Source: Octopus vulgaris (lineage: Eukaryota). Taken from it: DNA of 64,000 bases. Made by a program: the position numbers and the translations under genes. Location of the stretch: the NCBI GenBank assembly GCA_951406725.2, contig OX597824.1, positions 36,642,001 to 36,706,000 of the forward strand, read 5' to 3'. The notes beneath the pieces were generated by a model. The model had not been told where the DNA came from. It ran no database searches and saw nothing but the letters and a program-made list of their open reading frames with translations. Positions 1 to 64,000 of the stretch are shown here, piece after piece. Every line of letters begins with the position of its first letter. The first letter of the stretch is position 1.

Positions 1-359
1 TTCTAGATGTGACACTTTAGTTCTTTTAGGAAATACCAAATCAGCAGTTTGACAGTTCATTTTCTGGTTCCTGTGATGTCATCTCGCTCAGCAACCTTGA
101 AACAACAGCAAATCACTGAACAGTAAATGAACCCTCTTAAAAACTGATTCTACCAAGAACCAGTTAAAGACAACAATTCTTCTCTATAGCTATCAGCTAA
201 CAGCTTTTCTACACCTCTGAACTTTTGCAATTCTCTTCTGCATAGAATGTTATTTACAAAGCTCTCCATCCAGCTCCAATATCCAAAAACTATTCTGCAG
301 ATGCCAAAATAACTATGGATAGTTTCACTTATCTCCCAATATTTCCATCTATAATATTA

Positions 360-2250
360 TGAACCAAAGATATCCTCTTTAATACTATTTTATACTTCTG
401 TTTTAAATTATAACCAAAGCACGGAATTTTTCCCCATCTGTAATTGTATTGGAATATTCTAATTTCTGTCGTGATGTATCTGAGACATTTTGCCTTTATT
501 AGTTATCAATCTCCTTCAGCTTTCTCACAGCACTTGTAACAATCTGGTTTCTTTGAATGAAAAAAAGCTTATTTGTGAAATTAGATTTTGGAATCAGTAC
601 TTACAATATTAATTAAAACCCCAGCAAAATTACTTGTTAAGACTGCTTAACATGATAAAATTACTATATACACACAGAAGGATATGCAAACATATACACA
701 CATACTCTCAAATACAACAACACATACTTTTATTATAGATTTATCTACCGTGTTACATTTTTGTTGAATACAGAACCCAGTAAAAGAATGCACCCTCTGT
801 CTCTGGGTTTAAATCATCAATTTGTACCTCATCTAGGCTGGTCATGTTCCTTGTTTGTTTAGTGTGTTACTTTGACTAATTTTATATTTGATTCCTGTAC
901 TATATTCACTTGAAGCAAGTTGCTAATCTTCTTGTGATATCAGATAATCTGCCTTTAGAACCTGCTAACAAATCACCTTCTGTAAATCTTATACTCTTTT
1001 ACTCTTTTACTTGTTTCAGTCATTTGACTGTGGCCATGCTGGAGCATCACCTATAGTCGAGCAAATCGACCCCGGGACTTATTCTTTGTAAGCCCAGTAC
1101 TTATTCTATCAGTCTCTTTTGCCAAACCGCTAAGTGACAGGGACGTAAACACACCAGCATCGGTTGTCAAGCAATACTAGGGGACAAACACAGACACACA
1201 AACACACGCATATATATACATACATATATATGATGGGCTTCTTTCAGTTTCTATCTACCAAATCCACTCACAAGGCTTTGGTAGATAGAACACTTGCCCA
1301 AGGTGCCACGCAGTGGGACTGAACCCGGAACCATGTGGTTGGTAGACAAGCTACTTACCACACAGCCACTCCTGCGCCTATATTGATGGAAATCTTTTGG
1401 AACCTTTTTTTCAAGAAAAAGATTGGCCACTTTTTTGACAAGGGACAAACTCAACTCCTTCCAATGTATATTCCAAACTGTTTGATGTTGTTCAAAACTT
1501 TACAAGTACTTTTCTCAGACAGGTGTTTTTACTTGTCTAATTAAAAGTAATGTTATGTTATACTTCTTTGTGATACCCCACTGTGCCTCCTCCTCCTCCT
1601 CCTCTTCTTCTTCTTCTTCTTCTTCTTCTTCTTCTTCTTCTTCTTCTCCTCCTCCCCCACCCTTCTTCTCTTTCTTCTTCTTCTCTCTATACACTGTTGG
1701 AAGTTTCTTTTAACAGGGTGTTAAAGTCTTTTAAAGTTTACAGTTGATGGTCTCTAAATTTCTTAATAATGATTATTACATTAGTCATCAGTTCAACAGT
1801 AGTCACCTTTTTTTTCTTTGAACTAACTCTATTTGTTTTTCACTAATTTCCCTTCATGCATGCAACAGTCTTAGATGTTTTAGCTATTAAAGTATTATTT
1901 TACTCAAGTGGCTTATGAAGCTGATGGCTAGATAAATGCTACATTTCTTCTTTGAACAACAAAGTTCTGTAATGCATCTAACCACTGGGATGACTATTTC
2001 TCCTTTACATAAAATCAGTGACAGATTTGGGGCAGCAATCCCATCATTTTTTTCAACATAGTTTTTGTTTGTTTTTTCTTTTAATATATTTATTGCATCC
2101 ACTGCACAATTTCACGATCCTTCAGTTTTGTTGGTGTTCAAATATCTTATTGGCTCTTCTATTTTACTAAATATTTCTGGTCCTTCATGATTCTGAGAGT
2201 GCAGAATGGTTGAATCTGCCTTTCGGGGAGAAGGTAACAGAGTGCCATGC
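360..2250 (-). mobile_element. Old degenerate RTE-clade LINE (RT and C-terminal region), interrupted by a SINE at 993-1381
   Basis: Remnant peptides in RTE order: IEEPIRYLNTNKTEGS (~EVEAAIRSLKxNKAPG), ISFISHLSKIIL (~ISLISHASKILL), RFTEGDLLAGS (~RFADDxxLLA), LGSVF (~YLGS), IKAKCLRYI. Many stops and frameshifts. Confidence 0.65.
993..1381 (-). mobile_element. tRNA-derived SINE family A (most abundant family here), full length
   Basis: Minus strand head GGCGCAGGAGTGGCTGTGTGGTAAG (A box) ... GGTTCAGTCCC (B box) ... CCTTGGGCAAG, central TA/CA microsatellite, tail (AGTAAAAG)n. More than ten related copies in the window. Confidence 0.85.
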
Positions 2251-2831
2251 ATTGGGATTAAATAACTAAATCTGTCAAAAACAGTTGAGCTCTTTGAGGT
2301 CCAACAGCATCCATATCTTGTGGTGGTGATGGGTATCACATAGATTGCCAAACCTGTTGCTAATTACACCATATTTATTCTATAAAAGACCAGGTGAGGC
2401 CCAGATTAAGGACAACTGCATCTGCATAATAGAAGGGCAGCAGGAATGGTGGTGGTGGGGGGGGACAAAAGGAAGAAATTGATGTACCAAACAAACGTCT
2501 GATACTTAAGGTGGAAGGAGAAAAGAATTGGAATATGGAAATCTATAACTGACAGGCAGAGTAAAAGAACTGGAGATCAAGATGATATGTGTGTATCTGT
2601 TATGCATATTCATATATGTGTGTGTGTTTATATATCTATCTATCTATCTATCTATCTATATGTATGCATGTATGTACACACGCATACATGTGTGTGTGTA
2701 TGATGTATGTATGTATGTATGTATGTATGTATGTATGTATGTATGTATGTATGTGCATAAGCAGCAAAGTTTATCCTAACATAAGGGGACATAACTCAAA
2801 TGGAGTAAAGTACAGCTTAGTAGCTGACAAC

Positions 2832-3063
2832 TTAATCCTTTAGCATTTAAACTGACTAAATCCATCCCCAAAAAACATTCTACTTGTTTTAGATTTAAAC
2901 TGGCCAGATCCAGCCTTTCACTCTTATCCAACAATGACATTCTAGAAATAAACAATCACATCATTTAAGTCTTGAAGTTATGAGATGATATATGATTAAT
3001 TCGAAACAATGTGAATAAATAAGCATTATATTTGACAGAAGAATTTAAATGCTAAAAGGTTAA
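2832..3063. mobile_element. piggyBac-type MITE (TTAA-flanked)
   Basis: TTAA-tcctttagcattt ... aaatgctaaaagg-TTAA terminal inverted repeats. Related copies at 15418, 32641, 42480, 51775 and 55938. Confidence 0.75.
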
Positions 3064-3219
3064 TGCAACAATTTTGACCAAACCAGGTCAATTTTCATAT
3101 GTAAATCATTTAAAAATCATCACTGATAAAATCCCAAAGCAGAAATGAATGTAGTCCAAATCACTTTCTGTTTATAACTACAAAGTGTATATAAGACAAG
3201 GTGTTAACATCTATTTACC

Positions 3220-3549
3220 TTAGAAAATTTCTATTTTTAAATCTCACAACATGAGATATTCAGCAACAGTACTTTGTAGTAAAGATAGTTTGTCAACATA
3301 ACATGGCAGTCCTGGTTTAGGACGAATGTTGCTGTAATTTAGCCCCCAGGAGACGTCGTCTCACGCTAGCTGTATGAAACAATGTGCCCTTATATTTTCA
3401 AACAAAGGGAAAACATATTTTCAAAAATATAAGGACACAGATCGTGTCGTATAGCCAGCTGGAGACGATGTCTCCTGGGGCATTTGTCCTAAACCAACAA
3501 CATTTGTCCTAAACCTGGACTACCATGTTATGTTGGCAAACAATCTTTA

Positions 3550-3552
<3 letters not shown>
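3220..3552. mobile_element. Fold-back element (same family as 18010-18452), apex deleted
   Basis: 3279-3400 is an imperfect reverse complement of 3425-3550 (gtaaagatagtttgtcaacataacatggcagtcc ... ggactaccatgttatgttggcaaacaatctttac). It shares the tggcagtcc/atttagcccc(c)agga motifs and a left leader with the 18 kb copy. Confidence 0.7.
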
Positions 3553-3618
<66 letters not shown>

Positions 3619-3809
3619 TTTAAATTAATAATAGAAGGGTAAAATTTATTAATTAAATTCATCAATTAAATTAACAATTTTACCAAGTAGATTGGTACAT
3701 TAAAATAACCTTTATAGGTAAAATTATCCACATAATTATAATTAGGGTTCAGCTAACTGCTTCACCACATACCGAAATTAGAAAAAAGAGTTAAAAATTC
3801 CTTTTCTAC

Positions 3810-3882
3810 TACTATAAGAATCTCCTTGATGGTAAACATACTTTTTACTATAAGAATCTCCATGAGAGTAAACATACTTTTT
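3810..3882 (+). repeat. ~36-bp direct tandem duplication
   Basis: tactataagaatctcc(t/a)tga..gtaaacatactttt occurs twice. Confidence 0.7.
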
Positions 3883-4852
3883 TACACACACCATTGCTTG
3901 TATCTATATCAAATGATGTATTCTGTAGTGGAGAATAAAACTGATACAAAACACTTAATGCAACAGAGTTTATTAATTGAACTAATTGCCTCACAAACAG
4001 CATAAACATGTCACAAAGAAGGCAAGAATGTCACAAGTGAGGTGTAGCTCTAACAAAAAAAATACAAAACCAATGATGGTTTAATAGCTTTAATAGCCAA
4101 AATAAAAATCTAACAACATGAACTTGTAATGGTCAAATGGTCACCTTCTACCTCTAAAACCTATGAAAACATTTTAGATGTAGGGTCTTCATAAATGAAA
4201 GTCAATCACTCTATAAATAAAACAAAAGACAGCACAGAAGCTGATTCGTGTCCATTTTCTGAAGAATGGGACCAAGACAGTCTGGAAACTTTGATAAAAA
4301 TAGATTTGAGATTTTTATTGTTCCAAACTACAAAAGTTTGATATGCAGATAGTGAAAAAAAAAAAATCAAATAATAATATTGTTATCTTCTCAATATATA
4401 GCATGTCTGAAATAAAAGCTGCCCACCAGACAAACATTAACAAATGCACCAAAACCTGACAGTCTTCTCTCAGTTGTGTCCATGCTTGCCTATAGTGTGT
4501 GTACACATACACACGCACACAAACACACACACACACACGCAAATTTGATGTGAGTTCTGGGGGGAGGTGCATACAAATAAATAAATAGATATAGATAGAA
4601 AGGCAGATGAATAGATGGATAGATAAACCGATAAATAGAGACAGACAAATCAACAGAGAGAGATATTTTGGTTTAGTTATAGTCCAATGCTGTCAACTTT
4701 CGACTCCGATATATTTCAAAGCCTGTTTCAGCGTGTTACATTAATGACATCAAAGACTGGTTACTATTTTACAGATCATTATCACTTCCCCTAGACTCCA
4801 TCAGATTGCTCAGAGTAATAACGGCAAATTTTGAAATCTAAACACACACATG

Positions 4853-4943
<91 letters not shown>

Positions 4944-5460
4944 GCATACTCTGCATATATATATATCAATATATACAAGTAGAGGGTGGGTGTGATTGAG
5001 AAAAAAAATATGCACATTAGGAATATTAGTGCATATATGAGCACGCATATGTGTGTGTGTGTGTGTGTCTGTAATGCTTATATCAATAACTGAGAAGACA
5101 TGTTAGAAAAACGAAAAAAAATTAAAAGTGAATACATCTGACCATAAAGAAGAATTAGTTTTATTTTGATCATAAACTCTATGGTGGCACAAGCACAAGC
5201 ATTTCAAATTTTATAACAGTCCCTGAAGAAAATTATGAGGCTTGGAATATATTAGTACCTTTGCATGACTATATTCAAAATAAAACTTCATATACTTACA
5301 TAAATGCCCCACACACACACACATATGCACGCACAGATACTTACATACATACATACACATAAACACACACGCATATACATACATATATATATATACATAC
5401 ACAAATATACATGGACACATGTATATTCATACATATATGTCTGTGTGCATGTATGTATAT

Positions 5461-5513
<53 letters not shown>

Positions 5514-5720
5514 TATACATATACAAGAACATATACATATATACACACACACGCAATCACATACACACACAAGGCAGTTCCCCAGAATGGCTGCAGTCAA
5601 ATGACTGAAAGAAGTAAAAAAAAAATGATTTAAAAAATATGTATATACATACATACATACATACACACACACATACGCATACAGTCATGTGTATACATAT
5701 ATTTGCATATGTATTTGTGC

Positions 5721-5762
<42 letters not shown>

Positions 5763-5767
<5 letters not shown>

Positions 5768-5950
5768 ATCCAAACAAGAAAGCACAAAAAAACACAACAA
5801 CACGGGGATGTGGAACAAATATAGTATTATTGGACGCTCAGGAAAGAAGGAAAAAAGGAGGGCTTAACGTTTCAAGCGGAGCTCTTCGTTGGAAACATAG
5901 GAGAAGGAAAGGCCGAGGAAAAAAATCGCCAACGGTACACACGCGGTCAC

Positions 5951-5952
<2 letters not shown>
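5763..5952 (-). mobile_element. Short hammerhead-motif element (Penelope-like pLTR fragment) inserted in (TA)n
   Basis: Reverse-orientation homologue of 40116-40321. Minus strand reads tttCCAACGA A GAGC tcc GCTT GAAAC GTT aag (decayed core). TA repeats on both sides. Confidence 0.6.
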
Positions 5953-6035
<83 letters not shown>

Positions 6036-6302
6036 AAGGGGTGCACATAAACATACACCCAAAGGAACATATGTATGCATGTACATACATACGTTTGCAT
6101 ATATATCCACAGTAAGGGAGTGTGCGTGTGCGTGTATGTGTGTGACATTATCAAGAGATTACATGTTCTGCTTGCACTACACATGCATCTCCATGGATGC
6201 AACCCTAAGAAGCAATAATCTCATTGATGTAATCCTGATTGGGAACAGAAATCTGCACAAAACCTATCACTGAACACTGTCATTGTTTAGTAACTGTACT
6301 TT

Positions 6303-6357
<55 letters not shown>

Positions 6358-6599
6358 CGTGTGTGCGTGTTTACCTGTGTCTGTATGCATGTGTGTGCAT
6401 ATATATATATATATGTATATATATATACATATATATACATATATGTATATGTGCATATATGTAAATATATATACATATGTGTATAAATATATATATATAT
6501 ATATATTTATACCATCTAACCCATACCAGCATGCAAAGAGGTTGTTAAATGATGATGATACACACACAGACACACACACAAACACACACACACACACAC

Positions 6600-6644
<45 letters not shown>

Positions 6645-6864
6645 TGGACATTGTCATTGTCGGTAACACATGCACCATCGTCAGCATATCATATCTGCTT
6701 TTCTATGCTTGTATGTGTTGCATGAGCTGTCACTGGCCAAGCCATGTATGTGTGTATGTGTACACACATGAGCACATATATATCCTCATGTGTGTGTGTG
6801 TGTGTGTGTATGAAAGGCATATATATGTAGGGCATCCAGCCGTAGAAAATCATACCGAATCAGA

Positions 6865-7165
6865 CTGTTGTGTCTGGGGAGAGTCATTTTCTTTTTGTGC
6901 CTTATAATGTAACACACTCACTGATAAAATTTCCACTTATTTCTTATTTTTATTTTCCTAAAATTTTCTTTGCGTCTTGCAACCTTTTCAATAGTCTTGC
7001 AAGACACAACGAAATTTTAGGAAAATAAAAATAAGTGGAAATTTTACTGGTGAGTGTGCTACATTACAAGGCACAAAAAGATAATGACTCTCCCCAGACA
7101 CAACAGAATATGTTTCAACACACGAACTCATATAAAGAACCTTGCAAACCAAATCCAAAAACGAA
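6865..7165. mobile_element. Asymmetric fold-back element with hammerhead-like core (Penelope-like inverted pLTR)
   Basis: 6865-6985 is the reverse complement of ~6995-7106, and the right arm extends to 7165. A second copy lies at 14017-14335. Confidence 0.7.
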
Positions 7166-7773
7166 GTATATATGTATACACACACACACACACACACGCA
7201 CGCACACAAACACACACACTTGTTCGTGCGTTCATGTGTGAGAGCATGTGTTTGGATATTTATTGTGTGCATATTCAAGTCTTTCAAGAAGCTTCATCAA
7301 GTTGCTCCAGCAGGGCGAGGTCAGAGTAGGTTTATAAGTTAACAGCATAAACAGAAAATAGTTTATTTTATTTATGCATATATAATCCCCGTCACCGTCC
7401 CCGGCACCAAATTTTTTAGGAGTTGAGGTTTATGTAAAAATTAGAAATCAATACATTGCACTTAGCCGAGATTTTAAAGGTACATAACTCTTTAATATTT
7501 AAATTAGAGTTATGTCCCTTTTCATGACTTTAAGTCCCATAAAAGTAGCAAAGTGGAGTTTCTGTAAAGTAACGAAGAATGAAAAGAAAAGAAACACACT
7601 AAAAAAAAATAAAAGAAGAAAAAAACAAAACAACCCCCCCTAAAATTTTAGCCCTATAAACAACCAAAAATAAGGCTACTTCGAAACGGGTTATCATGTT
7701 TCACCAATTGGCCACATCTTTGGAAGTACAAAATCGAAATTGGTGAAAGTGAAGCCATATTTTCCTCCTAAAG

Positions 7774-8140
7774 CAGTGGCTTTCAATGTTTTCTGAAATT
7801 ATGGTACATTGCAGATCAAATATAAATATACTGATGCACTTCGTACAGGAAAAAGAAAATAAAAGCTATGTTTTAACGTTAAAATGTAGCTAGAATATAG
7901 AATTTCTTACTTACTATGGGTTGTTAATGAAATCAGGATGACGAATATAAATTAATGATACCAATTATTTTCATCATCTTGATATTATGTCAGCTCTCCA
8001 TTCTGATATGGCTTGGACAATTTGCCACAGTCGTTATCATATAACATTAATTATAAATTTTCTGAAGCCTTAAATTGTGCTTTAATAAAATAATCTGAGA
8101 TGAACTCATCGCACATCAGAGTACTATTTGAGAACAAGTG
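7774..8140. mobile_element. Possible old hAT-type MITE
   Basis: Ends cagtggctttcaa ... ttgagaacaagtg resemble CAGTGGTTCTCAA TIRs. The target duplication is not convincing. Confidence 0.3.
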
Positions 8141-9460
8141 CATTGACGTTAATGAGAACAGATGTCTTGGAAAAAAAGCCACCTCCTAAACAGAGTTTCA
8201 GACACACATTAGATGAATTAAACAAAACAACTCAGATACAAACCAAACATCAAAACATATGATGCAAGAAATTTCCGATAAATGTAATACTTCTAAGTGA
8301 AATACATATGTATGTATGTATGTATGGATGGATGGATGAGTGTGTACATTATATGTATGTGTGTATGTGTGTATGTATGTATGTATGTATGTATGTATGA
8401 TGTTGCTATATCAAAGATAAGTGTTAAAAACATCATAAAATAAAACGAAAAAATTTTAAGATGCAAGTTTATAGCTAGTAAGTGATTTGTTCACGAGATA
8501 CACTGAGCATGGAGTTAAGCTTATGATAAATTTCAGATGTTACAAACTGATAACAACATCACCTATCTACCATAATACTAACCTGTATATATTTAATATT
8601 ATACAGAAATTCTAGGGTACTGAATTAAATACTGAATAGAATTTAGTTCCATCCTTCAATTATGAAAATTCAAAGTCTGCTGGGATTGACTTATCTATCT
8701 ATCTATCTATCTATCTATACATACATACATATAAGTGACACTTTGATAACAGGATTATTAGAGAAATTAAAATTTCAACAAACGAGGCTAAAAAGCTTTG
8801 CCCTCACTCTACTAGGTCAATCCAATTGACAGTATCCTCTCCTGAAAGTTTGCAGTCATGTATCAATATGAGAAATCAATATTAAAAGCTATGATTATGA
8901 TCAAAACAGAGGATGTCTCTACTTCGATCTTGTTTCTACCTACTAGCTCTCACTAACCTGAAAACCTTACAGCTAAATCTCCCACTTCCCCCACTTGAAA
9001 TTTTCTTTTCTTTTTACCATTCTCAACAACCCATGTTACTCTAATACTTTTTTTTTTTTTAAGTAATGAACCTGTACTTCCATGGAACGCTGAACTTCTA
9101 TACCTCTTACTTGGCCATCAACCTCAGCAATTATGTGAAAATTCTATTTCATAAATACTCCATTTCTGGCAGTGATCACATGATTGTTGTTTTAGCTAAA
9201 TAAAACTAACTAAATCTGTGGGATTTAGAAAAGATTAAAGTGTATATTCATTTGCATAGAAAAAAAATGATATAATCTGTTCAAAGATTGAAGTTGTAAG
9301 GGACAGTGGAGATCTTAGAAAATTGTAATAAAAATTTATTTTTAGTATGTTTGGACATTATTGTTCATGTAGAATAGAATCAAAAAATGTAACTGTGCAA
9401 ACGGTTGTCATTGTATAAATTATGTGACATAATTTGCCTCTTAATCAATTGTAATTTTTC

Positions 9461-10250
9461 TCATTGATCATGTATGATTAAATTGAGTACAAAACAGCAT
9501 TTCTTCCCTTCCTTATGACAAACATATACTTCTAGAATTCTCTTCATGTTTGATATTTCCTTGATCCAAGAATTTAAATTGAAACTAATCCAGTCTGTGA
9601 AAACATAGGAAGTGCCAGCACACAGAGTAATATCCTTCTTCCTGAGACTAGTAAATATGACTAACAATATTTCAGAATAAGATTTAGAAATTATGAACAC
9701 CAATGCATTTAAACAACAGTGTAAAGCCAGTATAAAGCCAGTAGCAACAAATGTGTTTCACTGTTTCGAACACACATTCATTGACAACTAAGTGAATTAC
9801 AACACTCAGCTTTTGTTCGTTTCAGGCAGTAAGCCTTATCAATGAACAACATCGAATCTTTCACACGTGAAAGGTTTTGCTCAAATGGATCAATTATTGG
9901 CTTTATATTTCAAGTAAAGAAGAAAGTGAGACATGCAATTATAGGCATATTGTAAATAATGGAATAACTAAGGCAAAATTTGAAAGAAAAAAAAATGTTA
10001 TTGAGGCATACAATAGCTGTATAGTGTTGTATTGTGCTGTGATGATGGCAACATAGCCCAAACAAGAATCAAGGAATGTAGGCTTTCAAAGAACACTTAG
10101 TGCATGGATGTGGTGACATTTTAAAGTTAGAGCTGGAGAAACCATGGTAAAAGATCTCTGATAAATTGACGATAATGAAAGTAATAAAGAATAGGGTGGA
10201 AGCCTTTACTTAATCTTCCTTTAAATAGATATCTATAAACAACATCCATA
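9461..10250 (-). pseudogene. Possible highly decayed piggyBac transposase fragment
   Basis: Minus-strand peptides in piggyBac order: LFKGRLS, SLRKKDITLCAGT, YVCHKEGKKCCFVLNLIIHD (~SYVPKKxKxVxLLSTMHD). Weak similarity only. Confidence 0.35.
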
Positions 10251-10304
10251 TTGGCAATAATGACAACAACCTTGAAAACTAAAAGACTAAACTCTCTCTT
10301 AAGG

Positions 10305-10585
10305 TGAAAGCGTGTGGCCTAGTGGTTAGACATGTTATGTTACACTCACGATTGCTAGATCACGGGTTCAGTTCCCAGACCAGGCAGTGTATTATATTCA
10401 TGAGCAAAACACTTTATTTCACTTTGCTCCTGTCTCCATTTCGATCAGGAGGGAATGATGGCTTGCTTGCCTAGCCAGCAAGATGGTGTCATTTGAAGGC
10501 GAAAATAATGCAAAAGCACATTGTGACCAGTGATGTGTAACAGCATCCGATATCCTGGTCAGCCACATGATCATGTGACATGATG
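10305..10585 (+). mobile_element. tRNA-derived SINE (family B-type head)
   Basis: TGGCCTAGTGG A box and GGTTCAGTTCC B box, followed by tgagcaaaacactttatttcac. Confidence 0.65.
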
Positions 10586-10587
10586 TA

Positions 10588-10790
10588 TACAAGGGGGTAC
10601 TGAAAAGTTCCTGACTTTGGATAAAAGAAATACAGGAAGATCTGTTAATTATGATTTTATTCCACATATTCCCTTCTCGGATGTACACTTATTGCGGCAG
10701 TTCCAAGTCCTGTAAAAAGAAGTTGAAAGGTTAGGCCTCCAACCAGGCCTTTTGTGATGCCTTTACAGCTAGGAACTGCTCAGTATACGT
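10588..10790. mobile_element. Mariner-type MITE
   Basis: Left end ta-caagggggtactgaaaagttcctgactt; degenerate right inverted end agctaggaactgctcagta. Confidence 0.55.
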
Positions 10791-10876
10791 GTGTGTGTGT
10801 GTGTGTGTCTCTGTGTGTCTGTGTGTGTTTGTGTTTAAGCACATGTGTGAGTGTGTGTAAGCTTAGGCATGTGTCG

Positions 10877-10910
<34 letters not shown>

Positions 10911-10999
10911 TATTATTATCATCATCGTCATCATCATCGTCATTGTCATCACCACCACTAACAACAACAACAACAACAATAACATTATTCAAACAGTGA

Positions 11000-11290
11000 A
11001 TTCTTCCTCCTGCTATCAAGTGGATAAGTATTGCAGCATCTGTTCTTGTTCTTCACTTAACTGTTATTCCATTTCATCTGATTTAAGCATAAACTCCCAA
11101 ATCTCTAGTCTCCCTAAAATCATTACTGCTTTCCTCCTCTTTATACCCTCTGGATGGCCTCATCTGTTCATATTAGATCTTCATACCATTGCAATCAATT
11201 CTTCTCTTATTTACCAATCAATCCCTTTGATGCTCAGCCATTTTCATCGCTTAAAGTATTGCATATTCAACAAATCAAATTTATTTTAAT
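11000..11290 (-). mobile_element. Decayed RTE LINE C-terminal fragment (probably continuing at ~12060-12390)
   Basis: Weak remnant peptide similarity to the RTE C-terminus, adjacent to a (GAT)n tail at 10876-10945. Confidence 0.35.
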
Positions 11291-11319
11291 CTCCAATGTC
11301 CACATTCCCCTGACATGAA

Positions 11320-11383
<64 letters not shown>

Positions 11384-11464
11384 GTGTGTGTGCATGTGTG
11401 TGTTTGTGAATATATTATTTATTTATATATATATATATATTTTTAAAAAAAAAAGATTTTTTGT

Positions 11465-11665
11465 GGCCGTTGTCAGTACCGCCTGACTGACCCTCGTGCC
11501 AGTGGCACGTAAAAGCACCCACTACACTCTCGGAGTGGTTGGCATTAGGAAGGGCACCCAGCTGTAGAAACTGCCAGATCAAGATTGAAGCCTGGTGCAG
11601 CCATCTGGTTCACCAGTCCTCAGTCAAATCGTCCAGCCCATGCTAGCATGGAAAGCAGACGATGA

Positions 11666-11668
<3 letters not shown>
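11465..11668 (+). mobile_element. RTE LINE 3' tail / RTE-tailed SINE
   Basis: gtggcacgtaaaagcacccactacactctcggagtggttggcattaggaagggca..cagctgtagaaac ... ccatgctagcatggaaagc..(GAT)n. Confidence 0.75.
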
Positions 11669-11720
<52 letters not shown>

Positions 11721-11749
11721 TCAGGGATTCATCACACACATAGTCATCG

Positions 11750-11925
11750 TCATCATCATCATCATCATCATCATTTAACATCCAACATCCATTTGCCATG
11801 CTAGCATGGGTTGGATGGTTTGACAGGAGCTGGCAAGTCAGAAAATTGTGCCAAGCCCCACTGTCTGCTCTGACACGGTTACTACAGCTGGGTGCCTTTC
11901 CTAATGCCAACCACTTTACAGAACA
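11750..11925 (-). mobile_element. RTE 3' tail copy, tail-to-tail with 11465-11668
   Basis: (CAT)n tttaacatcc ... ccatgctagcatgggttgg ... cctttcctaatgccaaccac. Confidence 0.7.
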
Positions 11926-11945
11926 CACACGCACTCACACTCACA

Positions 11946-12013
<68 letters not shown>

Positions 12014-12558
12014 AATGTAATACACACTTTATACTGTTTGCAATTAACAGAATGAGAGGAAACTTTTTGGAACCAACAAAGATAGAAGCTTCTCTAAATG
12101 AAATCTAAACTGAAATCATTAAAACCTCTCTCAAATCCACCAAGATTATCTATCTCCCTAATGATATTTAACCAGTATATTTAGCGAGTTATCATAACTT
12201 TCTCTGTGTTTTTCTTTCCAAGAAGGCTCATCTTCATGGTGCAGCCATCTAATCTTTAAATCTCATCCACATCCTGCACACAGGATTTGGAACAATGTTC
12301 CAAACCTCATGCGCAAGGAATAACACTTTTGCACACATTGTCTATCTACATAATCCTAAGTCTGTTTATGTCCAATACGCTTAGTGAGGCTGCACACACC
12401 TGCACACAAACCTGCACACACACACCTGCACACACACACACAGACACTATTAATTGTATAAATTTGCATCATGTATAAAGTGAGGTTAATTATACACATC
12501 TGTACTTAGTTGTTACACAGTTCTCTCAAAGCATTTACTACATTTTTCTGGTATGTTC

Positions 12559-12628
<70 letters not shown>

Positions 12629-12814
12629 GCATTTGAGAGTGTGTTGTGTGTGTGTGTAGGTGCATTTATGAGAACATTTGCATGTATACATGAATTTATG
12701 GGTGCACACAGCAGTATTCAAGAATGAGTGAGTATGTATTCCATGGCATACCATGTTACTACTTAGTGACATACAGAGTATATACATCAAATGTATTGAA
12801 TATATACATCTCAG

Positions 12815-12910
<96 letters not shown>

Positions 12911-14016
12911 TATATATGTATAAATATAATATATATGTGTATATGTGTGTGTACATATATACATATACACATCATACGTGCATGTATGCATGCACACACA
13001 CGCACACACACTCATTACACATTCTGTATATATACATCACACATACAGAATCTATACATTATACACCATATATATGTAATATGTATTATACATATCCCTA
13101 TATATACATTACAGCTAAATACAAGAGAATTATCGAAGCAGAGAAATGAGAATATTTCTCTGCTGATGTAATTTATGAGAAAAATTCAAGCTTACTTTTG
13201 AGAAAGAGATTTTATTTTCCAGAGATGTCAGAACAATAACAGAAAGAGAAAAAGAAAATGACTAAACATATTTAAGTGTGTCCCATCATTGGGGACATGT
13301 GAGTAGGTTGGATACATTGCAACGCTTTAATGATAGGCTGTTAAGAGTCTACATAAATGGTAGAGATGGAACCTTTTTAATGGCAGTTTGGTTCCATTAA
13401 CATGGTTGTATTTCATTTACCTGCCAAGTGCTACCTGTTATTGTTGTTAATGACAGCAGTGGTGCTGCTAGTAGTATTTTTATATGCTCTGTGATAAAAG
13501 ATAGAAATGTAAAGAGTATGTGATATTAAACTTATACTCAACCAGTCACACGAACTTTAACCATTAGTTCCTGTGGAGCTGTTTAACTGCAAAACTCTTC
13601 CTTGCCATTAGCAACAGTAAATTTGCTTTTTTGGATTAAGAAGTTGAAATTCACATACAACAAGTTAATCAAGGGGATATTATGAATGCTGAAAGCAGAT
13701 TGTTGAACATTATGATGTGCCAAACATTATTGTAGAAGATAAAATATGTGCCAGCATACTTCATGGAAATCCACAGTCCACATGACCTGTACTTGCTTAT
13801 TTTATTTTATTTATTTGGGTTTTGCGATGTGAAGTGGATGAAAGATAAATCTTTTCTGGGATAGGATGGCAGTTTATCACAAGGGAGCTCTCTCAGAGAA
13901 GGAATTGCATTCACCACTTCAAGCCAACAAATTACTATGTTTACATTTCAGTTGCTGTTAACAAGTGTGAGTCAATACCAGCTTGCGGCACCTACTTACA
14001 GCCTGAACAAATAAAT

Positions 14017-14335
14017 GAGAGTCATTTTCTTTTTGTGCCTTATAATGTAACACACTCACCGGTAAAATTTCCCCTTTTTTCTTATTTTTATTTTCCAAAA
14101 ATTTTCGTTGCGTCTTGCAAACTTTTCAATATAGAGTCAAGACTATTGAAAAGGTTGCAAGACACAATGAACATTTTAGGAAAATAAAAATAAGAAATAA
14201 GCGGAAATTTTACCAGGGAGTGTGTTACATTATAAGGCACAAAAAGAAAATGACTCTCCCCAGACACAACAGAATATGCTTCAACACACGAACTCATATA
14301 AAGAATCTTGCAAACCAAATCCAAAAACGAAAAAT
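14017..14335. mobile_element. Second copy of the asymmetric hammerhead-like fold-back element
   Basis: Arms 14017-14130 and 14143-14258 are inverted, with a right extension to 14335. Nearly identical to 6865-7165 but with a different turning point. Confidence 0.7.
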
Positions 14336-15417
14336 AAATGTGAGTTAAGTGTAATTATTAATGACACAAAATGACACCAGTTGAAAAATAAATACTGGCA
14401 ACTTCTTATCTAGTTAGGAGGCATTCTATTGATTCAACAATAGGATACTTCAAAATTAGCCAAGTCATGTGTTTACTAACATTTATGAACATAAATTATG
14501 TTAATAAATATAGTAAACCACGTGAAAAATAATAAATGTACAAAGATCACATTGTGAAACATATACTTTTGCTTTGGTTATGAAAAGTAGTTTCATAAAG
14601 TGCATTTTGGTTTGTTGACATTCCAGTTTTATTTTTGACAAGAATCTGGCAGCCAATCATTGAATCAGGCTTCAGAGAGCCTCAATTCAATAAACCAGTC
14701 ATCTCACATTAAAATATATCAGACACAAAACAATAGATAACAGCATACATTCATATTTCATACAAACACTCATACTGAAACATGTCATATAAAGCCAGAT
14801 TCCAGACACTGGAATTACATTTAAATAACTGATGTGTTTGATATTCTTTGTTGGAGATATAATCACATACATCAGTCATTTTTAGTGGATTATTATAATC
14901 AATAGCGGGAAATAGTTTATCATAAAACATTAAGCAAATATAATTCTCCAAATATTTGAGGATGATCACAAGACTCTGTGGATGTACAAGAAAAAGAAAA
15001 ATTTTAAATGACAATTATGGTCAGGTCAGGAAACAGGGGCATGTGCCATTGCAGAGCATTGTTACTTTCATTATTTGTCAGTATATCCCTGGGTCTTCCC
15101 AGGCAACTCATCAAGTAGAGGCTTGATTAGTTTCCATCTCTGAGAGATACCTCTTCATTTACCATGGCATATGATTAACCAACACAAGCTGTCAATCCAG
15201 CCGAATCCTCAGTGAAGAGAACACAGTACGTAAGGTCTAAGTCTCTCTCTGCTGACAGTTGTGACTAAACTAAAATTATTTGTTCATTTAGACCAGTGGT
15301 TTTCAACGGAGGTCCATATAAGATTTTGTCTTTAAAATTTATGTGCAATAAATTTTTTATACTTCTACAATACACAAAAATATTTAACCACTTTTTTTAT
15401 ATAATTCCTAATAATAT

Positions 15418-15760
15418 TTAACCTTTTAGTGTTTAGATTATTGTCAAATGTAATGCTTATCTATTCACATTGATTTGAATTAAAACATGAATTATCTTGT
15501 AGCTTCAAGATTTTTATGATGTGACTGGTTATAATTTTAGAATGACATTGTAGGTTAAGTGTGACAGTGTAGGGTAAGACTAATGACAGTGTAGAGTAAG
15601 GCCTATTAGAACAATGTAGGGTAAGGCCTAATATCAGTGTCGGAAAGGCCTATTTGAACAGTGTAGGGTAAGGCCTATTTGAATAGTGTAGGGTGTGGCC
15701 TAATGACAGTTTGAACATAAAACAGGTAGGATATGGCTGGTTTAGATACTAAAGGGTTAA
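15418..15760. mobile_element. piggyBac-type MITE with internal minisatellite expansion
   Basis: TTAA-ccttttagtgttta ... tagatactaaaggg-TTAA. About six 22-26 bp cagtgtagggtaaggcctat units at 15563-15712. Confidence 0.7.
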
Positions 15761-15785
15761 TAATAAAAGTATAATATCTTTAAGT

Positions 15786-16085
15786 GGAGGCACATGGCCT
15801 AGTGGTTAGAGCAGTGGACTCGCGGTCGAGGGATTACGGGTTTGAATCTCAGACTGTGCGATGTGTATGTTTATGAGTGAAACACCTAAGCTCCACACAG
15901 CTCCAGCAGAAGGTAATGGCGAACTTCTGCTGACCCTTTCACCACAACTTTCTCTCTCACTATTTCTTCCTGCATCATGCAGCTCACCTGCAACGGACCA
16001 GTGTCCTGTCCAGGTGGGGAACCTATACACCAAGGAAACCAGGAAACCAGCCCTTATGAGCCAGGCATGGCTTGAGAAAGAACAA
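15786..16085 (+). mobile_element. tRNA-derived SINE family B
   Basis: ggaggcacaTGGCCTAGTGGttagagc ... GGTTTGAATCtc. The body matches 33040-33228 in reverse orientation. Confidence 0.75.
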
Positions 16086-16985
16086 ACAATCTTTATCTGA
16101 ACATCAAATGATTATCAGGGTTCATCCGAGTGAAACAAGAATCAAGGGGGGTCCACAGAAAAAAAAAAAAAAAAAAGGCTGAGAAACTCTTAGACCATTT
16201 CTGAGAGTTGGAAACATATAATTCCTGTTATGATGTTAGGGTTTCTTTGCAACATTTCATTTTCTTATAGTATTTTATTGACAAGTCTGGTAGAGCCCAA
16301 CATTCTACATGCTTTTGAATATGGATTAAAATCACAGGTAAAGGGAAGTGACTGAATAGGAATTTTTCAGGTATCACAGGTTTGGCTTGTTACCATAGCT
16401 TTGCTACCATTCCACCAATTCATCCAAGAGAAATATTTCACCATTGCTGTTTCATCACATGATTTTATTTTCCTTACAGCACTAATTCTATCTAAGAGTC
16501 TTACAACAATATCACTATTCAATGTAATGTTTAAGATGCTGAATAAGAAATGCTTAATACCACGGTGACAATGAGGATAATAGAAATACCATATGATTAT
16601 AATAATAGAATATTATTATGGTAAATCTTAAAGCAGTGCTGCAGTGTACAATGGCCATTTTGTACTGTATTTTTCAAATGTTGTAGATTAAGTATGAAGG
16701 GAAGGTTGGTTCCATCATTATCGACCAACTTTTTCTCCACTCCAACAAATTCTTTATTTCCTTAACCATTTTTTTTGTTTTTTGTAAGGCATTTAACTGG
16801 CAGCTGTCAGACGATCAGAACAATAGACCCTAATATGACTTCTGTCACTCATAGCTTACAAACAAGAGGTGGAAAACTACATTATTTCAACACAGTTCAA
16901 AATATTATGTCAATAATATGCGACAACTTATTTCAGCAATAACACAAATAGAAGGGATGATAACAGTGGCAATGGGTCTGACACA

Positions 16986-17046
<61 letters not shown>

Positions 17047-17775
17047 CGATGATGATGACAACGACGACGACGAAGATGATGATGATGAGGTGGAGGTGGA
17101 GAAGGAGGAGGAGGAGGAGTAACTAGCATGTCTTTAGGGTAAGATGATTCTGTATGGTTTGGCTTACCAAACTGGAGAATAAATAGCAGTGTTCTCTGGA
17201 AATATTACGTTTGGTTCATTAGTATTCTACTGTGATTTGTAGCGTTTGTTTCTCATTTGCATAACAAATACTTCCCCCATTTTCCTGTTGTTCAAGGATA
17301 AAGGTCTTTTTTCATTTACTTAGTGCAAATATATCAACATCATATGTCAAAGTTCCCAAGTAAAAAAAAAAAAAATAGCAGATTTGTATCAGAGAGTAAA
17401 ACAATAAATAAAAATATTTGTGCGAGAAGCCCAACTCCACTCCACCCCATAACACCCTCACCACTACCACCAAGACCTTAATTTTGGGACAAGACTGGAA
17501 GAAATTTCTGATGAAGTGTAACAGACTTGTATTACTGTGGCATAAGGATATTTACAGGAATCCTATTTACTTGAACATATATGCATGCATGCATGCATGT
17601 ACATATGTATGTATGTATGCATGTATGAACGTACATATATATATATGTCATTATTCAGTTTTATTTCAAGATTTCTTGCCAATAGAGAAAGAGCTGGTTT
17701 CTCACCTAGATCCAAGTCTCCTTCATTGGAATTTCAACAACATCAACAGGGTGTATATGTATGTATGTATGTATG

Positions 17776-17829
<54 letters not shown>

Positions 17830-18009
17830 GAGTGACTCCAAAAAAACAGAACCCATAAAAATTTTATTAAATCTTACAAAGGTCCAGCAAATTTGCTGGA
17901 CTTAAACTTCAGTTTGTGTAGGATCATTCCCTTTGCATAAAAGTCATGCTCTTTTCAAAATATGCTCCAAATATAGAATTTCAAGTGAAATAAATTCACT
18001 GATCTAAAA

Positions 18010-18451
18010 AATTAGAAATATTGCATTTCTAAATCTCTCAAAGAGACTTATGCAATTGCAGCACAATAAAGTGATGGTTTGTTGCCAACTTAATGTGGCA
18101 GTCCCAGGAAAGGGAAGAATGCTACTGCTATTTAGCCCCAGGAAATAAATTTACTGATCTACTGATCAGTGAATTTATTTCACTTGAAATTCTATAAGTT
18201 TTCAAAGGAGAATAAGCATCGACAGCTAGCAAGCCAAGCTACTCCAGAGTGATGAAGAGGGATGACTCTGAAACTAGTATCTGAATAGTGGCTTTGCTGG
18301 GTGGAGGTGCTTATTTCCCCTGTTTGAAAACTTAAGGACACAAAATGCTTGTGTCTCATAGCCAACTGGAAATGGTGTTTCCTGGGGCTAAATAGCAGTA
18401 GCGTTCTTCCCTTTCCTGGGACTGCCATATGAAGTTAGCAACAAACCATTG

Positions 18452-18452
<1 letters not shown>
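18010..18452 (+). mobile_element. Rod-like fold-back element with a hammerhead ribozyme motif at its apex
   Basis: Outer arms 18071-18145 / 18378-18452; inner arms 18195-18248 / 18280-18334; hammerhead core between them. Leader 18010-18070 is shared with ~3220-3278 and ~25500-25575. Confidence 0.7.
18245..18283 (+). ncRNA. Minimal type-I hammerhead ribozyme motif (C3 mutated to G)
   Basis: CAGA-GUGAUGA-AGAG ggauga CUCU-GAAA-C UA GUA-UCUG: stem I CAGA/UCUG, stem II AGAG/CUCU, palindromic stem III ACUAGU, GUA cleavage triplet. Confidence 0.65.
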
Positions 18453-18499
<47 letters not shown>

Positions 18500-18505
<6 letters not shown>

Positions 18506-18655
18506 CATCATCATCATTTAAGTCAATTTTCCATGGCTGGGGTCCACACCAAGCCCTATTGTCTGTTCTGGCATAGTTTCTATGGCTGGATGCCCTTCTT
18601 AATGCAACTCACTTCACAGAGTGTAGTGGGTGCTTTTTATGTGGCACCAGCATAT
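18500..18655 (-). mobile_element. RTE 3' tail fragment
   Basis: ttctatggctggatgcccttc ... gtgtagtgggtgctttttatgtggcacc. Confidence 0.65.
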
Positions 18656-18765
18656 ATGTATATTGATGATGATATATACATATATATATATGCATGTACA
18701 TATATGCATTCATATATATATACATATATATATATATATCTAGAGAGAGAGAGAGAGAGACATAC

Positions 18766-18820
<55 letters not shown>

Positions 18821-19034
18821 CATGTGCTTGTGTGTGTCCCCTCCTAATGATTATTCTTGAAGGAGACACATCATGAAGTGGAATTATTTATCAAATTGTC
18901 AAAGCTATGAAGTCATTATAAGATGCAAATCATTTAGCAGACTGACGACATACTGAATAAGAAATTAATAAAAAAAAAGATGAGCTTTATTGATGAACTG
19001 GTTGTCATAGATAACAACCTCCTAATAACAGTTT

Positions 19035-19035
<1 letters not shown>

Positions 19036-19091
<56 letters not shown>
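19036..19091. repeat. (TAA)n microsatellite
   Basis: Direct reading. Confidence 0.95.
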
Positions 19092-19092
<1 letters not shown>

Positions 19093-19196
19093 TTTGAGAA
19101 AGTCTTTGTTGTCAAATTTAGAATTGACCCTAATTAGTCCAACTGTAATGATATTGAGATCTTTTCCAATGGGTCTTGACAATGGTTTTCCTCTGG

Positions 19197-19266
19197 CTAT
19201 TGATTAGTGGACATAGTCGGACACTTCTCAGCAACAATTTCTTCTACATAATCTTGTAGAAGTCTA
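19197..19266 (-). CDS. Candidate terminal coding exon (RLLQDYVEEIVAEKCPTMSTNQ*)
   Basis: Long pyrimidine tract and acceptor (tttgtttgtttttcatttacatttactacag|T AGA CTT...). The phase-2 frame gives a helix-like peptide and a stop. AATAAA on the minus strand at 18986-18991. No phase-matching upstream neighbour was proven. Confidence 0.35.
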
Positions 19267-20310
19267 CTGTAGTAAATGTAAATGAAAAACAAACAAACAA
19301 ACAAAAGAGACACAGCAGAAGGGGATTAACAGATGTTATTGTCAAGACTGTTAGCACAAGGGAATCCAAAAACCCAGTCTTCACTGATGTAAGAAAAAAA
19401 GCTAGTAATACATTGTAAAATATGAGATCAATTTAGCTTATTGGTGAGTTTTTTCTCACTATCATCAGTTGTTAGCATCAGTATTATAAGTGGCAGCTGT
19501 AGTACCACTGCCAATAACACTAACACCATCACCACCACTGCCACCACCAATACCATCACTGATACTAATATCATTCCCCCTCCCCCGCCACCCCCAACTA
19601 CCACATTAACGAATGTCCTCCTTCGGAGGAAGGCACTTTGAATGCAGATTCGGTGCTGATTCATCTCTCAATGGTTCAATATAACTGAATAACAGTGAGT
19701 ATTGTAAAGATGTGATGCAAAAACTGAAATAGAATTCATTAACAAGGAAGCCAAACAAAATCAGAAATAACCTAAGCTATTTCTTTGAAGATCAACATTG
19801 TCAAAAATCAATGCAACTCCTGTAGAAATTATCATAAAGCTTCGAGAAAAAAAAAAAATAGAGAGAAATAGCATTTAATAAAATAACGCAAATTCTATCC
19901 TTTCTAATTAATTTCAAAATGATTATTCAATCATTCAATAATATTTGGAATAGAATTGTAAAACAAGATTTAACAGGAAAAAAAACTTAATAAGAGCAAC
20001 AAAAAATAAATAAATAAACCTCACTATCTAGGGGAGAAAAAAAATAACCATAAAAAGTGAGAAAAAAAGTTTTCCAGGAAACTCTGTATGTTTCTGGCTG
20101 TTAATTGTAAAAGATTTACATGAATTTGTGATGGTAGCTGGTGCCATAAAATAAGAAGTAAATTGCAAATAAGTTCAATCCACATGTACATAGGTTCAAT
20201 TCTTAGTTGCAGCTATTGAACTTTTCACTAATGCCACTATAATTTTTTTAGAAAAGCATGAACATCACTACTCTCTAGGTAAAAATGAATAAATGTTATA
20301 CATACAATGT

Positions 20311-20533
20311 TTAACCCTTTCATTACCAACACAGCCGAATCTGCCTCTGGCTCTGTAGTACAAATGTCTTGTTTTCTTAAGTTTTGAATTAAAATTTTCC
20401 ACCAAATCTTAGTCACAATTTATGTTACTAACACTAGCTTAATGGTAACTAAGTTATTTTTCTAAATTCTTTGTTATATTTAAAATAATTGAAAGAAACG
20501 CAGAGCATCTCAAAATAAATACGGTAATGAAAA
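20311..20533. mobile_element. piggyBac-type MITE, second family
   Basis: TTAA-ccctttcattacc ... ggtaatgaaa; the right end is truncated. Confidence 0.5.
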
Positions 20534-22489
20534 TAAAAAAGATATATGGTAAATCTTTTATAAAATGGAAAAAAAAAAATCTAATGTAAATCAGAAGATA
20601 TTTGTTAATAATACTGGCATCCATTTATGAAGGACAGTTACAATGAAATGTATTTACAAAATTAAACCTTAATTAAAACTTAACTTCTCACATCACTTTT
20701 ATGAAATTTCTCAAAAATGAGCTACAGCTCTGAATAGAACCTTGAATGCATCAGTGTTTCTCAGAACCCATATTTCTTTCCAATAAGTCAGTTTCTATCA
20801 ATACTAAATTTCTAGCTTCCAAAATCTGCACTGACTTCAACAGTTTGTTTCTTTTTGCTCATTTGTTCATCATCAGGTCATTTTTTTTTTTTATCCCTAA
20901 TCTCTATTTCTTTTATTCTGAAGACAAAACTAAACAACTGTCTCCTGAAAATCCTGGTTATGTATATAATTAACCGAATTCTTTTCCAGTCATACCAAAC
21001 TCATTTTTCTCTTCTTATAGACCATTTTTATCAGAAAAGACATTTGCATGATGGTACAATGTTTTTTCTGTGGGTCACAGATGGGTCAACAATTTATATC
21101 TTGCCTCCCAATATGGTACTGCTACATCTAAGGTCCAGTCATTTAACTGATAAACTCAAACAAACTGTAAAATAATAACAGGAGAAAGAAAAGCAGATAC
21201 CTGGTAAATGTTTCATTAATTTGTTGATCTGAACTTAAATCTTACTTTGAGTATAACCTAGCAAGGATCAACTTTTACCAAATAAACTGTTGTTGAACAT
21301 GGAAAGTGAAGTTTTAAATGATACCCTAAGGACCAAACCTAAAGAGTTGAAGAATTCTAAAACATCATCTAATGTATGCAGCATGCTTGCTTGAAACCTC
21401 ACCTAGCTTATAGGGACCTTTATCAGAGTTCGCTGTGTGACATATCTTCATGTCAGGTCCTTGTTTGAATATATCTTCCTCCTTTCCTCCAACCAATCTG
21501 TAGAGGCCATAGAAAAGGTTCTGAGTTTTGCTCTTCCTTTTTTTTTTATTTTTCACTGTTTTCCTGAATTCCCATGACTCTCTGTCACCACCCAATTCCA
21601 TTATAAATTTGAATTGGAAACTTGAGTCATAATGAATTTTTCATTAGCTGATTACACAACCATGGATGCTACCCCTATGGATGTATTACTATCTTGATAG
21701 AACTTGGTGATCCTGACCATTTATCTCCAAGGATTCCACCACTCAGCATCAGTGTAAGAAGCACCATTGACTCAGTTGAGCTCTTCTACTACCTCTTCCC
21801 AATCTGCCATGCTACAGTCCCATGACTTTGCCATATCCTTAGCAGGGTGACTGAATGAGTGCTATGCCTTGCCAAAGGAATATACAGGGCACTCATTGGG
21901 GTATTTTCAAAATACCTGCATACCAGTTAATACCTGCATATCTGCATTCTTTTTTTAAACCATTAAAAAAGAACCATAAAAAAATATTAGTTACCATTTT
22001 TAATTAACTAAGTCACAAGACACAAGAATCAGTAAAGAAAAAATATAATGCAACATTTGTGACCATATTTGGAAAAGTATGGCTCACTTATAGAGGCAAA
22101 GAAATAAGGGCCAGCATCATATAAAACCTTAACCCAATGAAAAGAGTAGCATTTGTTTGCCACTACCAAATACAGAACAGACAGTTTAAATAATATTTAG
22201 AGTGTAATTTCAATATTAGGATTTGAATTTGTTATAAAAGAAAACCAGATTTCGCACATGAATTATGTACCACCATCATAAATGCTAGAGCAGTCACCAT
22301 CTTAGCATATAACACACAAAATCTCATGATCAGACTTCTTGACCTTTCACTCAATTCTATTATTTAACAGTGATGACATAGTGGTTAGGGTATTCACTTC
22401 ACAGTCATAAGGTCATGAATTCGATTCCTGGTGGCATGCTGCATCCTTGAGTGGGAAGGGACATATATGGGAAATTTAAACAATTGTCA

Positions 22490-23000
22490 TGTTGTGATAC
22501 TTGGAGAACCATCCATGAAATAATCCAAATCATATGGTACTTCTGCTCATCTAACCTTCACTGGAATTGCTTCCTGATATTAGATCCATTTACCCAGACT
22601 TCATAGAATTAATTTGGTGGAAATACAAACCATTTCTCCTTGTCATCATCATCATCTTCAATAGATTTTAAAATATGAAACAGGATCTCTCTCATAACTC
22701 TTTCAATTCTGCTCTACACCAATCCTTTTAGCTATTCATCAATTGTTAGGTTGTAGTTAACCTGACACGCCCTACTTAATAACCAATTCCAGTCGCTCTG
22801 TATTCAGTAAAAGAAGGTTTATTGTTCCATTTCCTAATTTATATCAGTGTCCACTTGTTAATGGAATTTCAAAATTTCAAACATCCTAAAACTGTCTCTG
22901 CCCATTATCTTTTGGAAATTAACATTCATCATATCTTTTACTAAAATTCAACAAAGTACCTTAAATTTGGCTCAATATCTGTTTCTTTAATGTTGCAATC
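22490..23000 (-). pseudogene. Possible decayed Helitron PIF1-helicase fragment
   Basis: Minus-strand remnants in RepHel order: KDMMNVNF (~RDIMxxxxPFGG), AETVLGCLK (~ADIVxACLK), KLGNGT (~IGNG), RKQF..RL (~RRQFPVRL). Confidence 0.4.
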
Positions 23001-23363
23001 TATTTTATGGCGCTTACCCCCCCCCCCCCCCACTAAACCCAATACCAGTCTCTGTTTGGCTGAGTGTAAAGTTGATAAAATCAATATGTTATTAATATTT
23101 TATAAAGGATGAAAAGAGGAAAAGTGAAACAGACTCAGGAAGACACTCAACTGCAAAGCAAAAAATCTAAAACAATGAAGTTTTTAGTCTGATCTGCACT
23201 GCAACATTGCACTATGTCACATACCACAGCACTATGTCACATATCGCACCACTGCAACACATCACACATTACAGTACTGTATCACTCTATACTAAAATAC
23301 TATTACTACTACTGCTGCTGCTGCTGCTGCTGATGATGATGATGCTACAACTACTACTACTAC

Positions 23364-23782
23364 TACCTATTTCTTTATTACCCACAAGGGGCTAAACACA
23401 GAGGGGACAAACAAGGACAGACATAGGTATTAAGTCGATTACATCGACCCCAGTGCGTAACTGGTACTTAATTTATCGACCCCGAAAGGATGAAAGGCAA
23501 AGTTGACCTCAGCGGAATTTGAACTCACAACGTAACGCAGACGAAATACCTATTTCTTTATTACCCACAAGGGGCTAAACATAGAGGGGACAAACAAGGA
23601 CAGACATAGGTATTAAGTCGATTACATCGACCCCAGTGCGTAACTGGTACTTAATTTATCGACCCCGAAAGGATGAAAGGCAAAGTCGACCTCAGTGGAA
23701 TTTGAACTCACAACGTAACGCAGACGAAATACCGCTAAGCATTTCGCCCAGCGTGCTAACGTTTCTGCCAGCTCGCTGCCTT
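23364..23782 (-). mobile_element. Meta-domain SINE, dimeric (two ~183-bp units)
   Basis: Minus strand head aaggcagcgagctggcagaaacgttagcac, core GCCTTTCATCCTTTCGGGGTCGATAAATTAAGTACCAG (MetaSINE-like). The unit starts at 23364 and repeats at 23547. Confidence 0.8.
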
Positions 23783-24154
23783 ACTACCACTACTACTACT
23801 GCCACCACTACTACTACTGCTGCTGCTGCTGCTCCATCCCTAAAGTATTATCTTAGAAGTGTCATGTCTCAATATTTCACCAAACACTGTTCTATGAAAT
23901 TATAATAACAACAGCAACAAAACAAGTAACAGTAAGCAGAAGAAAAAACAATATAAGAAACTAAACAGGTTTTACAACTGATGTGTTTTGTTTTTCTTCC
24001 TAGGAAATACGTGCCAAAAGGGAGCCCTCGATCACAAAATGTTTAGTATTTGTGAATGCAGAGAATAAAGAACTTTGTCAGTTCATTTGATGAGTAAAAG
24101 AACAAATGTATTAACTGAAGTATTTTATGGGGAATCAAACAAAATCTCAATACC

Positions 24155-24155
<1 letters not shown>

Positions 24156-24212
<57 letters not shown>

Positions 24213-24216
24213 TAAC

Positions 24217-24276
<60 letters not shown>

Positions 24277-24463
24277 CATAGCAGCTCCAGAAAACAGTGT
24301 TATTAGGGAGGGCTAGGATATTTAGAAGGGTTCCTGACATCTAAGGTTACTTGTTGTAACCCAGTAGGAGGGTTCTTGGCATCTAAGGCTACTTGCTATA
24401 ACTCAAAGTTAGGATTCTTTTCTTTTCCAACAGTCTAATTTGTTGAGTGTATATGAAAATAAA

Positions 24464-24523
<60 letters not shown>
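24156..24523 (+). mobile_element. 3' end of an R4/Dong-clade (RLE) LINE embedded in (TAA)n
   Basis: ~24288-24344 encodes QKTVLLGRARIFRRVPDI* (~QKxxLLGTARILRRVL). (TAA)n at 24156-24275 and 24465-24523. ~43-bp duplication around the stop codon. Confidence 0.7.
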
Positions 24524-24576
24524 TTCATTTATTTGCCATTAGAGGAAAGGATGAGAGGAATGCCAAGGTGCAGTAC

Positions 24577-25052
24577 CAAGAGCTGGCTCTCATAGCTTCT
24601 GATCTTAACTGATTGGAAGTGTTATCTTGTACATGTTTTGTCTTGGTGTAAAAGATGGGCTATAGCAAATATTCTGCTTGTCAGTTGTCTGACCTCAACC
24701 AGTCGAGCATGTCCCTGAGTGGCTGACGATATGTGCATCTCTGAGCCATGTGTTGAAAGGAATTCTTTGGGGTTTGAATAATTCACCTCTGGAAACATGG
24801 GTGTTTTGTTCAACATCTATCAACAACCCTTATTCGGAGACCTTTTGTGCAGGATAGGTTCCTTGACCTGAAGAAAACTCTAACTGAGCACCACCTGCAA
24901 GGTCATGCACTGTTTATCTTGATATAAAATCACTATATCATGCACATATAGTTATTATGTATGTGCCTCATATACCCTTATCAGACAGGTAGTTATGATG
25001 GGTATATTGGGCTTCATATTACTCTAGTGTCGCTCTCTCACTCAATAATAAT
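24577..25052 (+). mobile_element. Interspersed retro-repeat ending in (AAT)n
   Basis: Reverse homologue at 46982-47512. Confidence 0.65.
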
Positions 25053-25133
25053 GATAACAACAAAAACAACAGACATCACTTTAGCATATGTTTTAATGTG
25101 ATGAGAATGGTATTGGTAATGATGGTGGCTATG

Positions 25134-25721
25134 ATCTTTTATCTTTTACTTGTTTCAGTTATTAGACTGTGGCCATGGTGGGGCACCACCTTGGAGAATT
25201 TTTAGTTGAATGAATCAACCCCAGTAATTATTTTTTTAAGCCTGGTGCTTTATCAGTCCCTTTTGCTGAACTGGAATGTTATGGAGACATAAACACATCA
25301 GCACTAGCTGTCATGTAATGTTGGGTGTCAAACAAAAACACGAATATATATATATATATATATATATTATGATATTCTATATAATATGTTTATTGAAGAA
25401 TTATCTCTTCAAAATTTAATATATTAAACCAGTGTATCTTGGATAAATATCCCTTATAAGAGATTTGAATATTCTCATTGTGACTAATATATATATATAT
25501 AAATATTAATATTTCTAAATCTCTCTAAAGGAGACTACGGCAGTGGTACTGTATATTAATAGTTATCACCAAGTTAACATAGCTTTCGTCCTGTTTACCA
25601 TATCCATACACATGGCTTTGGTAAGCCAGTGGCTAAAGTGGAAGACAACTTACCCAATGTGCCACACAGTGGGACTGAACTCAGAACTATGTGGTTGGGG
25701 AGCAAATTACTTACTACACAA
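25134..25721 (-). mobile_element. SINE family A split by AT-rich insertions at ~25345-25590
   Basis: Tail half at 25134-25340, head half at 25590-25721. Confidence 0.7.
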
Positions 25722-26014
25722 CCAGAGTGTTTTAAAACAAATGTGATGAAGATGATGAGGATGAGGATGAAAGATTATATCCTGACAATACTGTGTGCAA
25801 TTAATAACATTGTTTTACTTATTCATGTATGTGTGGTTAAACACACACACACACATACACACACACGACTGAGGGATTTGTGCATGGCACTTAAACTGAT
25901 AAGCGTCATCCACAAAGTTCTTGGCCCTTGAGTTACTTTTGTAACTTCTATCCATTTAAAATATAAAAATATAAACATTCATGTATTGAATTCTATTTCT
26001 CATGATTGTTCTAT

Positions 26015-26017
<3 letters not shown>

Positions 26018-26103
<86 letters not shown>

Positions 26104-26106
26104 ACA
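26018..26106. repeat. (CA)n microsatellite
   Basis: Direct reading. Confidence 0.95.
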
Positions 26107-26815
26107 CTCAAATATTTATATATATATATATATAGACATATAGTAGATTTTGTTTTTATGGTATGGTAAAAACAGTTTTACATGAAACTGAAGGATTACT
26201 CAGTACAAATTTATTATCCTTTTTTTTTTGTTGTATTGTGTACTTGTTTCTTTTTGTATCTGATATATGTTATGGATCTTCAATAAGAATGAAGCTGTAT
26301 ACCTTTATTTGCCACTTCTATATACGAACACCAAGAAGGAATCTTGCAAAATAGAGTTTATTTTAATGAGATACCTATTGAAATCACCTGAGGAGAAACA
26401 TCTACATCGAGAGTTACACCTAAATCCAATGTTCAAAATCCCACCCATGAGGGATCAATGCTAAATGGGTCACAACAATTGTAATGATCAATAAAGATTC
26501 TCATATCTCCCATATTTCATCTACCACATTAAGCAAATGTGTGTGTGTGTGTGTGTGTGTATGTGTGTGTGTAGGAAAAATAAAAATTTTATTGTCACTA
26601 ATTGCAATTGAGTATGTCAAAGCACCTATTTTGCAAGAAATATGAGTTAGAAACTTTTAATGCTGTAAGAAGCATGCAATATATACACACACTGACCAGG
26701 GAGATAACTGCCTCATGAGCATCTCTAGGAACACTAGGTGCTTTGGCACCCTCAGTCACAACTGGTGATGATAAAATTTTTCCATTATGATATTATATTG
26801 CGCCTAACTGTTTAT

Positions 26816-26842
<27 letters not shown>

Positions 26843-26848
<6 letters not shown>

Positions 26849-27243
26849 AAAGATGGAGGTGGAAATAGCACAGAAATAAATCTAATACATTTCATTATAG
26901 AAAGAATTTAATAAAATGATTTTAAAATTATATAAAGAAAATACAGAATATTACCAATTTCAATGATGAATTTCATCTTATCAAATATTAGTAGAAATTT
27001 ATAAAAATCTGAAGTAAAAGTAGTTTATCTTCTGTCTGGGGGTCAAAAGCATGAAGATAAGCTGTTTTTACTCTAAACTTTTATACATTTTTCTAATATT
27101 TGATAAGATGAGATTCATCACCGAAACCAGTAATATTCTATATTTTCTTCATACAATTTTTAAATCATTTTATTAAATTCTTTCCAAATTGAAATGTCTT
27201 AGATTTACTTCTGCGCTATTTCCACCTCCATCTTTTATATATA
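26843..27243. mobile_element. ~400-bp fold-back with a U3-A8 hammerhead-like motif in each arm
   Basis: 26843-27031 is an imperfect reverse complement of 27053-27243. Motifs at 27095-27137 (+) and ~26947-26990 (-). Confidence 0.7.
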
Positions 27244-27630
27244 AAAATTTGATTTGTATACATCTCTAATCTTTTTTCAACTATATATATATATTCCCTA
27301 CTTAATTTAGTATTTCTTTAGGTTTATTTTTTATCCTTTATAAATTTATAAATTTTTACATCCCCAACATTTCTTATATCTATACCTTTACATTTTTACC
27401 TTATATTATACATTTAATTTTCATATACATTTTTACTCTCCTCACACAATTTGCATTTAACTTACATTAGATTTCATACATTATTTACATTTGCATCAGG
27501 TCTCTTGGTTTCGTTTTTTGGTTAGAAGTTTAGGATTTTTTATACGCTACCATTTTCTTCACGTTTTTTCATGTATGCTCATGTCCCACACCAGATTTAA
27601 AGTTCTTAGTTCATTAGAAAGAGTGATATA

Positions 27631-27750
27631 TGCCTGAAGAACATGTTTGAATTTCCAGACACATGAAATTGTTAGTGGCGCCCAAAGATATGTATTGTAA
27701 TCTTTAAACAGAAATATTTGACTCTCACTGAATGGAGTGCTCCCTTTGTT
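27631..27750 (+). mobile_element. Hammerhead-like pLTR fragment
   Basis: gcCTGAAGA acatgtttg aatttc cagacacat GAAA ttgtt: decayed core with a stem-II hairpin. Confidence 0.4.
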
Positions 27751-27799
27751 GAATTATACCATGAACCAATACATTATATATATAATAATAATGATGATG

Positions 27800-27867
<68 letters not shown>

Positions 27868-28402
27868 CCTTGGATGGAATTTATAAACATTTAGTGCATT
27901 GCTATGTGCATTTCCACAAATCACATGACTCCTCAGAGTCACAATCCATATTCTTGAAATGGTTACAGTGTAGTCTGTAGTATCTGTGAGCATTGGGTAG
28001 ATCATCTTCATGGATTTATTTTTTCAGGTGATATAACATTAGCTGATGTACAACAGAGGGATGTTTATCCCTTTTTACCTGTATGAAGGCCAAGCAAGTT
28101 CTATTTGCATATTCGGAATGTTTCCCACAAACAAATTTAAAAGATATATATATATATATATGTAAATTAGGAAAAAAAAAAACACTTTTAATCAATTCAA
28201 TATGAACAATTAAATTACACTATCAAGAAAATTACATATAATAGAAATATTAAATATTAAATATTTTTTTCTAATTTTTATATATATATATATATTATAT
28301 TTTGTGAAATTTGATTTAGTATTTCTAAATTGAATTTTTCCCTGTAAGTTAGGAATAATATTCCCTCAAATTATTATTATTACATATATATATATATATA
28401 TC

Positions 28403-28521
28403 AATGAGAATAATATTACCAGTGACTTCGAAGCTTTGGCTGGTTAAACCATCATCAAACTGTCTGAAGATGGCTTAGCTGGTTGAAAACTTCAAAGTTA
28501 CTGTCAATACTATTCTTGTTA
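28403..28521. mobile_element. Head-to-head inverted pair of hammerhead-like motifs
   Basis: Plus strand CTGAAGATGGCttagctgGTTGAAAactt; minus strand TTGATGATGGTttaaccaGCCAAAgctt. Flanking arms are inverted. TA repeats nearby. Confidence 0.55.
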
Positions 28522-28613
28522 AAGAATAACAAATTTAAATTGGACCAAATGTATTGAGAAGTCCTTCAGTTTAATGTAAAGCTGTTTTTATCATAACGTG
28601 AAAACAAACATTA

Positions 28614-28671
<58 letters not shown>

Positions 28672-29006
28672 TAATACATATGTCCCTGTGCATGAAATAC
28701 TATTTTTAAAAAAATATATCAATGGGAAAAAATGTGAGCCATAGAAAATCTGTTATATTCACATGAATGCATATATATGGATTTCTGTGTACATACATAG
28801 GTTTATGGATGAAATCACAGAAGTGCAAAACTATAGGTGTGTGTGTATCTATATATCTATCTGTCTATTTATGTCTACACACACAAACATGCACTCACAC
28901 AGATGCACACAGAAATATACCCACACAGGTATATTTGTACACATAAATATGGAAAATCAATGTTCATAGCAAAATGCATTTGTGTGTAAACGAGATATGT
29001 ATGCAT

Positions 29007-29056
<50 letters not shown>

Positions 29057-29061
29057 CATAC

Positions 29062-29114
<53 letters not shown>

Positions 29115-30589
29115 CACATATGCACACAACTGAACACATACAAGCACATATACATGCACACACACATAGACACACATACACCCACTTGCAATATACATAC
29201 AATATACATGAATATGTAATTATTATAATTATGTAAACTGCATGCCTAATGTATGGACACAGGCTTTTGTAATATTTGTTGTTGTTGTTGTTAAAAGCTT
29301 TTATTCAGTAGAAAGCTGAAAGCTTTTAAAATACAGATTTTTTTCAAAATTTTTAATTAATTAAAGGTGTTAATATATAATCGAAAATGAAAATATATTA
29401 AAGTATAACAGTTTAGCAGCAAACTATATTAAAATTATAAGAATATAGCAATCAAAAACTTACGTTAAAACAATTGTGTAACAAACATAGCAAAGTACAA
29501 TAATATATAAAAGAAAAAACTAGATACAAAAAATTTTTCAATAATAAAATACCTTTACCAAACTATATAAACTCTACATACAAACTACAATAATCAATAA
29601 AACATTAATAATGTAAGGGACATTACTTTAAAATTATTACAGTGTAATAACAATAACACAATCAACAATAAAACTGCAGCAATGTTCAACATATAATATC
29701 TATATTAAATATATGGGAATATTACAACAATATCAGAACTATCAACATAACTACAACTCTGTAATGACTAAATCATATTAAAATTTCGATATAAGATCAA
29801 TGACTAATTTCATGAAAATTCTGTATAAAAGTACATTAAAAACATAATAATCAGACATGGTGTTGCTCTTTGAAAATCAATAAATATGGAGAGTAAGGGG
29901 ATCAGAAAGGGGTACGGGTGGGAAGATCAGTGTTTAATATAATCTCAACATACATTAATCATTATCAGTTTTGTCACTGCTGGCACCATGGCCACCACTA
30001 CCATTATTGTAACAAAGGTGGTCATAATGATGATTGTCGTAATAGTGATATGATGACTGTCATTCTCATCCGAAGCATACTTCCCCACGACCACCATAAG
30101 GACTGTTACTGCCACCACTCCTCACCCACCCCACTTGAACTCTCTCACCCTCATCAAGGCAATCGTCCATCCATCATTAACACAACCCCAACTGCCACCA
30201 ATAAAACTATTAATATGATCTTTATTAATGCACTCCCTACTCACACACAAACACACACACACATACAATTAACATAATTACCCCTCATATTTCCATCATT
30301 AATACGATTCATGGTCTGACGACTCGAGATAATAACCATCCATAACAATCCTTTATCTTTTCTTTCAAAATACTTTTTTGCCAATAATGAATATTGAAAT
30401 TTAATATTTTTTAATTCCAAAAAATTTTTTGAAATATTTAAAAATATATTTCTATGTCGTAGTATGGGTCACACTGTACACATTTGCATCAGTTAACAGA
30501 TTTTTAAGGCAGCATCATTGTTGAATATAATAACCACTTGCTCAAGAAATGAGTGCTGTTACCTCTTTCGATTTTGGTTATCTGAAGTA

Positions 30590-30800
30590 AACTGTGTTTG
30601 TACCCCAACCCCTTGCTTGATATCTGATCTTGGTTTGTGTATGTCTAGGTATTTTAGCAGTTCAGCAAGTAAGATTTGTAGAATAAGCACCAGTATTTAA
30701 AAAGTACTGAGGTCAATTCATTTGACAAAAAAAACCCTTTTAAGGTGGTGCCCAAGCATGGCTGTAGTTCAATGACTGAAACAAGTAAAAGATAAAGGAT
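30590..30800 (+). mobile_element. SINE family A, 3' half
   Basis: gtgtttgtacccc ... agcatggctgtagttcaatgactgaaacaagtaaaagata. Confidence 0.7.
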
Positions 30801-32092
30801 AAACTGAATAACATGCCTTTAATAGAATTTGAATGCATCACCATATGCATCATCTTTCTGTGACAATAAATAAATGTTCAGGGAAGAAACTTCACTCTCT
30901 TAATGCTGAGGAACTCAGCTAGAATCATCCAAGGCTGGGACCACATACTGTATGCTCCCTACACAATTCAGGCTCACAACACATAAATTCACAGCATTTC
31001 AATTTCTTTTCCTCAACAAGCCCTGCTCTATTTAACATTATCCCAAAACAAATAAAAAAAAAAAGATCAAATCACCTTCAAATGAGACTTGGACAAATTT
31101 CTTCAAGGGATACCAAATAAGCCCCCTATACCTGGATGCAGCTCAGTAAACAAAAACTCCCTACTTAAATGGGCCACAGAACTTGACTTTAAAAAATTAG
31201 TGTCTGTGTGTTTGTCTGTTTATGAGATAGTGCTACTAACTTAAACATGGCCTGGGCCAATCTTTGGTTGAAATATATCTAAGTTATCAAAGTTAACATG
31301 TTGAATGGACCAAATAATTCACACATTTTGCCTGCACTGCTTAGGAAACATTGTTTTCTAAAGTAGTAGCCATTCCAACCCAAACAAACCCAATGTGCGG
31401 TGTGGAGGCTATGTTGGCTACAACTAAGCAGAAAATGTAATGAAATAAATAACAGTGGATTAATAAACAAAAAAAGTTAATAAAGAGATCCTCTAATTGT
31501 TAAGTTAATTAAAGTCAATAAAAATAAAGGCAAAAACCATTGTTGAAATAAGCCTTGATGCTTGTAGAGTAATTAAAAAGTGCCAGCGAGAGTGGTAAAA
31601 TTCAGAGCAATCATTCTCCTGATTGAGTGGAAGAGATGCTGCTTCCCTCAATTACAAACATTGATTAAACAACAGTTTCAGTACTGTTGTCTTACCCTGA
31701 CCCCCACCCTCATCTGCCAACATACCAACCTGTCTGCCTGTCTGCCTGCCTGCCTGCCTGCCTGGCCATAAACAAACTTATTGGCATTATTCCTGGAGAA
31801 ACAGTGGAAGTAGGCTAAAGTTAGAGTCAGAGCAAAGTGTCTCAGAAGACTTCACAAACATTGATCTTTGCTGCAAGCTACACTGAGATTTCAAATAAAT
31901 CTATCGTCTACTTTTGGCACATGGGTTTTATCTTCAAAGGTAACAATGCAACTTAAGACAAAACTTTTATCAGAATTGGCAGCTTAGGAGAAGTGTTTCA
32001 TAGTGTCTTAGATATAACTTTTACATGAGCACACACATGCACACAACCTGCTACTCCTCCTCCTTCCATTTCCCCTTTTCTCTCTCTCTCAA

Positions 32093-32134
<42 letters not shown>

Positions 32135-32640
32135 CTTGCTAACTCCCCCACCTCTCTCTCTTATTCATTTGCTCACTCCTTGTAACTATTCTGCCCCTTT
32201 CCTTCCCATATAGTTCCCTCATCCTCTCTCACTTTCTCTGTTTAGACGTGTCTCTATTCATCGATTCATCCTCTATTTTTCACTCTATATTGTTGTTCAT
32301 TACGAGGAATGCCAATAGTTTAGGGCTTGAATAATTGAATTTATTATTTGCCAACTATTTTAGTAAAATAGCCAACAACCACAGCAAGGGACAGATTTCT
32401 TTCTCTTTATTGTTTCTCAACCATAACAATCATATAGTGTAGACTATACACACACACACAGCAAACCACAAACTCAGTAATTTCAAATGCTAACTAGAAG
32501 CATATTATTCTATCTGCTTCACTCAACATAAGTAAACTTTAATACCAGTGAACACTTCAACTCTAGTAACAAACTCAATCTATGATTTACTAGAACTAAT
32601 TTATAATTAGTTAAAGACTTATAATTGTCACAGCTGATAT

Positions 32641-33385
32641 TAACCCTTTAGCATTCAGATTAATCTGTCAGATATAATGCTTATTTATTTACCTAGTTTT
32701 GAATTTAATGCACTATCTCATTGTTGTGACCCCCTTCAGTCATGAATGACCATGAGATTGCACCTAGAAAGTTACCCTCTGAGGCACAAGTCTGGGCAAG
32801 GTTGTTTATGGAAGGCCAGTAGTTGCCCATGCATACTGGCCTCCCCTGTCCATGCCACTGATGTTATCCAAGGGAAAGGCAAAGGCCAATACAACTTGGC
32901 ACTAGTGACGTCGCAGCTCATTTATTAACGTGCAAGTGGCTGAGCACTCCACAGACACGTGTACCCTTAACGTAGTTCTCGGGGAGATTCAGCGTGAAAC
33001 AGAGTGTGACAAGGCTGGCCCTTTGAAATACAGGTACATCAGAAACAGGAAGAAAGAGTGAGAGAAAGTTGTGGTGAAAGAATACAGCAGGGGTCGCCAC
33101 CACCCTCTGCCGGAGCATCGTGGAGTTTTAGGTGTTTCCGCTCAATAAACAGTCAAAATGCCCGGTCTGGGAACCAAAACCGCGATCCTATGACCATGAG
33201 TCCACTGACCCAACCACTGGGCCATTTCGCCTTTATTATCTCATATGAGATTATAATTATGTGGCTGTATATATTTTAGACTAACAATGCAGGGTAAGTA
33301 TGAGAGGCAGGATCTGGCCAGTTTGAACATAAATCAAGTAGTGATTTTTGGCTGGATATAGCCTGTTTAAATGCTAAAGAATTAA
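32641..33385. mobile_element. piggyBac-type MITE interrupted by a SINE
   Basis: ttaaccctttagcattcag ... aatgctaaagaattaa, with a SINE inserted at ~32726-33230. Confidence 0.65.
32726..33230 (-). mobile_element. tRNA-derived SINE family B (long form)
   Basis: tRNA-like head at ~33160-33228. The tail is homologous to 56985-57175 and the middle to 40550-40650. Confidence 0.7.
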
Positions 33386-33424
33386 TCAACATGTGGCTGA
33401 CATTAACATGAAGAGGGTTGGAAT

Positions 33425-33640
33425 TAAGGTAGCAAGGTAGTAGAATCATCAGCATGTCAGGCAAAATGCTTAATGGCATTTCATGTCTTTACATTCTGAG
33501 TTCAAATTCAACTAAGGTCAACTTAGCCTTTCGTCCTATTGGGTCAATAAAATAAGTACCAATTGGACACGGGGGTTGATCTAATTGACTTGCCACTTCC
33601 ACCAAAATTGCTGGCTTTGTGCCAAAATTTGAAACCAATA
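33425..33640 (+). mobile_element. Meta-domain SINE, monomer
   Basis: aaggtagcaaggtagtagaatc ... gcctttcgtcc..gggtcaataaaataagtacc ... gtgccaaaatttgaaacc. Confidence 0.7.
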
Positions 33641-34047
33641 TAAAATGGGATGTTAAGTTATAAGTTCAATTTCTCCTTGGCTAAATGCGTTTTTTGTAAA
33701 TTATATTAATTTAGTTCTTTATAGATCTTTTAAGCAAATCTTTTTCTCTTTCTCAATAAGTTTGTTAATACAGACTCAAAACAAACTGAGTCCATCATTG
33801 TTAGGTGCACAAGTTGGGCTAGTATCTCATAATATGGCATATATGCTGTATCCTTAGTACTGTATCTCAAGTACTGTATTATATCCTTAGATAGACACGC
33901 TACTTCATTTACCCCTAGTTAGATGAAAATTATATTTAAAAAAGATCGACTAAGATTTTGAATGCAACACTACAAAAGATGTATCCCCTATCATCTTCAC
34001 AATTTTAAAGATTGAAACATTTGCAAAATATAGTAACTAGAGAAATA

Positions 34048-34585
34048 TTGGGTTGTCCGGAAAGTTCGTGCCGATTTTTGAAGGAAAGAAAAAGGTCAAT
34101 AAATACTTGCCATTATATTTTAATCAACCAAATAATGAACCATTTTGTTGCACGATGTGTCTCCAGCTTTCCTTTAACTTGAAAATACCCTCTACCCAGA
34201 ATTAAGATGGCTTCATGACAAAGAATTCATCAAGGTATTTTTACCATTAAGACTATTCTGCAGAGACCTGAATAAGTGGAAATCCGAAGGAGCAATATCT
34301 GGTGAATATGGAGGGTGAGGTAACACATCCCAGCCGAGCTGCAGCAATTTTTGTCTAGTTTCCAAAGCATCAAGTGCCAAAAATGAACTTTCTTACCTTC
34401 CATTTTAAAGGGTTACAGAATTAACACAGGTTATAGGAACATAAACCTTCTTCAGCAAAAAGATAGCTTAAACTGTGCTCTAAATGGAGGTGTAGTTAAA
34501 TCCTATTTTATGGACTCAACCATGTTCTAAAATAAGTCGAAAGGTAAGCTACTATAAATCAGCATGAACTTTCCGGGCAACCCAA
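34048..34585 (-). mobile_element. Mariner (D,D34D-type) internal-deletion derivative
   Basis: TA-ttgggttgtccggaaagttcgtgccgattt ... aaatcagcatgaactttccgggcaacccaa-TA. The minus strand encodes LGWDVLPHPPYSPDIAPSDFHLFRSLQN. Confidence 0.9.
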
Positions 34586-34619
34586 TAATACTTTTGATAC
34601 TACTCTATGTGTGATAATT

Positions 34620-35215
34620 GTTGTTACCTTTTGCTTGTTTCAATAATTATAAATTTCAGCTAAGCTGGAGCACCACTTTGAGGAATTTTAGTCAAATGAA
34701 TTGACCTCCAGTGCAACAGTACAGGAGTAGAGGCCGAAACCGGACATGGTTCCTCCTGATGATGTCTTGAGCTAACTGGATCCTATAAAGGAGCTGTTGT
34801 GGTAGCAGGCCACGAAACACGGTTGTAATTCCTCCTGCTACTTATTCTATTAGTCTCTTTTGCCATGTTACTGAGGCATAAATACATCAACACTAGTTGT
34901 CAAGCAGTGATGGGGGACAAACACAGACACAAAGACACACACACACATGTATATTAGACAGAATGGGATAAAAAAGCCAAAGCTATGAGGAGTTTTCAGG
35001 ACATTTATAATGAAATAGTCTTACAGCTGTTTCAGGGATATTATGGATGGGTCTTCTAGATACCAATATCTCTCATTCATATATATATATATATATATAT
35101 ATGACAGGCTTCGGCCCACCCAAGGCTATAGTAAAAGACATTGGCCAAAATTCCACACAGTGGGACTGATCCTGGAACCATGTGGCTGGGAAGTAAACTT
35201 CTTACTGCACAGCCA
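34620..35215 (-). mobile_element. SINE family A carrying two insertions (34712-34838 and 34952-35079)
   Basis: Collinear SINE A segments separated by foreign blocks. Confidence 0.6.
34952..35079 (-). mobile_element. Hammerhead-like pLTR fragment in TA repeat
   Basis: Minus strand tGAATGA GAGATATT ... AATATCCCT GAAAC AGCT GTA agac, with palindromic stem III ACAGCUGU. Confidence 0.55.
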
Positions 35216-36337
35216 AATCAGCAACTATTGTGGTATTTTAAATCCTTACCTAGAAGGTTTTACCTAGAAACTTTTTTCAATTAAGGAATGAATTAAAATT
35301 CATTTAATCAAAACTAAAGCAATGTTTCTTCAGTCATGTGTAAGTGAAAGATTTTTTTACTTGATTAGAGTAATTATGCTTTCATATGTTAATTAATGCA
35401 ATGAACATAGGGGTTCGTTTCATAAAATTTTATGAAGCTATCACATCATGTGATGTTGTATCTGGAGAAGTAACAGAATTTTTAAGTAAAGTCTATACTA
35501 GGAAGTGGGGGTGGGTAGCTTTCTATTGTTCGCAGCCATGGAACCAACAAAAGTTTCTAGATTTGGTATTAATTCCCAATAATTTGGTGAATTAAAACAT
35601 GCTGTGTTCAGAAACATTTTTTTGCCTTTACCTGCAACGGATTTGAACACACAACATGTAAACTGAAATTAGCATATCTAGCTGGTCCTCACAGCTTTAC
35701 TCATAAGAATTAGTTATGTCTGTTATATTCCAGAGATAATATTGCAAAGTTATAATAACATAGTGGAAATATTAAATAATTAAAGAATAATTGTAGACTG
35801 TTACAACTCTGACATGCAGACAACAGGTTAGAGGACAATATGTATCAAAGGATGATGACTAATAGGATTGATTTTACACACAAAAGAGATGAAGAATAGG
35901 AACTTGATGGGGTCTTTTAATATTAATACTGAGCTTGAAAAACAGAAACAAGCTTAAAAGGTATTCCAGTAAAAGTTCTTTCACTATATTTGATGTTTTA
36001 ATTTTATATTGTGCAACAAAAAATTCTTATTATAAAGGAGGTTAGAAATATAACCGGAGCACTTCTAAGAAGATATTTACATACCATTAACAGAATTCTG
36101 AATGATACTGACATTCAGTGAATAAGCATTTGCATAGCAATATTGTCCCATTCCTGATTTCATATATTGAATATAGGATGGATTGCAAAATGTAATTCAT
36201 AAACGTTTGCTAAGAAACAAATAATTGCATATAATCAGGGTGGACACAATTAATAAAGATTTTATCATGAGACAGAGATAAAAAAAAAAAAGAAAACACC
36301 AATTAATTGAGATTTTCCAATGATAATTAAAATAACT

Positions 36338-36505
36338 GTGGCACATGGAAATACGATAATCTTTGAAATCTGGTACTGAGCCTGGGCAAACATCCCCTCT
36401 ATCTTGGAACCATCTCGATTGTTCAGATGCGATGGGAAGAGACCTGATGGCCTCACCCTGTGCCCCTGGTCACAAGGCATATGCCTTGTCTGGGATGCTA
36501 CAGTT
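36338..36505 (+). mobile_element. Restriction-like endonuclease fragment of a CRE-like non-LTR retrotransposon
   Basis: From 36389: [39 protein letters not shown], the RPDG...W...WD RLE signature. Confidence 0.8.
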
Positions 36506-36742
36506 AGGAGATGATGCGCAGTGATTCAGCCACTTCTGCTGACCCATCAATGAGGTGTTATGGTCCAGGATTGAAATACCTGTTGATCAAAGCTACATTT
36601 ACCAGCGGTAAATCAAGGTGGAGTATCTTCTTTTAAATGTTAATCAATCGCTTATTGATATATACATATACATGTGTGTATGAATAAATGTATGCATATA
36701 TGTATATGTGTATGTATACATATGCATGTATGTATGTATGCA

Positions 36743-36778
<36 letters not shown>

Positions 36779-36782
36779 CATG

Positions 36783-36932
36783 TAATTTATTTTATAGAAG
36801 GAGCTTCTACAGAACTAGAACTGTTTCATTCATTTATTTTATAGAAGCTCCTTCTATAAAATAAATTACTTTACTCTGCTATGTATTGAGTACCTTATTT
36901 ACTGTGGTTAACCCCGACTCAACCCGGGACCT
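36783..36932. mobile_element. Short inverted pLTR-like fragment in TA repeat
   Basis: aatttattttatagaaggagcttcta is inverted as tagaagctccttctataaaataaatt. Minus-strand GAAACAG remnant. Confidence 0.5.
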
Positions 36933-37020
36933 ACATATATATATACATGTATATATATATATATGTATGTATATATATCATCATCTAAACGATGATGATG
37001 ATGATGATATATATACATAC

Positions 37021-37070
<50 letters not shown>

Positions 37071-37286
37071 GCACCATACATATACATGCTTATATATATA
37101 TAAACACAGTAACATACACACTTACACACTCACATGTGTGCCTGTATGTGTATACATATGTTTTATTGGCAAAAATTCACAGAGATAAAATAGGTATAAA
37201 TAATAACATAAAATCCATCAGTTGTTTTATACTCAACAGGAGAAGCTAGTTGTAATGGTAAGCGAAAGAAACATATTGCTATTTAC

Positions 37287-37500
37287 CTCCCAAAGATCAT
37301 TCAACACTTCAAAGGCTTCATTTATTTGGTTGACGGCTTCTTCTTTATCATTAGTCTCTAATTGGTCGTTAGCCTTTTCTTCTTGCAAGAAGCTGAACAT
37401 CTGATCTAAATCCAGGCTGTTTGGTGACACCGGTGGATTGTGCTGAGTCCACATGGACTCAATAAGATGAGCCAGGGATTGCAATTCGGCTCGAGATTGC
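37287..37500 (-). CDS. Next coding exon of the same myosin (post-SAH proximal tail)
   Basis: Minus strand reads tttttcttacatttag|G CAA TCT CGA ... TGG GAG|gtaaat. 214 nt. The first G completes the CG left by exon 52355-52512 (Arg). Translation (R)QSRAELQSLAHLIESMWTQHNPPVSPNSLDLDQMFSFLQEEKANDQLETNDKEEAVNQINEAFEVLNDLWE. 'DLDQMFSFL' recalls myosin VIIa 'MVDKMFGFL' and a similar class XXII motif (from memory). Confidence 0.85.
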
Positions 37501-38759
37501 CTAAATGTAAGAAAAACACATAGAAATTGCCAATCAAAAATAATACAAAATAAAATAAACATTACAAAGAATATAATATTATATTGCATGATAAAAAAAA
37601 AGCATATCACAACATCCACAACAATTACTAAAATACTAAATATTCTACATAATTTCTTAAGGCAGTAGGGGGACCTGTATTGGGTCTCTCAAACTGCTAG
37701 AAGCAGTATTCTTCACCACTATGAGGTCCCAGGTTCAATTCCACTACGTGGTATGTGGGGCCAAGCCTTGGCTATACTCAACCCTTTGACTAACATCAGA
37801 TGTATGGAAACTGTAGGGAAGCCTATCAGATGGATTGTATGAGTAATTGTAAGTTTCATGTTGCATCTGTCTGGGGTTAAATTAGGGCTACAGTTGTAGC
37901 CACATAGACATTAATTTAACAATTTGGGAGTTTAGTTGATGGAACAATGGAATACACATTGTCGATACCAAAAGATCATTATCGATGATGCCATCACCAC
38001 CACCTTGAATTATAGGATCAATGATTCATATTCCTTTACCAACTGACACCAAGACTTTATCCATACCTATTTATCAGACAGCTATGATACCAACATACCA
38101 TTTTACTTGAGTACACACACACAGACATGCATATACACACACAAACAACAAGCACAATTTCTATCTTTCAAATTTCCTTCACAGACTATTAGTCAACTAA
38201 AAACTTCAGTAAAAGACATCTTACTAAAGTGTTGTGCAGTGGAATCAAACCCAAAACCTAATCGCACAGCAATTTTACAAACCAAGATTTGTAAAATAAT
38301 TATCCTGACAGTACCAGTGATGTAATTAGATAAGATCTAGTCAATACTGTAATACTATGAACTGTTGAGGTGCAATAAGGCCAAAACATGTCTGGAGTTG
38401 TCATCATAATTACCACAAATCAAACTCACACACTCTATGATTTCATTCTAGTTTTAATTTTGATTTATTAGTTGTCTCCCTTACTTTTCTAAACTAAAAA
38501 TAATCATTAATGCTAATGATTATTTTCTAATGAATTAAGCATTTTCCTTCACATTAATTATATAAGGCCATATTTAACTATAAGTTCTTTAAACAGCAGG
38601 TATCCCTGGATGTCCCTACCTACTTCACAGTCAATCTTCAAAAAAATGCTGGTGACCCTAGACTTATTCAAAATTGGCCTGCATGACCTGAGCCTTGAAT
38701 TTCCTGTTTAACAAGAAATCTGAAATATTATCCTGTTTTTTCTATTGCTATTATATTGA

Positions 38760-39660
38760 TCTCTGCTCCTTAGAAATGGTTGGACTCAAGCTGTTCTTGA
38801 GAACCTCATCTCCAAAATGGGCCAAACTGAAAAATTCCATGGGTTGAGATCAGGGCTTCTTGAGGGTCATACACTCTTGCCTATGAATGATGGAATGCTT
38901 TTCTGAATCCAGTGTTGAGTCTGTTTGGAGCTATGGGATGGTGTCGATTCCTGTTGGAGGCTCCAAGGTGGGCCTTGAAAGAGCTCATTCACCCATGGAA
39001 GCAGTTCAGCTTCCAGAATGTTGCTAATGTATCGATAGGTTTTAATTTTAGCACTTGCGGGCACAAAAACAAGGGGAGACCTTCTAGTGGCTCTCACAGC
39101 CCCAGACCATAACTGATTGTGGATTCTGATGCTGATTTATAAGTCTACTCTTGACGAGCCAGATACATACCAAAATTGGTCATTCTGGTGATTTACTGTC
39201 TGCTCCATGTCAAATTTCTTTTCATCAGTGAACGTCAGGTTGGGCAGTGTGCCTTCAGCAATCTGACGCAGGATAAGATGACTTCTCTCCAGTCTCATGG
39301 CCTTCTAAACTTGCATTAGCTCATAACAGCAGATCATCTTGTAGGAGTAGATCCTGAGATCCTCCTTCAGCACTTGATACATCAATGTTTGGCTTATTTT
39401 CACTGTGGCAGCCAGTTTTCTGATGAAACAGTGAGAATTTTACCATATCTTTTCCCTGATACTTTTGATAAGCTGAGAGGTCCACACACACCTCTTTCAG
39501 CCATGACCAGGTCGATCAGCAGTGGAACCAGTCTCTTGAAATTTCTTGACAATTTTTCAGATTGTTGTTGGTTAATTTTAAACTTTTTTGCTCTTTCTAT
39601 ATTACTTTTGCCTCTTTTATGGAGGGTTATGGTTATATTTTGGCCATTAGCCATTATCTA
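38760..39660 (-). pseudogene. Decayed Tc1/mariner transposase of the DD37D (maT) group
   Basis: LTFTDEKKFDMEQTVNHQND; SPLVFVPASAKI..Y..NILE; QQ(E)STPSH followed 37 residues later by SPDLNPW(N)FSVWPILE. Stops and frameshifts present. Confidence 0.85.
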
Positions 39661-39819
39661 ATTTATAAATCTGAATTTATTTAATCTGGAACAAAAAGAA
39701 GACACACTAAGCTTTTATAGTGATGTATAATCTCTTCGCATTTATTGATAGTTACTAAAGCCCAAAACTTCAGTTGTCTTAATGTATGTGTGTGTATGTG
39801 TGTATATATATATATATAC

Positions 39820-39921
39820 GTGCGGGTGGCACGTAAGTGCGGGTGGCACGTAAGTGCGGGTGGCACGTAAGTGCGGGTGGCACGTAAGTGCGGGTGGCAC
39901 GTAAGTGCGGGTGGCACGTAA
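39820..39921 (+). repeat. Six perfect 17-bp tandem repeats at the 5' end of an RTE tail
   Basis: (GTGCGGGTGGCACGTAA)x6, starting at 39820, 39837, 39854, 39871, 39888 and 39905. Confidence 0.95.
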
Positions 39922-40100
39922 AAAGCACCCACTACACTCACGGAGTGGTTGGCGTTAGGAAGGGCATCCAGCCGTAGAAACACTGCCAGATTTGACTGGG
40001 CCTGATGAAGCCTTCTGGCTTCACAGACCCCAGTAGAACCGTCCAACCCATGCTAGCATGGAAAACGGACGCTAAATGATGATGATGATGATGATGATGA
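39905..40100 (+). mobile_element. Young RTE 3' tail copy
   Basis: CpG-retaining copy ending in (GAT)n. Confidence 0.8.
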
Positions 40101-40115
40101 TATATATATATATAT

Positions 40116-40321
40116 AATGTAACCACATGTGTATCGTTGGTGATTTTCTTTCTCCATCTTCCCTTCTTTGGGCCTTTCCTTTTTTTATGTTTCTGACGAA
40201 GAGCTCTGCTCGAAACATTAGATCTTCCTTCTTTCTGTCCTTTCCTGAGCGTTCAATAACACTATACTTGTTCCATGTCCTCACGTTGTTGTGTTTTCTC
40301 TTTGTTCATGTTTGGATTAAC
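40116..40321 (+). mobile_element. Short hammerhead-motif element (Penelope-like pLTR) in TA repeats
   Basis: 40190-40222 reads ttt CTGACGA A GAGC tct GCTC GAAA C ATT aga. Homologue of 5763-5952. Confidence 0.65.
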
Positions 40322-40331
40322 TATCTATCTA

Positions 40332-40390
<59 letters not shown>

Positions 40391-40494
40391 GTGGGATAAT
40401 AAAAGTGGTTCATAGACCATTTAGGGTCTATTTCTAGCAGAATAGTGTTGTAATCATTCAACAACCTTATTTTTTAATTATATATATATATCAA

Positions 40495-40772
40495 CTGGCC
40501 AGGCTCTCTGTCAATGATGAGTGTTCCAACTGAGCAGTCTGCTTGTGAAATTAACATGCAAATGGCTGAGCACTTCACATATATCAGTACTGTTAACTTA
40601 GCTCACAGGGAGATTCAGTATGACACAGAGTGTTACAAGGCTGGCCCTTTGAACTATGAATGCAACTCATAATTGCCAGATGAGTGGACTGGAGCAATGA
40701 GAACTAAACTGTCTTACTCACAAGATTACAATCATGAGCCAGAATACCCTAGCCACTAAGACACATGCCTTC
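40495..40772 (-). mobile_element. tRNA-derived SINE family B-related
   Basis: Reverse homologue of 50587-50905. Confidence 0.65.
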
Positions 40773-41749
40773 ACACACACACACACACAAACACTCTCTC
40801 TCTCTCATTCATATATTCAGTTGTATATTCCAGTCAGAGATTAATGTGATAAGCAGACTGTTGTTGCTTATGAGGACAGCAGCCATACAAGAAAAGAATA
40901 GAAAATTATAGATTCCTCATAATTGATCTCAAAGACTACAATCATATCATATATCGATTCCTGAGAAAATGTAAAATAAAAATAACATGTTTGATATTCT
41001 CAGTCTTGACCAGAATTACAGTGGTATCACACATTAATCAACATGGTCAATCACTAATCACAAGTCATGTTTAATCATTAATTATTACTCACTAATCACT
41101 AATCAACATGTTTAATCCCTTTATTAATATGTCTACTCATTTGGTAGTACTAGTTTCTCTTAAGATCCATATAAAATACTGTTTTCTTTATTAAGTCTCA
41201 AAGATTTAATTTTTTGGTTAAATTAATATAAAAATGCATGTGTTTTTGTTTGTTTTTTTAGTTGTAGGAAGACTATGATGCTATAAAGATTTAGTTAATA
41301 AAATACAAGAAATTTAAAAATAGACAATACTCAAGACAAGAGTCTGAGAGAAATCAATGTTTGATTATTTTGTTGAAGCAAGGTTTTTGTTATCTTCAGC
41401 CATGCACTTGCACGCAGAAAGTAAGTAAAATAAAAATGACTTTGGAAATGGTTCCTTCAAATAACGGTCGTTCTACAGAAAGAGTAAGCTACCGATATAC
41501 TGCATCCTTGACCTGATTGCAGTTATTTCACTTAACTTGCGTCACTAATGGATTTGTAAAAAGCATGCTTGTCACATAATCTCACTTTCCTTATCTATAA
41601 TTATGAGGCCTTTAAAAAATTGAGGTAATCAATATTGCTTAGTTTCCAGTTACGAACTAGAAAATCATAAATTTTAAGTTTATGGACATCTTGACTTCAC
41701 TCTGTGAGAGAGGGATAAACATATGAATATATTTGTAGAGGTTTGGCTG

Positions 41750-42131
41750 ATGCTGATGTTACATAACTAGCACCTGTGCCAGTGGCATGTAAAAAGCACT
41801 TTTCAAGCACTGGGCCTCAAGGAGGCAATGACAAATAACTGGAACCTTCAGCAATATGCCATGCTTGAGACGAAGACCCATCAAGTTACATGAAATCATA
41901 CTGATGACAGATACTGGAGCCATTCAACTGGCATTCGTGCCAGTGGCACATAAAAGTACCTGTTACACTCTCAGAGTGGTTGGCATTAGGAAGGGCATCC
42001 ATCCATAGAAGCCATGCAAAATCAGACTGGAGTCTGGTGCGTGCCTTAGCTTGCCAGCCCTGATCAAACCATCCAATCCATGCCAGCATGGACAACAAAC
42101 ATATGATGAGGATGATGATGATGATGATGAG
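41750..42131 (+). mobile_element. RTE 3' tail (long form)
   Basis: gtggttggcattaggaagggcatcc ... ccatgccagcatgg..(GAT)n. Confidence 0.7.
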
Positions 42132-42479
42132 GTTTTCCATCAATTGTCAACAGCTGAAGGAAAAGGGATGAGGCTATGAAAAACACAAGAATCTATATTG
42201 TGTCTACCACCATCACCACCACTCCAACCACATCCCAACCCCTATGACCACTGCTTTTCACTCAAACCTCAGCCCTTTGAAAGTTCCTCTCACTCTGTCT
42301 TTAATGTAGCTCTCAATTTGTTCAAGAAGAGCATCAACTGCATTAACCTAATAGTGTGCAAGAGCTGCAAAGGTCATAAAAACAACTCTTTCCTTCCTTT
42401 AGAATGAACCAATGGAAAACATTTAATCTAGAATCAACAGACATTACCAAATTTGAATGGGGATTAAATGTCTTTATCA

Positions 42480-42675
42480 AATGAATTGCTTATTTATTCA
42501 TATTGTTTTGAATTAATTACGCATTATCTCATAGCTTTGAGATTTCAATGGTGTATTTGTATATTTTTACAATGACATCATTGGATAGATGTGAGATGCT
42601 GGATCTGGTCAGTTTTAATTAAAACAGGTAGAATATTTAGGCTGGATATGGCCAGATTAAATGCTAAAGGTTCAA
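42480..42675. mobile_element. piggyBac-type MITE, partial
   Basis: gcttatttattcatattgttttgaattaat ... aatgctaaagg. Confidence 0.6.
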
Positions 42676-43597
42676 TCTAAATTTTACAGATCACAGATGA
42701 TACTGTATTGAGGTCCTAAAGACATAACTGTGTCTTTTTCTGCATATTGACTAAATAAGTCTTTGCTGTGAAACATCTTCATAAGTCTTACTTGTGACCA
42801 GTTATGTAAGGAATCAATGAATAAAATACTTAGTTCTCTGAAAGATAGAAAGGTCACTTTTACTCCTTAAATAGTGTCTACAATTTTCTTTGGCTAGCCT
42901 TGCCATAAGATTTAGCCTGCATATGGTCTGACAGTAAGAGTATCATAGTTCTTCTTCAATAAACTTTTACTAAGAACTCATGACTATCTCTCCCTATTAC
43001 AAGAAACATTGCCGCGAATTCTTTTAAGAAACTATTCCAACTTTAAAACCAAAACTAACCTACAATCATCAACAAATAACACAGAGGTATTTAGTTTTTA
43101 TCTCTTATTTTTTATAATTCAACTTCTAGAAATATATTTGTATACTAAAAAAAAACTGCTCTTTATTTTCCTTTTAAACCAATAATGCTGGAATATTTTT
43201 AAAGACAATTTTTAGTTGTGGATTTGTTGAAGAAGTAGAAAAAAGAAACGCCATCTAATTTGGAATTATTTTTATGTTGGCTTCAAAAGAGGAAGAACTA
43301 AGTACAAACATGTTTATCCGAATACAAATCCCAAACTCAATTATCAAAACAAAAACTGAAAAACAAATAAAAATTGAAAGGGAAAGAAATGGTTTTTCTT
43401 ATAGAATGGCATAGAGATTATTGACGGCAGGAATGTGTCCTCTAAGACATTAGCTAAAAATATCAAGAACTCTAAGATAGCTGGAACTGTAGGGGTCAGG
43501 CATTGAAACAGAGATAAAACAGTGGTTGGCGAAAAGTGAATTTCCTTAATTCAATAAATCGCTAACTACCTCCCCAATTCCACCCCACCATTACTGC

Positions 43598-43600
43598 TGT

Positions 43601-43641
<41 letters not shown>

Positions 43642-43800
43642 ATACAACTACTACTACAGCTGCTACTGCTACTGCTGCTGCTGCTACTGCTACTACTACT
43701 ACTACTACTACTACCACTACCATCACCACCATCATCTCAATCAATGCCATCACAATCATGACCACTGACACTACCACTGCCACCACCACCACCACCACCA
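43598..43800. repeat. Compound (TAC/TGC/CAC)n trinucleotide microsatellite
   Basis: Direct reading. Confidence 0.9.
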
Positions 43801-44056
43801 CTGTTACAGCCATTAAGTAACCCCCATTCACTTGTGGTGTGAGATATGATTAGGTTATGGTAAAAGTACTCTACAAGTGCAACCCACATGGTACAAATTG
43901 CTAAGTAGTGCTTGATAGTGTGCTACGCTGCCATTTGGGTATTTACACAAACAGGAAGCTCCTCTGATGTATTTCCCCTAAGCCACATTATTGATATTCG
44001 TAATCCATCTCAATACATTCCTTCTATTTCTTCAATAAGATATATTGGTCCCTCGT

Positions 44057-44270
44057 AAGGTGGCAAGTAGGCAGAAATATTAGCACACTGGACAAAATGG
44101 TTCACAGCATTTCATCCACCTTTATATTCTGACCTCTGCTGAGGTCGACTTTGGCTTTCATCCTTTCATGGTCGATAAAATGAATACCAGTTCAGCACTG
44201 GGAATCAATATAATCAACTTATTCCCTCCCAGAAAACTTGCTGGTCTTGTGCTAAAATTTTAAATTAATA
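44057..44270 (+). mobile_element. Meta-domain SINE, monomer
   Basis: aaggtggcaagtaggcagaa ... ctttcatcctttcatggtcgataaaatgaataccag. Confidence 0.7.
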
Positions 44271-44274
44271 TATC

Positions 44275-44856
44275 CTTTTCTACTCAAGGCAAAAGGCCCG
44301 GAATTTGGGGGGAGGGAGGGTCAGTTGATTAGATCGACTCCAGTATGCAACTGGTACTTAATTTATCAACCCTTAAATGATGAAAGGCGAAGTCAACCTC
44401 GGTGGAATTTGAACTTAGAACATAGACAGACGAAATACTTATTTCTTTATTGCCCACAGGGGGCTAAACATAGAGGGGACAAACGAGAACAGACAAAGGG
44501 ATTAAGTTAATTACATCGACCCCAGTGTGTATGTGGTACTTAATTTATCGACCCCAAAAGGATGAAAGGCAAAGTCAACCTCATTGGAATTTGAAGTCAG
44601 AACATAAAGACAGACGAAATACCTATTTCTTTACTACCCACCAGGGGTTAAACACAGAGAGGACAAACAAGGACAGACAAACAGATTAAGTCGATTATAT
44701 CGACACCAGTGCGTAACTGGTACTTATTTAATCGACCCCAAAAGGATGAAAGGCAAAGTCGGCCTTGGCGAAATTTGAACTCAGAACGTAACGGCAGACG
44801 AAATACGGCTACGCATTTCGCCTGGCCTGCTAACGTTTCTGCCAGCTCGCCACCTT
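44275..44856 (-). mobile_element. Meta-domain SINE, trimeric
   Basis: Units start at ~44275, 44436 and 44620, with the same gacgaaatac(c)|tatttcttta junction as 23364-23782. Confidence 0.8.
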
Positions 44857-44979
44857 ACTACCACTACTACTACCGCTACCACTAAGCATTTCACTCAGCA
44901 GACGAAATACCACTAAGCATTTCACTCAGCATGCGAACGTTTCTGCCAGCTCACAATCAATTAATATATTGATCACACT

Positions 44980-45200
44980 TAGGGTGGCAAGCTGGCAGAA
45001 TTATTAGCACACCAGGTAAAATGCTTAGTGCCATTTCGTCCATCTTTACATTCAGAGTTTAAATTCCTCCAAGGTTGACTTTGCCTTTCATCCTTTCAGA
45101 GTTTATGAAATAGGTACCAGTTGAACACTGGGGTTCATGTAATCAATTTATTCTCTATCCTGAAACTTATTGGCCTTTATGTCAAAATTTGAAGCTAATA
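44980..45200 (+). mobile_element. Meta-domain SINE, monomer
   Basis: agggtggcaagctggcagaa ... gactttgcctttcatcctttc. Confidence 0.7.
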
Positions 45201-45335
45201 ATATTGATCGCTCCTAACTTTGCCAATTAAGTAAAATATGTTTCACTGAGATCTAATAAGGCCGAAACATATCTGGTGTGGTGGTCATGTTAGTTTTAAA
45301 AAAACCAGATCTTCTCTAACCTCCACTATCAACAT

Positions 45336-45549
45336 TACACTTTTACTCTTTTACTTGTTTCAGTCATTTGACTGTGGCCATGCTGGGACACCGCCTTTAA
45401 TCGAGCAAATCGACCTTAGGACTTATTCTTTGTAAGCCTAGTACTTATTCTATTGGTCTCTTTTGCTGAACCACTAGGTTACAGGGACGTAAACACACCA
45501 GCATCGGTTGTCAAGCAATGTTAGGGGGACAAACACAGACACACAAACG

Positions 45550-45615
<66 letters not shown>

Positions 45616-45806
45616 CACACATACATACATATATATATACATATATATATGACAGGCTTCTTTCACTTTCCGTCTACCAAATCCACTCACAAGGCTTTGG
45701 TCAGCCAAGGCTATAGTAGAAGACACTTGCCCAAGGTGCCACACAGTGGGACTGAACCCGGAACCATGTGGTTCGTAAGCAAGCTACTTACCAGACAACC
45801 ACTCCT
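45336..45806 (-). mobile_element. SINE family A, full length
   Basis: Collinear with 993-1381. Confidence 0.85.
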
Positions 45807-46264
45807 AGGCTTTGTCCAAAAATCTTTGATCAAATGATGTTATAGAGTTATCTCCCTTGAATGTTTGTAAACATCTCGAAAGGGAGTTTTGTTTACTAAT
45901 TGTTTGAATAATTTCAGTTGATCAAAGTTTGACATTTCACATCTCATTATATTATATAGGTGGTATTTGTGACTGGCATGGAAGACATTCCTTCCGCTCA
46001 GTCATGTTGGTAACAGAATAAGGATTGGGGAGAGTGGGCCATTGCTGTACGTGTTGGGATAAAATAATTTGACAGATAAATTCTTATTGAATAGATGATA
46101 GCCTGATGGAGTCAATGGTTAGACAACTCAGCCAAGTGCAGCCAATAGGCAGGCAACTTGGCCATGTGCAGCCAATAGGCAAGTAACACAGTGTTTTTCA
46201 TACAAAACATCATTAACGACAACAACTTTTATTTTTCTGAAATTCACTGGGATGAAAGATCACC

Positions 46265-46585
46265 ATTCATCATCATCATCATCATTTAACGTCCGTTTTC
46301 CATGCTAGCATGGGTTGGATGGTTCGACCGGAGTCTGGGAAGCGAGGAGGCTGCACCAGCCTCCAGTCTGATTGGGCAGTGTTTCTACAGCTGGATGCCC
46401 TTCATAACGCCAACCACTCTGTGAGTGTAGTGGGTGCTTTTTACATGCCACCAGCACAGGTGCCAGGCGAGGCTGGCAACAGCCACAATCGGTTGGTGCT
46501 TTTTACATGCCACCAGCACGGAAGCCAGTCAAGGCGGCGCTAGCATCAACCACATTCGGATGGTGCATTTTATGTGCCACCAGCA
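46265..46585 (-). mobile_element. RTE 3' tail with internal gtgctttttacatgccacc subrepeats
   Basis: (CAT)n tttaacgtccgttttccatgctagcatggg ... three gtgc(t/a)tttta..tgccacc units. Confidence 0.75.
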
Positions 46586-46829
46586 GTGTAGAAAATCTAA
46601 ATGCCTGTTAGACTTGGTTCTATACGAACTATTCTGGTACTTAGTGACACTGCAAAGAGGAGGGAGTTGTCAATAATAGTTTCTGTCATTACTGAAATTT
46701 TAAAAGTGGTTTCACACAAGAATCATTGGTGGCACTTGAATGTATGTTGTTGAGAAGAGGAGACACTGCTTCACGTTTTTCTTAAGTCAGGGAAAATCTT
46801 TCTATCATGACTACAATATTATTATTACT

Positions 46830-46978
46830 CTTTACATTCTGTGTTCAAATGCCACCGAGGTCGACTTTGCCTTTCATCGTTTCAGGGTCTATAAAATAGG
46901 TAGCATCTGATCACTAGAGTTGATGCATTAACTTACCAGCTACCTTAAAATTGCTGGCCTTGTGCCAAAATTAGAAAC

Positions 46979-46982
<4 letters not shown>
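46830..46982 (+). mobile_element. Meta-domain SINE fragment
   Basis: gaggtcgactttgcctttcatcgtttcagggtc. Confidence 0.65.
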
Positions 46983-47030
<48 letters not shown>

Positions 47031-47512
47031 GACTGAGAGAGCAGTGCACGCCATCAAAGTGACACTGGGGTAAGATATACGAAGCCCAGTATACCCATCA
47101 TGACTACCTGTCTGATATGGGTACACCAGGCACATGCATCACGACCATATGTGCACGACATGGTGATCTCATATCAAGATAAACAGCGCATGACCTTGCA
47201 AGTGGGCCCCAGTTAGAATTTTCTTCTGGTTGAGTAGCCCATCCCGTTCAAAAGGTCCCTGAATAAGGGTTGTTTAAGGATGTTGAACAAATTATCCATG
47301 TTTCCAACGATGAATTATCCAAGCCTCTAAGAATTCCTTTCAACACACGGCTATGATAATCCCCTACTACTTCTGCTCATAATCAGAGATGCACATATTG
47401 TCAGCTACCAAGCGACAGGCTCAACTGGTTATGGTCAAACAACTGACAAGCAAATCTGTGGTATTGAGCAGAATATTTGCTGTAGCCCATCTTTTACACC
47501 AAGACAAAACAA
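46982..47512 (-). mobile_element. (AAT)n-tailed retro-repeat, homologue of 24577-25052
   Basis: Reverse-complement match over ~450 bp. Confidence 0.65.
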
Positions 47513-47574
47513 AGCAAATCTGTGGTATTGAGCAGTTGTCGCCGTCATCATCATCAACAACAACAACAACAACA

Positions 47575-47790
47575 AGGTAGTGTGCAAGTGTAGTCACTAG
47601 CATGTCAGGCAAAATGCTTAACAACATTTTATCTGTCTTTATGTGTTGTGCTCAAATTCCACCAGGGTCAACTTTGACATTCCTCCATTCGGGGCCAGTG
47701 AAATAAGTACCAACTGAGGACTGAGATTCATGTAACTGACTTGCCCCTTCCCTCGAAATTGCTGGCCTTGTGCGAAAGTTTGAAAATGCC
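47575..47790 (+). mobile_element. Meta-domain SINE, diverged
   Basis: aaatgcttaacaacattt ... aaataagtacc ... aaattgctggccttgtgc. Confidence 0.6.
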
Positions 47791-48031
47791 ATTAATAATA
47801 TTATTTCTAATATTGCTATTACTGCTTCTGTTGCTACTATGTCTCAATTCATAAATCTAACGGCTTTTATGACCACCCCCACCAACATTTACAATCACTG
47901 CCACCAAACAAAAACAAAAAAAAAAAAATAATATCCAATTTGTTTTGGTCAATAATAAATCTATAAATTTATAATTGAATTTCTGTATTTCTATTACTGT
48001 CACTGAAAACACTTCCCACCACACTCACTAC

Positions 48032-48063
<32 letters not shown>

Positions 48064-48499
48064 TACATACACACACACACGTGCTGTTACTCTATATTGG
48101 TGACTATGGCAACAAATGTACCCAGGTTAATTCACTGCTCACTAAGCTGATAATGAGATATAATGAGATTTTACTGGTGGCTCATTGCAATAAGTTCATT
48201 AAGTAGCTTAAAGTAATCAAGGCTTGCAATTCCTTGACTGTAAATTATTGATCCCTAACAGTGGGACAGAAACACCATCACACTGGGGTACTTCATAAAA
48301 GTAGACACAGAACTCCAGTATACACTCTGAAGGGCTCTGGGGCTGTGACTGAGAGAATGGAGTCATGTGGACAGTGTGTGTATGTATATAGATTTATATT
48401 TATAGACACACACACACACACACACATATAGTATGTGTATATGTAGAGTGTGTGTCATCATCTTCATCATTTAACGTCCACCTTTCCATGCTTTCCATG

Positions 48500-48790
48500 A
48501 ATGAGTTTAGTCGAATAACTCGACTCCAGTACCTGTTTCTTTTAAAAACTCTGGTACTTATTTTAACAGTCTTTTTTTTCTGAACCGCTCAGTTACCGAA
48601 ACGTAAACAAACCAACACTGGTTGTCAAGTCATTGTGGGGGAACAGACACATATTCGATGGGTTTCTTTCAGTTTTCAAGGCTTTGGTTGACTCGCAGCG
48701 ATAGTAGAAGACATTTGTCCAGATTCCATGCAATGGAACTAAACCCAAAAACCATGTACTTAGGGAACAAACTTCTTATCATGTAGCCAC
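48500..48790 (-). mobile_element. SINE family A, diverged
   Basis: Collinear with family A. Confidence 0.65.
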
Positions 48791-49075
48791 ATCATCATCA
48801 TCATCATTGTCGTTTAACGTCCGTTTTCCATGTTAGCATGGGTTGGAGGGTTCAACTGGGGTCTGGGAAGCCAGAAGGCTGTGCCAGGCCCAGTCTGATC
48901 TGGCAGTGTTTCTACAGCTGGATGCCCTTCCTAATGCCAACCACTCCGTGAGTGTAGTGGGTGCTTTTTACGTGCCACCTGCACAGGTGCCAGACGAGGC
49001 TGGCAAATGGCCACGATCAGATGGTGCTTTTTACGTGCCACCGGCACGGGGGCCAGACAAGGCTGGCAACGGCCA
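48790..49075 (-). mobile_element. RTE 3' tail
   Basis: Matches 46265-46585. Confidence 0.75.
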
Positions 49076-50070
49076 ATCGATGATTTATGTTGACTTCCAC
49101 TGTTGAGCTCAGAATAATGCCACATAACTGTAGCGGTAACAGCAAACCATTTCTCTTGAATTTATTTTCTATGGCTGGATGCCTTTCCAATTTTCATATG
49201 TTTCCAAGCTAGGAAATAGTTCCCTGTGCCCTGACTTGGTTTCCATGCAAGACTAGAAACAAACAACATTGCATGTACAATAGTGATGCTTGTGTACAAC
49301 CATTACATTATATCAAGGGAGGAATACACATGAAAACACACATACATGTGTGTGGGCATTATGTTCAGAGTTCAAATTCTGTTGAGGTCAACTTGCTTTA
49401 CATACTTTCAGGGTTGATAAAATAAGTAACAGTTAAGCACTTAACTTCACCCCCACAAAATTGCTGACCTTGTGCTAAAATTTGAAACCAATATGTTGTG
49501 TATTCATGGATCTCACTGATGCCAGTATGGAACATGGATGTTAAATGATGATGAGAAGTAGGATTCATGGTTTACAAGTTGGGGCAAAGAAGTATAAAAC
49601 ATGAGGACTATGATGCATTTTGTCAACCGTTTATCAAATGATTCATTTGGATCAGATAAATCCAGTCAAGTCATTCTCGTTTGTAATTGGCAGAGCAAAA
49701 TGGGTAGAGATGAGTGTCTTTTAGTTATTGATTATTATGGCAGTTTAAATATTACACATTGATTATCAGGGCAATTTATGATGCATTTATAGGAGCAGAG
49801 CAGAAGTGACAAAGACCATAACAAAAGAAAATAGAGAAGATAGAGGGAGGTTGCAGAAACAAAAAGAGATGAGGGGAATATATTACATGCAAAGCAAGTG
49901 AGAAATTGTGGCTTTAATGTTTTCCCAGGTTTGTTTAGTGCAATGTGTGAACGATAGAGAAGATCAAACTTAGATAATAGCAACACCATATTTCTTATCT
50001 CAGATTTTATGAGGATGATATTTGATGAGGGTGATAGAAAAAATAAAGCAGTTTTACTGAAAGCATAAGA

Positions 50071-50237
50071 ATAGGCACAGGCATAGCTGTGTGATAAGAA
50101 ACTTGCTTCCCAACCATATGGTTCCAAGTTCAGTCCCACTGCATGGCATCTTGAGCAAGTATTTTCTATAGCCTCGAGCTAACCAAAGCCTGGTGCATGG
50201 ATTTGGTAGACAGAATGGAAAGAAACCCATTGTATAC

Positions 50238-50270
<33 letters not shown>

Positions 50271-50480
50271 AGTGCATGTGTGTTTGTCATCCAGTACTGC
50301 TTGATAACTGCTGTCAGTGTGTTTGCATCCGTAACTTTGCAGTTCAGCAAAAGAGATCAATAGAATAAATACTAGGCTTAAATTGTAAGTATTAGGGCCA
50401 ATTCATTCAACTAAAAATTCTGCAAGGTGGTGCCCCAGCATGGCTACAGTCTAATGACTGAAACAAGTAAAAGATAAAAT
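50071..50480 (+). mobile_element. SINE family A, full length
   Basis: ataggcacaggcatagctgtgtg ... aatgactgaaacaagtaaaagataa. Confidence 0.8.
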
Positions 50481-50586
50481 GAAATAGACTCCAGCATAAT
50501 TCTAACTCACTGAAGTTAACCAACATCACAGAAGGCAACAGTAAATTCTTCAAGTATTAATCCTTAAAGTAAAGAATAGGTTGATG

Positions 50587-50905
50587 AGGGTGCATGGCTT
50601 AGTAGTTAGGGTATACAGCTTACAATCATAAGATCATGAGTTCAATTCCTGGCAATGTGCTGTGTACTTGAGCAAGACACTTTATTTTATGTTGCTCCAG
50701 TCCACTCAGCTGGCAAAAATGAGCTGTACTTTTGTTTCTAAGAGCCAACTTTGTCACACTTTGTGTCACTCTGAATCTCCCTGAGAACTATGTTAAAGGT
50801 AGATATATTTGTGGAGTGCTCAGTCACTTGCACAGTAATTTCATGAGCAGGCTGTTCTGCTGACTGTATCAACTGGAACCCTCATTGGTACCAATGGAGT
50901 ACCAG
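50587..50905 (+). mobile_element. tRNA-derived SINE family B-related
   Basis: TGGCTTAGTAG A box and AGTTCAATTCC B box, followed by cttgagcaagacac. Confidence 0.7.
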
Positions 50906-51034
50906 TTAAAGAATAGGTTGCCAAAATATAAAGCTTCCAGGAAGCCTTCAATGAAAAATGATGTACCAACCCAAATAGCCATTGCCTACACTAGCTTACA
51001 GGTGACATAGGTGATCTTAACTATTACAATATTT

Positions 51035-51189
51035 GGCTCCATGCAAAAAGCACTCAGCATACTCTGTGAAAGTGGTTGACATTAGGAAGGGTATCCAGCC
51101 AAAACAGACAATGGTGCTTGGTATAGCTCCCAGTCTTGCCAGCTCCTGTCAAACTATCTGACCCATGCCGGCATGGAAAATGGACATTA

Positions 51190-51222
<33 letters not shown>

Positions 51223-51230
51223 AATGATGA
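51035..51230 (+). mobile_element. RTE 3' tail
   Basis: ttaggaagggtatccagcc ... ccatgccggcatggaaaatggacattag(ATG)n. Confidence 0.65.
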
Positions 51231-51269
51231 CTGTTATAAGGTGATTAAAACCAGAGCATATATTGGCAT

Positions 51270-51430
51270 GGAATGTAGAGAAACTACTATGAAATGTACA
51301 GACGTTGCTAAGGAATCTAGAGATGTTGCTAGGGAATCTAGAAATGTTACTAAGGAATGTAGGTGCATTACAAAGGAATGTAGAGATGCTGTTAGAGAAC
51401 GTAGAGCAGAAATGTTCAGAGAATGTTACT
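51270..51430 (+). repeat. 21-bp minisatellite (six or more units)
   Basis: Consensus ~GGAATGTAGAGATGTTGCTAA, units at 51270, 51291, 51312, 51333, 51354 and 51375. Confidence 0.85.
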
Positions 51431-51774
51431 TCTTAAGAGATATGGATGAAAAATAAAATGCGTTTTTCAAGAAGAATCACATTATTGTGGAACAGAGTCT
51501 CCTGGAGAAATTTAGCAGGAGAAAACAAGGCTGTTTCCAGGCCCAGGGAGGGTCTCTCAAATATGCAAGGGAGCTGAAAGGTGTTTTCTTTTTGTTTTTT
51601 GTTTTAGTACAAGCCCCACTTCATTCTCCAGATTCCACCAGAAACCCTATTTATTATGGATCCTATTATCAGGTAGTAGAGGATATGCATGTAGTTTACT
51701 CCACAGGTATTCCAGTTATGACAATCCTGTTAGTTGTATATCTAAGATTGCATTGGTCAATACATTCTTTTTTA

Positions 51775-51993
51775 AGCCTGTAGCATTTAAACCAGGCATA
51801 GCTAACCCAAATTGTGTTCCTGTTTTATGTTCATACCAGCCAGATCAGGCCTCTTACACTTACCCTCCAATGTCATTCCAAAAGTAAAGAGTAACATCAC
51901 TGAAATTTCAAATCTACTAGACAATGAACAAGTAATTCGAAATAATATGTATGCATTACATTTTATAGAGTAATCTGAATACTGAAGGGTTAA
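51775..51993. mobile_element. piggyBac-type MITE
   Basis: ttaagcctgtagcatttaaacc ... aatactgaagggttaa. Confidence 0.6.
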
Positions 51994-52354
51994 AATCTAC
52001 AGCATGATTCAAGGGAATTTGGCAGCTATTTCTAGCAGGCCAAGTGACTGCGGAGAGGCTCCTTTGATAGCTCACATAAAATAAGTATGTAAATAAATGC
52101 AGGGCATGTGTTTCCCTAATCAGCCTACCTAAACTAGAAGATAACTTTTTCTTAGAGAAACATATGACAATATTCAACGAGCTACAACGAGTTCTTATAA
52201 ATACATTCAACTGATCATTATTAGAGATCAAAATCAAAATTAAAGAAATAAAAGCTAAACTACTTTAACTCATTTCTTTCTTTATGTGTCTTGACAAATT
52301 ATAGAGATCTTAGATCAAGAAGAAAAATCCAAAAGTTTTGAGTTGCCAACTCAC

Positions 52355-52512
52355 CGTAATGATTCTTCAATAAGTTCTTCATCAGCAGCTTCTTGTTCTC
52401 TTTCCAGTCGTTCCTGTTCAAGCAGTTCATGCCTAATTCGTTCTTCTTCAAGTCGTTTTTGTTCTCGCAAATTATTAGCAAATCTTTGAGCAATAATTTT
52501 CCGTACATGAGC
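52355..52512 (-). CDS. Internal coding exon of an unconventional (MyTH4-FERM-type, probably class XXII) myosin: last IQ motif plus ER/K single alpha-helix
   Basis: Minus strand reads ttttcccataaattgcag|GCT CAT GTA CGG ... TCA TTA CG|gtgagt. 158 nt, phase 0 to phase 2. Translation AHVRKIIAQRFANNLREQKRLEEERIRHELLEQERLEREQEAADEELIEESL(R): the remainder of an IQxxxRxxxxR-like motif followed by alternating E/R blocks. This frame is not in the ORF track. Confidence 0.88.
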
Positions 52513-52819
52513 CTGCAATTTATGGGAAAAAATTTTTAATGTAGGAATGGATGGAAGAAAAACTACAGTAAGAGCATAATCAATGTGGCACGAATTCTGG
52601 TAAGTATGAATATCTTTTTCTTTACCAAAATCTTTGAAATAAATTCTTAGTCTACAACTGACAATTGACTTACCAGAAAAATATCTTATATTTAATTTTT
52701 CTTTTGAAGCATCTTAAACTTTGATGTTGGGTTAGATGTCTGTGTTTACTACCTCAGTACTAATGATCACATAGTGAAAATATATCATATCAACATATAT
52801 ATATATATATATATATATA

Positions 52820-52996
52820 TTGATAGAAATAGTATGACAACAAAAGAATGAAAGAGACCTCGATATTATGTAAATAGAGGAATTTATCTGTAAATGTAAT
52901 ATGTGACAATTATTCGGTAGCCATGATAAAACTCTGAGTTTAGGATGTCGGGGCAGAAATCCATGCCGCCATCTCTTCAGTTATCCGTCTATCGGA
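52820..52996 (-). mobile_element. Hammerhead-like pLTR fragment in TA repeat
   Basis: Minus strand 52985-52925 reads GAUAA CUGAAGA GAUG..CAUCC UAAAC UCAGA GUU UUAUC (G12 changed to U). Confidence 0.6.
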
Positions 52997-53039
52997 TATA
53001 TATATCATCATCATCATATATATAACATCATCATCATCG

Positions 53040-53182
53040 TCATCATCATCATCACTGTTTAACGTCTGCTTTCCATGCTGGCATGGGTTGGATGATTTGA
53101 CTGAGGACTAGCGAACTAGATGGCTGCACCAGGCCTCAATCTGATCTGGCAGAGTTTCTACAGCTGGATGCCCTTCCTAATG

Positions 53183-53185
<3 letters not shown>
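53040..53185 (-). mobile_element. RTE 3' tail
   Basis: ttaacgtctgctttccatgctggcatggg ... ggatgcccttcctaatgccaa. Confidence 0.7.
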
Positions 53186-53255
<70 letters not shown>

Positions 53256-53272
53256 GTATATATATATTTATG

Positions 53273-53334
<62 letters not shown>

Positions 53335-53619
53335 TGTGTGTGTAGGTGCGTGCGAGCATATAAATGTATATATACATATATAGATGTGTGTGCATGCTCC
53401 AGCATGGCCGCAAGCAAATGACTGAAACTAGTAAAAGAATAAAAGAAAGATATGTACAAGCATGCATGTGTACACACACACACATACACACACACTCACA
53501 CACACATGTCAGTATTATAACTATATCACTGAAGTCATTTAACATGTCACCACAACACAGAAATAAGCAGTTACTAGAAATCCTATTTACATACTATAAC
53601 TTCTGTCACTTAACACACA

Positions 53620-53981
53620 CTTAGGCACCATTTGAGTGTGATCGTTACCTGTGTCGCCTTACTGGCACTTGTGCTGGTGGCACGTGAAGAAACATTTGAG
53701 CGAGGTCGTTGCCAGTGCCGCTGGGCTGGCTCCTGTGCAGGTGGCACATAAAAAGCACCATGTGAACGTGGACGTTGCTAGTACCGCCTGACTGGCCCTC
53801 GTGCCGGTGGCATGTAAAAGCACACAATACACTCTCGGAGTGGTTGGCATTAGGAAGGGCGTCCAGCTGTAGAAACTCTTCCAGATCAGATTGGAGCCTG
53901 GTGCAGCCATCTGGTTCGCCAAACCTCAATCAAATCGTCCAACCCATGCTAGCATGGAAAGCGGATGATCATGATGATGAT
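53620..53981 (+). mobile_element. RTE 3' tail (long form with subrepeats)
   Basis: Three gtggca..taaaa units, then tggttggcattaggaagggc ... (GAT)n. Confidence 0.75.
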
Positions 53982-54479
53982 TAAGAAGGCAAAACACATT
54001 TGAAGGAATAAGCTTTGAAAATTATAGTGGTTCTCAACCAGGGTTCATGTGATCTTTGGGAATCTAGATAAGATTTCTTGTTGGAATTTACGAGCAATGA
54101 ATTGGTTATACAACTAAGGCGGCAAGCTGAAAGTATTGTTACCATGCTGAAAAAAATTCTGAGTGGCATTTCTTTCAAATTAACGTCCTTAGTTCAAATT
54201 CCACGAGGTCAACTTTGCCTTTCATCCTTTTGAGGTTGATAAAATATGTATCAGCCGAACACTGGGGTTGATGTAACTGACTTACCCGCTCCCTCAAAAT
54301 TGCTGGCCTTGTGCCATAATTTGAAACCAATATATTGGTTTATACTTCTACACTGCACAAAATAGTTTGACAAATTTTTTTATGCAGTTCCTAATATTTA
54401 TTCATAAAAATATAAAAGGATTTTTTTTAACATGGGGAAAGGGCAAAAGAGTAAAATATGAATCAAAGGGGTCGCTCTT

Positions 54480-54860
54480 TTTTTATACTTGTTTCAGTCA
54501 TTTGAATGCGGCCATACTGGAGCACCACCTTTTGTCAAGCAAATCGATCCCAGGACTTATTCTTTGTAAGCCTAGTACTTATTCTATCGGTCGCTTTTGC
54601 CGAGCCGCTAAGTTACGGGGACGCAAACACACCAGCATGGGGAGACAAACACAGACACACAAACATATACTCACACACACATATATATATACATATATAC
54701 AACGGGCTTTTTCAGTTTCCATCTACCAAATCCACTCACAAGACTTTGGTCGACCCGAGGCTATAGTAGAAGACACTTGCCCAATGTGGCACGCAGTGGG
54801 ACTGAACCCGGAACCATGTGGTTGGTAAGTAAGCAACTTACTACACAGCCGCTCCTGCAC
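54480..54860 (-). mobile_element. SINE family A, full length
   Basis: Collinear with 993-1381. Confidence 0.85.
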
Positions 54861-54875
54861 CATTAAAAAGTACTT

Positions 54876-54937
54876 TAGCAGAGCGTAGTTTCGATCTATG
54901 GACCTTTGGGTTATGGGTCCAGCACGCTTCCAATGTG
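54876..54937 (-). pseudogene. 5'-truncated initiator tRNA-Met (CAU) copy
   Basis: Minus strand reads ..TGGAAGCGTGCTGGACCCATAACCCAAAGGTCCATAGATCGAAACTACGCTCTGCTA, with the iMet-specific GATCGAAAC T-loop and CAT anticodon. The 5' acceptor strand is missing. No CCA; followed by aagtacTTTTT. Confidence 0.85.
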
Positions 54938-55310
54938 AGGCAAAAGATGGTTGAGAACACCTTGCTTAGATACTAAAAGGTGAATGATAACCTCAAGTCA
55001 CAAGCTTCACTGTAATAATACCTATGCACCAGAGAGAACATTCTGTACCCTATCTTGTGGTTGAGCACTAACTCAAGCCACATCTCCTCTCAAATAATCC
55101 ATTATCTTATCAGATGATGCTCAATCAACTACAAATTTTATTTTATATATGCAGAGATTATCTTGTTCAATAAATCCACTTTAGATATTATTTCAGATTT
55201 ATGTTATTTTTTTTCCTACACCAAATATCTCAGTTGGAGAATTTAATGTGAAACTATATCAATATTGTCCTCATATCACATAATTGTATCAATGTAGGTT
55301 TATTATTGAC

Positions 55311-55435
55311 TAAGCACAGGCATGGCTGTGTGGTAAGAAGCTTACTCCACAACAACATGGTTTTTGGTCATCCCATTGTGTGACACTTCAGGCAAGTGTC
55401 TTCTACTTACTATAGCCTTTATGAAAGAAGCCTGT

Positions 55436-55482
<47 letters not shown>

Positions 55483-55715
55483 CTTTGTATTTGTACTTGC
55501 TGTGTTTGTACCCCCACCACTGCTTGACAACCAGTGTTGGTGTGTTTATGTTCCTGTAACTTAGAAGTTTGGCAAAAGTGTCTGAAAGAATATTTACTGG
55601 GTTTTAAACAAAAATAAGTACTGGGATCAATTCATTCAACAAATAATTCTTCAAAGCAGTACCCCAGCATAGCCACAATCTAATGACTGAAAGAAGTAAA
55701 AAATAAATAAAAGAT
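55311..55715 (+). mobile_element. SINE family A, diverged
   Basis: aagcacaggcatggctgtgtggtaag ... aatgactgaaagaagtaaaa. Confidence 0.75.
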
Positions 55716-55937
55716 AGGAAAAACATCCTCGTTTTCTTTATGAGAAGAGGATAAAAGGATTTTGTGATTCTCCTTAGCAGTATAAGAGAAAATTACCCAA
55801 CTAGCCCTGTAAACACGAGCATGCTTCCTGATCTATGATGCACCATAAAAATACAAGAGCATTTCATGCAAATTCATATGGTGGAGTGAAAAGGAAATAG
55901 CTATTGCAACAGTTATAAAAAATGGGTTAATTTTAAT

Positions 55938-56487
55938 TTAATCCTTTAGCATTCATACTCGCACTATGACCCGGCGTTGCCAGGTCTAGTGCTAGTCAAC
56001 AGTCTATTGGCGTATCTAACTGTACGCACACACCGCATACAAATTTCTATGTTTTAGTGATTTTGAATGGATATGCCCATAAGTTATGGGCATAAGGGGT
56101 CGGTTTATCGATTCTTTAAATGGCTTTCTGGGGTGACTGGGGAAATGAAAAGATCTTCACAACCACCCTCAGGCAGTTTTGAAAGCCCATAAAAATGTGA
56201 GCCTTTTACATGAAAAACTGTGGATTTGTATAAAGGACACACAGACACACTGACATTTTGCCATTTATAGATATAGAGATTATTCTGTCAAAAGTAATGC
56301 TTATTTATTCAGATAATTTTGAATTAATCATGCGCTATCTTGTAGCTTTGAGGTTTCGATGAGGTAAATGTTAATTTTTAGAATGATATTGTAGGGTTAG
56401 TACAAGAGGCCAGATCTGACCAGTTTGAATATAAAATGGATGGAATATTTTGTCCAGATATGGCCTGCTTAAATGCTAAAGGGTTTA
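55938..56487. mobile_element. piggyBac-type MITE interrupted by a Helitron
   Basis: ttaatcctttagcattca|...|ttattctgtc ... aatgctaaagggtttaa. Confidence 0.7.
55958..56279 (-). mobile_element. Non-autonomous Helitron
   Basis: The minus strand starts A|TCTCTATATCTATAAA..gtgtgtctgtgtgtcc and ends with hairpin cctggcaacgccggg followed by CGAG|T (~CTAG). Inserted between A and T with no target duplication. Confidence 0.7.
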
Positions 56488-56777
56488 ATGTACTTTTCTA
56501 GAACAATATAGTCCATCACATAAAGGTATTACTACTTACATGTCTCAGTTGACACTACTCACAGACACATACAAATATCTTTGAACACAAACAAAAAAAA
56601 GGGCACCCAGCTATTTAGTCAAGAATCACAACCAAAGGGTGGGAGCTGAATCATAGGGAACTGACCACAGTATATGTCACAGAGGCCCACTTTGATGTCA
56701 CATAAACCATTTCCTCTGTTTAAAGAGTAAGCTGAAGAGAGCAGGATGTTAGAGTGCAAACTATAAATAAATTTCCA

Positions 56778-56920
56778 GAAGGCATGTGGCTTAGTGGTAA
56801 GGGTATTCAGCTGACAATCATGAGGTCTTGAGTTTGATTCCTGGCTGTGCGTCAGGTACTTGAGCAAGACACTTTATCTCACATTGCCCCAGTCTAATGA
56901 CTGAAACAAGTAAAAGATAA
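56778..56920 (+). mobile_element. SINE B-type head fused to a SINE A tail
   Basis: tggcttagtggtaaggg ... cttgagcaagacac ... then agtctaatgactgaaacaagtaaaagata. Confidence 0.55.
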
Positions 56921-56984
56921 CAATATAAAATGAAAGATCTATTCCAGAACTGATGTCACAAATAGCCAGTGGGTTTATTAAAAA

Positions 56985-57306
56985 GGGTAAAGACCCCCTT
57001 TGATCATAACTGACCATGGGATTGCACCAAGAAAGTTCCCCTCTGAGGCACAAGCCCAGGCAAGGTTGTTTATGGAAGACCAGCAGTCACCCACACAACT
57101 GACATTATCCAAGGGAATAGCAAATGCCAATACAGTTTGGCACCAGTGACATAGCAACTCATTTCTACAGCTGAGGGAACTGGAGCAACATGAAATGAAG
57201 TGTCTTGCTCAAGAATACAACACACAGTCCAATCCAGGAATCAAACGGATTGGACTACCTCATGATTGTGAGCCCAATGCTCTAACCACTGAGCCATGTG
57301 CCTTCA
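56985..57306 (-). mobile_element. tRNA-derived SINE family B with target duplication
   Basis: Head at 57306-57230; tail homologous to 32726-32920. agtgggtttattaaaaag is duplicated on both flanks (~56968 and ~57309). Confidence 0.75.
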
Positions 57307-57844
57307 TAAGTGGGTTTATTAAAAAGTACTTAACAGCAACAGAAGCAGTTTGAATGCCAAAAGATAAATTTATATATTCTACTCAACAATGCCACTGCAT
57401 AGACTTAACCATTCTTAGGATGCCAGAAATGGTTATGGACACTGGTAGTTCCTCTTCTACTAAATAATTAAAAATATATATCAGTATTGGCATCTGCTTT
57501 GTGCATGGAGATTGGACAATGGAAACCATGAAGAAGTCTATTATGTATACATACACATGCAAACATGTGTGTAAATGAATGTATGTTTGTATACCTCTGT
57601 ATTTGTATCTACCAGTCCTGATTTTCATCCTTTATCTCAGAAGATAACTTAGCTGTTCAATAAACAGAGATGGTCAAAATAAATATCACACTGGGTTAAG
57701 TCATAGTGGAGAGGTTGATGTAATTGACTAAAATCCTCAAAGACAATGCTCCAGCATGGCTGCAGTCCAGTGATTGACATCAGTTAAAGAATAACAAACT
57801 TATATCACAGAAACCAATCAACACAGAATGTATGTATGTATGTA

Positions 57845-57848
<4 letters not shown>

Positions 57849-57930
<82 letters not shown>
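57849..57930. repeat. (GT)n microsatellite
   Basis: Direct reading. Confidence 0.95.
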
Positions 57931-57934
<4 letters not shown>

Positions 57935-59378
57935 CATCTATGTATCTATGTATAGTCTAAAATAGTATAAACACAAGATATTATAGCGATGCATTACAGA
58001 AATCCAGTAATTATGACGACATATGCCATGATATAAAAAAAAAATATTTTATCACAAGAAATACAAAATATATTATCTAATGAATATATCACAAAAATAG
58101 CTCGGAATACCACACATATATATATATAATTCTTGACAACATATTTAAAAAAAAAAAACTATATTGGTTGGTCCGAGCATCACAGATATTTATCAGTGTG
58201 TAACTAGTACCTGACAAAAATATATTAATCAATATTTTACATCACTCAAGTATATCAGTATTGGAACATAGTAAATAACTGAATCTATCAAGCATAGAAC
58301 AGTTTCAGAGATTCTTCTCACCATCTGTTTTACTATAACAAAGAAAGTAATTATATATTAAATATTTCTTCTTTCAATCAAATAGCAGCTGTTTGTCCTC
58401 ATAAATAATCATGTGGACTGCTTCGTATGAAATATTTAAGTTGCAAGGCCAAGGTAATGACTATAAAGTTTTTTATTCTGTTTAATGTAACAGTCTGCTC
58501 TCACCCCACAACAAACTCTGTAACACCTTTAAAATGAGAAAACTCACCTTTTAACACCTATGTATTATTTATAGTGTACAGACGAATGAGTGCACCTTGA
58601 AACATCAACTGAATTATGTTGTTTGATCAGCTGCTTCTGTCATAAAAACTGTTCACAAAGATCAGACTCAACAACAACAACAAAAAGAATCTAGCTACTT
58701 TGCAAGTTCAAATGACCCCAAATTCACAAAGCCATACTGGAACAGTGCCCAGTAGAAGGTGGAAAGCCTAGATGTTATATTTGTTGGAGTAAAACACGTT
58801 TTAAAGCTGAAGGACCTGAAGAAAGATTACACAAAAACAACGAGAACAAAAATAACAACCAAAACCAATAAGAAAGAGAACAATGAACTCCACTTTCCAG
58901 AGCAACACCAGTCAAACCTCAGGGAATAGCAAAGGAAATATTTTCAGGCCAAGTCTTACAAATAGATGAGTAAACACCTTGTTCCCTAAAAGTATCAATC
59001 TTTAGTACTACACCATTACTATGTAATAAATAAGAAATACTTGCAGATGAAAATATGAAGGGAAAACAAGGAAAAAATAATGGAAAGAAGACCTTAACAT
59101 AAAACAATGAAAACAGGTGAAAAATGACAATGAAATCCTTCCTTAGAAAAATAACAGAAAATGGAGAGGATAAAGATGAACCAAGGATTGTAATTCTTTG
59201 AAAATTAAACAAGAAGTTAATAGACAAAATTGTGCATCTTTGGTGCCATAGACTTACTCAAGAATTTGTAATGCCACAAAAACAGTTAGGCTCAGAATAT
59301 AAACAACATGCAAAAGATAGATTTTTGTAAAATTAAAATTAAGACATTATATCAAAAAAGAATACTCCAGAAATGTTG

Positions 59379-60119
59379 ACCCATCAGGAATCACCGCTGA
59401 GATGCTTAAAATATCAGGCGGTGTGGGTTATGGTCTTGTCACCTGCATTGTAAATCAGGTAGTTCATGAAGGAGTCATAAACAATGACTGTTATAGCAGC
59501 ACCATAGTCAACTACTACAAAGGTAAAGGTGATGCTTTGGATAGAAATAACTACAGGAGCATCAAATTATTTAATCAGGTGATGATCTAATTGTAACTAA
59601 TTAGGGAGAGAGTTAGCCTAGATGAGATACAGTTTGGTTTTGTGCCACTGATGCCATATTTCTGGTAAGGCAACTGCAGGAGAAATATCTAGCCAAAGAT
59701 AAATCTCTGTACTTGGCTTTTGTTGACTTGGAGAAAGCCTTTGACAGGGTCCCCCCAATCCTTTATCTGGTAGTCAATGCAGAAGTTGGGGAGAGACAAG
59801 TGGTTGATAAGAGCTGTACAAGCCTTGTACAGGGGTGCTGTCAGTAAGATGATGGTTGGCAACGAGTCTAGTGAAAAATTCTGGGTAGAAGTAAGGAATC
59901 AACAAGGATGAGTCCTCAGGCCCCTCTTATTCATCATAGTCCTCCAGGCAATAACAGAGGAATTCAAGACAGGCTCCCCCTGAGAGCTCCTCTATGCTGA
60001 TGACCTTGCTCTAAAAGCTGAGTCACTGCCAGAACTAGAGACAAAGTTTAGGGTGTGGAAGCAAGGTCTAGAATTGAAGGGCCTTAGAGTTAACCTAGCA
60101 AAAACCAAAGTCTTAGTAA
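59379..60119 (+). mobile_element. RTE-clade LINE reverse transcriptase fragment (pseudogenised)
   Basis: PSGITAEMLKISG..YKGKGDALDRNNYRSIKL..QFGF..DAIFLVRQLQEKYLAK..LYLAFVDLEKAFDRVP..Q(G)..PLLFIIVL..LLYADDLAL..GLRVNLAKTKVL. Stops and frameshifts present. Confidence 0.92.
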
Positions 60120-60159
60120 GTATATATATGTGTGGTGAGGTGTATACGTGTGTGGAAAA

Positions 60160-60485
60160 GGTAGACTCAGGAAGACATGGGATGAGGCAGTTAAGTATGA
60201 CCTTTGAACCTTCGACCTCACAGAGGCAATGACAAACAACTGAGATATGCTGTGCTTGAGAAGAACCAGCAAGCCAAATGAGATTGTAGCCATGGCCAGT
60301 GCCAGCGTCGCACAACCAACCCATTTAAAAGTACCCTTCAATCATCAAGCAATATGCTGTGCTTGAGAAGACCTGTTGAGTCAAGTGAAATCATAGTTGT
60401 GACTGATGCCAGTGACCCCTGACTGGCACCCATACTGGTAGCATGTAAAAAGTACCATTTATGTGTGGCCGATGCCAGTGCCTGT
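60160..60485 (+). mobile_element. RTE 3' UTR fragments
   Basis: gaggcaatgacaaa ... gtgcttgagaaga subrepeats, as in 41750-42131. Confidence 0.55.
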
Positions 60486-60494
60486 GGCGATGCC

Positions 60495-60688
60495 ATGCTG
60501 GGGTACCACCTCGAGGAATTTTAGTCAAATTAACTGACCCCATTGCCTATTTTCTTTTTAAGCTTATTCTATCAGTCTCTTTTGCTGAATCACTAAGTTA
60601 TAGGATATGCAAACACACCAAGATTGGTTGTGAAGCAGGGGCTGGGGACAAACACAGAAACAATGATACACATACATACATATATATA

Positions 60689-60738
<50 letters not shown>

Positions 60739-60853
60739 CTGGCTTCTTTCAGTTTCCATCTACCAAATCCACTCAAAAGGCTTTATTCAGTCCAAGGCTA
60801 TAGTAGAAGACACTTGCCCAAGGTGCTATGCAGTGGGAGTGAGCTCGGAACCA
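60495..60853 (-). mobile_element. SINE family A
   Basis: Collinear with family A. Confidence 0.75.
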
Positions 60854-60879
60854 GCCATATATATACATACATACATATA

Positions 60880-61250
60880 TGGAGTGGTTGTGTGTTAAGT
60901 AGCTTGCTTACCAACTACATGGTCCTGGGTTCAGGACTTGGGCAAGTATTATAACCTCAGGCAGACCAAAGCCTTGTGAGTGAATTTGGTAGACAGAAAC
61001 TGAGAGAAACCTGTCGTATATATGTATATGTATATATATATGTGTGTGTGTGTGTTTGTGAGCCTGTGTTTGTCCCCCCCAACATCGCTTGCTGGTGTGT
61101 TTATGTCCCTGTAACTTAGCAGTTCAGCAAAAGAGACCGATAGTACTAGGCTTACAAAGAATAAGTCCTGGTGTCGATTTGCTTGACTAAAGGCAGTGCT
61201 CCAGCATGGCCACAGTCAAATGACTGAAACAAGTAAAAGAGTAAAAGAGT
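60880..61250 (+). mobile_element. SINE family A
   Basis: ggagtggttgtgtg ... aagtaaaagagtaaaagagt. Confidence 0.8.
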
Positions 61251-61265
61251 ATACATATATATATT

Positions 61266-61450
61266 CTTTTATTTGCTTCAGTCATTTGACTCTGGCCATG
61301 CTGGAGCACTACTTTTAAAGTCAAATAAATCAACCCCACCACTTATTCTTTGTAAGCTCGGTACTAATCCTATCAGCCTCTTTTGCTGAACCGCCAACAT
61401 CGGTTGTCAACCGATGGGTGGAAGGCACAAACACAGAGACAAAGGCACAT
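61266..61450 (-). mobile_element. SINE family A, 3' half, tail-to-tail with 60880-61250
   Basis: cttttatttgcttcagtcatttgactctggccatgctggagcac. Confidence 0.75.
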
Positions 61451-62239
61451 ACACACACACACACACACACACATATAAATATATATATATATATATATGT
61501 CATACATTGAAACAAAATGTAGACAGCAGTGTTTGAAATGTTAACACAGAACCCAAACAGACTAACTAAGCTAGACAGTCTAAGCCTTGCATGAGTACAT
61601 GATGTCTAAAATTAGACAAAATTGAAAATGTCAGTTTTTACCAAAGCCAAACTAAATCTATCGAAATCAATTTCTGTGATCAGTAAATTTCTCACTGAAG
61701 AAGAAGGAAGTGAAAACATTAACAGTAATGGGTGGAATGAAGGAAGGAAGGAGACATGGAAGGGATAAAGTAAAAATCAGTTTTTTTTTTCTTGTTCAAT
61801 TCATGAAAGTAAATTTTTGTTTCTTTTATTTATTTATTGACCAAACTGTTGGAAAGGACACTTCACTAGTAAAAACATCAATTGCCTAAATTACATAGAA
61901 CCTCATGATAAAACTCTTTGATTTATTCAGTGCACATGCACACACACACACAGAGTTTTCCAAAAAGAAAGTTCTTAGTGCCTTCTATGACAATGGTTAT
62001 TGACCTTTCATGATAAATGATAGATAAATTGTCCCTGAAATGCAGGCAACAACAAAGGGGAAAGCAAATTTAGCAGAGACTTACAGCATGGATCCATCAT
62101 AAAACAAAACAACCACCCAGAACCATCATGTTGTTACAGACTCTTGTAATTAGAAATAACTGGATTGACCATTCCTTGGCAGGGAGTGAACTGAATATTT
62201 AATGATTAGATACTATTCCTGTTCTCATATATTGCGAAT

Positions 62240-62281
<42 letters not shown>

Positions 62282-62428
62282 CACCACCGCCACCACCACC
62301 ACCACCACTACTACTACTACTACTATTACTACTGTTGCTGCTGCTGCTGTTGCTGCTGCTGTTGCTGCTGCTGCTGCTACCACTGCTGCCACCATCACAG
62401 CAAAAGGCAAATGGTGGTGGTGGTGGTA
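62240..62428. repeat. Compound (TAC/CAC/TGC/TGG)n microsatellite
   Basis: Direct reading. Confidence 0.9.
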
Positions 62429-62687
62429 GCATGATGTTGAAGAATGCAAGCTAAATTCAAAATTGCTCAAGTTGATTTGTTTTTTTTTCTCAAAATCTCA
62501 AGAATTCTTAAAGCCTGTTTTCAGCAATAATTTCTATAGCATCAAGTGGAAATATATTTCTTCTTTCTGCAAATCACTTCTGTTCTTTCTTGGAGAGGCC
62601 CACAATGTCTTGGATCCTATACAAATCTGGCCTTACACAGGAAAATTTCATCTGCAATAAAACTTACAAATGAAGATCTCTAAACCT

Positions 62688-62746
62688 TGATATAAGAGAT
62701 ATAAGATGTTCCCTATTGATATAAGAGCTATAAGATGTTCCCTATA
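62688..62746 (+). repeat. 29-bp tandem duplication
   Basis: tgatataagag(a/c)tataagatgttccctat occurs twice. Confidence 0.8.
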
Positions 62747-63189
62747 GATTTTCTGATTACTTCTCCATAAATATTCTTCTTTCCTCAATTTTAGATGAAA
62801 TATTTACATCTCCCAGGCAGCAGATCTCAACAACAATGCATGATTTTTATTTCCCACAGAATGGTATTAGGCTTCTTGTGTTTGCATTGGATTGGCATTT
62901 TTATTAGAACATTTCCATCAATAACCTTTATTCATCAAATATGACATTATTCTCCATCACTCAAAGTTAAATAAAGTAAGTCTTGGCAATAAATTCGGTT
63001 AATTTAATAATTTAATTAATGGCACCTTTTTTTTTCACTAAATTATTGTGGCATTGAGCCAATATGAGAAATTGTTCTTCTTGTGCAATTCTGGTTTGGC
63101 CTGACTGAATAAGCCGAAACCTTTCACCAAAGGTGGTTAAGCTCATAAGGTACTTCACTACGAATGTACAGCTATAAAATAGAAGGTAT

Positions 63190-63591
63190 CTCTTTTACTT
63201 GTTTCAGTCATTTGACTGTGGCCATGCTGGAGCACCACCTTTAGTCGAGAAAATCGCCCCCAGGACTTATCCTTTGGAAACCTAGTACGTATTGTATCGG
63301 TCTCTTTTGCCAAACCACTAAGTTATGGGGACGTAAACACAACAGCATCGGTTGTCAAGCGATGTTGCGGGACAAACACAGACACACAAACATATACACA
63401 CACATACATATAAATATACATATATACGACAGGCTTCTTTCAGTTTCTGTCTACCAAATCCACTCACAAGGCTTTGGTCGACCCGAGGCTATAGTAGAAG
63501 ACACTTGCCCAAGGTGCCACACAGTGGGACTGAACCCAGAACTATGTGGTTGGTAAGCAAGCTACTTACCACACAGCCACTCCTGCACCTA
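63190..63591 (-). mobile_element. SINE family A, full length
   Basis: Collinear with 993-1381. Confidence 0.85.
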
Positions 63592-64000
63592 TGTTGATGT
63601 TATAGTTTTGATCAAATCTCAACATCTGTGCAGCATCTTAGATGCAGGTATTTCCATCTTCACTGGAGGACATAATGGTTTAGGTGTTGAAATATATAGT
63701 CATTCTCCTTTTATTAAAGAGTAGAGTGGGGAACTTTCGGTTTTTGGAGCTGTGACCTCGGCTACAGCTAGCTTTGAAGAATATTTATCGGATGCAAGTA
63801 TTAGTTTTAGTTGACAGAGGAAACAGGGTAGAGATTTTAGGGACACATCAGTGGCGACATTTACCTGCTAACAGTGATCAGCTGAACTGATTTGCTTTGG
63901 TTTTAAGTGGTGGTGGGTGAATAGACTAAAGGGTGACAGCAGGATATAAAGAGCTGCAATGTCTACCATAGAATACATAAGATTTGATTATGTGATTGAG

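Follow-up and report, generated by a model that had tools for sequence, protein, structure and literature searches.

A decayed two-armed insertion of a hammerhead-bearing tandem repeat in Octopus vulgaris, likely copied by a Penelope-like element

Results

Architecture of the locus

The window, i.e., the complete 64-kb stretch of DNA analysed here (the assembly has 2.8 Gb in 227 contigs), harbors an element at 17972-18456 which consists of two arms joined head-to-head. The original prediction had located an element at 18010-18452; it is present, yet extends further on both sides. The outer inverted arms (18071-18145/18378-18452), four inner arm pairs and the boxes of a hammerhead ribozyme were all found where they had been announced. 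The features are as follows:

17972-18145, minus strand: inverted arm, subfamily A unit positions 215-355 plus 1-33; includes the predicted 'leader' and left outer arm
18142-18163, no strand: short fold-back at the head-to-head junction, about 20 nt, reverse complement of 18164-18181
18164-18456, plus strand: forward arm, covering the unit from position 1 to about 293; stops at the first 3' end of the family, tail-less
18195-18335, plus strand: intrinsic long hairpin, an extended stem I, present in 7/7 subfamilies folded
18243-18285, plus strand: minimal type-I hammerhead
18243-48/18280-85, plus strand: hammerhead stem I
18249-55, plus strand: hammerhead core, C3G in this copy
18257-59/18266-68, plus strand: hammerhead stem II
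18270-73, plus strand: hammerhead GAAA box
18273-78, plus strand: palindromic stem III; predicted cut 3' of 18279
18457-18500, no strand: target tract of (TA)n, adjoining the element's 3' end
3220-3411, minus strand: arm of a subfamily B copy, inverted and with a tail
3420-3552, plus strand: forward, tail-less arm of the same subfamily B copy (3220-3552), 5'-truncated downstream of the hammerhead
25487-25584, minus strand: subfamily G tail remnant, 84% identical to locus L076

The copy at 3220-3552 is related and lacks the apex, as predicted; it is a truncated two-armed member of the sister subfamily B, the longer copies of which carry their own hammerhead. A remnant announced at about 25500-25590 exists as well, but is a tail of subfamily G and not the leader of the window element.

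The sequence left of the element (17826-17971) resembles a Tc1/mariner end at its start; the segment had no match among the other loci compared. Another dispersed repeat family, SINE-like in appearance, occupies window positions 1002-1378, 25590-25700, 45346-45811, 54480-54861 and 63190-63589. Further long local inverted repeats at 14017-14258, 26836-27248 and 44683-45154 are unmatched by the unit profile and could be other two-armed insertions.

The repeat unit and its subfamilies

The unit of subfamily A is a dispersed, circularly permutable head-to-tail repeat of 355 nt. The longest stop-free stretch in 15 units is 50-92 aa, which marks it as non-coding. A first look at the genome with the apex gave 1171 candidates, of which 40 were scored (87-91% identity). 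Subfamily B (unit 353 nt) has 1795 candidates, and C (357 nt), B2, E, F, G and H (359 nt) were further distinguished; pairwise identity between subfamilies is 46-79%. Subfamily A is old (median 92.5% to the column majority) and H is young, 40 loci being 94-100% identical to the reference unit. B-like sequence is present in five organisms. A profile applied to 59 ten-kb stretches at round coordinates detected 6 loci, and none in reversed sequence; from these sampled stretches we estimate about 28,000 loci for the superfamily (range 10,000-62,000). In literature searches we found no published description of such a family in cephalopods.

A pattern of two cores spaced by 336-352 nt matched 34 times; among 30 matches fetched 3 were unrelated and 4 were situated inside a 50-bp satellite. 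Tandem units with two full hammerheads were found, including arrays of H, which is the tandem arrangement (150-400 nt) by which retrozymes are recognised. A young H array at 20.00 Mb (L249:2097-4768; G000:C1) comprises 1.8 inverted and 5.7 forward units, more than 99% identical and with intact hammerheads. At 42.84 Mb (L240-L244; G000:C23) a 50-bp satellite of 18 copies carries the subfamily C hammerhead core alone and adjoins a full unit.

The mobile entity had been predicted to be a viroid-like RNA rod of about 380 nt with stem I running through its entire length. Indeed, 18010-18470 folds as a near-perfect rod (-234.7 kcal/mol, z -22). Across the family, however, every copy differs in arm lengths and junctions. 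Among 50 loci of subfamily A an adjacent inverted arm exists in 28, with varying junctions, and is missing in 22. Segments longer than one unit (15/87 in A, 5 in B) continue back into the unit and not into a 3' UTR or an open reading frame. When 15 natural monomers were folded as circles the structures were branched (58-68% paired, z -1.6 to -8.4) instead of forming a unit-length rod, and viral contigs contained no exact core match. The viroid-like rod is, then, highly improbable as the mobile unit. Stem I corresponds to the inner hairpin of about 140 nt, whereas the outer 75-bp arms lie outside the repeat unit and, together with the leader, are an inverted copy of its 3' part, made with each insertion. 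Apex hammerhead and outer arms are of different origins. Because arm junctions vary and segments exceeding one unit run back into the unit, the outer rod is made anew per insertion; it is likely a side effect of the insertion process, not the form that the RNA takes.

The hammerhead ribozyme

A relaxed scan for minimal hammerheads on both strands of the 64 kb returned a single site, the window apex. The predicted mutation of its core was verified as C3G; C3 is present in 28 of 29 other fetched loci. Of 286 places compared with the column majority, 17 are deviant in the window copy, and these include C3G, the beginning of the loop and the base at the cut site: the family has the cleavage triplet GUC and the stem II loop CAAUGA, while the GUA site of the original prediction and a loop starting with GG are peculiar to the window copy. 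Family copies possess the CUGANGA and GAAA boxes and a UH site; the window copy departs from this by C3G. The exact intact core of 31 nt occurs 27 times, and never in the reversed control. The suggested comparison with the Rfam hammerhead models yielded no match at E<=10 for either the window element or an intact young unit.

The check suggested for stems I-III shows that they covary. In 17 copies from six subfamilies 95% of cells pair in the named hammerhead (slid controls, 20-49%), 10 of 13 pairs show changes on both sides, and 0/500 shuffles attain the covariation score but 29/500 the pair count; relatedness inflates these tests, and the scores lean towards the named structure, which was derived from the same sequences. 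RNAalifold recovered stems I and II unaided. The stem III palindrome differs by group (ACUAGU, AUCGCGAU, ACUCGAGU, ACAUGCAUGU, ACAUGU, ACCGGU). At least eight subfamilies retain core boxes, covarying stems I-III and a palindromic stem III, and a hairpin of 42-55 bp beneath the hammerhead is a constant feature (8/8 units, seven subfamilies tested). In cofolding the dimer was preferred by 3-7 kcal/mol. With C3, covarying stems and a palindromic stem III, the family has a genuine minimal type-I hammerhead, predicted to self-cleave as a dimer. C3G is reported to have abolished cleavage in an Anolis PLE hammerhead (PLE, Penelope-like element; PMC11167929), and the window copy which carries it is therefore probably an ordinary dead copy.

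Signature of insertion

The 3' ends of family members cluster at two fixed sites 47-58 nt apart; the stretch between them is the tail. In subfamily A, 29/87 ends are at site 1 and 20/87 at site 2; the respective numbers in B are 25/55 and 22/55. Twenty-four of 40 young H loci are two-armed; in 23 of these one arm ends at each site, and in none are there two tails. The exception, L367, has a second arm of 53 nt which ends elsewhere. The H query was biased towards loci having a tailed arm; with this taken into account, independence of the arm ends gives a probability of about 1e-4. One arm per site is also seen in 18/23 two-armed loci of B and in 10/25 of the older A, where 13/25 pairs have an end off both sites (L099 and L111 are left out of the B pair count and 7 duplicate loci out of the A count). 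In the window copy the inverted arm ends 36 nt past site 2, and no target duplication was seen at this locus.

Most H pairs have junction overlaps of 1-16 nt. (TA)n abuts most ends, and targets are AT-rich. Arms reach 5.7 units in arrays. Units diverge by 1.1% inside one arm, by 1.4% from arm to arm and by 3.0% from locus to locus; hence the two arms derive from an identical or clonal source. It had been suggested to inspect copies for an adjoining reverse transcriptase (RT)/GIY-YIG frame and for target-site duplications: duplications of 11-13 bp were identified by eye in 4 H loci, while no PLE frame occurred in the 79 A and B loci first tested.

Thus, the copies show the insertion signature of PLEs, i.e., a tail with two 3' ends, an inverted 5'-truncated arm and partial tandems. 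Published work regards a tail together with an inverted copy as specific to PLEs (PMC11167929; bioRxiv 2021.04.23.441226; PMC3846280), and two internal start sites were shown in vitro for a PLE (PMC11167929). In that assay the two strands reportedly showed no difference in start sites; against this background the one-tail rule in 23/24 loci sharpens the PLE mechanism.

Terminal inverted repeats and TA-rich flanks are also what one expects of a MITE, that is of a DNA transposon. Yet there is no fixed pair of termini and no uniform length; 5' truncation is variable, and tandem arrays, tails and a conserved ribozyme fold are present. An ordinary MITE is exceedingly unlikely. The prediction of a non-coding mobile family with a link to PLEs and retrozymes was right.

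Candidate helper elements

The genome contains 6136 GIY-YIG candidates; 150 were scored, with many frames of 781 aa combining RT and GIY-YIG. These PLEs have minimal hammerheads of their own; they target TA and carry tails that measure about 30-38 nt. No DNA similarity of the units to sampled PLE terminal repeats was detected in 120 loci (70 loci plus 25 of family J and 25 of family K), and the terminal-repeat helper search gave no match for the PLE families of L088, L091, D, J, K and others.

L088 (906-1982 and 2245-4587) is an abundant young PLE in which a 359-aa upstream frame without a Pfam match precedes the 781-aa RT and GIY-YIG frame; its hammerhead is a U3-A8 variant. Subfamily G (L076:7-290; L278; window 25487-25584) has a U3-A8 core and a stem III palindrome identical to those of the L088 family.

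PLE family J is very young (99-100% identity), with weak RT and GIY-YIG matches (E 0.0015). Its tail has 55-59 nt, a length similar to that in the repeat family, and all 4 two-armed J loci have one tail per pair. Four of 25 J loci are head-to-head fusions of H and J, H ending at site 1 and J bearing the tail. Shared flanks rule out independent events; a single event is represented. The mixed insertion (L369:1726-4640) became fourfold by duplication, and stem III is unusual in the hammerhead-like motif of J. Single chimeras exist with two other PLE families, D and K (L151, L372). L151, where a C unit adjoins a piece of RT, was followed up as a helper lead, and so were L220 and L372; none has a family-wide link. 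Family J is the best helper candidate for young subfamily H, which is suggestive only. For the window's own subfamily A we have no helper evidence, a point against mobilisation by PLEs.

The units might instead be 5'-truncated terminal repeats (pLTRs) of an unsampled autonomous PLE. Truncated solo pLTRs with minimal hammerheads are reported as common (PMC4209133), Xenopus retrozymes are stated to match pLTRs (bioRxiv 2026.07.22.740005), and the scored GIY-YIG candidates are a small part of the total. Against this, copies longer than one unit, H arrays included, re-enter the unit, and the 79 A and B loci are devoid of a PLE frame. We consider such an origin improbable.

The RNA template

The 5' ends do not pile up at the cut site (B 4/55, A 0/47, H 2/63 in the respective bin), which rules out a cut linear monomer as template. 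Within arrays, sixteen variants recur in some units and are missing from others, also across arms (L330, L360); this speaks against one monomer circle being the sole template. The variants of L358 recur with a period of 3 over 5.3 units, as would fit either a trimeric circle or a longer linear source. Two apparent patterns were discarded: read joints that go back by 350 arise from cutting a tandem unit and are not evidence of circles, and a deviating last unit in H arrays is an artefact of gap placement.

Three unstranded RNA-seq runs, sampled at about 12 million reads each (~6% of a run), gave 383-417 reads on an A copy and 1116-1462 on a B unit. Reads map to both strands and neither starts nor ends accumulate at the cut site, in libraries unsuited to small circles. 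They fit read-through of many copies; small circles are still compatible.

Conceivably an uncut linear multimer serves as template in all cases, circles do not exist and the hammerhead has a side role. The lack of a pile-up and the variants confined to some units are in keeping with this, and uncut RNA is reported as the main substrate of the Anolis PLE in vitro (PMC11167929). On the other hand, truncation in each round would shorten arrays, the hammerhead fold is kept across the wide divergence of subfamilies, the L358 pattern fits a trimeric circle, and a missing pile-up is equally compatible with circles. We give this possibility appreciable credence, while leaning against it.

Discussion

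All in all, the locus is, in our view with good confidence, a decayed two-armed insertion of a non-coding hammerhead tandem repeat of about 355 nt, likely copied by a PLE reverse transcriptase-endonuclease. The family behaves like a non-autonomous PLE, and its structure conforms to the definition of a non-LTR retrozyme; it would be classed as a non-autonomous PLE or variant non-LTR retrozyme, and neither as a viroid-like rod nor as a MITE.

Animal non-LTR retrozymes (Cervera and de la Pena 2020, PMC7229834; Li, Clavereau, Pollet 2026, bioRxiv 10.64898/2026.07.22.740005), as described there, share with the octopus family non-coding tandem units of ~350 nt, a GC content near 40%, one type-I hammerhead per unit, a range from monomers to multimers, and PLEs in the same genome. 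Unlike their canonical motif, the octopus hammerhead is of the minimal PLE type and sits on the 42-55-bp hairpin, and its units match no sampled pLTR. The octopus copies directly show duplications, inverted arms and PLE tails; a search of the 2020 paper (PMC7229834) gave no match for 'inverted' or 'target site'. Non-LTR retrozymes are defined with abundant linear and circular monomer RNA; for the octopus family, read numbers are low and on both strands, and circles are putative.

With PLE terminal repeats, as reported (PMC4209133, PMC3846280, PMC11167929), the family shares core boxes, an extra base after A9, a palindromic stem III, the U3-A8 variant (in subfamily G), two initiation sites, an inverted truncated arm and AT-rich targets. 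It differs by the lack of an open reading frame, by pure head-to-tail arrays and by a tail of 47-58 nt compared to a reported 30-40 nt. Non-autonomous Chlamys PLEs such as MRC1 are likewise non-coding, multi-copy insertions of PLE type arranged head-to-tail; in contrast to the octopus family their 3' ends are said to be similar to those of their helpers, and the group is described as being without hammerheads (bioRxiv 2021.04.23.441226).

The proposed cycle would begin with transcription of a tandem locus. Two hammerheads would pair via the palindromic stem III and then cut. The resulting unit or multi-unit RNA, probably circular at times, would be bound by a PLE protein dimer which cuts both DNA strands 11-13 nt apart. 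One DNA end would prime at site 1; its partner would use site 2, which is located 47-58 nt downstream and generates the tail. Synthesis would cross the ribozyme site and proceed for up to 5.7 units; finally, the two cDNAs would be joined by microhomology and appear as an inverted 'rod'.

A more far-reaching view is possible but on the whole doubtful: a long-lived, still active lineage of ribozyme RNA circles of ~355 nt, diverged from the terminal repeat of any helper and recognised by fold, not by sequence, may load onto one half of a PLE dimer. If so, the mixed H-J insertion would be the record of one dimer which carried parasite RNA and helper RNA, and the strict rule of one tail per insertion would mean that the two subunits start at different sites.

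Elements of this kind are already known. The octopus family adds to them a deep radiation of subfamilies that bear a ribozyme and lack a matching terminal repeat, the strict rule of one tail per insertion, and the young H-J pair. The superfamily would be misannotated as MITEs or unknown repeats. Mobilisation of animal retrozymes by PLEs has so far been proposed from co-occurrence and from terminal-repeat phylogeny; the octopus copies carry the PLE insertion signature itself and, by offering a young subfamily together with a named candidate for the helper, make this proposal testable in vitro.
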